DNA from: Octopus sinensis
Taxonomy: Eukaryota
Length of the DNA stretch: 64,000 nt
Assembly: GCF_006345805.1 (NCBI RefSeq)
Contig: NC_043017.1
Location: forward strand, 32,612,001 to 32,676,000
Reading direction: 5' to 3'
Shown here: positions 1 to 64,000 of the stretch, piece by piece
Layout: each line of letters begins with the position of its first letter
Numbering within the stretch: position 1 is the first letter of the stretch
Notes under the pieces: model-generated
The model's database searches: none
Seen by the model: only the letters and a program-made list of their open reading frames with translations
What the model was told of the DNA's origin: nothing
Made by a program: the position numbers and the translations under genes

Positions 1-169
1 TTGTGAGCTTGTGATCATGTCTAGAAGTGATGGGGTGCATGAGACTAGTGTAAGTGAAAGAGATTCAGAAAACGATTATAATAATAATATTTTTTTATCA
101 TAATCTTGACATTCCTTTTATCTTACATAAAATATTCTTTACATTCTACTGTTGTTTTATTGCCATTTA

Positions 170-328
170 TTTACGAGTATTATACATTTTTAGGTGAAAT
201 ATTTTTCTGGGAACGAATTAGGATTTATAACATTGTTACTATGGGAAATTATTGTTCTGCTTTATGAATTTTCACTTTACGAGTGGACTATAGGAACAAA
301 TTAACTTGTTAATCGAGGCATTACTGTA
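170..328. mobile_element. Terminal fragment of a pogo/Tigger-like DNA transposon
   Basis: Ends in ...TTAATCGAGGCATTACTG followed by TA (reverse complement CAGTAATGCCTCG), resembling Tigger-type TIRs with a TA target. Partner TIR is not in the window. Confidence 0.45.
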
Positions 329-1204
329 TAGACTTTGCCATGCTTACCGAAGGAAGGAATCAATAGACAGCATAGAAAAGTAAAATTGTTTAAGGAATAA
401 ATCACATGGAGAAGCCATCCACATAAAAACTAATATTTAAATCTAGGAGCAGTAAGTAGAAATATATATGTGCTGAGGCAAAAATGACAAGAGGTATTGG
501 CTGTTATCATTTTTATTAATTTGGCATGTAAGGGAGACAACTCAGAATATGTTTTGGTATTATTTCAACTTCAGCAACAAAGTTCTTCATACCATCGTAG
601 CAACAAAAGTATCAATGCATAAATATACAATGTGTGGGAGAATAGAATTGTTCTGAGAATTAAAATGACATCTTTGACTATTTTTTTTTTTTGGTTATTC
701 TTCAACTATAATTATAACATTTTGAATTGATCACATTTTCACATTTTTCATACCATTCTCCTCTTCCTTTTGCTTACAATGACAATTTCAAATTCAGAAT
801 TGTAAAATAATTTATGATCTGAATTATATGTTTGCTTCAATATTAAATAATTACATCTTTTCAGACCATCTAGCATATCGTTGATTCTTTTTTTAAAAGC
901 AAATAATTGATTAAAACATTTAAGACATATTAATTAAACAACATACTAAGTTGTCTAGAGATATTAAATGAATAAATTTGTCTAGACTAGATTTACAAAT
1001 TGACATATATAACAGAAAGAACATGTCAGTTCCATATCTCTCTGTGACAAACATTGGAAACTATTAAAGCAACAAAGGCAATTAGCTGATGTATTATCAA
1101 TGTCATTGAGAAAGGGAGAATTTGTCTTTGAGAAAAGGAAGACAGTAGACTGATGGAATTATCTATTAGTGACAAAGGCAGTAGTAATAGTGAGAGGTAA
1201 CATT

Positions 1205-1650
1205 TATTATTTCTTTATTGCCCACAAGGGGCTAAACACAGACAGGACAAACAAGAACAGACAAAGGGATAAGGTCGATTACATCGACACCAGTACGTAA
1301 CAGGTATTTAATTTATCAACCCCGAAAGGATGAAAGGCAAAATCAACCTCGGTGGAATTTGAACTCAGAACGTAAAGACAGACGGAACACCGCTAAGCAT
1401 TTCGCCCAGCGTCCTAACATTTCTTATTTCTTTACTGCCCTCAAGGGGCTACACACAGAGGGGACAAACAAGGACAGATAAACGCATTAAGTCAATTATA
1501 TCGACCCCAGTATGTAACAGGTATTTAATTTATCAACCCCGAAAGGATGAAAGGCAAAGTCGACCTCGGCAGAATTTGAACTCAGGACGTAATGGCAGAC
1601 AAAACATCGCTAAGCATTTTGCCCGGTGTGCTAACGTTTCTGTGAGCTCC
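1205..1650 (-). mobile_element. Tandem copies of tRNA-head SINE family C
   Basis: Near-identical to copies at 15325-15790, 47983-48530 and 51290-51480 (core GACTTTGCCTTTCATCCTTTCGGGGTCGATAAATTAAGTACC; B-box-like GAGTTCAAATTCC). Confidence 0.8.
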
Positions 1651-2309
1651 CCACTTAAACATGGATCCTCTGTAATCTACTGCGGTAGTTACCATGAGAG
1701 AAGCTCTCATATTGATTTTCTTAGTATGAGATGGTCTCCTGTTTGTATCACTAGTGGGCAGAGAAATCCCAGATCATGTGGTTTCGACCTTGTATGGTCT
1801 TGTCAGTGATGGACACCCAACCTCTAGAAGCAGCAGTGATTCATCTCCCTGCCAGCAACAGATTTGTTAGCACATCAGACAAAACACTTAGTGACATGTA
1901 TTTTTTTATTTTGATGTTCCAAGTTCAAATCCACTTCGCTTCCCACCCTTTTCCAAGGTCGATAAGTTAAGTATCAGTTAAACAGTGGGGTTGATATAAG
2001 TGACTTACCCCATCCCCTGACATTGCTGGCCTTGGGCAAAACTTTGAAAGTACTTTCTTTAAGTAAGGATCCTTAATTGCCATGCATTGCTAAATTAATT
2101 ATAATGTAATTATTTTTTTGGAGTCTAAGATTCATCATAATTATTGTTATTGTTGTTGTTATTGTGAATGCTCTTTTTTTCCATGCTGTGATAGAACGAA
2201 TAATTCTAAAGTACACCAAAAACATTTTTTTCCCTTAATTGTCTGTCATGTGATCTATACAACCTCACATTCTAAGATATCATAGAAATTTTACATCAGT
2301 CTATAATGC

Positions 2310-2708
2310 AGTAAAGATTGTTTGCCAACATAACATGGCAGTTCTGGTTTAAGATGAATGTTGCTGTAATTTAGCCCCAGGAGACATCGTCTTCAGCTGG
2401 TTATATGACATGATCTGTATCCTTATAATTTCGAACAAGGGAATCTAGCACCCCCACTCAGCTCAAAACAATATCTGTGTACCATGATTTCTGGGTCATT
2501 TCTCTTCATAACCTGAAAATAACCCAGAAATCATGATACGCAGATATTATTTTGAGCTGAGTGGGGGTGCTTGATACCCTTCTTCGAAAATATAAGGACA
2601 CCGATCGTGTTGTATAGCCAGCTGGAGACGATGTCTCCTGGGGCTAAATTACAGCAACATTCGTCCTAAACCAGGACTGCCATGTTATGTTGTCAAACAA
2701 TCTTTACT
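2310..2708. mobile_element. Fold-back (palindromic) MITE, ~400 bp
   Basis: AGTAAAGATTGTTTG... at 2310 is the reverse complement of ...CAAACAATCTTTACT ending 2708. Arms match imperfectly for ~190 bp around a ~15-nt spacer. Confidence 0.8.
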
Positions 2709-3758
2709 CCAAAGTGCTGTTGCTGAATATCTCTCGTTGTGAGATTTAAAAATAGTAATTTTCAGTCTGTAATGTATTTTATCTCGGTTAACAATAAGAT
2801 TTTATTTTCTATGGGCAAAGGGTAGATTGGAAGATGCTGGAGAACAAACTGAAATGGTTGTGGAATATTGACACTAACTGCAGAAGATGCTTGAAGGTTG
2901 GAAACGAATGCGTGTCTCTAGATGCAGGCCTAGCTGTTGTGGGTGTTTGGCTCCCTTTGGTAAATATATAGAGACACAGGAAATGTGTCAAGGCTGACAG
3001 GAAGCGTTGATACTTCCTAGGGCTAAACAGCGGTGGTGTAATTCCCTCACGGGACTGTCACGTTAAGTTGACAGTATACAACCACTCGAATGAAGAATAA
3101 TCTGAGAGAAAAAAATTGAGTACAAAAGAAACCATTTGCAAGGTGTTGTTTTGTTTACATCCCCTGACTCAGTAGTATGACACAAGATCCTGATAGGATA
3201 AGTAGCAGACTCACCACTGATTGATATGTTTGACTATTGCTCTTCAAGATGATGCTACCTCTTCACAATCCACTACGCTACAGTCCCATGACTTAGCTGT
3301 ATCCCTGGCAGGTTGAATGGGTACCATGCCGTGCCAAAGGGCAGTCTGTATCTATACAGGACATAGTAATCACTCCATGAGGTATTTTCAAAATACCCAC
3401 ATACCCAAACTTGTATTGGTTTCAGACTTTATTTTGAGCCACATCAAAGATTATGAAGACGGTCCCTACACCTTGAAGAAAATAAGGTTCTCAACCACTG
3501 ACATATTAAATGTAAAGAAAGTCCTGTCAAGGTTTGAGCAATGTAGAGAGGTATAAGGGAGAATGTAGAGAGCAGCAAGCAAATGCATTATAGCCACTGC
3601 TTCACCATTTCTGACACTTTATTGGTTACCTTAGACAATCTAACAAAAATCACTGCTTTATTTTTTTTCTTTTGCTCAATGTTTCTCTCTCATGCTCTCC
3701 TCATCTGCTCTCCCCACCTCCCTCTCTCTTCTCTTATCTGTCTTTTTACATATACATA

Positions 3759-4064
3759 ATGTATATATTTAGGGCTAAAAACCATTAGGTGGATAACCAT
3801 ATGCTAGAAGAAGATCACATACAATCTAACTACAAAGAAAGAATGGACGAAAGATTATGTAAGTAATTTATTCGATAATAGACAAAACTGGTATACGATT
3901 AATTCTTGATTTTTATATAATTTTCATCTGTCTTGCCCGCCTATGTTCTGGGGTTCACTGAATTTTCTCTGGGGAACATTCTTTCTTTGTAGTTAGATTG
4001 TATGTGATCTTCTTCTAGCATGTGGTTATCCACCTAGTGGTTTTTTAGCCCTAAATATACACAT
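3759..4064. mobile_element. MITE with ~80-bp terminal inverted repeats
   Basis: TATTTAGGGCTAAAAACCA...CTACAAAGAAAGAATG mirrored by CATTCTTTCTTTGTAG...TTTTAGCCCTAAATA. Confidence 0.75.
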
Positions 4065-4128
4065 GTATTGAATTTTTTTCTGATTTTTCAGATTTTTTAT
4101 ATGCTAGGCTACTGGTTTTAAATTGATA

Positions 4129-4132
<4 letters not shown>

Positions 4133-4161
<29 letters not shown>

Positions 4162-6176
4162 GTTTAACGTCCTCTTTCCATGCTAGCATGGGTTGGACGG
4201 TTCAACTGGGGTCTGGCAAGCCCGAAGGCTGCACCAGGCCAGTCAAATCTGGCAGTGTTTCTACAGCTGGATGCCCTTCCTAACGCCAACCACTCCGAGA
4301 GTGTAGTGGGTGATTTTATGTGCCACCGACACAGGCGCCAGACGAGGCTGGCAGACGGCCACGCTCGGATGGTGTTTTTATGTGCCACCGACACAGGTGC
4401 CAGACGAGGCTGGCAGACGGCCACGCTCGGATGGTGTTTTTATGTCCCACCAACACAGGTGCCAGACGAGGCTGGCTGACGGCCACGCTTGGATGGTGTT
4501 TGTTACATGCCCTCAGCACGGAGGCCAGTCGTTGCGGTACTGGCTACGGTCACGTTTGGATGGTTTTCTTATGTGCCACCGGCACTGGTACCACAAGGAT
4601 ACAAATTCCATTGATGTTCATCTATTTTGATTTGGTTCGATTTGATTTGATTTGATTCGATTCGATTCTCACTTGCCTCAACAGGTCTTCACAAGTGTCA
4701 CAAGAAGGAAGGTATGCACAGGTGGACTGACTACGTCCCAGGTAGGGGCCACGGATTATGGCTTCACTAGTCTTGCCGAGTCTTCTCACGCACAGCATAC
4801 TTCCATAGGTCTCGGTCTCTAGTCATTTCCATGGTGAGACCTAACGTCCGAAGGTCATGCTTCACCACCTCGTCCCAGGTTTTCCTGGGTCTACCTCTTC
4901 CACGGGTTCCCTCAACTGCTAGGGATTGGCACTTTCTCACACACCTATCTTCATCCATTCTCGCCACATGACCATACCAGCGCAATCGTCTCTCTTGCAC
5001 ACCACAACTGATGCTTCTTAGGTACAACATTTCTCTCAAGGTACTAACGCTCTGTCGAGTAAGTACACTGACATTACACATCCATCGGAGCATACTGGCT
5101 TCGTTCCTCACGAGCTTACGCATGTCCTCAGCAGTCACGGCCCACGTTTCACTGCCATGTAGCATAGCTGTTCGTACACATGCATCATACAGTCTGCCTT
5201 TTACTCTGAGCGAGAGGCCTTTAGTCACCAGCAGAGGTAAGAGCTCCCTAAACTTTGCCCAGGCTATTCTTATTCTAGCAGTTACACTTTCAGCGCACCC
5301 ACCCCCACTACTGACTTGGTCACCTAGATAGCGGAAGCTATCAACTACTTCTAGTTTTTCCCCCCGGAAAGTGACGGAAGTTGTTTTCTGCAGATTTTCG
5401 GAGGTCAATGCTCCAGAGCATCTGCCACATACAAAAACTATCTTCCCAGTTAGCCTACCTTTGACATTGCTGCACCTCTTATGTGTCCATAGCTTACACT
5501 GGGTACATCTTATTGAGTTTCTACCTACACCTTTTCTACAGATCGAGCAGGGCCATCTTCCTGAGGATATTTGTGGATTTTCTACCTTTCTACTTATTAG
5601 TACTTTGGTTTTAGCTAGGTTGACTCTAAGGCCCCTCGATTCTAAACCCTCCTTCCACACCTGGAACTTCTCCTCCAGTTCTGATAGTGACTCAGCAATT
5701 AGAGCGAGGTCGTCAGCATAGAGGAGCTCCCAGGGGCAACCTGTCTTGAATTCCTCCACAATTGCCTGGAGGACTATGATAAATAGGAGGGGGCTGAGTA
5801 CTGAACCCTGGTGGACCCCAACCTCTACTTTGAATTCTTCTGTGTACATGTTGCCAACTCTAACCTTACTTACGGCATCTCTGTACATGGCTTGCACAGC
5901 CCTCACCAGCCATTCATCTATCCCTAGTTTCCTCATTGACCACCAGATGAGGGATCGGGGGACCCTATCAAAGGCTTTCTCCATGTCAACGAAAGCCAGG
6001 TACAGGGGCTTATCTTTGGCTAGGTATTTCTCCTGCAGCTGCCTTACCAGGAATATAGCATCAGTGGTGCTTTTCCCTGGGACAAACCCAAACTGCATCT
6101 CATCTAAACTAACTCTGAGATGCAGTTTGGGTTTGTCCCAGGGAAAAGCACCGCTGATGCTATATTCCTGGTAATG
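4133..6176 (-). mobile_element. 5'-truncated RTE-clade LINE with (GAT)n tail, 3'UTR and target-site duplication
   Basis: RT ORF 4767-6098, 3'UTR 4160-4766, (CAT)n on + strand at 4131-4160. Flanking 13-bp direct repeat AAATT(G/A)ATATTCA at 4120-4132 and 6177-6189. Confidence 0.92.
4767..6098 (-). CDS. RTE non-LTR reverse transcriptase, C-terminal 443 aa (endonuclease lost by 5' truncation)
   Basis: Motifs QFGF, AFVDMEKAFDRV, GVHQGSVLSPLLF, LLYADDL, FRYLG, RLRWYGHVAR, GRGRPRKTW. No internal stops; the start Met is internal to the original ORF. Confidence 0.93.
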   Translation of the reverse strand: MQFGFVPGKSTTDAIFLVRQLQEKYLAKDKPLYLAFVDMEKAFDRVPRSLIWWSMRKLGIDEWLVRAVQAMYRDAVSKVRVGNMYTEEFKVEVGVHQGSVLSPLLFIIVLQAIVEEFKTGCPWELLYADDLALIAESLSELEEKFQVWKEGLESRGLRVNLAKTKVLISRKVENPQISSGRWPCSICRKGVGRNSIRCTQCKLWTHKRCSNVKGRLTGKIVFVCGRCSGALTSENLQKTTSVTFRGEKLEVVDSFRYLGDQVSSGGGCAESVTARIRIAWAKFRELLPLLVTKGLSLRVKGRLYDACVRTAMLHGSETWAVTAEDMRKLVRNEASMLRWMCNVSVLTRQSVSTLREMLYLRSISCGVQERRLRWYGHVARMDEDRCVRKCQSLAVEGTRGRGRPRKTWDEVVKHDLRTLGLTMEMTRDRDLWKYAVREKTRQD

Positions 6177-6225
6177 AAATTAATATTCAATTTATCTCCC
6201 TCATTATTTATACATAATGTAGATA

Positions 6226-6638
6226 GAGTGGCTGTGTGGTAAGTAGCTTGTTTACCAACCACATGGTTCTGGGTTCAGTCCCACTGTGTGGCACCTTAGG
6301 CAAGTGTCTTCTGCTATAGACTCGGGCTGACCAAAGCTTTGTGAGTGGATTTGGTAGACGGAAACTGAAAGAAGCCCGTCGTATATATGTATATGTATGT
6401 ATGTGCGTGTATGTTTGTGTGTCTGTGTTTGTCCCCCTAGCATTGCTTGACAACCGATGCTGGTGTGTTTATGTCCCCGTCACTTAGCGGTTCGGCAAAA
6501 GAGACCGATAGAATAAGTACTAGGCTTACAAAAGAATAAGTCCCGGGGTTGAGTTGCTCGATTAAAGGCGGTGCACCAGCATGGCCACAGTCAAAATGAC
6601 TGAAACAAGTAAGAAAAGAAAAAAAAGAAAAAAGAAAG
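6226..6638 (+). mobile_element. tRNA-head SINE family A
   Basis: Head GAGTGGCTGTGTGGTAAG...GGTTCAGTCCC, central (TA/TG)n, 3' end CCAGCATGGCC(A/G)CAGTCAAATGACTGAAACAAGTAA. About 20 full or partial copies in the window. Confidence 0.85.
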
Positions 6639-6639
6639 A

Positions 6640-6844
6640 TATCTAAGAGATACCACCACGCTGGAAATAGCAGTCAAAACTTGACTCTAAAACCACATTA
6701 AATGTTCATACAGCACCTAGAGAGAAGACAAAGAGACAAAATAAACTAGCAAAAAAAGAAAAAGAAAAATTACTGGGTATATTTTATGTGGTTTTAGAGT
6801 CAAGTTTTGACTGCTATTTCCAGCATTGTGGTATCTCGCAGATA
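6640..6844. mobile_element. Short MITE-like inverted repeat
   Basis: GAGATACCAC...GCTGGAAATAGCAGTCAAAACTTGACTCTAAAACCACAT mirrored at 6786-6844. Confidence 0.7.
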
Positions 6845-6957
6845 CCCTAAATTATAATTTTAAATAATTATTACCTTTGAAAAGATTTTATTCACATGCT
6901 GGCCACCTGATAAGACCGGTATTTAAATAACGATCATATCCTTATTTATATAATGTA

Positions 6958-8540
<1,583 letters not shown>

Positions 8541-8825
8541 AGAAATGCAGCTGGTAATCCAAGTCATACAATCAAAATACTTTAAACAATGGAATTAACA
8601 ATGATTATTTGCATTAAAAATTTCAATGAAGCAAATTTTGAATCTGTTATTTGTTATCAAAATACTTAGTAGACCCACATAATACTGTACATATGTGTAC
8701 ATATACATATATATGCAGACACACACTCACACACACACTTACACATACACATACACACACACAAATATATATATGTATATATTTGTGAGTGTGTACATGC
8801 GTGTGTGCGTGCATATGTACATGCA

Positions 8826-9007
8826 CATCATCATCATCATCATCATCATCGTTTAGTGTCCGTTTTCCATGCTAGCATGGGTTGGATGGTTCTACTGGGG
8901 TCTGTGAAGCCAGAAGGCTTCATCAGGCCCAGTCAAACACTGCCAGATTTGACTGGGCCTGATGAAGCCTTCTGGCTTCACAGACCCCAGTAGAACCGTC
9001 CAACCCA
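8826..9007 (-). mobile_element. RTE-3'UTR-derived short element with fold-back 5' end
   Basis: (CAT)n + GTTTAGTGTCCGTTTTCCATGCTAGCATGGG as at 4160; 60-bp arms 8878-8937 and 8948-9007. Confidence 0.8.
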
Positions 9008-9019
9008 CATATAGAAACA

Positions 9020-9548
9020 TATATCAAACTTGGTGACTGGCATCCGTTGCTAGTGGAGCGCTAAGAGTACCATACGAGTGAGATCGTTGCCAGAGCAACA
9101 AGCCAGCCTTCACGCCGATGGCACATTAAACACACCATTCGAGCATGAACGTTACCTGTGTCGCCTTACTAGCACTTGTGCTGGTAGTGTGTGAAACATT
9201 CGAGCGAGGTCATCGCCAATGCCGCTAGACTGGCTCCTGTGCAGGTGGCACATAAAAAGCACCATTTGGGCCTGGCTGTTGCCAGTACCACCAAAATGGC
9301 CCTCGTGCTGGTGGCATGTAAAAGCACCCACTACACTCTCGGAGTGGTTTGCATTAGGAAGGGCATCCAGCTGTAGAAACTCTGCCAGATCAGATTGGAG
9401 TCTGGTTCGCCAGACCTCAGTCAAATCATCCAACCCATGCTAGCATAGAAAGCGGACGTTAAATGATGATGATGACGATGATGATGACGATGATGATGAC
9501 GATGATGATGACGATGATGATGACGATGATGATGGTGATGATGATGAT
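9020..9548 (+). mobile_element. RTE-3'UTR-derived short element, variant body, (GAT)n tail
   Basis: 3' part AGCACCCACTACACTCTCGGAGTGG...CCCATGCTAGCATAGAAAGCGGACGTTAAATGATGATG shares the RTE tail; similar copy at 14180-14612. Confidence 0.8.
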
Positions 9549-10029
9549 ACACATGTACCTCTGTCTATATGCAAATATATATCGGTTTCAAGTTTTGGTA
9601 AAAGGCCAGCATTTTTGGCAGAGGAATCAAGTTGATTACATCAACCACAATACTCACCAGGTATTTATTTTATCAACTCTGAAGGGATGAAAGGCAAAGG
9701 TGACCATGGCAGAATTTGAACTCAGGCCGTAAAGACAGGTGAAATACTGCTATGCATATTACCTGGCATATTAATGATTCTGCCAGCTCCCTACCTCATG
9801 TGTGTATTAGCATTGAAGTTGAAAGTTTTGTAACAAACGGGGACAACAATTGTATATCACCTGAAGAAATGGATCTCATTATACAGGTAAACCATTGCGT
9901 AATTTAAACCCTGTATATATTAACATCTACATTCTTATATACTGTGTAGTGATTATCAAATAACTGTCTAACCATACTCCTTCTTGTTCACTCTATCTTA
10001 TTCAATTATATATACGTATATATGTATAT

Positions 10030-10440
10030 GGAGGTGCACTGGCCTAGTGGCTAGGGCAGCGGACTCGTGGTTGTAGGATTGCGGTTTCGATTCCCAGACC
10101 GGGAGTTGTGTGTGTTTATTGAGCAAAAACACCTAAAAGCTCCACAAAGCTCCGGCAGGGAGTGGTGGCAACCCCTGTTGTACTCTTTCGCCCCAACTTT
10201 CTCTCTCACTCTTTCTTCCTGTTTCTTGTCCCCGACTTCCTACGCAACCGCTGAGCCTGGATGCACATTCATCCATCCGTCGATGCTCTTGGTATCGAGG
10301 GTTGACCTGTTTTCTCTTCTGCGGGTCTTACAAATAGCAAAGGACCACATTTCGGACTTCTCCGATCTTGCAAGCGCTGGGACGAAGACCATTCACTCAG
10401 CAGCAACAGCAATAGCAACAGCAGCATCAGCCACAACTAC
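10030..10440 (+). mobile_element. tRNA-head SINE family B
   Basis: A-box TGGCCTAGTGG, B-box GGTTTCGATTCCC, core GAGCAAAAACACCTAAAAGCTCC; head and core shared with 19032-19211 (-). Confidence 0.8.
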
Positions 10441-10489
10441 AATTTCCATTTTGATTTCGATCTTGATTTGCTTTTGATTTTGAGTTTTG

Positions 10490-10750
10490 ATTTTACTTGA
10501 CTCACCAAGTCTTCTCAAGTGCAGTGTATTGCCTGATGATTCAAGGGTACTTTTTAAATGGGCTGATTATGGGACACTGGTATAGGCTACGGCTGTCATC
10601 TCACTTTACTTGTCGGGTTTTCTCAATCACAGCATATCTCCAAAGGTCTCGGTCTCTTGTCATTGCTTCCATGAGGCCAAAAGTTCAAAGGTCATGCTTC
10701 ACCACCTGACCCCATGTCTTCCTAGGTCTCCTTCTTCCACAGGTTCCTTC
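10490..10750 (-). mobile_element. Degenerate RTE RT C-terminal fragment
   Basis: Minus-strand translation resembles GRPRKTW...MTRDRDLWRYAVIEKTRQ, as at the end of ORF 4767-6098. Confidence 0.65.
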
Positions 10751-11100
10751 TTATGTTCTGAGTTCAAATTCTGCTGAGGTTCACTCTGCCTTTCATCCTT
10801 TCGGGGTCGATAAATTAAGTACCAGTTATGTGCTGGGGTTGATTTAATTGACTGGCTTCCTCCCCCAAAATTTCGGGCCTTGTGCCTATACTAGAAAAGA
10901 ATGTTAGGGTGTGACACTTCTTCACACAACATCCACATGTAGCACATGACCATTAGGAGTGTACACTTCAAATGCACAACAAACTGATTTTAATATAATA
11001 ATTTAAATATAACACACTAATTTACTCTATATTGGGTGAGTAAACGGTTATTTTTACGTTTGCCTAAAATATTATATTGATATCTTCCAGTTTTGTATCT

Positions 11101-11312
11101 CTCTTTTACTCTCTTTTACTTGTTTCAGTCCTTTGACAGCGACCATGCTGGAGCACCGCCTTTTAGTCGAGTAAATCGTCCCCAAGACTTATTCTTCGTA
11201 AGCCTAGTACTTATTCTATCAGTCTCTTTTGCTGAACCATTAAGTTACGGGGATGTAAACACACCAGCATCGGTTGTCAAGCAATGCTAGGGGGACAAAC
11301 ACAGACACACAA

Positions 11313-11377
<65 letters not shown>

Positions 11378-12086
11378 TACGACAGGCTTCTTCTAGTTTC
11401 CGTCTACCAAATCCACTCACAAGGCTTTGGTCGTCCCGAGGCTATAGTAGAAGACACTTGCCCAAGGTGCCACGCAGTGGGAATGAACCCAGAACCATGT
11501 GGTTGCTAAACAAGCTACTTACCACACAGCGTATATATAACTATAGAGGCAAAAATATAACCACTTTTATTTTCTGCATTTATGGATCACATATTGAATA
11601 GAAAGGAATTATGGGATTTATATCTACACACAGCCATTATGGATTACTGCAGAGGATTTTGTCACAGACTTATATTATTTCTCAAAAATTTTTAGCCCAA
11701 CTTTGTACCAATGCACATCTAGGCCAGCAACTTTTTTAAACAACATCTTTATCATATGCTGTTAAATAGTATTTGATTGACTACACGGAAATTCACTATT
11801 TTTTCTGTATCGTTTCCTGCCACTAAATGTCTCGCACAAGGCACTGGTCAACCCGAAGCTACAGTAAAAGACGCTTCCTTAAAGTGCTTCACAGTGAGAT
11901 CAAACTCACAGCCACTTGATTGCAAAGCAAACTTCTTAACTACAACGCTATATCTGTAGGCGCACATGGTTCCGGGTTCAGTCCCACTGTGTGGCACCTT
12001 GGGCAAGTGTCTTCTACTATAGCCTCGGGCCGACCAAAGCCTTGTGAGTAAATTTGGTAGACGGAAACTGAGAGAAGCCCGTCATA

Positions 12087-12145
<59 letters not shown>

Positions 12146-12365
12146 GTGCGTATTTGTGTGTCTGTGTTTGTCCCCCTAGCATTGCTTGACAACCGATGCT
12201 GGTGTGTTTACGTCCCCGTAACTTAGCGGTTTGGCAAAAAAGAAACTGATAAAATAAGTACTAGGCTTACAAAGAATAAGTCCTGGGGACGATTTGATCG
12301 ACTAAAGGTAGTGCTCCAGCATGGCCACAGTCACATGAGTGAAACAAGTAAAAGAGTAAAAGAGT
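11101..12365. mobile_element. Two SINE family A copies (11101-11530 minus; 11959-12365 plus)
   Basis: Same head, microsatellite linker and tail as 44593-45012. Confidence 0.85.
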
Positions 12366-13012
12366 ATCTGTGTCTCTGTTTGAAAATAAAACTATGGGGT
12401 GGTCATGACTGGAAGTTCTTTGTTGATTGGGTTGTTGTGGGGTTAACTAATAACAACATATGTTGACAACTACATAAACGAAAAAGTCATTCAAGTAATT
12501 TAAATATAGAGGTCAACAACATGAAACAATCACAGAAGTTGAGAGATAAATTGAAACAGAAACCAATGAGGAATTAATGAACATTATTTGCCAGGAATGT
12601 GACACGGGGGAATTGAAAGAATTGTGTTTTTGTGTTTGATGTAATATTGCTTAATGATACTCAATAATTACGGTGGATGACCGGCAGAAGTTTACGATTA
12701 CCACATTTAATGACTTTCAATATTTAATTCTGGTCGATAGAAGAAATACTATCAACCTGTTTAATAAGTATTTGACAAAAATAAAATACAGCTCGTGTAA
12801 ATAGGAAAAATACAGATATAATATTTTAAAAGTAGCGATTTTAGTAAAAATATGACTAGTCTAACAAACAAGATATTGTAGTTCTAGATATATAAAAAGA
12901 CAAGACAATCATGGATTGTTTTTGTTCATTGGTCAGCTCGTTTGGAGCTGATCTACTCGGTGCTAAACAACAACTAAATCAATATCATACAAAATATATT
13001 TGTATATAAAAA

Positions 13013-13420
13013 ATCATCATCATCGTTTAACGTCTGCTTTCCATGCTAGCATGGGTTGGACGGTTCAACTGGGGTCTGGGAAGCCAGAAGGCTGCACCAG
13101 GCCAGTCAGATCTGGCAGTGTTTCTACAGCTGGATGCCCTTCCTAACGCCAACCACTCCATGAGTGTAGTGGGTGCTTTTTATGTGCCACCGACACAGGT
13201 GCCAGACGAGGCTGGCGAATGGCCATGCTCGGATGGTGTTTTTTATGTGCCACCGACACAGGTGCCAGACGAGGCTGGCGAACGGCCACGCTCAGATGGT
13301 GTTTGTTACGTGCCACCAGTACGGAGGCCAGTCAATGCGGTACTGGCTATGGCCACGTTCGGATGGTTTCCTTATGTTCCACCGGCACTGGTACCACAAA
13401 ACTACAAATTCCATTTGATG
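13013..13420 (-). mobile_element. RTE-3'UTR-derived short element with two 63-bp units
   Basis: Matches 4131-4620; further copies at 46965-47470, 55867-56100 and 56627-56935. Confidence 0.85.
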
Positions 13421-13962
13421 TTCATATATATAAAAATATAAAATGGGACAAGAATGCAAAACATTCAAATAGACGACACAAAAAACGGACAGGTCATTCG
13501 AAGCCTCTAATCTTCAGTCAAGAACCGGATCATCCTCGCAATTTCGGCTGATATATTTGTAGTTGATTAGAAAACACAAAACACACAATCTTGGAATTTT
13601 CTCAGTGGTCATGGATTCAACCTCCACCACCAGACCCCATCCACAAAAAATAATAATAATAATGGTAGTAGTGGCAGTAAAAATAATGATAATAGTTTTA
13701 GCTTGTTTCTTCTATACACACAAGGCTAGCAGTTTTGAGGGGAGGGATGGACTAGTTAATTACATTGAACCCCAGTGTTCAACTGGTACTTATTTTATTG
13801 ACCCTGAAAGGATGAAAAGCAAAGCTGACATCAGTGGAATTTGAACTCAGAACATAGAGCTGGAAGAAATGTTGCTATGCATTTTGTCTGCCAGGCTAAT
13901 GTTTCTACCAAGCCTGTCACCTTAACAACAACAACAACAATAATAATAATAATAATAATAAT

Positions 13963-14160
13963 CTGAAGAAAATTCTAACTGGGCCCCACCTGCAAGATCA
14001 TGTGCTGTTTATCTTGATATGAGATCACCATGTCGCGCACATATGGTTGTGATGCATGTGCCTGGTGTACCCTTATCAGACGGGTAGTCATGATGGGTAT
14101 ATTGGGCTTCGTATATTTTACCCCAGTGTCACTTTGATGGCATGAACTGCTCTCTCACTC
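13963..14160 (+). mobile_element. Family D (TAA)n-embedded element, 3' part
   Basis: Matches 34770-34970 and 50202-50420 (-); flanked by (TAA)n. Confidence 0.75.
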
Positions 14161-16464
14161 AATAATATTAATAATAATAACGATTTGAGTGTGATTGTTA
14201 CCAGCATCGCCTTAATAGCACTCAAGCCCTGTGCTAGTAGGGTATTAAGAGCACCACCCGAGCGTGATCGTTGCCAGAGTGGCTATCTGCTCTCCATGCT
14301 GGTGGCACGTAAAAGACACCATTCGAGCGTGATCATTACCAGCATCGCCTTACTGGCACCTGAGCCGGTGGCATATGTAAAAGATTCGAGCAAGGTCTTT
14401 GCTAGTACTGCCTGACTGGCCCCGTGCTGGTGGCATGTAAAAGCACCCACTACGCTCTTGGAGTGGTTGGTGTTAGGAAGGGCATCCAGCTGTAGAAACT
14501 CTGCCAGATCAAGATTGGAGCCTGGTGCAGCCATCTAGTTTGCCAGCCCTCAGTCAAATCGTCCAACCCATGCTAGTATGGAAAGCAGATGTTAAACGAT
14601 GATGATGATGATGAATGCTTTATTTTCAGCTGATTAAAGTGGTGAGTTGGTCAAACTGTTAGGATACCAGTGCTTGGCAGCACTTTTTCTGTAATTACAT
14701 TGAGTTCAAATACCAAAGAGGCTGAATTTCATTTCATCTCCCCAGGATTGATGAAACAAATACCGGTTGAGCCCTGGATCGATACAATTGACTTTCTCCC
14801 TCGTCCCCTAAAATTTCAGGCCTTGTGCCTCTATTGGAAAGGATTATTTTAATTCTTAATGTCAAAAGATTGTTCCAATCCATGGTAGACACTTGTTCAT
14901 GAAGTGCTTGAAAACATGCCTCGTCACTAGGTACACAAACGGGTTCTACAGGATATGACCCGTAACATTTCAAGGTCATGTAGGCACCTAGAAGGCTTCA
15001 TGAAAGTTATTGCATTCTAAACTCACTCGCTTTTAGTCTCTTTTACCAAATCCTTCGATGAACAAGGAGGAATTAAAACATAGAGAACCGCACATGAGAG
15101 TAAGAGTCAAAGACACTGAAGGCACTCAACTGGCAGAATCATTAGCAACATTTCACCTGGCCCTTCATACTCTGAGTTTTATTTTAGGTTTGTTATTTAT
15201 GGAAGTTCAGTGTGTCATTTTAGGTTCTGAGTTCAAATCCTGCTGAGGTCAGCTTTGCCTTTTATCCTTTTGGGAATCGATAAATTAAGTACCAGCTGCG
15301 TACTGGGCTCAGTGCAATCAATGTAATCTATTTCTTTACTACCCACAAGGGGCTAAACACAGAAGGGACAAACAAGGACAGACAAATGGATTAAGTCGAT
15401 TACATCGAACCCAGTGCGTAACTGGTACTTAATTTATTAACTCCGAAAGGATGAAAGGTAAAGTTGACCTCGATGGAATTTGAACTCAGAACGTAACGGC
15501 AGACGAAGTACCTATTTCTTTACTACCCACAAAGGGCTAAACACAAAGAGGACAAACAAGGACAGACAAATAGATTTAGCCAATTACATCGACCCCAGTG
15601 CATAACTGGTACTTTATTTATCGACCCCAAATGGATGAAAGACAAAGTCGACCTCGGCGGAATTTGAACACAGAACGTAACAGCAGAAGAAATACAGCTA
15701 TGCATCTCACCCGGCGTGCTAACGTTTCTGCCAGCAATCAATGTAACCTCTCTCCTAAAATTTCTGGCCTTGTGCCAAAATTTGAAACCAATAATCTAGT
15801 GAGCTGGCAGAGTTATTGGAGCATTGAAAAAATGTGTTTGGTGGCATTCATTCAGCACTTTGCATTCTGAGTTCAATTCCTGCCAAGGCCGACTTTGCCT
15901 TTCATTCCCCCTGCGGTTGATAAAATACAATACTAGTCAAATACTAAACCATTCCCTTTTAAAATTATGGAGCTTTTGCCAAAATTTGAAGCAAGTATTT
16001 TAAACTGCCTGCAAAGTTGCTGTACTATTTGATCAGTGAGGTTGTCATATTCCCAATGTTCAATGTGTCTCTGGATTTTCTCCAAGTCTAACATAAAATA
16101 TCAGCCACATGGAATGATACATGCATATGAAAGGTTAACAAACATTGTAGATCTGTGTTTCCTAATTCATTTTTCCCCAGGCCCTACTATATCTATCCAG
16201 AAAAATGTATGCTCCCACCAGCAGTTGGAAAGAAAAAAAAACTTTGATTTTTTTATATTTCAAAGTTTTACTCTTTTGCTCTTTTACTTGTTTCAGTCAT
16301 TTGACTGTGGCCATGCAGGAGCACCGCCTTTAGTTTAGCAAATCGACCCCAGGACTTATTCTTTGTAAGCCTAGTACTTATTCTGTCGGTCTCTTTTGCC
16401 AAACTGCTAAGTTATGGGGATGTAAACACACCAGCATATACACACACATGGATATATATATACA

Positions 16465-16859
16465 CTAGCAGTATCGCCCGGCGTTGCTCGGGTTTGTAAG
16501 GGAAATAATTATATAAGCATTTTTAGAGATGTAAAGTATAATAGCCATCTCAATATGGCTAACCACAAAGGGGGAGGGGTGTTACTGTAGCTTTTTACGT
16601 TCTGAGATTTAATAATAAATTTTAGAGAGTTACTTCCCTTATATATGTCAAAAATGGATTAACAATGGGAAAAATTGATGGTAAATTTTTTTTTAAATCG
16701 TAGACTCATCGTAGACGCGCGCTAATACCCAGACGGTCTCGATATGAATCACGACTATAAGATACCCGGTTTTGGTTAAACTGCACCGCAAAATGTGGGA
16801 GTAGTTAGGAATCTAAATCGTAGGAGACAGACACACAACCTCACTTTTATATATAAAGA
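16465..16859 (-). mobile_element. Non-autonomous Helitron
   Basis: On minus strand: A|TC 5' end, hairpin CCCG-AGCAACGC-CGGG, then CTAG|T 3' end; near-identical inverted copy at 53354-53736. Confidence 0.85.
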
Positions 16860-16959
16860 TTTCCTCTATTTACATAATATTGAGGTCTCTTTCTTTCTTT
16901 TTATCTTACTGTTTTTTTTACCATATACATATATATATATATATAAATATATATATAGT

Positions 16960-17280
16960 TACAGAGATGTACTTGCATAGCAAGTGACTTGATCTGAGAT
17001 CGTGTGCTGGAACGAAAACAGTTGCAGCGTTGAAGGTGTTTATAAGCCATTTAAGAAACACACAAAAACCGTTAGATTCACTTCAACATTTAAATTTAAT
17101 TTGTCAAAATATTTTCGTCGCTTTGAGACCGTGACCTGTTAGCACGATATTTTTGTCAGTGAACAGGGCGCGGTCTCAAAGCGACGAAAACATTTTGGCA
17201 AATTAAATTTAAATGTTGAAGTGAATGTAACGGTTTTTGTGTGTTTCTTAAATGGCTTACAAACACCTTCCACGCTGCAA
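16960..17280. mobile_element. Dispersed repeat with ~119-bp fold-back (Penelope-type terminal repeat?)
   Basis: 17022-17140 mirrored by 17162-17280; unfolded copy of the same repeat at 59585-59770. The family assignment is inference. Confidence 0.6.
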
Positions 17281-17609
17281 TATATATATACCACATATAT
17301 ATTATGTATGTATGTATGTATGTGTGTATATGTGTATGCATGTATGTGTGTGGTGTGCGTGTCTGTGCTTGTGATTGTCCTCCACCACTGCTTGACAACG
17401 AATGTTGGTTTCTTTACATCCCTGTCACCTAGTGGTTTGACAAAGGAAACAGATAGAATAAGTTCAATGCTTACAAAAATAAAACTGGAGTTGATTCATT
17501 AAACTACAATTCTTCAAGGCATTGCCCCAGCATGGCCACAGACCAATGGCTGGAAAAAGCAGAAGAATAAAAGAATACATTCTCTGCTTTGGTCTTATGT
17601 TCAAGGCAT

Positions 17610-17905
17610 GAGAAAGCTTGAGTTTACATGAGAAGGCCTAACAGACCTGGTAGAAACAGCAGCCAAATCTCCCTCAAATCACACCTTACTGTCTTATGTA
17701 TGTATATATATATATGAGCGAATGAGGGGGACCTCTACATGGTAGCTAGACCTGGTAGAAATAGCAGCCAAATTTCCCCCAAATCACACCTTACTGTCTT
17801 ATCTATGTATATATGTATGAGCCTATGAGGGAGACCCCTACATGGCAGCTAGACATGGTAGAAATAATAGCGCCAAATCTCCCCAAAATCACACCTTACT
17901 GTCTC
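17610..17905 (+). repeat. Three ~105-110-bp tandem units
   Basis: GGTAGAAA(C/T)AGCAGCCAAAT(C/T)TCCC(T/C)CAAATCACACCTTACTGTC recurs near 17645, 17752 and 17855. Confidence 0.75.
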
Positions 17906-17973
17906 TTATCTTTCTGCTACTTGGATATAGGTCTTATATTCATCGTAAAAACTTTCCTGTCACACACTCACGC

Positions 17974-18013
<40 letters not shown>

Positions 18014-18844
18014 CCTCACACACACACACGCGCACACACACACACACACTGACACACACGCACGTTAGCTTACAATTTTATTTATATATTTGCGTGTCTA
18101 TGTGTGGAAGAGGAATGGGAGGCAGAGTGAAAGAATCACTCACTACAGTAAGTGAATTAGTTTCATTTTATTCGTTGCCCACTGTGTGTGTGCGTTTGCG
18201 TGTGTGTAAACCAGACTAAGAAAAGCATTTGACACACACACCAGAATGTGAGTTTTCTGTAAATTTTGCTTAATTGGAGTTTAAATTTTGAAAACTGGAC
18301 CTGGCATGACGCGATGCATTGTACTCTTAAAAATGCTAGGTAAATTGTAATTGAAGAAATCCTATATTGTAGATTTGTATAACTCCCAAAGGGAGGCAGA
18401 TAAAATCTGCCTTTTATAATAAGAGATATATGCGACGGGCTTCTTTCAGTTTCCGTCTACCAAATCCACTCACAAGGCTTTAGTTGGCCTGAGGCTATAG
18501 CAGAAGACACTTGCCCAAGGTGCCACGCAGTGGGACTGAACCCAGAACCATGTGGTTCGTAAGCAAGCTACTTACCACACAGCCACTCCTATGTTATATA
18601 TATTTTCTTAAAGAAATATCCACACCATGGCATTAGAATATCCCTGTATTGTAGCAGACAGTCTTCACACAGAATGCTTGGCAGCAGGGATTGGTTTGGC
18701 TAGGTTGAGTATTGGAATAGTGTGTTTCCATGTTCTGCTACAAAAACAAAAAAGACAAAAATATTTTGGATCCCATGTTCCACCGGAATTTTCCCAAACC
18801 TCGCGTTCGGAATCACTGCTGTAGATGGTAGTATATATGGGAAT

Positions 18845-19211
18845 GGAAGCACTCCGTCGGTTACGACGATGAGGGTTCCAGTTGATCCGATCAACGGAAC
18901 AGCCTGCTCATGAAATTTACGTGTAAGTGGCTGAGCACCCCACAGACACGTGTACCCTTAACGTAGTTCTCGGGGATATTCAGCGTGACACAGAGAGTGA
19001 CAAGGACGGCCCTTTGAAATACAGATACAACAGAAACAGGAAGTAAGAGTGAGAGAAAGTTGTGGTGAAAGAGTACAGCAGGGATCACCACCATCCCCTG
19101 CCGGAGCCTCGTGGAGCTTTAGGTGTTTTCGCTCAATAAGCACTCACAACGCCCGGTCTGGGAATCAAAACGATCCTACGGCCGTGAGTCCGCTGCCCTA
19201 ACCACTGGGCA
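18845..19211 (-). mobile_element. tRNA-head SINE family B with alternative 3' half
   Basis: Head and core match 10030-10226; the 3' ~190 nt are unrelated to 10227-10440. Confidence 0.8.
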
Positions 19212-19796
19212 GTATATATAATTACGAAGGGAATCAAGGATAAGTTACAGTACCTCAAAGTGATTTCCTATAAGGGTAATGAATATCCGAAAAGCTAATT
19301 AATTAAAAACAACGTTTGCAGTTGGCCAAATTTGTGAAAATTTCACTGTCATCTTATTAATTTTAAAATTGAATTTAAAGGGAGAATGACAAGATGCTGA
19401 ACCAAATAAAACCACTTATTCCTTTTTAAACTTGGAATTTAATCACAAATTCTGTCATCACTTTCTTTCGGATCATAAAACTTATTGCATTAAAAATATC
19501 TTCAACTGACAAGTGCAATTCTAATTTAAAATTGGTTACTTGGTTTTTATAAAATTACATTTTATAAATACTACAATTCATTCGCTTTAAAGGTATTAAA
19601 TGGGTTCAGAAATTGCTCTGCAGTTAAGGTGCTTGTTTGGCAATTTCAAGGTAATGTGCTTGATCACATGCCACATCACCTTGGTTAAATGGATTCCATG
19701 GTTAACTTGGGCTGACCAACATCTTGTGGATAGAAATTATACAAAAGCACATCATATATGGTGACTGCTCCATCTTTGTGGATGATTGTTGTATTA

Positions 19797-20010
19797 GAGG
19801 GTGCTGAAAAGTTCCTGGTTTTGAGTAAAAGAAAATACAGAAGAATCAGTTAATTATGATTTTATTCAACATATTCCCCTCTCACAATCACACACTTATT
19901 GCAGTGGTCCTTTGGTTTTTCTAAGCCTTGTAAAAGAACTCAGATGGCTGGGCTTCGAAACAGGCCTTTTGCAATAACTTTAAAGCCAGGAATTTTTCAG
20001 CACCCCTACA
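19797..20010. mobile_element. Mariner-derived MITE
   Basis: TIRs GAGGGTGCTGAAAAGTTCCTGG / CCAGGAATTTTTCAGCACCCC with flanking TA. Confidence 0.75.
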
Positions 20011-20065
20011 TATATGTACATATATATATATATTTACATGCTAGCATGGAAAACGGACGTTAAAC

Positions 20066-20096
<31 letters not shown>

Positions 20097-20209
20097 GTGA
20101 TTCTGGTATGCAACTGGATGAATGGTATTGGTTTTTTTTTTCTCTGCATGTTTTTTTAGTATCGGTTTTGTTTCTGCCTGTGCCACAAACAACTTAGCAT
20201 GTTTATATC

Positions 20210-20700
20210 TTCATTGAGAGTTAGCTGGTAATGGTCAATAAAATACTCCCAATAGAAACTTGATTTTTTTTCATACCAGTACCCAACAATAAAGTCTCTT
20301 TCCATCTTGAAGTTCTTGAATCACAGTGTTTCACCATTGATGCCATACACTTTTGGTTTAATACACTGACAATATTTGCTCTAGATTTCTTCTAACCATC
20401 CTGTATTCCGATTAAGCTCCTTCACTTCACTCCAGATTTTTCTCTAGAGTGATTCTGCATTTTCCTGAGAAAGATCCTCTATGGCATATATATCGATTGC
20501 CACCTCATATCTCTGTATATAGCCGATTGGTTTCACTTAAATTCTTTGCTAATTATTTCTCTTTCAGTTGCTCTCTTCTGATGCCAATGTTTTCCTCTGA
20601 TGGCTTTTAGCTTGTGTTTGAGGCTGATTAATCTGATCTTAAGTGTTCCCTTTTCACTATCTCCAAACATTGTTTCTGTTTTTATTTTTCACTCTTTGTG
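20210..20700 (-). pseudogene. Degenerate R4/Dong-like LINE ORF fragment (pre-RT region), possibly extending to ~21760
   Basis: Frameshifted translation LKHKLKAIRGKHWHQKR...NRNTGWLEE...IVGYWYEK resembles R4/Dong pre-RT motifs (recognition from memory). Confidence 0.55.
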
Positions 20701-21773
20701 TTGGTGAGGAGTATAGCTATTTATCTGTTTCTCAGTGATAAGCAAACCCACATAACCAACGGTTTTCCTTGGATCAACAATCCTTTTTCTCCATTTTCCA
20801 AATCCACAATCGCATATTTTCTATTTACTTGCTTTTCCTTAATTCTTCAGTATCTCCAGGGTGTAACTTTGCAGTTGTTGAGATGACATATAAATGATCA
20901 TTAATTTACCAAAATAAAGGATTTTTACAGTATTGTAAATATTCTTCCCAGATTTCACTAAGCTATGTGAGAATTAGCTAATCTGCCTTTTTTGTTTCCT
21001 TTTGTTAGTTAAATGTAGTATTCTCTGAAGGAAATGTTTTAAAAGGAAATAAACATTTTGGATTTTTCCCTGGGAATATACTCCCCACTTTGCCAGCTCA
21101 TAGAATTTTTTCTATCTTTGTTGTCATTGTTAGGTTTGCTGGCAGCTCGTTGTGGACAATCAACCAGGGTACGAAGTGGCACAGTACCAGTTAGAGGAGT
21201 CAGCTGATTGCTGTGCAGCAAAAGAGCTGCAGGGGCCTGATTTATTGTTGTAGGCTTGCCCAAACCTAGGGAAATATCAACATCATTATTATTTGCACAA
21301 TGTTTACAAATTCGAGGAATAAAATTACACCCATCATATTTTGGCAAAAAACAAATTATCATAACCAACTGCTCTTTTGCATTCAAAAGTTGCCAATGAT
21401 TGGCATAATTATTAAGCTATAGAATAATTTAGTACTGGGACGACCTGCTGAGGTCATTCCTGTATGATTTGCTTCTTTGCAAACAGATAACAGAAGGGTC
21501 TCCTTCTGTCATTTTATAGCAATTAAGTTTGTCATTATTGAGTTTATAACTCTACAAGAAATGAATTTTATAATTACATTTCCTTCTATAACTACAGCTA
21601 AAAACATTTTGCCCACCTTTCTTCTCCGCTTGCACTCCAATTCCTCTATAATAATGCTGATGTTATCAGTTCCAGCCATCGATGATTGTAATATTTTGTC
21701 ATCTTCTACTTCCTGTTTTTCCAAAAGCTTATCTTCCAAACTCAGAGCCAACATCCTGATTGCTAGCCCAGGT

Positions 21774-22191
21774 TACTCTCTTTCTCTCTTTTACTTGTTT
21801 CAGCCATTTGACTGCGGCCATGCTGGAGCACCGCCTTTAGTCGAGCAAATCGACACCGGGACTTATTCTTTGTAAGCCCAGTACTTATTCTATCGGTCTC
21901 TTTTGCCGAACTGCTAAGTGACGGGGACGTAAACACACCAGCATCGGTTGTCAAGCAATGCTAGGGGGACAAACACAGACACACAAACACATACACACAC
22001 ATACATATATATATATATATACATATATACAACGGGCTTCTTTCAGTTTCCGTCTACCAAATCCACTCACAAGGCATTGGTCGGCCCGGGGCTATAGCAG
22101 AAGACACTTACCCAAGATGCCACGCAGTGGGACTGAACCCGGAACCATGTGGTTGGTTAGCAAGCTACTTACCACACAGCCACTCCTGCGC
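21774..22191 (-). mobile_element. SINE family A, full length
   Basis: Reverse complement of the 44593-45012 consensus. Confidence 0.88.
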
Positions 22192-22389
22192 TGTTATCAA
22201 TAGTTATCAATATTACTGTCACTTTAAAGGAAATATATCTCATCAGTGTTGCAGGCATGGCTATGTGGTCTTGGGTTCAATCCACTCTGTGGGACCTTGA
22301 GCAGGTGTCTTCTACTATAGCCTCAGACAGTAGAAATCCTTGTGAGTGGATTTGGCAGACAAAAGCTGAAAGAAAGCCTGTTGTATATA

Positions 22390-22620
22390 TATCAAGTCAT
22401 TCAAAATGTGACCGCGTGTGTACCGTTGGCGATTTTTTTTCCTCTGTCTTCCCTTCTCTGGATCTTTCCTTCTCCTATGTTTCCGACGAAGAGCTCTGCT
22501 CAAAACGTTAAACCCTCCTTCTTCCCTTCTTTCCTAAGCGCTCAATGATACTATATTTGTTCCACGTCCTCGCGTTGTTGTGTTTTTTTGTGCTTTCTTG
22601 TTTGGATTAACTATATATAT
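22390..22620 (+). mobile_element. Penelope-type terminal repeat family P1 with minimal hammerhead-like motif
   Basis: Homologous to 26880-27115 (-), ~31000-31200 (-) and 63420-63600 (-); adjacent to (TA)n; motif at 22479-22513. Confidence 0.6.
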
Positions 22621-22633
22621 ATATATATATATA

Positions 22634-23872
22634 TTGGGTCATCCCTATATAATGTGATCTTTTTATACTTCTTTTATTTTTCAAAATTAGGATACACAAA
22701 GTTCTTTTTTAATCTAAAATATACTCTCCTTCATTTTCTACAATGCACTTTCATCTATCTGATAGACTTGCAAGGCCCCATCTTCCAAAATTCACTTGTC
22801 CATGACGAAAAATACTGTTCTGACCTGTACAGAATTCATATTTTTTCTGTTCAAATGATTTTGAAGACTGCAGAATAAATGATAACCAGTTGGGGCAATG
22901 TTTGGTGAATATGGTGGGTGGGGCAGCATTTACCATTCCAACTGCTCCAGCCTTTGGAATGCCATCCTTGCTGAATGTGGCTCAGCATTATCCTGATGGA
23001 AGAACACCTTTCATCTTGAAACCAAAGATGGTCATTTTTCTTCTGGTGCTGACTTAAGCTGATGAAGCTGCTCACAGTAGATCTCCTTTGTTATCATTTG
23101 GTTTGGGTTTAAAAGTTCAAAGTGGACTAAACCTTTCATATCCCACCAAACAGATAACACCTTATGTGTGTGAAGACCTATAGCCTGGAGTGCCAGTGTT
23201 TCTCCTTCTGTCTTAGCACTTGACATTTTTACAGAGAACCCATTTTTCATCACCAGTCACTATTTGGGCCAAAAAAAGGTAGATTCGTGAGATGTGATAG
23301 CAAAGAAGAGCATGATTTGACTCGGAAAGTTTGTGAGGAACCCATTGACCCAATTTGCTAACTTTTCTGATGGCACAGAGGTGTCAATGAATGGTTGAAT
23401 GACCAAATCTAAGTTTCTCTGCTAGTTCCCCAATAGTTACGATGGGATTTTGTTCCACCAGGGTTTGCAGAATGCCCTTGTTGAGCTCTACAGATCTTCC
23501 AGGATGAGGCTTGTCTTCTAGGCTGTAGTTTCTGGCTCAGAATTTCTGGAACCACTATTGACACTGGCTTACATTTATAGTTCGATCCCCATATACTGCA
23601 TTAATATTCCTCACACTTTCCATTGGGTTGTTGCCTTTATTGAACTCATAAAGCAAAATAGGCTAAATATCTTCCTTTGTCACTTCCATAATAACTTTGA
23701 AAAAATAACTGTTAAAATCAAATTGTACTCTTCAAAACTTGCGCTAGGAATAAGTATAAGGTAAAATTTCTACCTGCTTTTATAGCAAGTTGATGCAGGT
23801 AGTTTATCCTGTCTCACTCCAACTTTTAGTTCATGCAATTGAAAAAACTCCATGATTTATGGGATGACCCAA
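22634..23872 (-). mobile_element. Full-length decayed mariner transposon (1239 bp)
   Basis: TIRs TTGGGTCATCCC / GGGATGACCCAA with TA TSD. Minus-strand motifs WVPHKL, TGDEKW, VWWDMKG, HQDNA, HPPYSPNIAP..YHLF, broken by stops and frameshifts. Confidence 0.92.
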
Positions 23873-24779
23873 TACTACCTATGTGTGTGTTTTTGTGTCT
23901 GTGTTTGTCCCCCTATGTCACTTGGCAACTGGTGACCTTTTGTATACATCCCTGTAACTGAGTGGTTCAGCAAAAGACCCCTGCAGAATAAGTACCAGGC
24001 TTTAAAAAAAGAAAAAAGCACCAAGATCTATTCATTCAACTAAAAATTCTTCAAGGTGGTGCCCCAGCATGGCCAGAGTCTAGTGACTAAAACAAGTAAA
24101 CAACAAAAGAAGGTATCCCATAAGACACAGCAGAGTCTCATTTTGTATGTAACTCAAGAATGGTGATTTAGAGTGCTTATATCATTCTTAACTTTAGAAG
24201 TTGGCTTCCGTACCCAACTGGTTTCCGTACCCATGGCACGTAAAAAGGGCACCATTTGAGCGTGATCGTTACCAACGTCACTTCACTGGCACATGTAAAA
24301 AGATTCGAGCGAGGTCATTGCCAGTACCGCCTGACTGGCCCCCATCTGGCCATGGGGAAATATTACCTTGCTTAGAAATAAGTGAAGATTGGCAACAAAA
24401 AGGGACCACCCAGTCATAGAAAATCCGACTCAACAAATTTCATCTGACCCATACAAGCATGGGAAAGTTGACATTAAATGGCAGTGGTGGTGGTGTGGTG
24501 GCAGTGGCGAGGAGGAGGAGGAGGAAGAAGAAGAGGAGGAAGAAGAAGAGGAGGAAGAAGAAGAGGAGGAGGTACTTTTCTATAATGCAGTATGGAATTG
24601 TAAAATATAAAGTGGGGATTGTCTGAAGGTTAATCAAACCTGAGACCAAATTTCAATTTTTAACCATTTTACTAATATTCCTACTGCTGATACCTTTAAG
24701 AAAATCAAACCATGTTGATCTGCCTCTTGTAATTCTAACACAGCGTTTCTAAATATAATACATATTGTTTTTAACTTAG

Positions 24780-24834
24780 CAGTTAGGCAAGAAGAAACGA
24801 CACAGCCAGTGCCTAGCTGTGTATCTGAAATCCT
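24780..24834 (+). CDS. Candidate internal exon (55 nt, phase 1 to 2: AVRQEETTQPVPSCVSEI)
   Basis: Acceptor TTTTTAACTTAG|, donor CCT|GTAAGT; open frame. No homology recognised. Confidence 0.3.
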
Positions 24835-25824
24835 GTAAGTGTGTTAACGAGAACTCAAGATTTATAAACTGGTTGTCAGATATACCCAGTTGGCTATTTC
24901 ACTTCTACAATGTAAAATTGTTGCAAAAATATCATTCGATAGGGAAAGGTGTTAAAAGATTATAAACTATGATTTAGAAAATAATCTTCTGAATTCATGA
25001 AAGGAAATTTTTTTATTATATATATATATCTTGTAATTTTTTAAGTTGGAAATACTCTAAAATTACTTCACTGCCTTTTGGCAACGCATTTATATATTTT
25101 CTTGGGACTATAATTTTCTCAACATTTTTTCCATGACTGTTACTAACTGGTGCAGCATAAAGACTGAAATAGTTCTGGGAGATGATTGTAAGATATCCAT
25201 TCAATAAGGAGCCAAATTATTGGTACCGTTGTAGACGGTGGAACTAAATGTTTTGAATATTTTCTTCTTGTTCATAGTATTTTTATGCATTTGCAATATA
25301 ACTCTGTATATACTTTTGCTCATATGCTATATTTTATACATTCTCGTATGCTTGTAAAGTCAAGCCAAGATCAGGCAACCCACTTTTGCAATAGTTACAT
25401 GAATTGCATTATTATAGATGTGAGGTATTTCTTTCAATAATACTTGTAAATTTTCTATCATGTTTAGAGGTTTAAGTCTAAATTCCAAAATCCACAATGT
25501 ACTGCTATATATTTGGCAAGCAGTTGTATATTTGATATAATTTCTAACATACTTAAATTGTGTAGTGTATATGTAAAATATACATTTTAATATACTTAAT
25601 ATGCGATGTAATTCCATCTATTATCAACCAACGCATTTTATAAATAGAGTTTAACTTCACATACATTTCTTTTAAAACATATTCACACATGTTGTTGTTG
25701 CTGTTGTTCAGCTCTATTTTAACCCTGAGACAGAGCTGCCTATGATCAAAGGTGTTCTAATCTGTGTTTTGGATCTAATGCACCTAGAACTACTTTTTTT
25801 TTTTTGCTGTGCTGATCTATAATT

Positions 25825-26090
25825 GTAGAAGGAACCTGTGGAAGGGGTAGACCCAGGAAGACTTTGGATGATGTGGAGAAATGTGGTCTTCGGATGTGAA
25901 GTCACGTAGAAGTGACTGAGATTTCTGGTGAATTGCTCTGCTTGAAAAGGCATGTCAAGCTAAGGGAAATCGTGGCCATGACTGGTGCCGGTCATGTGCA
26001 AAAGGCACCTGTGCCAGTGGCATGAAAAAGTCACCTGCACCAGTGACACATAAGAGGCACCCATGCTATTGACATATAAAACGATGATGA
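25825..26090 (+). mobile_element. Degenerate RTE 3' fragment
   Basis: Translation VEGTCGRGRPRKTLDDV, followed by RTE-3'UTR-like sequence and (GAT)n. Confidence 0.65.
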
Positions 26091-26507
26091 TGATGAGGAG
26101 GAGGAGGAGGAAGAGGAGGAGGATATATATAGGAAGAGAGAGAGAGATGATGGGTTTTTGTTCAGTTTTTATCAACAGAGTCCACTCACAAGGTTTTGGT
26201 CAGCCTTGTGGTATTGTAGAAGGCATTCACCAAAACCCTTCAACATTCAAATTGCTCTCCCTCTCTCTCAAATATAGAGCTTATTCATGTTTTCTTCGTT
26301 TTTGGAATTGATCTAGGATAATCTTGTAGTATTAAAGATTTTAATGAGGGGATTACATATTTTAAGATTGACATAGCAGAATAAGTCTGAGAAGCAAGAT
26401 CTGGCCAGTTACAATATAAAACAGATAGAACATTTGGACTGGATATTGCCAGTTTAAATGCACACTGAGACTAAAAATGAAACTAACTCCTTAATTGCAC
26501 ACAGTCC

Positions 26508-26586
<79 letters not shown>

Positions 26587-26587
26587 C

Positions 26588-26619
<32 letters not shown>

Positions 26620-26716
26620 ATATATATATATATATAATAATAAATATTAGGGAATAAATCCAAATTTACAGAGAAAAATCAGATTTAGGATTGAATTCAA
26701 TTTTATAGTAAAATAT

Positions 26717-26857
26717 TATATAATATTAATTAGAGTCAAAACCACTATTTTGCAAATCAAACAAGGAAAGACTTAATCAATACATAAAAAAAAATTTTTT
26801 TATGTATTGATTAAGTCTTTCCTTGTTTGATTTGCAAAATAGTGGTTTTGTCTCTAA

Positions 26858-26870
<13 letters not shown>
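26717..26870. repeat. Near-perfect AT-rich palindrome, ~75-bp arms
   Basis: ...GACTTAATCAATACATAAAAAAAAATTTTTTTATGTATTGATTAAGTC...; one mismatch seen in the arms. Confidence 0.9.
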
Positions 26871-26900
<30 letters not shown>

Positions 26901-27163
26901 TAATCCAAACAAGAAAGCACAAAAAAACACAACAACGCGAGAACGTGGAACAAATATAGTATTATTGGACGCTCGGGAAAGAAAGAAAGAAGGAGGGTTT
27001 AACGTTTTGAGTGGAGCTCTTCGTCGGAAACATAGGAGAAGGAAAGATCCAGAGAAGGGAAAACAGAGGAAAAAAAATCGCCAACAGTACACATGAGGTC
27101 ACATTTTGAAAGACCGAAATCTATCTATCTATCTATTATAATCTTATATATATATATTATATA

Positions 27164-27515
27164 TCTATAATATAAATTGGACGTAGGTGAGCGTTGTATT
27201 CTTTCTTGTCTGGAGGTTCACAGCCAAACGGTTGAGTGGATTCACATGACAAATGGCACACATGTGGAGACGGGTGCATAGATTGGAATGCGGTTTGTAT
27301 TTTTTTTTCCTAGCCTCCATACTTACTGAAAAAATCGATCTGAAGCCGTTTTCTGACGGGGTGGGGGAGAAATTTTCATACAGCTGGAGGCCCCAATCGA
27401 AAGAGGGGACCCGAAATGATAAGGTTGAGAAACGTTGTTATAGATTATCCCTAACCGAAAATGATCACAGCCACCTCATCCAAACAGACCGGGTGAAACT
27501 AGGCTTAACTGCTAG
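27164..27515 (+). mobile_element. Second non-autonomous Helitron-like element
   Basis: Starts A|TCTATAATATAAA, ends with an imperfect GC hairpin then CTGCTAG|T. Confidence 0.5.
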
Positions 27516-27764
27516 TATATATATATATATATATATATATTAATCAATATAGGGTGGTAAAAAAATTTTGTAGAATTTTTTTGCCACCAGCGTCCTAGTG
27601 GGAAAAAATTAAATAGTCATAGACCATTTTTAAGTTCAACATCACAATCAAGGAACGGCCATAATAGGCCATTCACCCACTAGAAATAACAGCCAAAAGC
27701 TTCAACCGCAAAATAACATCAATTCCGTAAACCAGGAGAAAATTAAAAAAACATTTACCCTGTA

Positions 27765-27871
27765 ATTTCTTATACGATGCACCGTTTCATCTACTGTTTA
27801 ATGGTAAACTAACCTGATTAAATTAAATCAAGCCAATCTACCATAGGCCCTTAGATTCATCAGTAAGAAAT
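27765..27871 (-). ncRNA. Type-I hammerhead ribozyme (copy 1)
   Basis: Reverse complement identical to 28442-28548; predicted cleavage between 27773 and 27772. Confidence 0.87.
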
Positions 27872-28441
27872 AGCCAAGTCGGAACAGATATTTTTCACGA
27901 GGCATTCCCGTCCCTGCCTCGGCAATATCTGACCTAAAATTTTCAAATCATCGCACTCGCGCCAAATTTATCGGCAGCAAATAAATATAAGCCGCCGATT
28001 CCATTACGGAATTAACCAGAAAATTCATAATTAATCAATATAGGGTGGCAAAAAAATTACAGGGTAAATGTTTTTTTAATTTTCTCCTGGTTTACAGAAT
28101 TGATGTTATTTTGCGGTTGAAGCTTTTGGCTGTTATTTCTAGTGGGTGAATGGCCTATTATGGCCGTTCCTTGATTGTGATGTTGAACTTAAAAATGGTC
28201 TATGACTATTTAATTTTTTCCCACTAGGCCGCTGGTGGCAAAAAAATTCTACAAAATTTTTTTGCCACCCTATATTGATTAATTATGAATTTTCTGGTTA
28301 ATTCTGTAATGGAATCGGTGGCTTATATTTATTTGCTGCCGATAAATTTGGCGCGAGTGCGATGATTTGAAAATTTTAGGTCAGATATTGCCGAGGCAGG
28401 GACGGGAATGCCTTGTGAAAAATATCTGTTCCGACTTGGCT

Positions 28442-28548
28442 ATTTCTTACTGATGAATCTAAGGGCCTATGGTAGATTGGCTTGATTTAATTTAATCAGG
28501 TTAGTTTACCATTAAACAGTAGATGAAACGGTGCATCGTATAAGAAAT
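28442..28548 (+). ncRNA. Type-I hammerhead ribozyme (copy 2)
   Basis: Stem I ATTTCTTA(28442-49)/TAAGAAAT(28541-48); core CTGATGA(28450-56); stem II ATCTA/TAGAT(28457-61/28520-24); GAAA(28525-28); stem III ACGG-TGCA-TCGT; GUA cleavage triplet ending at A28540. Confidence 0.88.
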
Positions 28549-29299
28549 TACAGGGTAATGTTTTTTTAATTTTCTCCTGGTTTACGGAATTGATGTTATT
28601 TTGCGGTTGAAGCTTTTGGCTGTTATTTCTAGTGGGTGAATGGCCTATTATGGCCGTTCCTTGATTGTGATGTTGATATATATATATATATATATATGGG
28701 CAATGGCTGATTCCGTAAAGACATATATATATACATATATCTACCTACCTATGTGTCTATCTGTCTGTCTATCTATCCATTTAACTGCCTCTTTCTCTCT
28801 CCCGAGTCCTCTTGCTATGTAAGAACAAACACCACACACACACACACACACACACAATGGGCTTCTGGAAAGTTTGCATCAACCAAATTCCACTCATGAG
28901 GCCAAAGATGCTAGAATAATGATGATGATGATGATGATGGTGATGAGGAAGACAAGAAGAAAATGTAAAATTAATTTTCTCCAATAGGAGAAAGAAAGGT
29001 GACGATGAGGGAAGAAGTAAAGTGAGGGTGGGGGCAGGGTGAATAAGAGAAGGGGGGGCGGGAAACATTGATAACAATGACAGCAACAACTGACTATGAC
29101 CATCATAATGATGATGATGATGATGATGATGATGGTGATGATGGTGGTGTCGAAGACGGAGCTGGTTAAATAAATGGATGGCCAAGAATGATGCCACTGA
29201 CATCTTGAAATGGCAACTGTTATCGAATTGAGAGCCAAAAATGGTAAATTCCTATTAGTATTCAAGAGGGAAAATCAACTTCACACGCATAATCGCACA

Positions 29300-29300
29300 G

Positions 29301-29338
<38 letters not shown>

Positions 29339-29448
29339 GTTTGTATGTATATGCATATACATGTAGGTGTGTGTATAGATAGATAGATAAATAGATAGAT
29401 GTATAAATAAATAGATAGATAGATAGGTAGACAGATAGACAGACAGAC

Positions 29449-29479
<31 letters not shown>

Positions 29480-29492
29480 CAGATAGATAGAC

Positions 29493-29538
<46 letters not shown>

Positions 29539-29570
29539 AAAGATAGATAGATAGATAGATGTATAAATAA

Positions 29571-29607
<37 letters not shown>

Positions 29608-29720
29608 AGATAGATAGATAAATAGATAGATAGATAGATGGATAGATGGATAGATGGATAGATATATAGATAGATAGATAGACAAATAGATATGTATGTA
29701 TTTATGTATATGTGTGTGCA
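29300..29720. repeat. (CA)n and (GATA)n microsatellites
   Basis: Direct reading. Confidence 0.95.
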
Positions 29721-30948
29721 AACTCACACAAATTCACAGAATAGAATATCAATTAGAATGATGATCAATGTAAAGATGTCAGTAGTAATGATGACAATGC
29801 TGATGATGATGGTGGTGGTGGTGGTGGCAGCACTCGTTATGAGATAATGCTGGTCACATTTGCAATATATTACTAATTATACTTATTCTATAGTTATGTG
29901 TTGCCTCACACATTTAAATCATTTGTATAATTAATCAAATATATTTTAATGTCTCATTTTCCTTCAGATGAAAATTAAGGTTTTATTTTCATAATGACCA
30001 TTCACTTCACACACACACACACACATACAAATGCATCCGCACAAACAAACACATTGTTTGTACGAAGAGGGTGGTTACATATTTGCAACCATCACTTGAT
30101 ATCAAGTCAAAAAAAAACACAAAAATATTCACCAACACATTTCCACACTTACACATTTCTGCATATATACAAAAATATATATACATATATATAACAGGCT
30201 TCTTTCAGTTTCCGTCCATCAAATCCACTCTCAAAGATTTGGTTTGCTTGAAGCTATGGCAGAATACACTCAGCCAAGGTGACACAGCATAGGTTTTAAC
30301 CCAAATTATCAGTCTCACTGCATATATTCTTTTACTTGTTTCAACCATTTGATTGCAGCCATGCTGGAGCACTGCCTTGAACTTTTTGTCAAATGGATCA
30401 ACCCCAGAACTTATTTTTCAAGCCTGGTACTTATTCTATTGGTTGACTTTTGCCAAAACCTCTAAGCTATGGGGACATATATGCACCTATACCAGTTGTC
30501 ATGTGGTGGTGATGTTGGTGGGACAAAAATAGACACATAGACACACACACACACCACATATATATATATATATTGTTGTTGGCATCCTTTTTGTCTCGGG
30601 AGACAATGGATATGCGCATAAAATAGTCTAGTCCAGCTTTTACATTTCATGTCCTAATACATCTCCTGCTGTGGCTGTGTAGTCCTATCCTGGACAAACA
30701 CTCCCTCTGGCAGGTACCGCAAATGTAGCGAAGACTTTGCCTGGCTGGTTGTAATGTCATAGTTTCTTGTTGACGTCTTTTCTTGTCTTTCCTTTAAATG
30801 TATTCATTTTTTATTTTATAGAGGGCATTATTACACATAAATGCCACATTCTAGGAGGGACTCTTAAAGTCAAAACTACTAAAATAAACATATCGAAACC
30901 GAAAGCAAGTCTAGAAGTAAGTCATTTAAAAACAACGTGTGGCATTTA

Positions 30949-30997
<49 letters not shown>

Positions 30998-31261
30998 TAT
31001 ATATATAGTTAATTTTTAAAAAATAGGGAATAAAAGATAACAGGAAAAACATGCAAAGTATTAATAAAATGCTCAGAAAAGGAAAGGAAAGAGTGGTTGT
31101 TTTATATTTCGAGCAAAGCTCTTCTTTGGAAACAGGAGACATAGGAAAGTCCAAAAGAAAGAAAAAAAAACATGAAACAAAAATCACCAATAGTCCGCGC
31201 GTATTTACATCTTTGGTGATATGTTGTTTTGTGGGGTCTGTCAATGTTTGTGGTCTTCCAG

Positions 31262-31307
31262 AATGCTTCTCATGGACATTCTAAACAGTTCTATTGGCTT
31301 CAAACTG
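31262..31307 (+). CDS. Candidate internal exon (46 nt, phase 2 to 0: MLLMDILNSSIGFKL)
   Basis: Acceptor TGTGGTCTTCCAG|, donor CTG|GTAAGT; phase-compatible with 24780-24834. Confidence 0.33.
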
Positions 31308-31545
31308 GTAAGTAGCATTGAGAGATCTGTTTGAAACTCCCTCTTAAATTGTCTTTGCACTTCAACTGCATTTTTACACTTCCAGGAGCATCTTAGAATG
31401 AATTTCCTTTGTTCAAAGCTTCATTAATTCCAGTGGGTTTCATGTGGAAAGAAAAAGTCTCAGTAGAGTTATCAGCTGCTAAAGTGTGCATACTGTTTTT
31501 GGGACACCCTGTACACACACATATATATACATATATATATATATA

Positions 31546-31730
31546 AATACTTTATTTAAAGAAGCAGAAAATTCAACAAAACCTGTTACTTTGAGTTTCC
31601 CGTTGCCATTCATCGGACAGTTTTTGCTAGGTTTTGTTGAATTTTCTGCTGCTTTAAATAAAGCATATTACTCTACCACTGGTATTTTAGTACTCTTTTT
31701 TCCACCTTGTTTCACATTTATGTGTTTACT
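31546..31730. mobile_element. Penelope-type repeat family P2 with inverted terminal segment
   Basis: ~38-bp arms (31546-31583 / 31629-31666) enclose an inverted hammerhead-like motif; the body matches 37315-37450. Confidence 0.6.
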
Positions 31731-32064
31731 CCGGTATATATATATACGCAACGGATTTCTTTCAGTTTCTGTCTACCAAATCCACTCACAAATCTTTGGT
31801 TGGTCCTAGGCTATAGCAGAAGACACTTGCCCAAGATGCCATGCAGTGGAACTAAACACAGGACCATGTGGTTGGTAAGCAAGCTACTTATCACACAGCC
31901 ACTCCTGCACTTATAGCCACTCCAGAAGGCATATTTATAAAATATGCGGTGTATCTTAAAGCAATCTTTTAGGGTCTGTTAATGTGTTTTGTATATATGC
32001 GTGTGTTTGTGTGTGTATGTGTGTGTATATATATAAATATATATATAAATATATATATATAAAT

Positions 32065-32110
<46 letters not shown>

Positions 32111-34109
32111 GATGGACTTCTTTCAGTTTTCATCTACCAAATCCACTCACAAGGCTTTTGTTGAAGACACTTGCCCAAGGTGCCACATGGTGGGACTGAA
32201 CCCTGGACCATGTAGCTGAGAAGCAAGCTTCTTACCACACTGCCACACTTATGCCTGCGTATATTATGTATGTATGTATGTATGTATGTATGTATGTATT
32301 ATGTATATATGCAAGTATGTATGTATTATGTATATATGTATGTATGTATGCATGTATGCATGTTATGTCAGGTCACTATCGAGTGCTACTGGTAACATGT
32401 AACCCAGTACAACCTGTTGAATGGTCGGGTCGTCGGCGACTAAACCGGCAACCCCACCAAGCTTGCTTGGTGAGGAGGGTGTTTATTGGATACCCTGCGG
32501 GATGAAAAACAAAACCTGTCAAAGGGCGGAGGAACCCTTGAGAGTCAACGGCCATCCAATAAATGTCTTACGGCTGTATCATGCGCGGGGACATAGAAAT
32601 AATCGGACTGAATACCCGATCACGTGGTTAAACCATTGGGAGTGAAGGACTCCCAGCCTTTGTTAGGGCATCCTTCCAGGAGAAGTTAACTGGGATAACT
32701 CCAACATAAAACCTGAGGCTCAGTGGTTACTGATGATGTTGACTTGTTCTTCTTTTCGGATTATGGCTGCTGTTGCTTAGTGAGTGGGATTGACTCAGTG
32801 CACAGCCTTTCCTCACTTTAAAAAATAATTTTCTTGCACAGGCATTGCACGATAACAATATTGATTAAGCTTCGTGCAACGGCCATACTCGTTAACGAGG
32901 GGGCAGCCACCATGTATGTATGTATGTGTGTGCATTGCTGTTTCCTTGCCTTAATATTGCATGATTTTGTAAAAGAATGCCACTGCCATGCAAGTAGTGC
33001 CCTTTATTTCTGGAATTCTGCAAAAAGGTGTCTAGTCATGAGGAAATATTGCCTTATTTGGAAACAGGTGAGGGTTGGCAACAGTTGAGGACATCTGACC
33101 ATAAAAAAACATCCACATCAACAAATTCCCTTCGACCCATGCCGGCATAGAAAAGCAGATGTTAAAGCAATGATGATGATGATGGTGATGCTAGTATATG
33201 GAATACAACAAATTTACCAAAAACATAGTTGCTGCTGAAAGCACCAAATTAACCAAAGAAGAAATTGATTGTAAACACCGTAAACAACGTAAACAACAAA
33301 TACACCGAAAGACACGGTGTGGAAAAATATTGGTAAAAATACATATTTATAGAGAAACTGAAAAACATAGAAATTTAATGTTCTGACTACTTTTTTTAAT
33401 GATAAGAACAAATTATTTTTTAAATGAAATATATTTTTAATTTATTTTCAGGTTATCAGGGTTTTTTTGAAAGAAAATAAATGTCAACAGAAATACAGTG
33501 AAACTTAATCTCAACTAATATTTTTTTTTAGCATTTTCGTTTAATTTTAAATAACAACAAATTATTTTTTCAAATGAATTTATATTTGTAATTATTATTT
33601 TTTTTTGTGTGTTCTTTATGAATACTCTTCGACAGAGTAAACATTTACTAACTTCTTAAGTGATAATAATAATAATAATAAATATCTCAAATTTTGGCAC
33701 AAAGCCAGTCATTTAAGGAAAGCAGTTAAATCAATTATATTGACCCCAATATTCCCTCGAATAAGGTCCTGCTGCTATAAAAAAAGGGCAGTACACATCA
33801 GATAATGCAGTCATGTATTGATTTCAAATTTTGGCACAAGGCCAGCAATTTCAGAGGAGGGGATAAGTTGATTACATTGACACCAGTGCTCAACTGGTAC
33901 TTATTTTATTGACCCCTAAAGGATAAAAGGCTAAGTCAACCCCGGGAGCATTTGAACTCAAAACATGAAGATGGACAAAATATTGCTAAGCATTTTGCAT
34001 GGCATACCAAGGATTCTTCCAGTTTGCCACCTTGGTGATAATAATAATAGTAGTAATAATAATAATGATAATAATAATAATGAGGAGGAGGAGGAGGAGG
34101 AGGAAGATA

Positions 34110-34365
34110 AGAGCCTAAAAACAGAAACAATTCACAATTAGGTATGATAAAAAAAATATTCAGACAAATACATAACCAAAACACCAGGACTTATAAGTGT
34201 ATGTAACATACAGAAAATTGTACTACTAGGCACCGCACACATCCTACGCAAAAACACTTTCAATACAGTGAAAATAAGAACATCACAACAAATCACAGCA
34301 CATACCCAAGGCACACAGAGCTGCACTTGGTAGTGCAGTGAAAGCATGTGATAAAAATAGGACTG

Positions 34366-34370
<5 letters not shown>
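34110..34370 (+). mobile_element. R4/Dong-like LINE 3' end with (TAA)n tail
   Basis: Translation SDKYITKTPGLISVCNIQKIVLLGTAHILRK, short 3'UTR, then (TAA)n. Confidence 0.75.
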
Positions 34371-34419
<49 letters not shown>

Positions 34420-34420
<1 letters not shown>

Positions 34421-34970
34421 CCCTGATGCAGTACCAGGCAGTGGCTCTCATGGCTTCTGATCTTAACTGATTGGAAGTGTTATCATGTACATTGTTTTGT
34501 CTTGGTATAAAAGATGGGCTACAGCAAATATTCTGCTCAATACCACAGATTTGCTTGTCAGTTGTTTGACCTTACCAGTTGAGCATGTCCCTTAGTGGCT
34601 GACGATGTGCATCTCTGATCACGAGCAGAAGTAGTGGGGGAGCATCATGGCCATGTGTTGAGAGGGATTCTTTGGAGTTTGAATGGTTCACCTCTGGAAA
34701 CATAGGTGTTTCGTTCAACATCCTAAAGCAACCCTTATTCAGGGACCGTTTGAGCAGGATGGGCTACTCAACCTGAAGAAAATTCTAACTGGGCCCCCCC
34801 CTGCAAGGTCATGTGCTGTTTATCTTGATATGAGATTACCATGTCGCGCACATATGGTTGTGATGCATGTGCCTGGTGTACCTTTATCAGACGGGTAGTC
34901 ATGATGGTATATTGGGCTTCGTATATTTTACCCCAGTGTCACTTTGATGGCATGAACTGCTCTCTCACTC
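34420..34970 (+). mobile_element. Family D non-coding element embedded in (TAA)n, longest copy
   Basis: (TAA)n on both sides; the 3' 200 bp match 13963-14160 and 50202-50420. Confidence 0.75.
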
Positions 34971-35006
<36 letters not shown>

Positions 35007-35008
<2 letters not shown>

Positions 35009-35311
35009 TAGCGAAAGGGACTGATTGCTACCTAACTCAGATACCAGGAAACCCCAAAATGGCAGAAATTCAAAAGATAGTGCTCATGGGAACTGCTCAT
35101 ATCCTACGCAAAATACTCTCTATGTAATCCCAAGGTTTAAAACAAACTTTGTTTTTTTTATGTATTAGACACTCACTAGTACAACACCAAAAATAAACAA
35201 ATATATGTCACACTAGGCATAACAACAACGTGAACTCCAACCTGTCTCTTGAGGTCTCTGGGTGAGACTTGGAGCCAACTTGTACAGACATAAAGCAAAA
35301 GTCAAACATAG

Positions 35312-35312
<1 letters not shown>
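35007..35312 (+). mobile_element. Second R4/Dong-like LINE 3' end
   Basis: Translation IAKGTDCYLTQIPGNPKMAEIQKIVLMGTAHILRKILSM*, 3'UTR, then (TAA)n. Confidence 0.75.
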
Positions 35313-35377
<65 letters not shown>

Positions 35378-37321
35378 TCAAAGTTTGGCACAAGGCCAGC
35401 AATGCTAGGGGGAGGTGTAAATCGATTACATCATCCCTAATATTTGACTGGTACCTTATTTTATCAACCCCAAAGTGTGAAAGTCAAGTTGACAATGGCA
35501 ATATTTGAACTCAAAACATAAAGACCTCAAAGCAGTGTTGCTAAGCATCTTCTTCCTTTGCACCAATGATTTGGCCAGCTTGCTGCCTTAATAATATTTT
35601 CTAGTTTGGGCACAAAACCCAGATATTTTGAAGGGAGAGGGTTAGCCAATGCCATTGATCCTAGTACTTAACAAGTATTTTATTTTATCTAGGCTGAAAT
35701 GGTGAAAGGCAACATTGGTTTCAAATTTTGGCCCAAGGCCAGCAAATTTAGGGGAGGGTGTAAGTAGATTACAACAACCCGAGTGTTCAATTTGTACTTA
35801 TTTTATTGACCCCAAAAGGATGAAAGGTAAAGTCAGCCTCAGAGGAATTTGAAATCAAGATTGTGGAAACTGAAGAAATGACACAAAGTGTTCTATTCTG
35901 CAATACAAATGATTTGTCCAGTTTATAGTAATCAAACTAATGAGAGTAATGAACTCTAATGAACATAGGTAAATGACCTTTATGAGTGAAGTGTAGTTGA
36001 TTAGATTTTCCCAATAATTAGACTAATTTTATTGACTTGTGAAGGATGACAAGCAAAGTGGTTGTGTAGTAAGAAGCTTGTTGCCCAACCACATAGTTTC
36101 AGGTTCAGTCCCATTGTGTGACACCTTGGGCAAGTGTCTTCTACTAATGCCTTAGGGCATACAAAATCTTCTGAATGGATTTGGCAAATGGAAACTGATA
36201 GAAACCCATCGTATATAAATATGTGTGTTTATGTGCGTGTGTGTGTGTGTGTGTGTGTCTTTTTGTGTCTGTTTGTCCCCTACCACTGCTTGACAATTGG
36301 TGTTGGTGTGTTTATGCCCCCCTGTAACTTAGTGGTTTGGCAAAAGAGATCGATAAGCAAGCAGGCTTAAAAAAGGAAGTACAGGGGTTGCTTCATTCAA
36401 CTAAAAGTTCTCTAACATAGTGCCCCAGCATGGTCACTGTCTAATGATTGAAAGAAATATAAAAGATGGTAGAATTTGATCATAGAAGCTAAAGATATAT
36501 AACTCAATGCTGCAGACTTTTCAATTCACAATGCTAGAAATTCCTGTCCTCGCCACCTATCAGCCAGCTAATAACCACTTCTAACATAAGTACTCAACCA
36601 GAACAATCAATAGAAACCAGCGCTCTGCTGGTAGTTAAACAGTCAACCTCACTAAATCATTCTAATGTTGGTCACACAGTAATTTAGTAACTCGAATGTT
36701 TATAGTTTATAGTTATTGCATATAATTTCTTCAACCTGAAATCAAATTTTATAGATTATGTGTAATCTATTAATTCTGGTTTATATATTAACGATTTCAA
36801 AATTTCAGAAAATTAAAACTTTATGACAGGTGATTAAATATCAATAAGTCATTTCATTAACTTTCAATACATGTTATTTTTTTTTTACCTATTTCTTTGA
36901 AAAATATAAAAGTATTAATGACTGTTCTACCTTTCTCTTTGACTAATATGCTTTCAATCAATTTCTTTTTTTTTTTTTTTGACAGATATGTCTTTCCATG
37001 AATATATCTTTTGACCAATGCGCTTTTGATAAATCGTGAAGTATATTTGCTACTTAAATGTGGCTAACCCTTAAGGGTGGATGCTACTATAGCTTGTAGC
37101 CCCAGGTGGACACCACCGCCAGCTGGCTATTGACACACTTTCTATGCCCCGAGATTTATTATTACTTTTGATAAAATTTTCTACAAATATTCTTAAAGTT
37201 ATTGCTAGATGTATGTATGAATGTGGAGAATGGCTGTATGGTAAGAAGCTTGCTTCCAACCACCTGGTTCTGGATTCAGTCCCACTGTGTGGCACCTTGG
37301 GCAAGTGTCTTAAAAACAAAA

Positions 37322-37359
37322 CTGTCCGACGAACAGGAACATGAAACTCCGAGTAACAG
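37322..37359 (+). ncRNA. Minimal type-I hammerhead-like motif (family P2), probably decayed
   Basis: CTGT-CCGACGA-ACAGGAACAT-GAAA-CT-CCG-AGT-A-ACAG: stem I CTGT/ACAG, stem III ACT/AGT, GUA triplet; core has C at position 4. Confidence 0.55.
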
Positions 37360-37452
37360 CTTTTGTTATATTTCTGCTGCTTTTAAATAAAGCTTATTAC
37401 TCTACCTCTGATATTTGAGTACTCTTTTTTCCACCTTGTTTCACATTTATGT

Positions 37453-37497
<45 letters not shown>

Positions 37498-37962
37498 TAT
37501 ACAGACAGATACATATGTGTGTGTTTATATGTATGTATGTATATATGTATGCATACATGTATGTACACACGCATACACACACACACACACACAGCATATA
37601 TATATATCAGATAAAAAAGGGATTAAAATGTCTCAGTTGGATGTTCAGTGTTATTAGTTTTGAGACTGAAGAAATGCACTTGGTTTACACTAAAAATAAT
37701 ATGGTATAAAATTATAAGATGGTCAGCTGGTAAAATCGTTAGTATGTCAGAGAAATATGTCATGGCTTTTTGCCCATCTTCAGGTTCTGAGTTCAAATTC
37801 CACAAAAGGCAAATTTGCTTTTTACGTTTTTGGGGTAAAAAAAAACACACACAACAGTTGAGCACTGGTATCAATGTAATTAACTAGTCCCCTAGCGCCT
37901 CCCACCTTAAAAATTTTGGCCCTTGTGTGTATAGTAGAAAGAAGTATATTACTATATTATGA

Positions 37963-39445
37963 GTCTGGCACCTGTGTCGGTGGCACATAAAAAACACCAT
38001 CCGAGCGTGGCCGTCTGCCAGCCTCGTCTGGCACCTGTGTCGGTGGCACATAAAAAACACCATCCGAGCGTGACTGTCTGCCAGCCTCGTCTGGCACCTG
38101 TGTCGGTGGCACATAAAAAACACCATCCGAGCGTGGCCGTCTGCCAGCCTCGTCTGGCACCTGTGTCGGTGGCACATAAAAAACACCATTCGAGCGTGAC
38201 CGTCTGCCAGCCTCGTCTGGCACCTGTGTCGGTGGCACATAAAAAACACCATCCGAGTGTGGCCGTCTGCCAGCCTCGTCTGGCACCTGTGTCGGTGGCA
38301 CATAAAAAACACCATCCGAGTGTGGCCGTCTGCCAGCCTCGTCTGGCACCTGTGTCGGTGGCACATAAAAAACACCATCTGAGCGTGACCGTCTGCCAGC
38401 CTCGTCTGGCACCTGTGTCGGTGGCACATAAAAAACACCATCCGAGTGTGGCCGTCTGCCAGCCTCGTCTGGCACCTGTGTCGGTGGCACATAAAAAACA
38501 CCATCCGAGTGTGGCCGTCTGCCAGCCTCGTCTGGCACCTGTGTCGGTGGCACATAAAAAAAACACCATCCGAGCGTGACCGTCTGCCAGCCTCGTCTGC
38601 ACCTGTGTCGGTGGCACATAAAAAACACCATCCGAGTGTGGCCGTCTGCCAGCCTCGTCTGGCACCTGTGTCGGGTCACATAAAAAAACCCCATCCGAGT
38701 GTGGCCGCCTGCCAGCCTCGTCTGGCACCTGTGTCGGTGGCACATAAAAAACACCATCCGAGCGTGACCGTCTGCCAGCCTCGTCTGGCACCTGTGTCGG
38801 TGGCACATAAAAAACACCATCCGAGTGTGGCCGTCTGCCAGCCTCGTCTGGCACCTGTGTCGGTGGCACATAAAAAACACCATTCGAGCGTGACCGTCTG
38901 CCAGCCTCGTCTGGCACCTGTGTCGGTGGCACATAAAAAACACCATCCGAGCGTGACCGTCTGCCAGCCTCGTCTGGCACCTGTGTCGGTGGCACATAAA
39001 AAACACCATCCGAGCGTGGCCGTCTGCCAGCCTCGTCTGGCACCTGTGTCGGTGGCACATAAAAAACACCATCCGAGCGTGACCGTCTGCCAGCCTCGTC
39101 TGGCACCTGTGTCGGTGGCACATAAAAAACACCATCCGAGTGTGGCCGTCTGCCAGCCTCGTCTGGCACCTGTGTCGGTGGCACATAAAAACACCATTCG
39201 AGCGTGGCCGCCGTCTGCCAGCCTCGTCTGGCACACCTGTGTCAGTGGCACATAAAAACACCATTCGAGCGTGACCGTCTGCCAGCCTCGTCTGGCACCT
39301 GTGTCGGTGGCACATAAAAAACACCATTCGAGCGTGACCGTCTGCCAGCCTCGTCTGGCACCTGTGTCGGTGGCACATAAAAAACACCATTCGAGCGTGA
39401 CCGTCTGCCAGCCTCGTCTGGCACCTGTGTCGGTGGCACATAAAA
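37963..39445 (+). repeat. 63-bp minisatellite, ~23.5 copies, forming the 5' part of an RTE-3'UTR element that ends at ~39605
   Basis: Unit GTCTGGCACCTGTGTCGGTGGCACATAAAAAACACCATCCGAGCGTGGCCGTCTGCCAGCCTC; the same unit occurs in 1-3 copies in other RTE-tail elements. Confidence 0.95.
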
Positions 39446-39711
39446 TCACCCACTACACTCTCGGAGTGGTTGGCGTTAGGAAGGGCATCCAGCTGTAGAA
39501 ACACTGCCAGATCTGACTGGCCTGGTGCAGCCTTCAGGATTGCCAGACCCCAGTTGAACCGTCCAACCCATGCTAGCATGGAAAGCGGACGTTAAACAAT
39601 GATGAGGATGAATATCTGTATTCATATAATGCATATTACATCTAGTGTTGGAAAACATGCATAATTAATGAATTAAATATGATATATAAATTCCAACTTT
39701 TTACTTATATA

Positions 39712-40113
39712 TGTATGTGTGTGTGTGAGTGTGTGTGTATGTGTGTGTGTTTGTGTGTGTGTTTGTGAGTTTGTGTGTGTGTGTTTGTGTGTGTGTGGTG
39801 TGTGTGTGTGTGAGTGTGTGAGTGTGTGAGTGTGTGTGTGTTTGTGTGTGTGTGTTTGTGTGTGAGTGTGTGAGTGTGTGAGTGTGTGTGTTTGGTTGTG
39901 TGTGTGTGTTTGGGTGTGAGGTGTGAAGTGTGTGTGTGTGTTGTGTGTGTGTGTGTGTGTTGTGTGTGTGTGTTTGTGTGTGTGTGGTGTTTGTGTGTGT
40001 GTGTGTGTGTGGTTTGTGTGTGTGTTGTTGTGTGTGTGTGAGTGTGTGAGTGTGTGTTGTGTGTGTGTGTGTGTTTTTGTGTGTGTGTGGTGTTTGTGTG
40101 TGGTTGTGTGTGA

Positions 40114-40144
<31 letters not shown>

Positions 40145-41352
40145 AGTGTGTGAGTGTGTTGTTGTGTGTGTGGTGTGTTTTGTTGTGTGTGTGTTGTGTT
40201 GTGTGTGTGTTTGTGTGTGTGTTTGTGTTGGGGTGTTTGTGTGTGTGTGTGTGGTGTTGTGTTTGTGTGGTGTTTGTGTGTTGTGTGTGAGTGTTGTGAG
40301 TGTGTGTGTGTTTGGTTGTGTGTGTGTTTGTTGTGTGTGTGTGGTGTTTGTGTGTTGTGTTTGTGTGTTGTGTGATGTGTGAGTGTGTGTGTGTTTGTGT
40401 GTGTGTGTTTGTGTGTGAGTGTGTGAGTGTGTGTGTGTGTGGTGTGTGTGTTTGTGTTTGTTGTGTGTTATTGTGTGTGTGTGTGTGTTTGTGTTTGTGG
40501 TGTGTGTGTTGTGTGTGTGTGTGTGTTGTGTTTGGGTTTTGTGTGTGGTGTTTGTGTGTGTGTGTGTGTGTGGTGGTGTGTTGTGTGGTGTGTGTGTGTG
40601 TGTGTGTTTGTGTGTGTGTTTGTGTGTGTGTGTGGAGTGTGTGAGTGTGTGTTGTTGTGTGTGTGTGGTGTTTGTGTGTGAGTGTGTGAGTGTGGGTTTG
40701 GTTTGTGTGTTGTGTGTGTGTGTGTGTGTTTGTGTTTGTGTGTGTGTTGTGTTGTGTGTGTGTTTGTGTGTGTGTGTGTGTTTGTGTGGTGTGTGTTTGT
40801 GTGTGGTGTTGTGGTGTGTGTGTGTGTGTTGTTGTGTTTGTGTGTGTGGTGTGTGTGTGATGTGTTTGTGTGTGTGTGTGTGTGTGTGTGAGGTGTGAGT
40901 GTGGGGTTGTGTGTAGTGTGTGTTTGTGTGTGTGTGGTGTGTGTGTTTGGTTGTTGTGTGTTTGTGTGTGTGTTTGTGTTTGTGTGTGTGTGGTGTGTTT
41001 GTGTTGTGTGTGTGTTTGTGTGTGTTGTGTGTTTGTGGTGGTGGTGTTTGTGTGTGTGTGTGGTGTTGTGTGTGGTGTGTGTGTTGTTGTGTGTGTGTGT
41101 GTTTGTGTTGTGTGGTGTTTGGTGTGTGTGTTTGTGTTTGTGTGTGTGTGTTGTGTGTGTGTGTGTGTTTGTGGTGTGTGTGGTGTGGGTGTTTGGTGTG
41201 GTGTGTGTGTGTGTGTGTTGTGTTGTGTTGTCTGTGTGTTTTGTGGTGTGTTTGTGTGTGGTGTGTTTGTGTGTGTGTGTGGTGTGTGTGTTTGTTGTGT
41301 GTGTTTGTGTTTGTGTGTGTGTGGTTTGTGTGTGTGTGTTGTGTTGTGTGTT

Positions 41353-41387
<35 letters not shown>

Positions 41388-41863
41388 GTGTTTGGTGTGG
41401 TGTGTGTGTGTTGTGTGTGTGTGTTTGTGTGTGTGTGGTGTGTGTGTGTTGTGTGTGTGTTGTGTGTGTGTGTGTGTTTGTGTGTGGTTGTGGTGTGTGT
41501 GTTTGTGTGTGTGTGTGTTTGTGGTGTGTGTGGGTTGTGTGTGTTTGGTTTGGGTGTGTGTTGTGTGTGTGTGTGTGTTGTGTGTGTGTGTTTGTGTGTT
41601 GTGTGGCGTGTTTGTGGTGTGTGTGTTTGTGTGTGTGTTTGTGTGTGTGTGTTTGTGTGTGTGTTTGTTGTGTGTGTTTGGTGTGTGTTGTGCGTGTTTG
41701 TGTGTGTTGTGTGTTGTGTGTGTGTGTTTGGTGTGTGCGTGTTTGTGTGTGTGTTGTGTGTGTGTGTGGTGTGGTGGTGTGTGTTTGTGGTGTGTTTGTG
41801 TGTGTGTGTTTGTGTGTGTGTGTTTGTGTTGTGTTTGTGTGTGTGTGTGGTTTGTGTGTGTGT

Positions 41864-41899
<36 letters not shown>

Positions 41900-41985
41900 G
41901 TTGTGTGTGTGTGTGGTGTTGTGTGGGTTGTGTGTGTGTGGTGTGTGTGTTTGTGTGTGTGTGTTGTGTGTGTGTGGTGTTTGCG

Positions 41986-42016
<31 letters not shown>

Positions 42017-42129
42017 TTGGGTTTGTGTGTGTGTGTGGTGTGTGTGTTTGTGTGTGTGTGTGTGTGTGTTGGGTGTGTGTGTGTGTGTGTTTGTGTTGTG
42101 TGGTGTGTGTGTGGTGTGTGTGTGTTTGC
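39712..42129. repeat. 2.4-kb degenerate (GT)n tract
   Basis: Almost only G and T on the + strand; source of the 400-820 aa VC/HT ORFs. Confidence 0.95.
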
Positions 42130-42231
42130 GCAACTAGATGCTTGTTTGTAAGGATAATGAGGATGCCGTTGTTCACTGAAGTGATCTACCTGCTCATTGA
42201 TTTAGCAGGTAAATGGATGAATATTCAACAG

Positions 42232-42257
42232 GCGTGCAAAGATTTAGTGCAAATCAG
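42232..42257 (+). CDS. Candidate small exon (ACKDLVQI; alternative longer exon 42138-42257)
   Basis: Donor CAG|GTAAGG at 42258; acceptors TTCAACAG|42232 (phase 0) or CAACTAG|42138 (phase 2, 120 nt, open). Confidence 0.22.
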
Positions 42258-42379
42258 GTAAGGGTTTGTTATAGCAAATGCATCCAGCTGTAAGTTGAGC
42301 TTCCTAATAAACCACATCCAAGTAAGGCAAGCACAGACAAAACATTTTTTAAAAAATGAACAAATGCTTATCTCTCTCT

Positions 42380-42424
42380 CTCTCTCTCTCTTTATATATA
42401 TATGTGTATATATATATATATATT

Positions 42425-42458
<34 letters not shown>

Positions 42459-42550
42459 AATATAAATATAGATATGTATATATATACATATAAATATATA
42501 AATATATATATATATATACATACATACATATGAATATATATTTATCCAAT

Positions 42551-42589
<39 letters not shown>

Positions 42590-42975
42590 GTATATGCATA
42601 TGTATATATATATATACATATATTTGTATAGAGTGTTTGAAGTGGTGTACAGATATTGTATATTAAGAAAAAGGAAGCATTCAGAATTTTGGATAATTCT
42701 TTATTAGCACTTTCATTTGGTTAATGAATGAACGCGCTAATATAAAATTATCCAGAATCCTGACTGCCTCCTCCTTTTAAATATGTGTGTGCGTGTGCTG
42801 TGCATGTGTATGTATGTGTGTGTGAGTGTGTGTGCGTGTGTGTATGTATATATTCAGAAGGTTATATATATATACTGTGTTTGTGTGTGTGTGTGTGTGT
42901 GTGCTGGCGTGTGTGTGCTTAGAAGGTTTTATATATATATATATACATATATATATGTATATTTATATATATATG

Positions 42976-43008
<33 letters not shown>

Positions 43009-43171
43009 ATATATATGTATATATATATTTGCATATATATATATATATGTATATATGTATATATATATGTTGTATATATATATGTGTGTGTATATATATA
43101 TACATGTATATAATATGCATATGTATATATATATATGTATATGTATATATGTGTTATAGATATATATATGT

Positions 43172-43213
<42 letters not shown>
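42380..43213. repeat. (TA)n/(TG)n microsatellite region
   Basis: Direct reading. Confidence 0.9.
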
Positions 43214-43215
<2 letters not shown>

Positions 43216-44264
43216 AACAGTGATGATAAAGTCCTTTTATGTATTAAAACTTGCTGAAAGTGATAAAATTAAAAGAAGAAATTAAGACAAGGGCCAATGA
43301 TTTTCATGAAAAACAGAAGGTAAAAGCAAAAACAAATAATCCATAGGCGTACTATAAAGATGGATATGCAGATTTGGAAGAAAGAAAAAAAAATGCATAG
43401 AAGCGAAAAAATAGGGAGAAAGAAAGGGAAAGAAAATGGAAGGGGAAAAGAAAAAGGAAAAGGACATGGAAAAACAAAACTGGGAGGGGATGAGAGTCAG
43501 GTTAAAAGATACAAATGGCTATAACTGACAACTCCTAGAAAATATGAATAGACAAAAGTGCAAGGATGGAGTGGAAGTTTTAGTAAGCATGCAATAAATA
43601 GGGATTTAAATGTAAAAAAAGAGATAAAGATAAAATCATGGATGCACAGACAGAAAAAAATGACAACTGAAATAGATGCGTTGAAATTAAATTTTGAATG
43701 TGTAATGATATGGAAAAAATGTATGTATAGGGATGTGTCAAAAAAAAATCAATCCACTTAATTTAAGGTAAGTGTAATAAATTTTAAAATGATGAATAAT
43801 AAAATAGAATAATATAAAAACATATGTGTGCATTTTGTATTTTGATCAATAAAAGTTTGTATTAAAAGATGAAAGGCTAAAATCAAAAACACTTATAAAA
43901 TTATACATTTATATAAACTATATATAATTATATATTTATATATCACTCTGTGTTTATATGAAATTATATAGATGAAATATGATACTTGGAAGGAAACCAT
44001 TAAAGATTATAAAATTATTAAAATGCATCCAACAAATTCAAAGTTAGAATAAAAACAGTAATGCAAATATTTTGGTGAGAAGTGGTAACGCTTAGGTTGA
44101 TATATTAATCATTTGGTAGTAAAGGTTTTGAAATAAACTGGAAATGCCAACAACAGTTCAGTAGTTCAGACTTGTGGTTGGAAGCCAATTTGTCTTGAAA
44201 TAGGAAAAAAAAATTCTTCATTTAATCATACCAGGTATTTCATAAAATAGTGGTAGAACCCATG

Positions 44265-44522
44265 CTAGATTTTGAGAAAAGCTGACCCAGTTTCTTTTAA
44301 TTGCCATGCATACTTTGACAAAGATGTTGCTGACCTGATTTCTGGATATCTAAATGAATTTTTGCTTAGATAAAATCTTGTCTTGAAGCTGTTTTCCTTG
44401 GCTTTCGTGCACGAGGGACAGCTACCAGGATCTTTACAATTGCACTTAAGACTGTCATCATAACCATTTAACTTCTCAAGTACACTTACAATGGATTGGG
44501 GAACAAATGAAGCAAACATCAT
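44265..44522 (-). pseudogene. Penelope-like element GIY-YIG endonuclease-region remnant
   Basis: Translation CNCKDPGSCP...ENSFKTRFYLSKNSFRYPEIRSATSLSKYAWQLK matches the PLE pattern CNC..CP / FK.R..H..SF / T.LSKY.W.LK. Confidence 0.8.
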
Positions 44523-44592
44523 GCAGCAAAATTAACTAACTTTCAAGGTTCTTCTGTTAAAAATTTTATAATTTTAAATTAAAAATTTTATA

Positions 44593-45012
44593 GGCGCAGG
44601 AGTGGCTGTGTGGTAAGTAGCTTGTTTACCAACCACATGGTTCCGGGTTCAGTCCCACTGCGTGGCACCTTGGGCAAGTGTCTTCTACTATAGCCTCGGG
44701 CCGACCGAAGCCTTGTGAGTGGATTTGGTAGACGGAAACTGAAAGAAGCCCGTCGTATATATGTATATATATATATATATGCGTGTATGTGTTTGTGTGT
44801 CTGTGTTTGTCCCCCTAGCATTGCTTGACAACCGATGCTGGTGTGTTTATGTCCCCGTCACTTAGCGGTTCGGCAAAAGAGACCGATAGAATAAGTACTG
44901 GGCTTACAAAAGAATAAGTCCCGGGGTCGATTTTCTCGATTAAAGGCGGTGCTCCAGCATGGCCGCAGTCAAATGACTGAAACAAGTAAAAAAGAGTAAA
45001 AAGAGTAAAGAG
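44593..45012 (+). mobile_element. SINE family A, near-consensus full-length copy
   Basis: GGCGCAGGAGTGGCTGTGTGG head, GGTTCAGTCCC B-box-like motif, (AAAGAGT)n tail; a similar copy lies at 57116-57532. Confidence 0.9.
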
Positions 45013-47982
45013 ATAATACTTATGGTTCCTCAGAAAATCCCTACGTGTTAAAGTTAAAAATTCTTTAGCTACATTATTCTTGACATTCACATCAACACAA
45101 GGTTGAACCACAACACTTTTCTAGTCCTAGTTCAGCAAAATTGCATAGGGTTATTTTCACTGCCTATATAATGAACTTGCTTGGGGAATATGCTATTCCT
45201 AAGAGTGTTATTGCAGTTCAAAGAGGCCTCGTTAAAAGATAACTCATCTGCAGACAAGAAAGGGATTCATTTATTTATGCTATAAACTATGTTCTTAATA
45301 TATACAGAGAGGGTGGGTGGAATCCTTATTAATATAAAATAACCTTTGTTACACTTATGATTTTGCCTAAAACTGTTGGGTTATAGGCCTAAAATGTTAT
45401 CTATACAATTGACACAACTAAGGTTTGTGCCAAACATCTGGATGCTTGGTGTGACTCTAAGAAATTTGCTTCTCAACCACTGTGTGGCACCTTGGGAACA
45501 AATACCTTCTAGTTTAGCCTCGGGCTCACCAAAGACTTGTGAGTAGATCTAATAGACAGACACTGAATGAGGCCCGTTCTGTGTGTGTTCCCCACCACTG
45601 CTTTTAGCTGGTGCTGGTGCAGTTACATCGCTGTAACCTAGAAGTTCAGCAAAAGAAACTGATAGAATAAGTACCAGGATTTAAAAAAACAAGTATTGGG
45701 GTCAATTTATTCAACTAATTTTTTTTCAAGATGTGACTACAGTATGGCTGCAGTCAAAAGACTGAAACAGTTAAAAGATAGACTACATATGTATGCATAT
45801 ATATATGTGAAGGTATGTATGTATATCTTAATACATAAAATACCCTGTCTGTGTGTGTCTTCAATGCACGCTCAAACCTCTGGATCAATCTGTACCATAT
45901 TTGGGGTACATCAATAATTTGACCTTGGAAAGAATAATACGGTCTCTATTATTTTTTTTATTGAAAATAAATAATATTGCTCTCTATATAAAGATTCACT
46001 TCTTTAGATCGTTATCTCAACTTCCTAAGTTTGAACTTCCTGTATTTGGTGTCCTAACCAGCTATTTACACACACACGTATGTATACATCATTATGGTTG
46101 TGATGATTTCTGATAGAAAAAAGAATTTCTAAAGGTACTTGCATTTTTTATGTTCTCCTCTGGCTTCCTGTTTGTGTAAGATATACACCTACGTGAGTGT
46201 GTGTGTGTGTGAGTGTGTGTGTGAGTGTGCGTGTGTGTGTGTGAGAAAAAGTTTCATACAGAGATTTCATTTCATTGATCAGCTGTCAACAGAGCATAAC
46301 TACAGATTTCTACTGCCCCCTCCCCCATCTTTGGATGATCATAACTTTCAGAAAAATCGATTATTTTTTTAAGGAAATTTTCTACAAATATGTGTTATAT
46401 CATGTAGAATTCCGAATATACAAATTTTGACCCAGAAATGAAAATCCAAAATGTATATTGGAATGGGTGTAAAACAATGTGAAGGAAACGAATATTAAAA
46501 AAGAAAATGCATACAAAGCAACGGGAGGGTGGGGAGAGGACTTAAGAAAATTCATAAGATCCAAGCTTTTCCCTCGTAACTTTTAAGAAAATGTCTTTTG
46601 TTTTTCAAAGAAATTTTATAGAAGTACCTTTGAAACAGCATACATTACAATTATAAAGAAATTTGTGGAGAAAATCTTTTCCAAGGGGGTGGGGGGAGGA
46701 CTTCGGAAAATTCACAAAATGGGGTATTCTTTTCAATGAAATTTTATAGAAATAGCTTTGAAAAAGCATACATTACGACTATAGCCCTGGTGACATATAA
46801 AATGTACCCAGTACACACTCTGAAGTGGTAGATATTACGTAATAGAAACAGCCATCGAAACCCAATCAAAACCGAAATTTACAGCAGTGGTGTGTTGTGA
46901 TAGGATTACAGAGGTTTCGAAACAGTTTGTGCAAAGCAGTTTTGAAATTCTTTTTTCTACTCATATTCATCATCATCATCATCGTCATCATTTAACGTCC
47001 GCTTTCCATGCTAGCATGGGTTGGACGGTTCAACTGGGGTCTGGGGAGCCCGAAGGCTGCACCAGGCCAGTCAGATCTCACAGTGTTTCTACAGCTGGAT
47101 GCCCTTCCTAACGCCAACCACTCCGAGAGTGTAGTGGGTGATTTTTTGTGCCACCGACACAGGTGCCAGACGAGGCTGGCGAACGGCCACGCTCGGATGG
47201 TGTTTTTTATGTGCCACCGACACAGGTGCCAGATGAGGCTGGCAGACGGCCACGCTCGGATGGTGTTTTTTATGTGCCACCGACACAGGTGCCAGATGAG
47301 GCTGGTGAACGGCTACGATCGGATGGTGTTTGTTACGTGCCCACAGCACGGAGGCCAGTCGATGTGGTACTGGCTACGGCCATGTTCGGATGGTTTTCTT
47401 GTGTGCCACCGGCACTGGTACCACAAAGATTCCATTGATGTTCATCTATTTTGATTTGGTTTGATTTAAATACCTGAGAATACACTGGGGAGAAAAGTAA
47501 AAATGTTTACACCTCATCAGTTAAATGAAATCTGACAGAGCAGAATGGTTCATGAGTCCAAAGAAACTGACTTCTGGTCCTCAAGGAAGAAGTTGAATTC
47601 AATTGAAATAACGATTGTTATACTCATTTAAATAAATGAAGTATCTGAAATCACACTTGAATAATTAATTTTTTTCAAGTGAATCCTGATTTCACCTGAA
47701 TATATCTACCTGTTGAAACCCTTATAAAAAACAATGGAATTGAACTCCAGTCTTAGAGAATCTGGGATATGCAAGGGACCATGTTCTTTTTATCAGTTAG
47801 GAAATTCCTTGATAAGCAAAAGACCAGAACTCTTTGTACTCTGCAAGGAATTCCAAAATATACAATTCCTGTGTCATTCATATATGTATAAAACTCTTCA
47901 GGTTCTTTGACAGTATTTTTTATGAATATATATTTCATTATAGTCAAGTTATTATCATCATCATCATCGTCATTATTATTAA

Positions 47983-48530
47983 GGCGGCAAGCTGGCAGAA
48001 TTCTTAGCACGCTGGGTGAAATGCTTAGCGGTATTTCGTTTGCCACTGCATTCTGAGTTCAAATTCCGCCGATGTCAAATTTGCTTTCATCCTTTTGGGG
48101 TCGATTGAATAAGTACCAGTTACACACTGGGGTCGATGTAATCGACTTAATCCGTTTGTCTGTCCTTGTTTGTCCCCTCTATGTTTAGCCCCTTGTGGGT
48201 AGTAAAGAAATAGGTATTTCATCTGCCACTGCATTCTGAGTTCAAATTCCGTTGATGTTGACTTTGCCTTTCATCCTTTCGGGGTTGATAAATTAAGTAC
48301 CAGTTATGCACTGGGGGTCGATATAATCGACTTAAATCCATTTGTCCCCGCTGTGTTTAGCCCCTTGTGGGTAATAAAGAAACAGGTATTTTATCCATTG
48401 CTACCTTATGAGTTCAAATTCCTCTGAGGTTGACTTTGCATTTCATCCATTCAGAGTTGATTAAATAAGTACCAGTTGAACATTGGGGTCGATGTAATCG
48501 ACTCATCCCCACCTCCCCCAAGCTGCCCTT
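47983..48530 (+). mobile_element. Three tandem SINE family C copies
   Basis: Core TTCTGAGTTCAAATTCC...CTTTCATCC...AAGTACCAG repeated near 48050, 48235 and 48410. Confidence 0.85.
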
Positions 48531-48589
48531 GTGGCAAAGAAAATTGGAAATTATAATGATAATTATTGTTATTATTATTATTATTATTG

Positions 48590-49508
48590 TCTTTGCACAG
48601 CTTCTAACACTGGAGATGTACTATGGTGTCAGCTGTTCACTGCCAGTGAACTAAGGTAACACCCCTTATTTTTCAAACACCATTCAAAGTATTTGAACAG
48701 TTCCAAGCAATGCTGTTTTCTGCAAGTGCTTCACCTTTGTTGCAGTCCCTATGTGTTGCATATAATTCTCGAGATTTATACTCACTGTTCCCAGGACTCT
48801 GACAATTATTGGTACTACAACTACCATTTTCATCGACCACAACTGCTTAACCTCCCAAGCTAACCTGTCATATCTATTGACTTTTCTTTCTTCCTTATCG
48901 CATACCTTGTTGTCAGCTGGGCATGCTATATCTATGATCCAGCATTGTTTGCTTTCTTTCTCAATCAACACCATGTTTGGTTTCCTATTCTCTATCTCAT
49001 GGTCGCACTGAATCATAAAATCCCATAGGATCTTTGCATTATCATTTTCCATGATGCCTTTGGGTTTATGTTCGTATCACTTTTTTGCTCTGTCAAGTCC
49101 AAACTTGTTGCCAAGTCTCCACTGGACAATCCTTGCTATATTGTCATAACATCTCTTATTTCCTTCTACGCTAATGGCATACATTGACAGCTAATATGTC
49201 ATACAGTTTCACCATTTTGCCCACAAATTCTGCACTCACCACTTTCTGATGTGTTGTCTATTCTGTATTTGATGTAATTGGTTCTTAATGCTCTTGGGTA
49301 GCACAGATTAGAGCCTCCATTTCTGGTTTTAAATCACTTTTAGGCATCCATAACCATCTTTTTTCTCTGTCTGTCTTATCTTCAACATCCCTAAGGAATT
49401 GTCCATGAATTCTTTTCTTTATCCACCTATTTTCATTTTCATTCATTCCCAAGTGCTTGTACAGTGCTTTATCTTTGCAACCTCACAAGCCTGACTTTCT
49501 TACTTCCA
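48590..49508 (-). pseudogene. R4/Dong-like LINE C-terminus (CCHC knuckle + restriction-like endonuclease), (TAA)n at both ends
   Basis: Translation HGQFLRD...LICATQE..RTNYIK...CRICGQNGETV.HI.C...KILWDF...RKPNMVL...IIDIACPAD...LQKTALLGT. Confidence 0.88.
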
Positions 49509-49532
49509 TTATTATTATTATTATTATTATTA

Positions 49533-49566
<34 letters not shown>

Positions 49567-49895
49567 CATTATTATTGAGGTGGTGAGCTGGCAGAATTTT
49601 TTGCACGCTGGATGAAATGCTTAGAGTTATTTCGCCCCTTGCTACTTTTTGGGCTCAAATTGTGCTGAGCTCAGCTTTGCCTTTCATCCTTTCAGGGTTG
49701 ATAAATTAAGTACCAATGGAACACTGGGGTCGATACAATCGACTAGGCCCTGCCTGCAAAATAGCAAGGCCTTGTCCCTTCAGTAGAAAGGATTATCAGG
49801 GGTCAATAAATTAAGTACTAGTTGCATACTGGTGTCAGTCTAAATGACTGGCCCCCTCCCTCAAAGTTTCAGGCCTTGTGCCTAGAGTAGAAAAG

Positions 49896-49941
<46 letters not shown>

Positions 49942-50160
49942 GAAGGTAGTGAGCTGGCAGAATTATTAGTTCACTGGATGAAATGCTTAGCAGAATTTTG
50001 CCCACCGCTACATTCTGAGTTCAAAATCTGCCAAGGTCAACTTTGCCTTTTATCCTTTTGGGATCGATAAAATAAGTACCATTTGACCACTGGAGTCAAT
50101 GTAATCGATTCATCTCCTCCCACAAAATTGCTTCCCTTGGGGAAAAATTTGAAACCATTA

Positions 50161-50201
<41 letters not shown>

Positions 50202-50422
50202 GAGTGAGAAAGCAGTGCATGCCATCAAAGTGACACTGGGGTAAAATATACGAAACCCAGTATACCCATAATGACTACCCATCTGATAAGGGTACACTAG
50301 GCACATGCATCACAACCATATGTGCGCAACATGGTGATCTCATATTAGGATAAGCAGCACATGACCTTGCAGGTGGGGCCCAGTTAGAATTTTGTTCTGG
50401 TCGAGTAGCCCATCCCACTCAA

Positions 50423-50494
<72 letters not shown>

Positions 50495-50554
50495 CATTAT
50501 TATCATTATTATTATTATTTGCATATAGAGAAATGCAAATTTTTATTATCATCA

Positions 50555-50600
<46 letters not shown>

Positions 50601-51539
50601 CATTATTATCATTATTATTATTATTTGCATATAGTGAAATGCAAATTTTACTTTTAAATTTCCAAATAACCACTGAATTTCTTTGTGTACTTTAGCATTT
50701 TACAAAAAAAAAAAAAGAAAAATAACCAAAAACACTTTGAAATACACACAACATTTTTTTAAAGTCTTGTTGTTCTTCAGCATAAATTTGAAAGAAAAGA
50801 AAATTATATTTTTCATGTCGTTTTTCTCTGAACTTTACAAGAAAAACCCTGTTACAACTTCAGATTTTCTTTGTTTGTAAATACTTTAGGGTTTTACTGA
50901 AAAATTGTTGAAACACAAGTAGCTTTTACCCCCAAAAGTCTGATTCTTCTGCAGAAATTTTTAAAGAAACTTTATCTTTTGACAGCATTTTTTTACTAGA
51001 TTCTTCATATTTGATATTTTTATGCTGTTCCAATATTTACATTTCCATTTTAGTTAGAATCAAACTTTGAATTATGTTTTTGATATATTTTCTTTATTTG
51101 TTCCAGTCATTAGATTGTGACCATGCTGGGGCAACCACCTTGAAGAATTTTTAGTCGAATGAATTAACCCAGTAATTATTTTTCTGTTAACCCTGGTACT
51201 TATTCTATCAGTCTCTTTTGCTGAACTGCTAAGTTACCAGGTGATGGGAGTCAAACACACACACACACACACATATATATATATGTGTTTCTTTATTGCC
51301 CACAAGGGGCTAAACATAGAGGGGACAAACAAGGACAGACAAACGGATCAAGTGGATTACATCGACCCCAGTGCGTAACTGGTCCTTAATTTATCGACAA
51401 CCTGGGCGGAATTTGAACTTAGAACGCAACGACAGACGCAATACTGGTAAGCATTTCGCCCGGTGTGCTAACGTTTCTAGGCGTAGGAGTGGCTGTGTGG
51501 TAAGTAGCTTGCTTGCCAACCACATGGTTTCAGGTTATG

Positions 51540-51572
<33 letters not shown>

Positions 51573-52163
51573 GTGTGTGTATATGTTTGTGTGTCTGTGT
51601 TTGTATACCCAACATCGCTTGACAACTGTAACTTAGCGGTTCAGTAAAAGAGGCCCATAGAATAAGTACTAGGCTTACAAAGAATAAGTCCTACCGTCGA
51701 TTTGCTCAACTAAAAGCGGTGCTCCAGTATGGCCACAGTTAACTTACTGAAACAAGTAAAATAGTAAAAAAAAAAAAAGTATATAATAGGCTTCTTTCAG
51801 TTTCCATCTGCCAAATCCACTCACAAGGCAGCTCTGGTCAAACTGTTCTACCCATGATAGCATGGGAAATGGATGTTAAAGGATGATGATGGTGATGATG
51901 TTGATATATATATATATATAATAGTATTAATTCATAGTAGGATATAGATTTCATATTAGAAATAATAAAAGCCTAATGCAAACTCCATCTCCTACTATCT
52001 GTTAGTACTATTACCCTTAGTGCCACTACAAATTTCCTGAAGTAGATCCAAAAGAAGTGTACCACAACTACGGATGACCACAGGGAGCATAAACTGTGTT
52101 GGTGCTCTACTCAACATTTAAACACTGTAATTGAATTATACATATTTGTCTAAATTTTCTAGC

Positions 52164-52194
<31 letters not shown>

Positions 52195-52350
52195 ACTGGC
52201 TGCTTTCAGTTTCCATCTACTAAATCCACTCACACAGCTTTGGTCAGCCCAAGGCTATAGTAGAAGACAATTGCACAAGGTGGTATGCGGTGGATTGAAC
52301 CTGGAACCATGTGGTTGGTAAGCAAGTTACTTGCCACACAGCCACTCCTG

Positions 52351-52394
<44 letters not shown>

Positions 52395-53353
52395 GTATAT
52401 ATATGTAAATGTAATATGTGACAATTATTCGGTAGCCATGATAAAACTCCGAGTTTCAGATGCTGAGGTGGAAATCCATGCCAAATTCCTCTATTTACAT
52501 AATATCGAGGTCTCTTTCATTCTTTTGTTGTCTTACCATTTTTATCAACATATATATATATATATATATATACCAGTGTGTATTTTCTGTTTACCAAATC
52601 TACTCAGGGCCATAGCAGACAACAATGTACAAGGTAGCATACAGTGGGACTGAACCCAAGACCATATGGTTATGAAACAAGCTTCTTTATCACCACTGTC
52701 ACACTTGCATTTTGGTGAAGTTTATGAGGAAAATTCTAAGAAGTGATTTGAAGGAAGATCAGGATGAAAGAAAAACCTTCAACAACTTCAATAAGTGAGA
52801 ACCTTTTGAAGCAAGAATTGATCGAACATCAAACTCCGACATTAACAGGTGATGAAACTCTTAAGACTGTGTTGAAGGAAAATAGTGCTCTTTTAGAGTG
52901 CCAGAATATGAAGACAGCTGGGAAGTTCAAAAGAAAATATAAAAAGGTTACTTGATATCAACAATAAACTTGGCTGTGATTACTGTACAAAAATTGAGTC
53001 CAGAAACATTAAAGGAATAAATGTTTCAAAAGAATGGAAAGTTGCAATGTTGAAGGCTTAAGGAACAAACAAAGTCTTCCAGTAGGTAATTCTTAAAAAA
53101 AATATGAATAACCATTTTTGACCAAAAGTACATAATATGCAATAAGTAATACAACTTCAGTCATATGTAATGCAACTAAAGGAACCTCGAAGGAATGCAG
53201 CAACAAAAACCATTAATGGAATAAGAAAAATATATGAAGCATCGCTGGTAAAATGTTTAGTACCAGCTACGATGTAAGAGAATGAAACAGATCCCTTTTG
53301 AATACTGAATTAGAGACCCCTTTTGAAAACTGAATCTGAGATTGAGTAAGAGA

Positions 53354-53736
53354 TCTTTATATATAAAATAGAGGTTGTGTGCTGTCTGTCTCCTATGATT
53401 TAGATTCCTAACTACTCCCACATTTTGCGGTGCAGTTTAACCAAACCGGGTATCTTATAGTCGTGATTCATATCGAGCCCTTCTGGGTATTAGCGTGCGT
53501 CTACGATGAGTCTACGATTTAAAAATAAATTTACCATCAATTTTTCCCATTTTTAATGCATTTTTGGCATATATAAGGGAAGTAACTCTCTAAAAATTCA
53601 TTATTAAATCTCAGAACGTAAAAAGCTAACCTTTGTGGTTAGCCATATTGAGATGGCTATTATACTTTACATCTCTAAAAATGCTTATATAGTTATTTCC
53701 CTTACAAACCCGAGCAACGCCGGGCGATACTGCTAG
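53354..53736 (+). mobile_element. Non-autonomous Helitron
   Basis: A|TCTTTATA...CCCGAGCAACGCCGGG-CGATACTG-CTAG|T; no TSD; matches 16465-16859. Confidence 0.87.
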
Positions 53737-53802
53737 TAAACAATGAAATGGAAATGGGTAATAGAACTTCATTCCCACAAGACAGATATTAAATTAGTTC
53801 AA

Positions 53803-54008
53803 GTTTTGGCACGAGGCCAGCAATTTTGTGGGAAGGGACAAGTCAATTACATTGACCACCAGTGTTCAAATTGTACTTATTTTATTGCCCCCAAAAGGAT
53901 GAAAGGCAGAGTCACCCCCAGTGGATTTTGAACTCAATATGTATAGACAGACAAAATGCCACTAAATACTTTGTCCTGTGTGCTAATGATTCTGTGAGCT
54001 TGTCACCA
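53803..54008 (-). mobile_element. SINE family C copy with 12-bp TSD
   Basis: AAATTAGTTCAA at 53791-53802 and 54009-54020. Confidence 0.8.
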
Positions 54009-54924
54009 AAATTAGTTCAATGTGTAAGAATTAACACTTCCTTCTCTAAGCCTTGATTCAAAACCGAATCCAAGAATTCTCAGTCGTTGAAACCACGACA
54101 ATCAACAGGCATGAAAAAAGGTTTTCTTTGTCCTGTCAAAAATTGATTGATCATCTCCCTTTGACCTGCGACCTCATCATATCAGGCGAAGTTCAACTGG
54201 ACAAGCGCTGACCTATTTAGGTACAAACTCTGCTGCAGTATGTCTGTCTTTCTAGCTGCCACAAATATTATAAATACATGGGTGAAACAGAAAGGCAGGC
54301 AGACAATTGCAGCAGAGACGGGAGCAGACAGATGAGATAGATCTATCTACGACCCAAGATTTTGGCAGATGACAGAGACAGAGAGAAGTGTCAAAGTGCC
54401 GATAGACTACTGTTTCAAATGAAACACGCACACACACAAACATATTCATTCCTAATATGTACTCTGTATTTCTAGCAACTCGTAGCAGTTGCCTACATTT
54501 GTATGTAGTGTACCTATAACCCTGTAAATAAATTCCTTTCAATCATGAATCAGTTTACGTATTTGTTTACATACACACTTAACCACTACAAATGTATTGC
54601 AATGGAAAATAAGCTTTGTGTCGAGGCTTCAATGATTCCAAGTCAACCAGTTGTCGTCATTTTTAAGAAAGTTGAATACAGTAATTTTTCACTAAAATTT
54701 CTTTTTGGTTTGAGTTGAAACGATACGATGTAAAAGCCATACATATTTCAGTATTATAAAGTCTACATTTTGCTGAAGTCAATGAGGACTGTCTCAAAGT
54801 AAAAATGATTTGATTGCATTTTGTATTGAATGTAGAAAGTGTAATACTCAGAAGATTTCAAGAATGAGTGCCAAATTTCAGAATGAAATTCCAGGAATTG
54901 TTTATTATCTGCAACTTGTTTTGA

Positions 54925-55232
54925 ATATTCTGTTGTGTCTGGGGAGAGTCATTTTCTTTTTATGCTTTATAATATAACACACTCACTGGTAAAATTTCCA
55001 CATTTTCTCTTATTTTCATTGTCCTAAAATTTTCGTTGCGTCTTGCAACCTTTTCAATAGTTTTGACTCTAAAAACTATTGAAAACTGAGTCAATACTAT
55101 TGAAAAGGTTGCAAGACACAACGAAAATTTTAGGTCAATAAAAATAAGAAAAAAAGTGGAAATTTTACCAGTGAGTATGTTACATTATTAGGCACAAAAA
55201 GAAAATGACTCTCCCCAGACACAACAGAATAT
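54925..55232. mobile_element. Fold-back MITE, ~308 bp
   Basis: ATATTCTGTTGTGTCTGGGGAGAGTCATTTTC mirrored by GAAAATGACTCTCCCCAGACACAACAGAATAT; arms ~145 bp. Confidence 0.85.
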
Positions 55233-58017
55233 GCTTCAACACACGAACTCATATAAAGAATCTTGCAAACCAAATCCAAAAACAAAATTGTTTTGAATAA
55301 TTCTATCAAAAACATAAAACAAAATTTAACCTGTCTATTGATGAAATACACAAGATTTTTCACCAATGAAGTAAAACAACCAAACAGAACTCTTTAAAAC
55401 TTTAAGACAACATGGATAAAATCCTAAAGAATTGTTGTGTTTAGGACCAAGATGGGTTGCTTGCAGCCTTGGATCAGCATTTGCATTATGATGTGCTTAT
55501 CCAGCATTGTTCAACCACTTTTCTTTTAAATAGAAATCTACAGGAATGGTTCTCCATCTTTCCTACAAATGATTTCTGGAAAATTTATCAACCATGACAG
55601 ATTTGCATAAAGAACTTCCATTACTGTCAAATGCTCTTCAAGCAAAAAATTTCAGTATACTATGAACAGAAAAATTAATGAACAGATCAATCAAGGCCTT
55701 TGAAATGCATAAAAAGAGAAGGGATACCTATGACATAAAAGGAAATGATACCAATCTTTTGAAAGCTTTGCAACTTATTGAGTTTGTTGAATATAAGGAT
55801 TGCATGAGTCTTCCTTGCCAAAGACTATTGGATGCAGTAATAAGAAATAGGAAACGGAGATCGATAGATCATCATCATCATCGTTTAACGTCCGCTTTCC
55901 ATGCTAGCATGGGTTGCATGATTTTGACTGAGAGCTGGCAAACCAGATGGCTGCACCAGAACCCAATTTTGATCTGGCAGAGTTTATATAGCTGGATGCC
56001 CTTCCTAATGCCAACCACTCCGAGAGTGTAGTGGGTCCCTTTTACGTGCCACTGGCATGGGGCCAGTAAGGCGATACTGGCAATGACCTACTCGAATCTT
56101 TTTACACAGATTCGATAGATAGTGATATTATATCAACAAGAAACAATGAGAATTCATGATTTGGTAAATATTGTTGACCTAAATTCTTGAAAGATTGAAG
56201 ATACAAGAAAGCAAGTGGAAAGTAGTTGAAGATGATATCTGAGGAATTCCTTAAACAATTTCGCAATGAGATCTGTGCCAATGATTTCCAAGATTACATT
56301 GGAAATGCTTTCTGAAATTAGCATAATAAGGACCATCCAATTATCAGCACAAAAAAGACAAACATACAGACATATGTATGTATGTACGTATACACACACA
56401 CACACACACATACATATAATCATTATCTTCATCATTTAACGTCCATGTTCCATGCTGTCATGGGTTGGATAGTTTAACAGGAACTGATGTGTCCAAGGAC
56501 TCCATAGAGCTCCAATGTGTGCCCAAAGTGCCACGCCATGGAGCTGAACCCAGAACCATGTGATTAAGAAAGCAAACTTCTTAACCACACAACCACACCT
56601 GTGCCTAGATATGTATAATTAATGTTCATCATCATCATCATCATCGTTTAACGTCCGTTCTCCATGCTAGGATGGGTTGGACTGTTCGACCGGGGATCTG
56701 GGAAGCCAGAAGGCTGCACCAGGCTCCAGTCTTATCTGGCAATGTTTCTACAGCTGGATGCCCTTCCTAACGCCAACCACTCCATGAGTGTAGTGGGTGC
56801 TTTTTACATGCCACCCGCACAGGTGCCAGGCGAGGCTGGCAACGGCCACGGTCGGATTGGTGCAATTTACGTGCCACTGGCACGGAAGCCAGTCGAGGCG
56901 GCGCTGGCATCGGCCACGATTCGGATCAGATGTTATTGATATGAAATCTGTAGAGGTATAAAGAGGAATTTTGATGATGAAAATTATATATTCTATAACA
57001 GAGTTGCCATGAATTAAAAAAAGAAGTGAGAAATTTACAGATTTTAAGGTGATTAATTTGAACAACCTCCCATTGAATACGTGAAATTTTACAGATTTTA
57101 ATGAAAAATCATACAGGCACAGGAGCGGCTGTGTGGTAAGTAGCTTGTCTAACAACCACATGGTTCCGGGTTCAGTCCCACTGCGTGGCACCTTGGGCAA
57201 GTGTCTTCTACTATTGCCTCGGGCCGACCAAAACCTTGTGAGTGGATTTGGTAGATGGAAACTGAAAGAAGCCCGTCGTATATATGTATATATATATATG
57301 TGTGTGTGTGTTTGTGTGTCTGTGTTTGTCCCCCTAGCATTGCTTGACAACCGATGCTGGTGTGTTTATGTCCCCGTAACTTAGCAGTTCAGCAAAAGAG
57401 ACCGATGGAATAAGTACTGGGCTTACAAAAGAATAAGTCCCGGGGTCGGGTTGCTCGATTAAAAAAAGGCGGTGCTCCAACATGGCCGCAGTCAAATGAC
57501 TGAAACAAGTAAAAGAGCAAAAGAGTAAGAGATGTTGATACAAGAGTAAAACATGCAACCATTGGAAAATAGAACGAAAGAAAAAGCTTCAATATGGAAA
57601 TATCTGAAGCATGAGGCTAAATGAAAGTCTCTTATTACATAAATGCTGTTGTTTCTTGCTTCTTTATGCTTTTATTGGTGCATGGCTTGTTTCACTGGCA
57701 AAGAATTTAAGAATGCAAAAGAGGAAAGGAAGAACCAAATCCTAATTTCACGGGGGAAAAAAATTATTCCTATGTAGAAGAGGACCGTGTCCTAAAAAAT
57801 TTTCATCCCAGAACTGGAGATGGGGCTTCGTGACCCATCTAAGAGGACGACGACAACCTACCTATTCCCGTGTCAGGATGGAAAGAGGATGTGAAGCAAC
57901 AGTGATGATGACAATATATGTGTAGATGTATTAACATACATATATACATATACACATATACATATACATATATACATATATACACATATACATATATACA
58001 CATATACATATACATAC

Positions 58018-58055
<38 letters not shown>

Positions 58056-59031
58056 ACATATATACATATATACATATATACATATACACATATATATATA
58101 TACACACATATGTGTGTGTTTATCTATGCATGGATGCATACACACATGCATGCGCACACACGCACACACACACACACACTCATATACACGTGTATACAAC
58201 AATGCCAAAATAAAATAAGGAAAAATCAAACTCGGTACAACTTGTTTGTACAATTTAATTTGCAGCAACTTTCTTTCCGTTCAGAATTTTCATCAATAAA
58301 TCAAAATAAATCCACAACTTTGTTGTAATATTTTCAATGAATGTTTCACTGATATTGAAAATTTGCGATATTGTAACATTTGTAAGAATATCACAGAAAT
58401 TTTTTTTTCTATTCAATTTGTTTTTGTTTTTTTTTTATTATTTAATATAACCTTTGAAATGAAGAGAAAAAATAAGGACAATCACACTGCCAACCGATTC
58501 ATGTCACTCACATAAATTTAATCTTTACTATCTCCCTAGATCCAATTGAAGTTGTTATATTCCCAAAAGATGTTTTATGTATTTATGTATTAAAAAGAAA
58601 AGAATTCTTGCTCTTATGGAAATCATTTATTCTAAAGCTGTTACAACAAAACCATATCTTACCACATGAAGTTCTTGTTTGTATTTTGCATTTTGAAAAA
58701 AATTTCTTTTGTTTCTGATATTTATATTGGTTTGGAATGCCTTGTAGCATCATGTTTCACGAGATTATGGATTATAAGAGCAAACTACTATCTTTGGCAC
58801 TGAGATCACTTGAAGGAACAAAAAGAAACAAAAAAAAAAACAGAATTTAAAATGAAGGAAAAAAACAAACTAAAAGCGAAGAAAATTTAAATACTTGAGA
58901 AATATAATTAATTTCTTACTTTAAATAGAATATATTTTGTTGTTTATTTCTCTGGTTCAATCAGAAAGCAATATATTAAATTGAATAAATAATTTATAAA
59001 TATATACTTACATATGCATACATATACATGC

Positions 59032-59062
<31 letters not shown>

Positions 59063-59071
59063 TATACATAC

Positions 59072-59102
<31 letters not shown>

Positions 59103-59118
59103 ATCATATATATATATA

Positions 59119-59230
<112 letters not shown>

Positions 59231-60759
59231 ACACATGCACACACACACACATTCATATTTGCATACATATTTATTCATGTATACACACACATACATAAGT
59301 GATTCATATGATGTAGCGTGGACAGATGTTACAAGCTGAACAACAAAATGGCAAGGGCTCAAAGGTTGAGGCAACCTGTATAAAATGATGTCGCAGAAAG
59401 GCCTGTGACACACTGGCACACACTGATCTCAATATGCATTCTCAAAAAAGGAGATGACCAGGGACTCTAAAAACCGCGACATACTTGATTGTTGAAGACC
59501 AACACCTCCATACACCAGTATCAAATATGGTGATTTGGACCAGTATTTCAGAACATATTTTTCACTCATATAAACAGAAAGTATTAAGGAGATGTACTTG
59601 CATAGCAAGTGACCTGATCAGAGATCGTGTGCTGGAACGAAAACAATTGCAGCATGGAAGGTGTTTATAAGACATTTAAGAAACACAGAAAAACCGTTAG
59701 ATTCACTTCAACATTTAAATTTAACTTGTCAAAATATTTTCGTCGCTTTGAGACCACGATCTCTTCACTAAAAAACTCCGGGAGTTTTTGATTAAGTGCA
59801 TTGATACATTCTGGACATGAAACATCTCTGTAATATGTCTGTTCTCTCATAAACACAATCTACATTTTTCTGCTGTTGTTACACTAAAGCTTGCCTTTAC
59901 CTAACAAACTATATTTCATAGTTTTCAGCCTTCTTCTTCAACTACCATATGTGTGTGGCCAAGGTAGTGAAGTTCTGTTTTTTTTTTTGAAATTCCAGAA
60001 AGATATGGTGTGTTTGTTTAATCATGTTTTGAAGGAATTCCCCATCATTCTGATATGGCATTTTCTGCTAGATGTATCTCTTGAACCTCTGGACCTGACT
60101 TCAGAGACTATCAAGTGGGGGAAAAAATGGTATCTCTACCAAAACAACCACCCTCAGTGCTAAGGCTAGGTTTGCACAAAAGGATATTCTTCATGATATG
60201 CATGCCAATGATAGGTGACTTACGTGTGTGTCTATTGAAAATGTTTTTATATCTAGATGTGAGATGTAAATGTTTATCAAATAACTTTTTAAAATCCTTG
60301 TCTAAGCCAAAATTACATTAAGAGTTGAGAGTCCCCAAGGACAAATACCCTTAGTTTAATCCTTGTGTGGAATCAACATGGCTCAGTTCTTGACCAAACT
60401 GAACGTGTAGAATCCTTCTGCGCATTTTCTGTTTACCAAACTTCAATCACAAGTTTTGGTTTAATCCAAAGAAATGGGTTAACCTGAAATTTGTACTAAG
60501 TCTTGAGTTAATCCAATCTCCATTACACAAAGGACCCCACATAGTGGGCGCAGACCCAGGAAATCATAATTTTGAAACAAACTTCTAAACCAAACAATCA
60601 TGTCATTTCCCTAATGTTTAACTATCAACCTACCTACCAAACTACATGCATACCTACTTAACTACCATCAATCAATTTATATATCTATCAGCTTACCTAC
60701 TTAGAATGTTGCCTACTGATCTTCTTACCTGCTTGCCTACCTACCAACTTACCTATTGA

Positions 60760-61594
60760 CCTATCTACATGCCAACCTTCTTACCTACATACCTACCTAC
60801 CTACCTACTTACTGACCTAGCTACCTACCTTACTACCACACAACCTGCCTACAGACATACATACCTACATACATATCTTATAAATACATACATACATACA
60901 TACATACATACATACATGCATACATACATGCATGCATACATACATACATTCATGCATACATACATACCTTCATGCATACATATATACATTTATACATACA
61001 TACCTTCATACATACACACATACATACATACCTTCATACATACATACATACATACATACATACCTTCATACATACATACATATATACATACCTTCATACA
61101 TGCATGCATACATACATACATACATACATACATACATACATACCTTCATAAACACATACATACCTTCATACATACATACATACATACATACATACCTTCA
61201 TACATACCTTCATACATACATACATATATACATACATACATACATACCTTCATACATACATAACTTCATACATACATACCTTCATACACACATACATACA
61301 TGCATACATACATACATACCTTCATACATACATACATACTACATACATACAGACATGCATACATACATACATACACACATACATACATACATACCTTTAT
61401 ACATACATACATACATACAAACATACATACATTCATACGTACATACATACCTTCATACATACATACATACATACATACATACATGCATGCATACATACAT
61501 ACATTCATACATACATACATTCATACATACATACATACATACATACATACCTTCATACATACATACCTTCATACATACCTTCATACATACGTAC

Positions 61595-61625
<31 letters not shown>

Positions 61626-61882
61626 CATACATACATACATACATACATACATACATGCATGCATGCATACATTCATGCATGCATGCATACATACATACAT
61701 TCATACATACATACATACATTCATACATGCATGCATACATACATACATTCATACATACATACATACATACATACATGCATGCATACATACATACATTCAT
61801 ACATACATACATTCATACATACATACATACATACATACCTTCATACATACATACCTTCATACATACCTTCATACATACGTAC

Positions 61883-61913
<31 letters not shown>

Positions 61914-61966
61914 CATACATACATACATACATACATACATACATACATACCTTCATACATACGTAC

Positions 61967-61997
<31 letters not shown>

Positions 61998-62185
61998 CAT
62001 ACATACATACATACATGCATACATACATACATACATACCTTCATACATACATACTACATACATACAGACATGCATACATACATACATACATACATACAAA
62101 CATACCTTCATCTATACATACATACATACATACATTCATACATACATACATACACACATACATACCTTCATACATGCATACACAT
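60760..62185. repeat. 1.4-kb (CATA)n array with CCTT/CATT/TGCA variant units
   Basis: Direct reading; source of the HTYI ORFs. Confidence 0.95.
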
Positions 62186-62787
62186 AAAAATACTTAAACA
62201 CGACTGAAGCAATTTGAGGGACAGAGCAGTTAAGTAAAATAAATAGCGTAAAAGAATAAAATCGGAAAAGAAAAACAAGAAACACAGAAAACTCTAAATT
62301 GCAGTCGACAGAAGTGGACTAGAAGAATTCAAGTCGATTCCTTTTGAGTATGTAGTCTTTCTAAAAAGGGTAATAAGAGTCATTGTTTTCCAATATATTT
62401 TACTACCATGATAACACAAAAGAGAAGAATAGTCTTGGAGGGGAAATGAGAGCGAAGGACTATAAAGACAGACATTGAAGAAAAACTAAAAGTATGAATG
62501 TGTTTGGCTGGGTTTGTTATTGTTGTTGTTGCTGTTGTTGCTGTTGTTGCTGGTGGTGGTGGTGGAGGAGGTGGTGGTGGTAGTAAAAGATATAAAATGG
62601 AGACAGCAGGACCAGAATCTCAAAAAAAAAAAAAAAAGAAAACAGCAACAACAAAAGAAAAAGAAGAACTCACCTGAATATTTGCCAAGATGATAAAATA
62701 CCAATATAAGAATAACGTAAAACACCGAAAGAAGAATAGCAAGAACAACTATGATAACAACAGCAACAGCAGCAGCAGTAGTAGTTA

Positions 62788-62828
<41 letters not shown>

Positions 62829-63516
62829 ACAATGGCAGTAACAGCAGCAAATTTTCAGTGATATAAGCAATGACACAGATGACTACCGAGATAACTTATT
62901 AGTACATGTAAATAAATTGGTGCTTACACATATCGCAGAGAAACTGACAGAGCATATATTCGGTAAACAGAAACGTATAGAAATATATGTGCCAAGAAAG
63001 TATTTCTTTTAAGTCCCGTGGTCTCAGCATGTGCAGGGTATAGTGACTATTTGAACCTGAAATATGAATTAGTATAGTTTATATAGGTGCAGGAGTGGCT
63101 GTGTGGTAAATAGCTTGCTTACCAACCACATGGTTCCGGGTTCAGTCCCACTGCGTGGCACCATGGGCAAAGTGTCTTCTACTATAGCCTTGGCCAACCA
63201 AAGCCTTGTGAGTAGATTTGGTAGATGGAAACTGAAAGAAGCCCGTCATATATATGTATATATATATATGTGTGTGTATGTGTTTGTGTGTCTATGCTTG
63301 TTCCCCCAACATCGTTTGACAACCGATGATGGTATGTTTACGACCAAAGCCTTGTGAGTAGATTTGGTAGACGGAAACTGAAAGAAGCCTGTCGTATATA
63401 TGTATATATATATATCTATATATAATTTTTAATCCAAACGGGAAACAAAAAAACAACAACAATGGAACAATTACAGTATTATTATTAATAGGCGCTCAGG
63501 AAAAGGAAGCAGGGAG

Positions 63517-63551
63517 GTATGACGTTTCGAGCGGAGCTCTTCGTCGGAAAC
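63517..63551 (-). ncRNA. Minimal type-I hammerhead-like motif (family P1, best-preserved core)
   Basis: Minus strand GTTT-CCGACGA-A-GAGC-TCC-GCTC-GAAA-CGT-C-ATAC; GUC triplet; stem I 3 of 4 pairs. Confidence 0.5.
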
Positions 63552-64000
63552 ATAAAGAAGGAAGAGAGAGGAAAGAAAGATCCCAGAGCGGGCAACATGT
63601 AGGTGCGTGTGTGTATGTGTTTGTGTATCTATGTTTGTTCCCCCAACATCACTTGACAACCGATGCTGGTGTGTCTATGTCCCTGTAATGTAGCGGTTCG
63701 GCAAAAAAGAGACCGATAGAATAAGTACTGGGCTTACAAAGAATAAGTCCTGGGGTCAATTTGGTCGACTAAAGGCAGTGCTCCAGCATGGCCACAATCA
63801 AATGACTGAAACAAGTAAAAGAGTAAAGAGTATTTGTGCAATGAAAAGTTACACTACAACACAAATTAATTTTGAATCCCAATCCTGGAGATAAGACATA
63901 AATTTCTGTTGAAGAAGTACAAATGTGAAACTACAACACCTACAAAATACATATCTCTCTTTTCTCTTTTACTTGTTTCAGTCATTTGACTGCGGCCATG

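What the first reader, a model, noticed from the sequence alone, without database searches (positions are those of the whole stretch)
27540..28676. Retrozyme-like element: 491-nt tandem unit carrying a complete type-I hammerhead ribozyme
Seen in sequence: a 491-bp period in both orientations. Each unit has an 8-bp stem I, CUGAUGA, a 5-bp stem II base, GAAA, a 4-bp stem III with palindromic UGCA loop and a GUA cleavage triplet. Stem I can extend past an asymmetric internal loop (CTTG/CAGG). The ribozyme is identical in both halves although about six substitutions lie elsewhere. The rest of the unit is rich in hairpins (GGTGGCAAAAAAATT/AATTTTTTTGCCACC, CTAGTGGG/CCCACTAG, CAGATATT/AATATCTG). There is no ORF, and both ends sit in (TA)n. 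Established: metazoan non-LTR retrozymes are tandem non-coding repeats with type-I hammerheads whose transcripts self-cleave into monomers and circularise. Inference: this is such an element, with a large monomer, in a probable cephalopod; I do not know whether it has been described.
Basis: partly seen in the sequence, partly recalled or inferred. Interest (0 to 1): 0.92.

Follow-up and report, generated by a model that had tools for sequence, protein, structure and literature searches.

The report
Octopus hammerhead-ribozyme retroelement insertion
A real but unusual hammerhead self-cleaving RNA motif sits in a 491-base non-coding unit that was pasted into a (TA)n microsatellite of an octopus genome as two head-to-head partial copies, which is the insertion pattern of Penelope-like retroelements, so this is a new example of a known kind of mobile element.

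Summary
The sequence features are real. A 490/491-nt non-coding unit carries a complete type-I hammerhead (HHR): 8-bp helix I, CUGAUGA, helix II, GAAA, 4-bp helix III with a UGCA loop, GUA, cleavage after A28540. Such a motif is expected about 0.005 times per 64 kb even under relaxed rules.

The locus is not a plain tandem array. It holds 1.06 units in minus orientation (27539-28058) joined head-to-head to 1.27 units in plus orientation (28051-28676), inside one (TA)n microsatellite. Each strand has only one complete ribozyme. This locus therefore cannot release a unit-length RNA by itself.

HHR, partial tandem, adjacent inverted 5'-truncated copy and (TA)n target together are the published hallmark of Penelope-like-element (PLE) integration. 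Non-LTR retrozymes are thought to be PLE-dependent. The host is an octopod.

The plus-orientated copy starts 2-10 nt after the ribozyme cleavage site. That hints that its template RNA had self-cleaved.

The HHR is atypical: a 68-nt helix II, A10.1-U11.1, and a helix III suited to dimers. Rfam misses it.

No other copies could be reached, so conservation, copy number and circular RNA remain untested.

Verdict: new member of a known kind, of moderate interest.

The parts
27516..27540 (.). Left part of the (TA)n microsatellite that received the insertion
   Evidence: TRF finds (TA)12.5 at 100%. The sequence was read directly.
27539..28058 (-). Minus-orientated copy, 520 nt (1.06 unit). In RNA sense it starts inside the 3' arm of the 15-bp hairpin, runs through the unit wrap point, and ends at unit position about 28283/28284, next to (TA)n.
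   Evidence: Inverted repeats I1 (319 nt, 97%) and I2 (233 nt, 98%). blastn gives 99.0% and 98.6%. Differences are listed.
27765..27871 (-). Complete hammerhead on the minus strand, identical to the plus-strand copy. The cleavage site lies between 27773 and 27772, read on the minus strand.
   Evidence: Descriptor hit on the minus strand at 27863/27788/27773 with helices of 8/5/4 bp. No mismatch to 28442-28548.
28051..28058 (.). Head-to-head junction with microhomology. AAATT (28054-28058) is shared perfectly by both copies, and AA.AAATT imperfectly.
   Evidence: Three-way comparison of the junction with the continuations of each copy.
28051..28676 (+). Plus-orientated copy, 626 nt (1.27 units). 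Its 5' end lies 2-10 nt downstream of the position equivalent to the ribozyme cleavage site (28049/28050). Its 3' end abuts (TA)n.
   Evidence: Direct repeat D1 at 490-nt spacing, 99%. blastn. Junction analysis.
28435..28554 (+). Type-I hammerhead with extended helix I. Helix I is 28442-28449 / 28541-28548, plus CUUG 28435-28438 / CAGG 28551-28554. The core is CUGAUGA 28450-28456. Helix II spans 28457-28524: 5 bp, tandem A.G/G.A, 1 bp, a 4x4 internal loop, a 19-bp stem and a 6-nt loop. GAAA is 28525-28528. Helix III is 28528-28539 with loop UGCA. Cleavage follows A28540.
   Evidence: Pair list and constrained fold at -37.0 against an MFE of -38.9 kcal/mol. Descriptor hit.
28234..28269 (+). 15-bp perfect hairpin GGTGGCAAAAAAATT / AATTTTTTTGCCACC, the strongest local structure of the unit. 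The minus-orientated copy (also at 27553-27588) is 5'-truncated inside its 3' arm.
   Evidence: D4; fold. There is a weak, sub-threshold mir-5728-like match of 26 bits.
28676..28697 (.). Right part of the (TA)n microsatellite

Best explanation
This is a single, fairly young insertion of a non-autonomous, hammerhead-bearing retroelement with a 490/491-nt unit. The unit is a retrozyme-type or PLE-derived element. It landed in a (TA)n microsatellite of an octopod genome and was put there by the machinery of a Penelope-like element (PLE).

Inferred life cycle:
1. Master loci elsewhere in the genome carry two or more units head to tail and are transcribed.
2. The type-I hammerhead cuts the multimeric RNA after GUA. 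It probably acts as a double hammerhead, because its own helix III is weak while two copies can form a 12-bp intermolecular helix III.
3. The resulting linear oligomers or ligated circles serve as templates.
4. A PLE GIY-YIG endonuclease/RT cuts the AT-rich target and extends both DNA strands from internal sites of the RNA.
5. The two cDNAs (1.27 and 1.06 units) meet head-to-head and are joined at an AAATT microhomology.

The plus-orientated cDNA ran to within 2-10 nt of the ribozyme's 5' cleavage product. This suggests its template was a self-cleaved oligomer.

The resulting locus is dead on arrival as a source of circles, with one cleavage site per strand. It has since decayed mainly at CpG sites.

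Shown directly: the motif, the architecture, the target, the lack of coding capacity and the RNA foldability. Inferred: transcription, cleavage, the template form, the PLE partner and the order of events.
For: - The HHR is complete and non-random.
- The unit wraps around in both copies, so the template was longer than one unit or circular.
- The copies are head-to-head with 5' truncations and different 3' end points, at unit positions about 28186 and about 28284. The whole element sits inside (TA)n.
- The literature lists the same features for PLEs: partial tandems, an adjacent inverted 5'-truncated copy, a (TA)n microsatellite bias, and HHRs in pLTRs (PMC8557442).
- A purified PLE protein cleaves and extends both strands, prefers AT-rich DNA and starts reverse transcription internally (PMC11167929).
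- Dual HHRs on opposite strands 100-700 bp apart were noted in Schistosoma (PMC4209133).
- Retrozymes are proposed to be PLE-dependent or PLE-derived (PMC7229834; bioRxiv 10.64898/2026.07.22.740005).
- The junction lies next to the cleavage-site equivalent. By my own arithmetic the chance of this is about 10/491, or 2%.
- The plus-strand monomer RNA folds to -154.6 kcal/mol (z = -7.9) with 26 G.U among 152 pairs. The complement folds to -101.9 (z = -5.0) with 4 G.U.
- Helix III scores -1.2 as a hairpin against -19.5 kcal/mol as an intermolecular duplex.
- GC is 35.9% and there is no ORF.
- The arms differ by 1.3%, mostly at CpG.
- The host is an octopod.
Against: - No second locus of the family was found. 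There is none in the window, and only chance matches turned up in the metagenome, GTDB and viral collections. The element is therefore not yet shown to be repetitive or mobile.
- No PLE ORF is visible in the window (inspected by eye only).
- Rfam does not call the ribozyme.
- The 10.1-11.1 pair is A-U, not the highly conserved G-C. Helix II is 68 nt long, so the usual loop 1-loop 2 contacts are not evident and activity is uncertain.
- An alternative pairing of the CUGAUGA core with the 3' strand of helix III is 1.9 kcal/mol more stable in the nearest-neighbour model.
- The coincidence of junction and cleavage site is a single observation.
- The 97-nt offset between the two 3' ends exceeds the 30-40-nt 'tail' described for PLEs.
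Confidence: 0.68

Rival explanations
1. This is a fragment of an ordinary hammerhead-bearing satellite or tandem array that was rearranged at the DNA level. An inverted duplication or fork template switch at the 15-bp palindromic hairpin produced the head-to-head structure. No retrotransposition created this arrangement.
For: The breakpoint of the minus-orientated copy lies inside the 3' arm of the strongest hairpin, and the junction uses 5-nt microhomology. Both are typical of replication-based rearrangements. Only this one locus is known.
Against: The whole element is bounded on both sides by one (TA)n tract, as expected for an insertion. The two arms end at different unit positions directly against (TA)n. 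The combination matches the published PLE insertion pattern. No remnant of a longer array exists nearby.
Confidence: 0.15
2. This is a piece of an autonomous Penelope-like element. The pseudo-LTR was left behind after an internal deletion or heavy 5' truncation. It does not belong to an independent short retrozyme family that makes 491-nt circles.
For: PLE pLTRs carry HHRs, and most genomic PLE-type HHRs are isolated motifs from truncated PLEs (PMC4209133). Retrozyme consensus sequences in Xenopus are related to the pLTRs of PLEs.
Against: Both copies cross the same wrap point with a 490/491-nt period and no coding sequence. The copied template was therefore a closed or tandem 491-nt unit, not pLTR-ORF-pLTR. 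Helix III is complete here, whereas metazoan PLE HHRs are usually minimal variants lacking it.
Confidence: 0.1
3. This is a foldback or MITE-like DNA transposon with long inverted arms and a TA target. The hammerhead-like motif is incidental.
For: The arms are about 520 bp long, inverted and 98.7% identical, with TA-rich flanks.
Against: The arms are not terminal inverted repeats. The left end (TTAATCAATATAGGG) and the right end (…GTGATGTTGA) are not complementary. The right arm runs 103 nt further, as a circular permutation of the same unit. The hammerhead is expected 0.005 times per window by chance.
Confidence: 0.04
4. This is an assembly artefact: a chimeric or foldback long read that created a false inverted duplication.
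For: Inverted PLE insertions are known to trouble assemblies (PMC8557442).
Against: The arms differ at 6 substitutions and 1 indel, and have different end points. The structure is embedded in unique flanks in the middle of the window.
Confidence: 0.03

Closest known systems
Metazoan non-LTR retrozymes (Cervera & de la Peña 2020, PMC7229834; Li, Clavereau & Pollet 2026 preprint)
   Same: It has a type-I hammerhead in a short, non-coding, AT-rich unit whose RNA is highly self-paired. More than one unit was copied, with a wrap-around. It has no LTR, PBS or PPT. The unit length is within the reported 51-972 bp. PLEs are the suspected mobilisers.
   Different: At this locus there is no head-to-tail pair of ribozymes, only 1.27 units, plus an inverted 1.06-unit copy. 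Helix II is 68 nt instead of about 4 bp plus a loop. The 10.1-11.1 pair is A-U. No loop 1-loop 2 contacts are recognisable. Circular RNA and copy number are untested. In the papers searched here, no retrozyme family has been described for cephalopods.
Penelope-like element insertions and their HHRs (Cervera & de la Peña 2014, PMC4209133; Craig et al. 2021, PMC8557442; PMC11167929)
   Same: It shows a partial tandem, an adjacent inverted 5'-truncated copy and a (TA)n microsatellite target. The HHR has a longer than usual helix II and a palindromic helix III/loop 3 suited to dimeric cleavage. There are two HHRs on opposite strands a few hundred bp apart.
   Different: There is no RT/GIY-YIG ORF. 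Helix III is complete (4 bp plus a tetraloop), unlike the minimal PLE variants. [quoted passage not shown] The offset between the two 3' ends is 97 nt rather than a 30-40-nt tail.
Newt/salamander satellite 2 and Schistosoma Sm-alpha hammerheads (classical type-I HHRs acting as dimers)
   Same: It has type-I topology, a weak helix III capped by a palindromic tetraloop that can form an extended intermolecular helix III, and a residence in repeats of a few hundred bp.
   Different: Those have a short helix II with conserved loop-loop contacts and occur in long arrays that Rfam Hammerhead_1 recognises. This one scores below threshold.
Rfam Hammerhead_1 hits in cephalopod genomes (235 loci reported in the giant squid genome, PMC6962438)
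   Same: These show that hammerhead motifs are already known to exist in cephalopod genomes.
   Different: Those loci pass the Rfam model. The motif here does not, so it would be absent from such automated counts.

Membership tests
Hammerhead ribozyme, type I | Conserved catalytic core: C3 U4 G5 A6 N7 G8 A9, G12 A13 A14, the A15.1-U16.1 pair, and H17 at the cleavage site | tested here: met
   CUGAUGA 28450-28456, GAAA 28525-28528, A28528-U28539 and A28540. The same is found on the minus strand.
Hammerhead ribozyme, type I | Three helices around the core, with helix I open and helices II and III closed | tested here: met
   The helices are 8, 5 (plus extension) and 4 bp. The constrained fold is -37.0 kcal/mol, within 1.9 of the MFE. 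Chance expectation is 0.005 per window.
Hammerhead ribozyme, type I | G10.1-C11.1 pair at the base of helix II, which is highly conserved in natural HHRs | tested here: not met
   A28457-U28524 occupies 10.1-11.1. G-C conservation is stated in PMC4209133.
Hammerhead ribozyme, type I | Tertiary contacts between loop 1 (or a helix I bulge) and loop 2 | tested here: inconclusive
   There are internal loops about 8 bp from the core in both helix I (GCU/UA) and helix II (GCCU/UAAA). No tool here can score such contacts.
Hammerhead ribozyme, type I | Score at or above the Rfam gathering threshold for a hammerhead model | tested here: not met
   There is no hit at the gathering score or at E<=10 on 1.6 kb. 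On 141 nt the best is Hammerhead_3 at 12.4 bits against a gathering score of 48.5, with a 56-nt insertion in helix II.
Hammerhead ribozyme, type I | Site-specific self-cleavage | not testable with these tools
   This needs in vitro transcription or RNA end mapping. The only indirect hint is that the plus copy's 5' end lies 2-10 nt from the cleavage-site equivalent.
Metazoan non-LTR retrozyme | Head-to-tail tandem repeats with at least two hammerheads on the same strand | tested here: not met
   This locus has 1.27 units on plus and 1.06 units on minus, with one complete HHR per strand. The wrap-around does show that the template was longer than one unit.
Metazoan non-LTR retrozyme | Non-coding unit of low GC (<45-50%), without LTR, PBS or PPT | tested here: met
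   The longest ORF is 34 aa and the longest stop-free stretch is 60 aa. GC is 35.9%.
Metazoan non-LTR retrozyme | Monomer RNA predicted to be highly self-paired | tested here: met
   The MFE is -154.6 kcal/mol against -114.4 +/- 5.1 for shuffles, z = -7.9, with 62% of bases paired.
Metazoan non-LTR retrozyme | Many genomic copies, and expression as linear and circular RNA of unit length | not testable with these tools
   No cephalopod genome or transcriptome can be searched by DNA here. Indirect attempts failed.
Penelope-like element type insertion | Partial tandem (pseudo-LTR-like) with an adjacent inverted 5'-truncated copy | tested here: met
   compared with the description in PMC8557442.
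Penelope-like element type insertion | Insertion into a microsatellite, (TA)n, or AT-rich target | tested here: met
   (TA)12.5 lies on the left and (TA)11 on the right. See PMC8557442 and PMC11167929.
Penelope-like element type insertion | RT plus GIY-YIG endonuclease ORF (autonomous element) | tested here: not met
   The element has no ORF. The only RT in the window (4767-6098) is RVT_1 plus a PHD-like finger with no GIY-YIG hit, and lies 21 kb away. Other stop-free stretches were inspected by eye only.

The most novel reading that the evidence does not exclude
The unit represents an undescribed cephalopod retrozyme family. Its hammerhead has a 68-nt helix II and an A10.1-U11.1 pair, so standard models miss it. 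This insertion would preserve a genomic footprint of in vivo self-cleavage: the cDNA ends at the ribozyme's 5' product, coupled to PLE-type priming on both DNA strands. If that pattern recurs across copies, it would directly link hammerhead cleavage to the PLE integration mechanism. Current in vitro work with a PLE found no need for cleavage (PMC11167929). In addition, read-through transcripts of such head-to-head insertions would fold into about 420-bp perfect RNA hairpins. These could be substrates for small-RNA pathways or for the A-to-I editing that is known, from general knowledge, to be extensive in octopus.
Probability: 0.15. Interest if true: 0.6.

Novelty: new member of a known kind. 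Interest (0 to 1): 0.35.

Why it matters
- It adds an octopod example to the hammerhead-bearing, PLE-dependent non-autonomous retroelements. No retrozyme family has been described for cephalopods in the papers I could search.
- It shows that a bona fide hammerhead core can escape the Rfam models because of a long helix II. Automated counts, such as the 235 hits in the giant squid genome, may therefore underestimate these elements.
- The fine structure of the insertion gives a testable prediction for how such elements integrate. That structure comprises two cDNAs primed from a (TA)n break, joined at microhomology, with one ending at the ribozyme cleavage site.
- Otherwise it is an ordinary, non-functional copy of a mobile element in a repeat-rich intergenic region.

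Tried and rejected
- Rfam was searched at the gathering score on the whole window, at E<=10 on 1.6 kb, and at E<=10 on 141 nt. No usable hammerhead call resulted.
- blastn of the unit against the window found no other copy.
- Exact and gapped pattern scans covered viral contigs, metagenome contigs and GTDB genomes. They gave only chance matches in GC-rich bacterial or phage DNA.
- I hoped that gene callers had translated other copies in public assemblies. A search with the 60-aa stop-free peptide found no candidates.
- Exact-protein look-ups of three window ORFs, meant to find the source assembly or an empty-site allele, found nothing on record.
- A 20.9-kb piece of O. vulgaris chromosome OX597814.1 shares dispersed repeats with the window but holds no copy of the unit.
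- A minimal-HHR descriptor (short helix II, with or without helix III) found no other hammerhead in the window.
- Rejected: 'conserved ribozyme versus mutated remainder' as evidence of selection (P about 0.2).
- Rejected: the foldback/MITE reading, because the ends are not complementary.
- Rejected: a ribozyme in the opposite polarity, as in viroid-like RNA replication. No motif was found on the complementary polarity of the unit.
- The paper by Lünse, Weinberg and Breaker (2017) on dimeric PLE hammerheads is not held in the library.
Full report
**1. What is there**

Reading 27300-28900 and the repeat analysis show an 1138-bp element, 27539-28676. It lies between two runs of (TA)n, 27516-27540 and 28676-28697. 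It is built from one 490/491-nt unit, but it is not a simple tandem.

- The left 520 nt (27539-28058) are the unit in minus orientation, 1.06 units.
- The right 626 nt (28051-28676) are the unit in plus orientation, 1.27 units.
- The two parts meet head-to-head at 28051-28058.
- Both parts cross the same wrap point of the unit. The copied template was therefore longer than one unit, or circular.
- The parts differ at six substitutions and one 1-nt indel (about 1.3%). Four of the substitutions are CpG to TpG/CpA.
- No other copy exists in the 64-kb window.

**2. The ribozyme**

| Element | Coordinates | Notes |
|---|---|---|
| Helix I | 28442-28449 / 28541-28548 | 8 bp; extended by CUUG 28435-28438 / CAGG 28551-28554 across a GCU/UA internal loop |
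| Core, 5' part | 28450-28456 | CUGAUGA |
| Helix II | 28457-28524 | see below |
| Core, 3' part | 28525-28528 | GAAA |
| Helix III | 28528-28531 / 28536-28539 | A-U, C-G, G-C, G.U; UGCA loop |
| Cleavage | after A28540 | GUA triplet |

- The identical motif lies on the minus strand at 27871-27765.
- A hammerhead descriptor was run on both strands. At relaxed settings it gives 0.005 hits per simulated 64-kb window, and a stricter setting gives none in 200 simulations. The real window gives exactly these two hits. The motif is real.
- It is atypical in three ways:
  - The 10.1-11.1 pair is A-U. G-C is highly conserved in natural hammerheads (PMC4209133).
  - Helix II is 68 nt: 5 bp, tandem A.G/G.A, 1 bp, a 4x4 internal loop, a 19-bp stem and a 6-nt loop.
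  - The usual loop-loop contacts are not evident.
- Because of the long helix II, Rfam does not call it. There is nothing at the gathering score or at E<=10 on 1.6 kb. On 141 nt alone there are only 12.4 bits to Hammerhead_3, against a gathering score of 48.5.
- Helix III is weak as a hairpin (-1.2 kcal/mol). Two copies can form a 12-bp intermolecular helix (-19.5 kcal/mol). This is the arrangement by which newt, PLE and many metazoan type-I hammerheads cleave as dimers (PMC4209133; PMC7229834).
- In the nearest-neighbour model, a pairing of the core with the 3' strand of helix III competes with the active fold, and is 1.9 kcal/mol more stable.

**3. The rest of the unit**

- There is no ORF above 34 aa, and no stop-free stretch above 60 aa.
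- GC is 35.9%.
- The monomer RNA in ribozyme polarity folds to -154.6 kcal/mol, against -114.4 +/- 5.1 for dinucleotide shuffles (z = -7.9). It has 26 G.U among 152 pairs.
- The complement folds to -101.9 kcal/mol (z = -5.0) with 4 G.U.
- Much of the strand difference is compositional, because the plus strand is G+U-rich. The structure is nonetheless clearly stronger in the ribozyme polarity.
- No ribozyme is seen in the other polarity. Viroid-like RNA-to-RNA replication is therefore not suggested.

**4. Host and context**

- The window is a repeat-rich eukaryotic region with microsatellites, a 63-nt minisatellite and SINE-like repeats.
- A LINE-type RT ORF at 4767-6098 is 83-85% identical to proteins of Octopus bimaculoides and O. 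vulgaris.
- A 20.9-kb piece of O. vulgaris chromosome OX597814.1 shares the window's dispersed repeats at 78-95%.
It is an octopod.

**5. What the architecture means**

The published hallmarks of Penelope-like element (PLE) insertions are:

- partial tandems that form pseudo-LTRs;
- often an inverted 5'-truncated copy immediately adjacent;
- a bias for microsatellite targets such as (TA)n;
- hammerheads in the pseudo-LTRs (PMC8557442).

A purified PLE protein cleaves and extends both strands of an AT-rich target, and it starts reverse transcription at internal sites of the RNA (PMC11167929). Pairs of hammerheads on opposite strands 100-700 bp apart were noted in Schistosoma (PMC4209133). Metazoan non-LTR retrozymes are proposed to be mobilised by, or derived from, PLEs (PMC7229834; bioRxiv 10.64898/2026.07.22.740005).

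The locus fits this pattern point by point. I therefore read it as one PLE-type integration of a 491-nt hammerhead unit:

- Two cDNAs were primed from the two sides of a break in (TA)n.
- They ended at different internal positions of the RNA (unit positions about 28186 and about 28284).
- They were joined at an AAATT microhomology.

**6. A detail worth following**

- The plus-orientated copy matches the unit perfectly from 28054, and with one mismatch from 28051.
- The position equivalent to the ribozyme cleavage site is 28049/28050.
- Its 5' end therefore lies 2-10 nt from the 5' end that self-cleavage would create. For a random breakpoint this has a chance of roughly 10/491, or 2% (my arithmetic).
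- The copy is 1.27 units long and contains an uncut site. Its template would then have been a partly processed oligomer with a self-cleaved 5' end.
- The minus-orientated copy is truncated inside the 3' arm of the strongest hairpin (28234-28269), a plausible stalling or template-switch point.
- This is a single observation and only suggestive.

**7.

- The unit looks like a retrozyme-type element.
- This locus has one cleavage site per strand. It cannot release unit-length RNA or circles, so it is a product of the family and not a source.
- The 'ribozyme identical although six substitutions lie elsewhere' argument carries no weight. The chance that none of 7 differences fall in 107 of 520 positions is about 0.2.
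- The monomer size is within the published range of 51-972 bp.
- Hammerhead motifs as such are already reported in a cephalopod genome: 235 Rfam hits in the giant squid (PMC6962438). I found no description of a cephalopod retrozyme.

**8. Limits**

- I could not reach any other copy. Pattern scans of viral, metagenome and GTDB collections gave only chance matches.
- A peptide trick and exact-protein look-ups also failed.
- Copy number, covariation, the autonomous partner, transcription, cleavage and circularisation therefore remain untested.
- Rivals were weighed. They are DNA-level inverted duplication of a satellite fragment, a remnant of an autonomous PLE, a foldback transposon and an assembly artefact. 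All are less likely, for the reasons given under each.

**9. Verdict**

This is a real, atypical hammerhead in a retrozyme-like unit, inserted PLE-fashion into (TA)n of an octopus genome. It is a new member of a known kind. Interest is moderate (0.35). It would rise if the junction-at-cleavage-site pattern recurs across the family.

Noticed in passing
window 4767-6098 (-), stop-free 4770-6179: A 443-aa ORF has an RVT_1 domain (E 9e-27) followed by a sub-threshold PHD/C1-like zinc finger. It is a LINE-type reverse transcriptase, 83-85% identical to Octopus bimaculoides and O. vulgaris proteins. Relatives at 50-59% occur in cnidarians, bivalves and amphioxus. It is not a Penelope-like element (no GIY-YIG hit).
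   Followed up: partly
window 37963-39445; also 4309-4501, 13172-13317, 47137-47341: A 63-nt minisatellite (23.5 copies at 95% in the largest array) is attached to a repeated head sequence that translates as MLAWVGRFNWGL...FLQLDALPNANHSESVVG. The head recurs at least seven times in the window on both strands. It is apparently a SINE-like element with an expandable internal minisatellite.
   Followed up: no
window 39712-42125, 60850-62182, 8074-8543, 29375-29692, 7367-7657: There are very long simple repeats: a (TG)n of about 2.4 kb, a (TACA)n of about 1.3 kb, two (ATAG)n arrays and an (AT)n array. The microsatellite load is extreme. That gives microsatellite-targeting elements many landing sites.
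   Followed up: no
window 1198-1641, 15328-15695, 48169-48503: Three loci hold two tandem copies each (periods 217, 184 and 172 nt; 82-87% identity) of what looks like the same dispersed repeat (…CTATTTCTTTACTGCCCACAAGGGGCTAAACACAGA…). This could be another element that inserts as partial tandems.
   Followed up: no
window 48684-49052 (-): A 122-aa ORF (…ILWDFMIQCDHEIENRKPNMVLIEKESKQCWIIDIACPADNKV…) has no Pfam hit. From memory, it resembles the C-terminal nuclease-like region of some LINE families.
   Followed up: partly
window 27539-28676: A transcript reading through the whole head-to-head insertion would fold into a hairpin with about 417 intramolecular pairs (-844 kcal/mol). That is a long double-stranded RNA.
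   Followed up: partly
window 28451-28455 with 28534-28538: The ribozyme core UGAUG can pair with CAUCG of the 3' strand of helix III. This gives an inactive conformer that the energy model prefers by 1.9 kcal/mol. It could act as a switch that protects monomers or circles from re-cleavage.
   Followed up: no
window 28234-28269 and 27553-27588: A 15-bp perfect A/U-rich hairpin gives a weak, sub-threshold match to the mir-5728 precursor model (26 bits, E 0.027, gathering score 100). This is probably only a generic hairpin resemblance.
   Followed up: no
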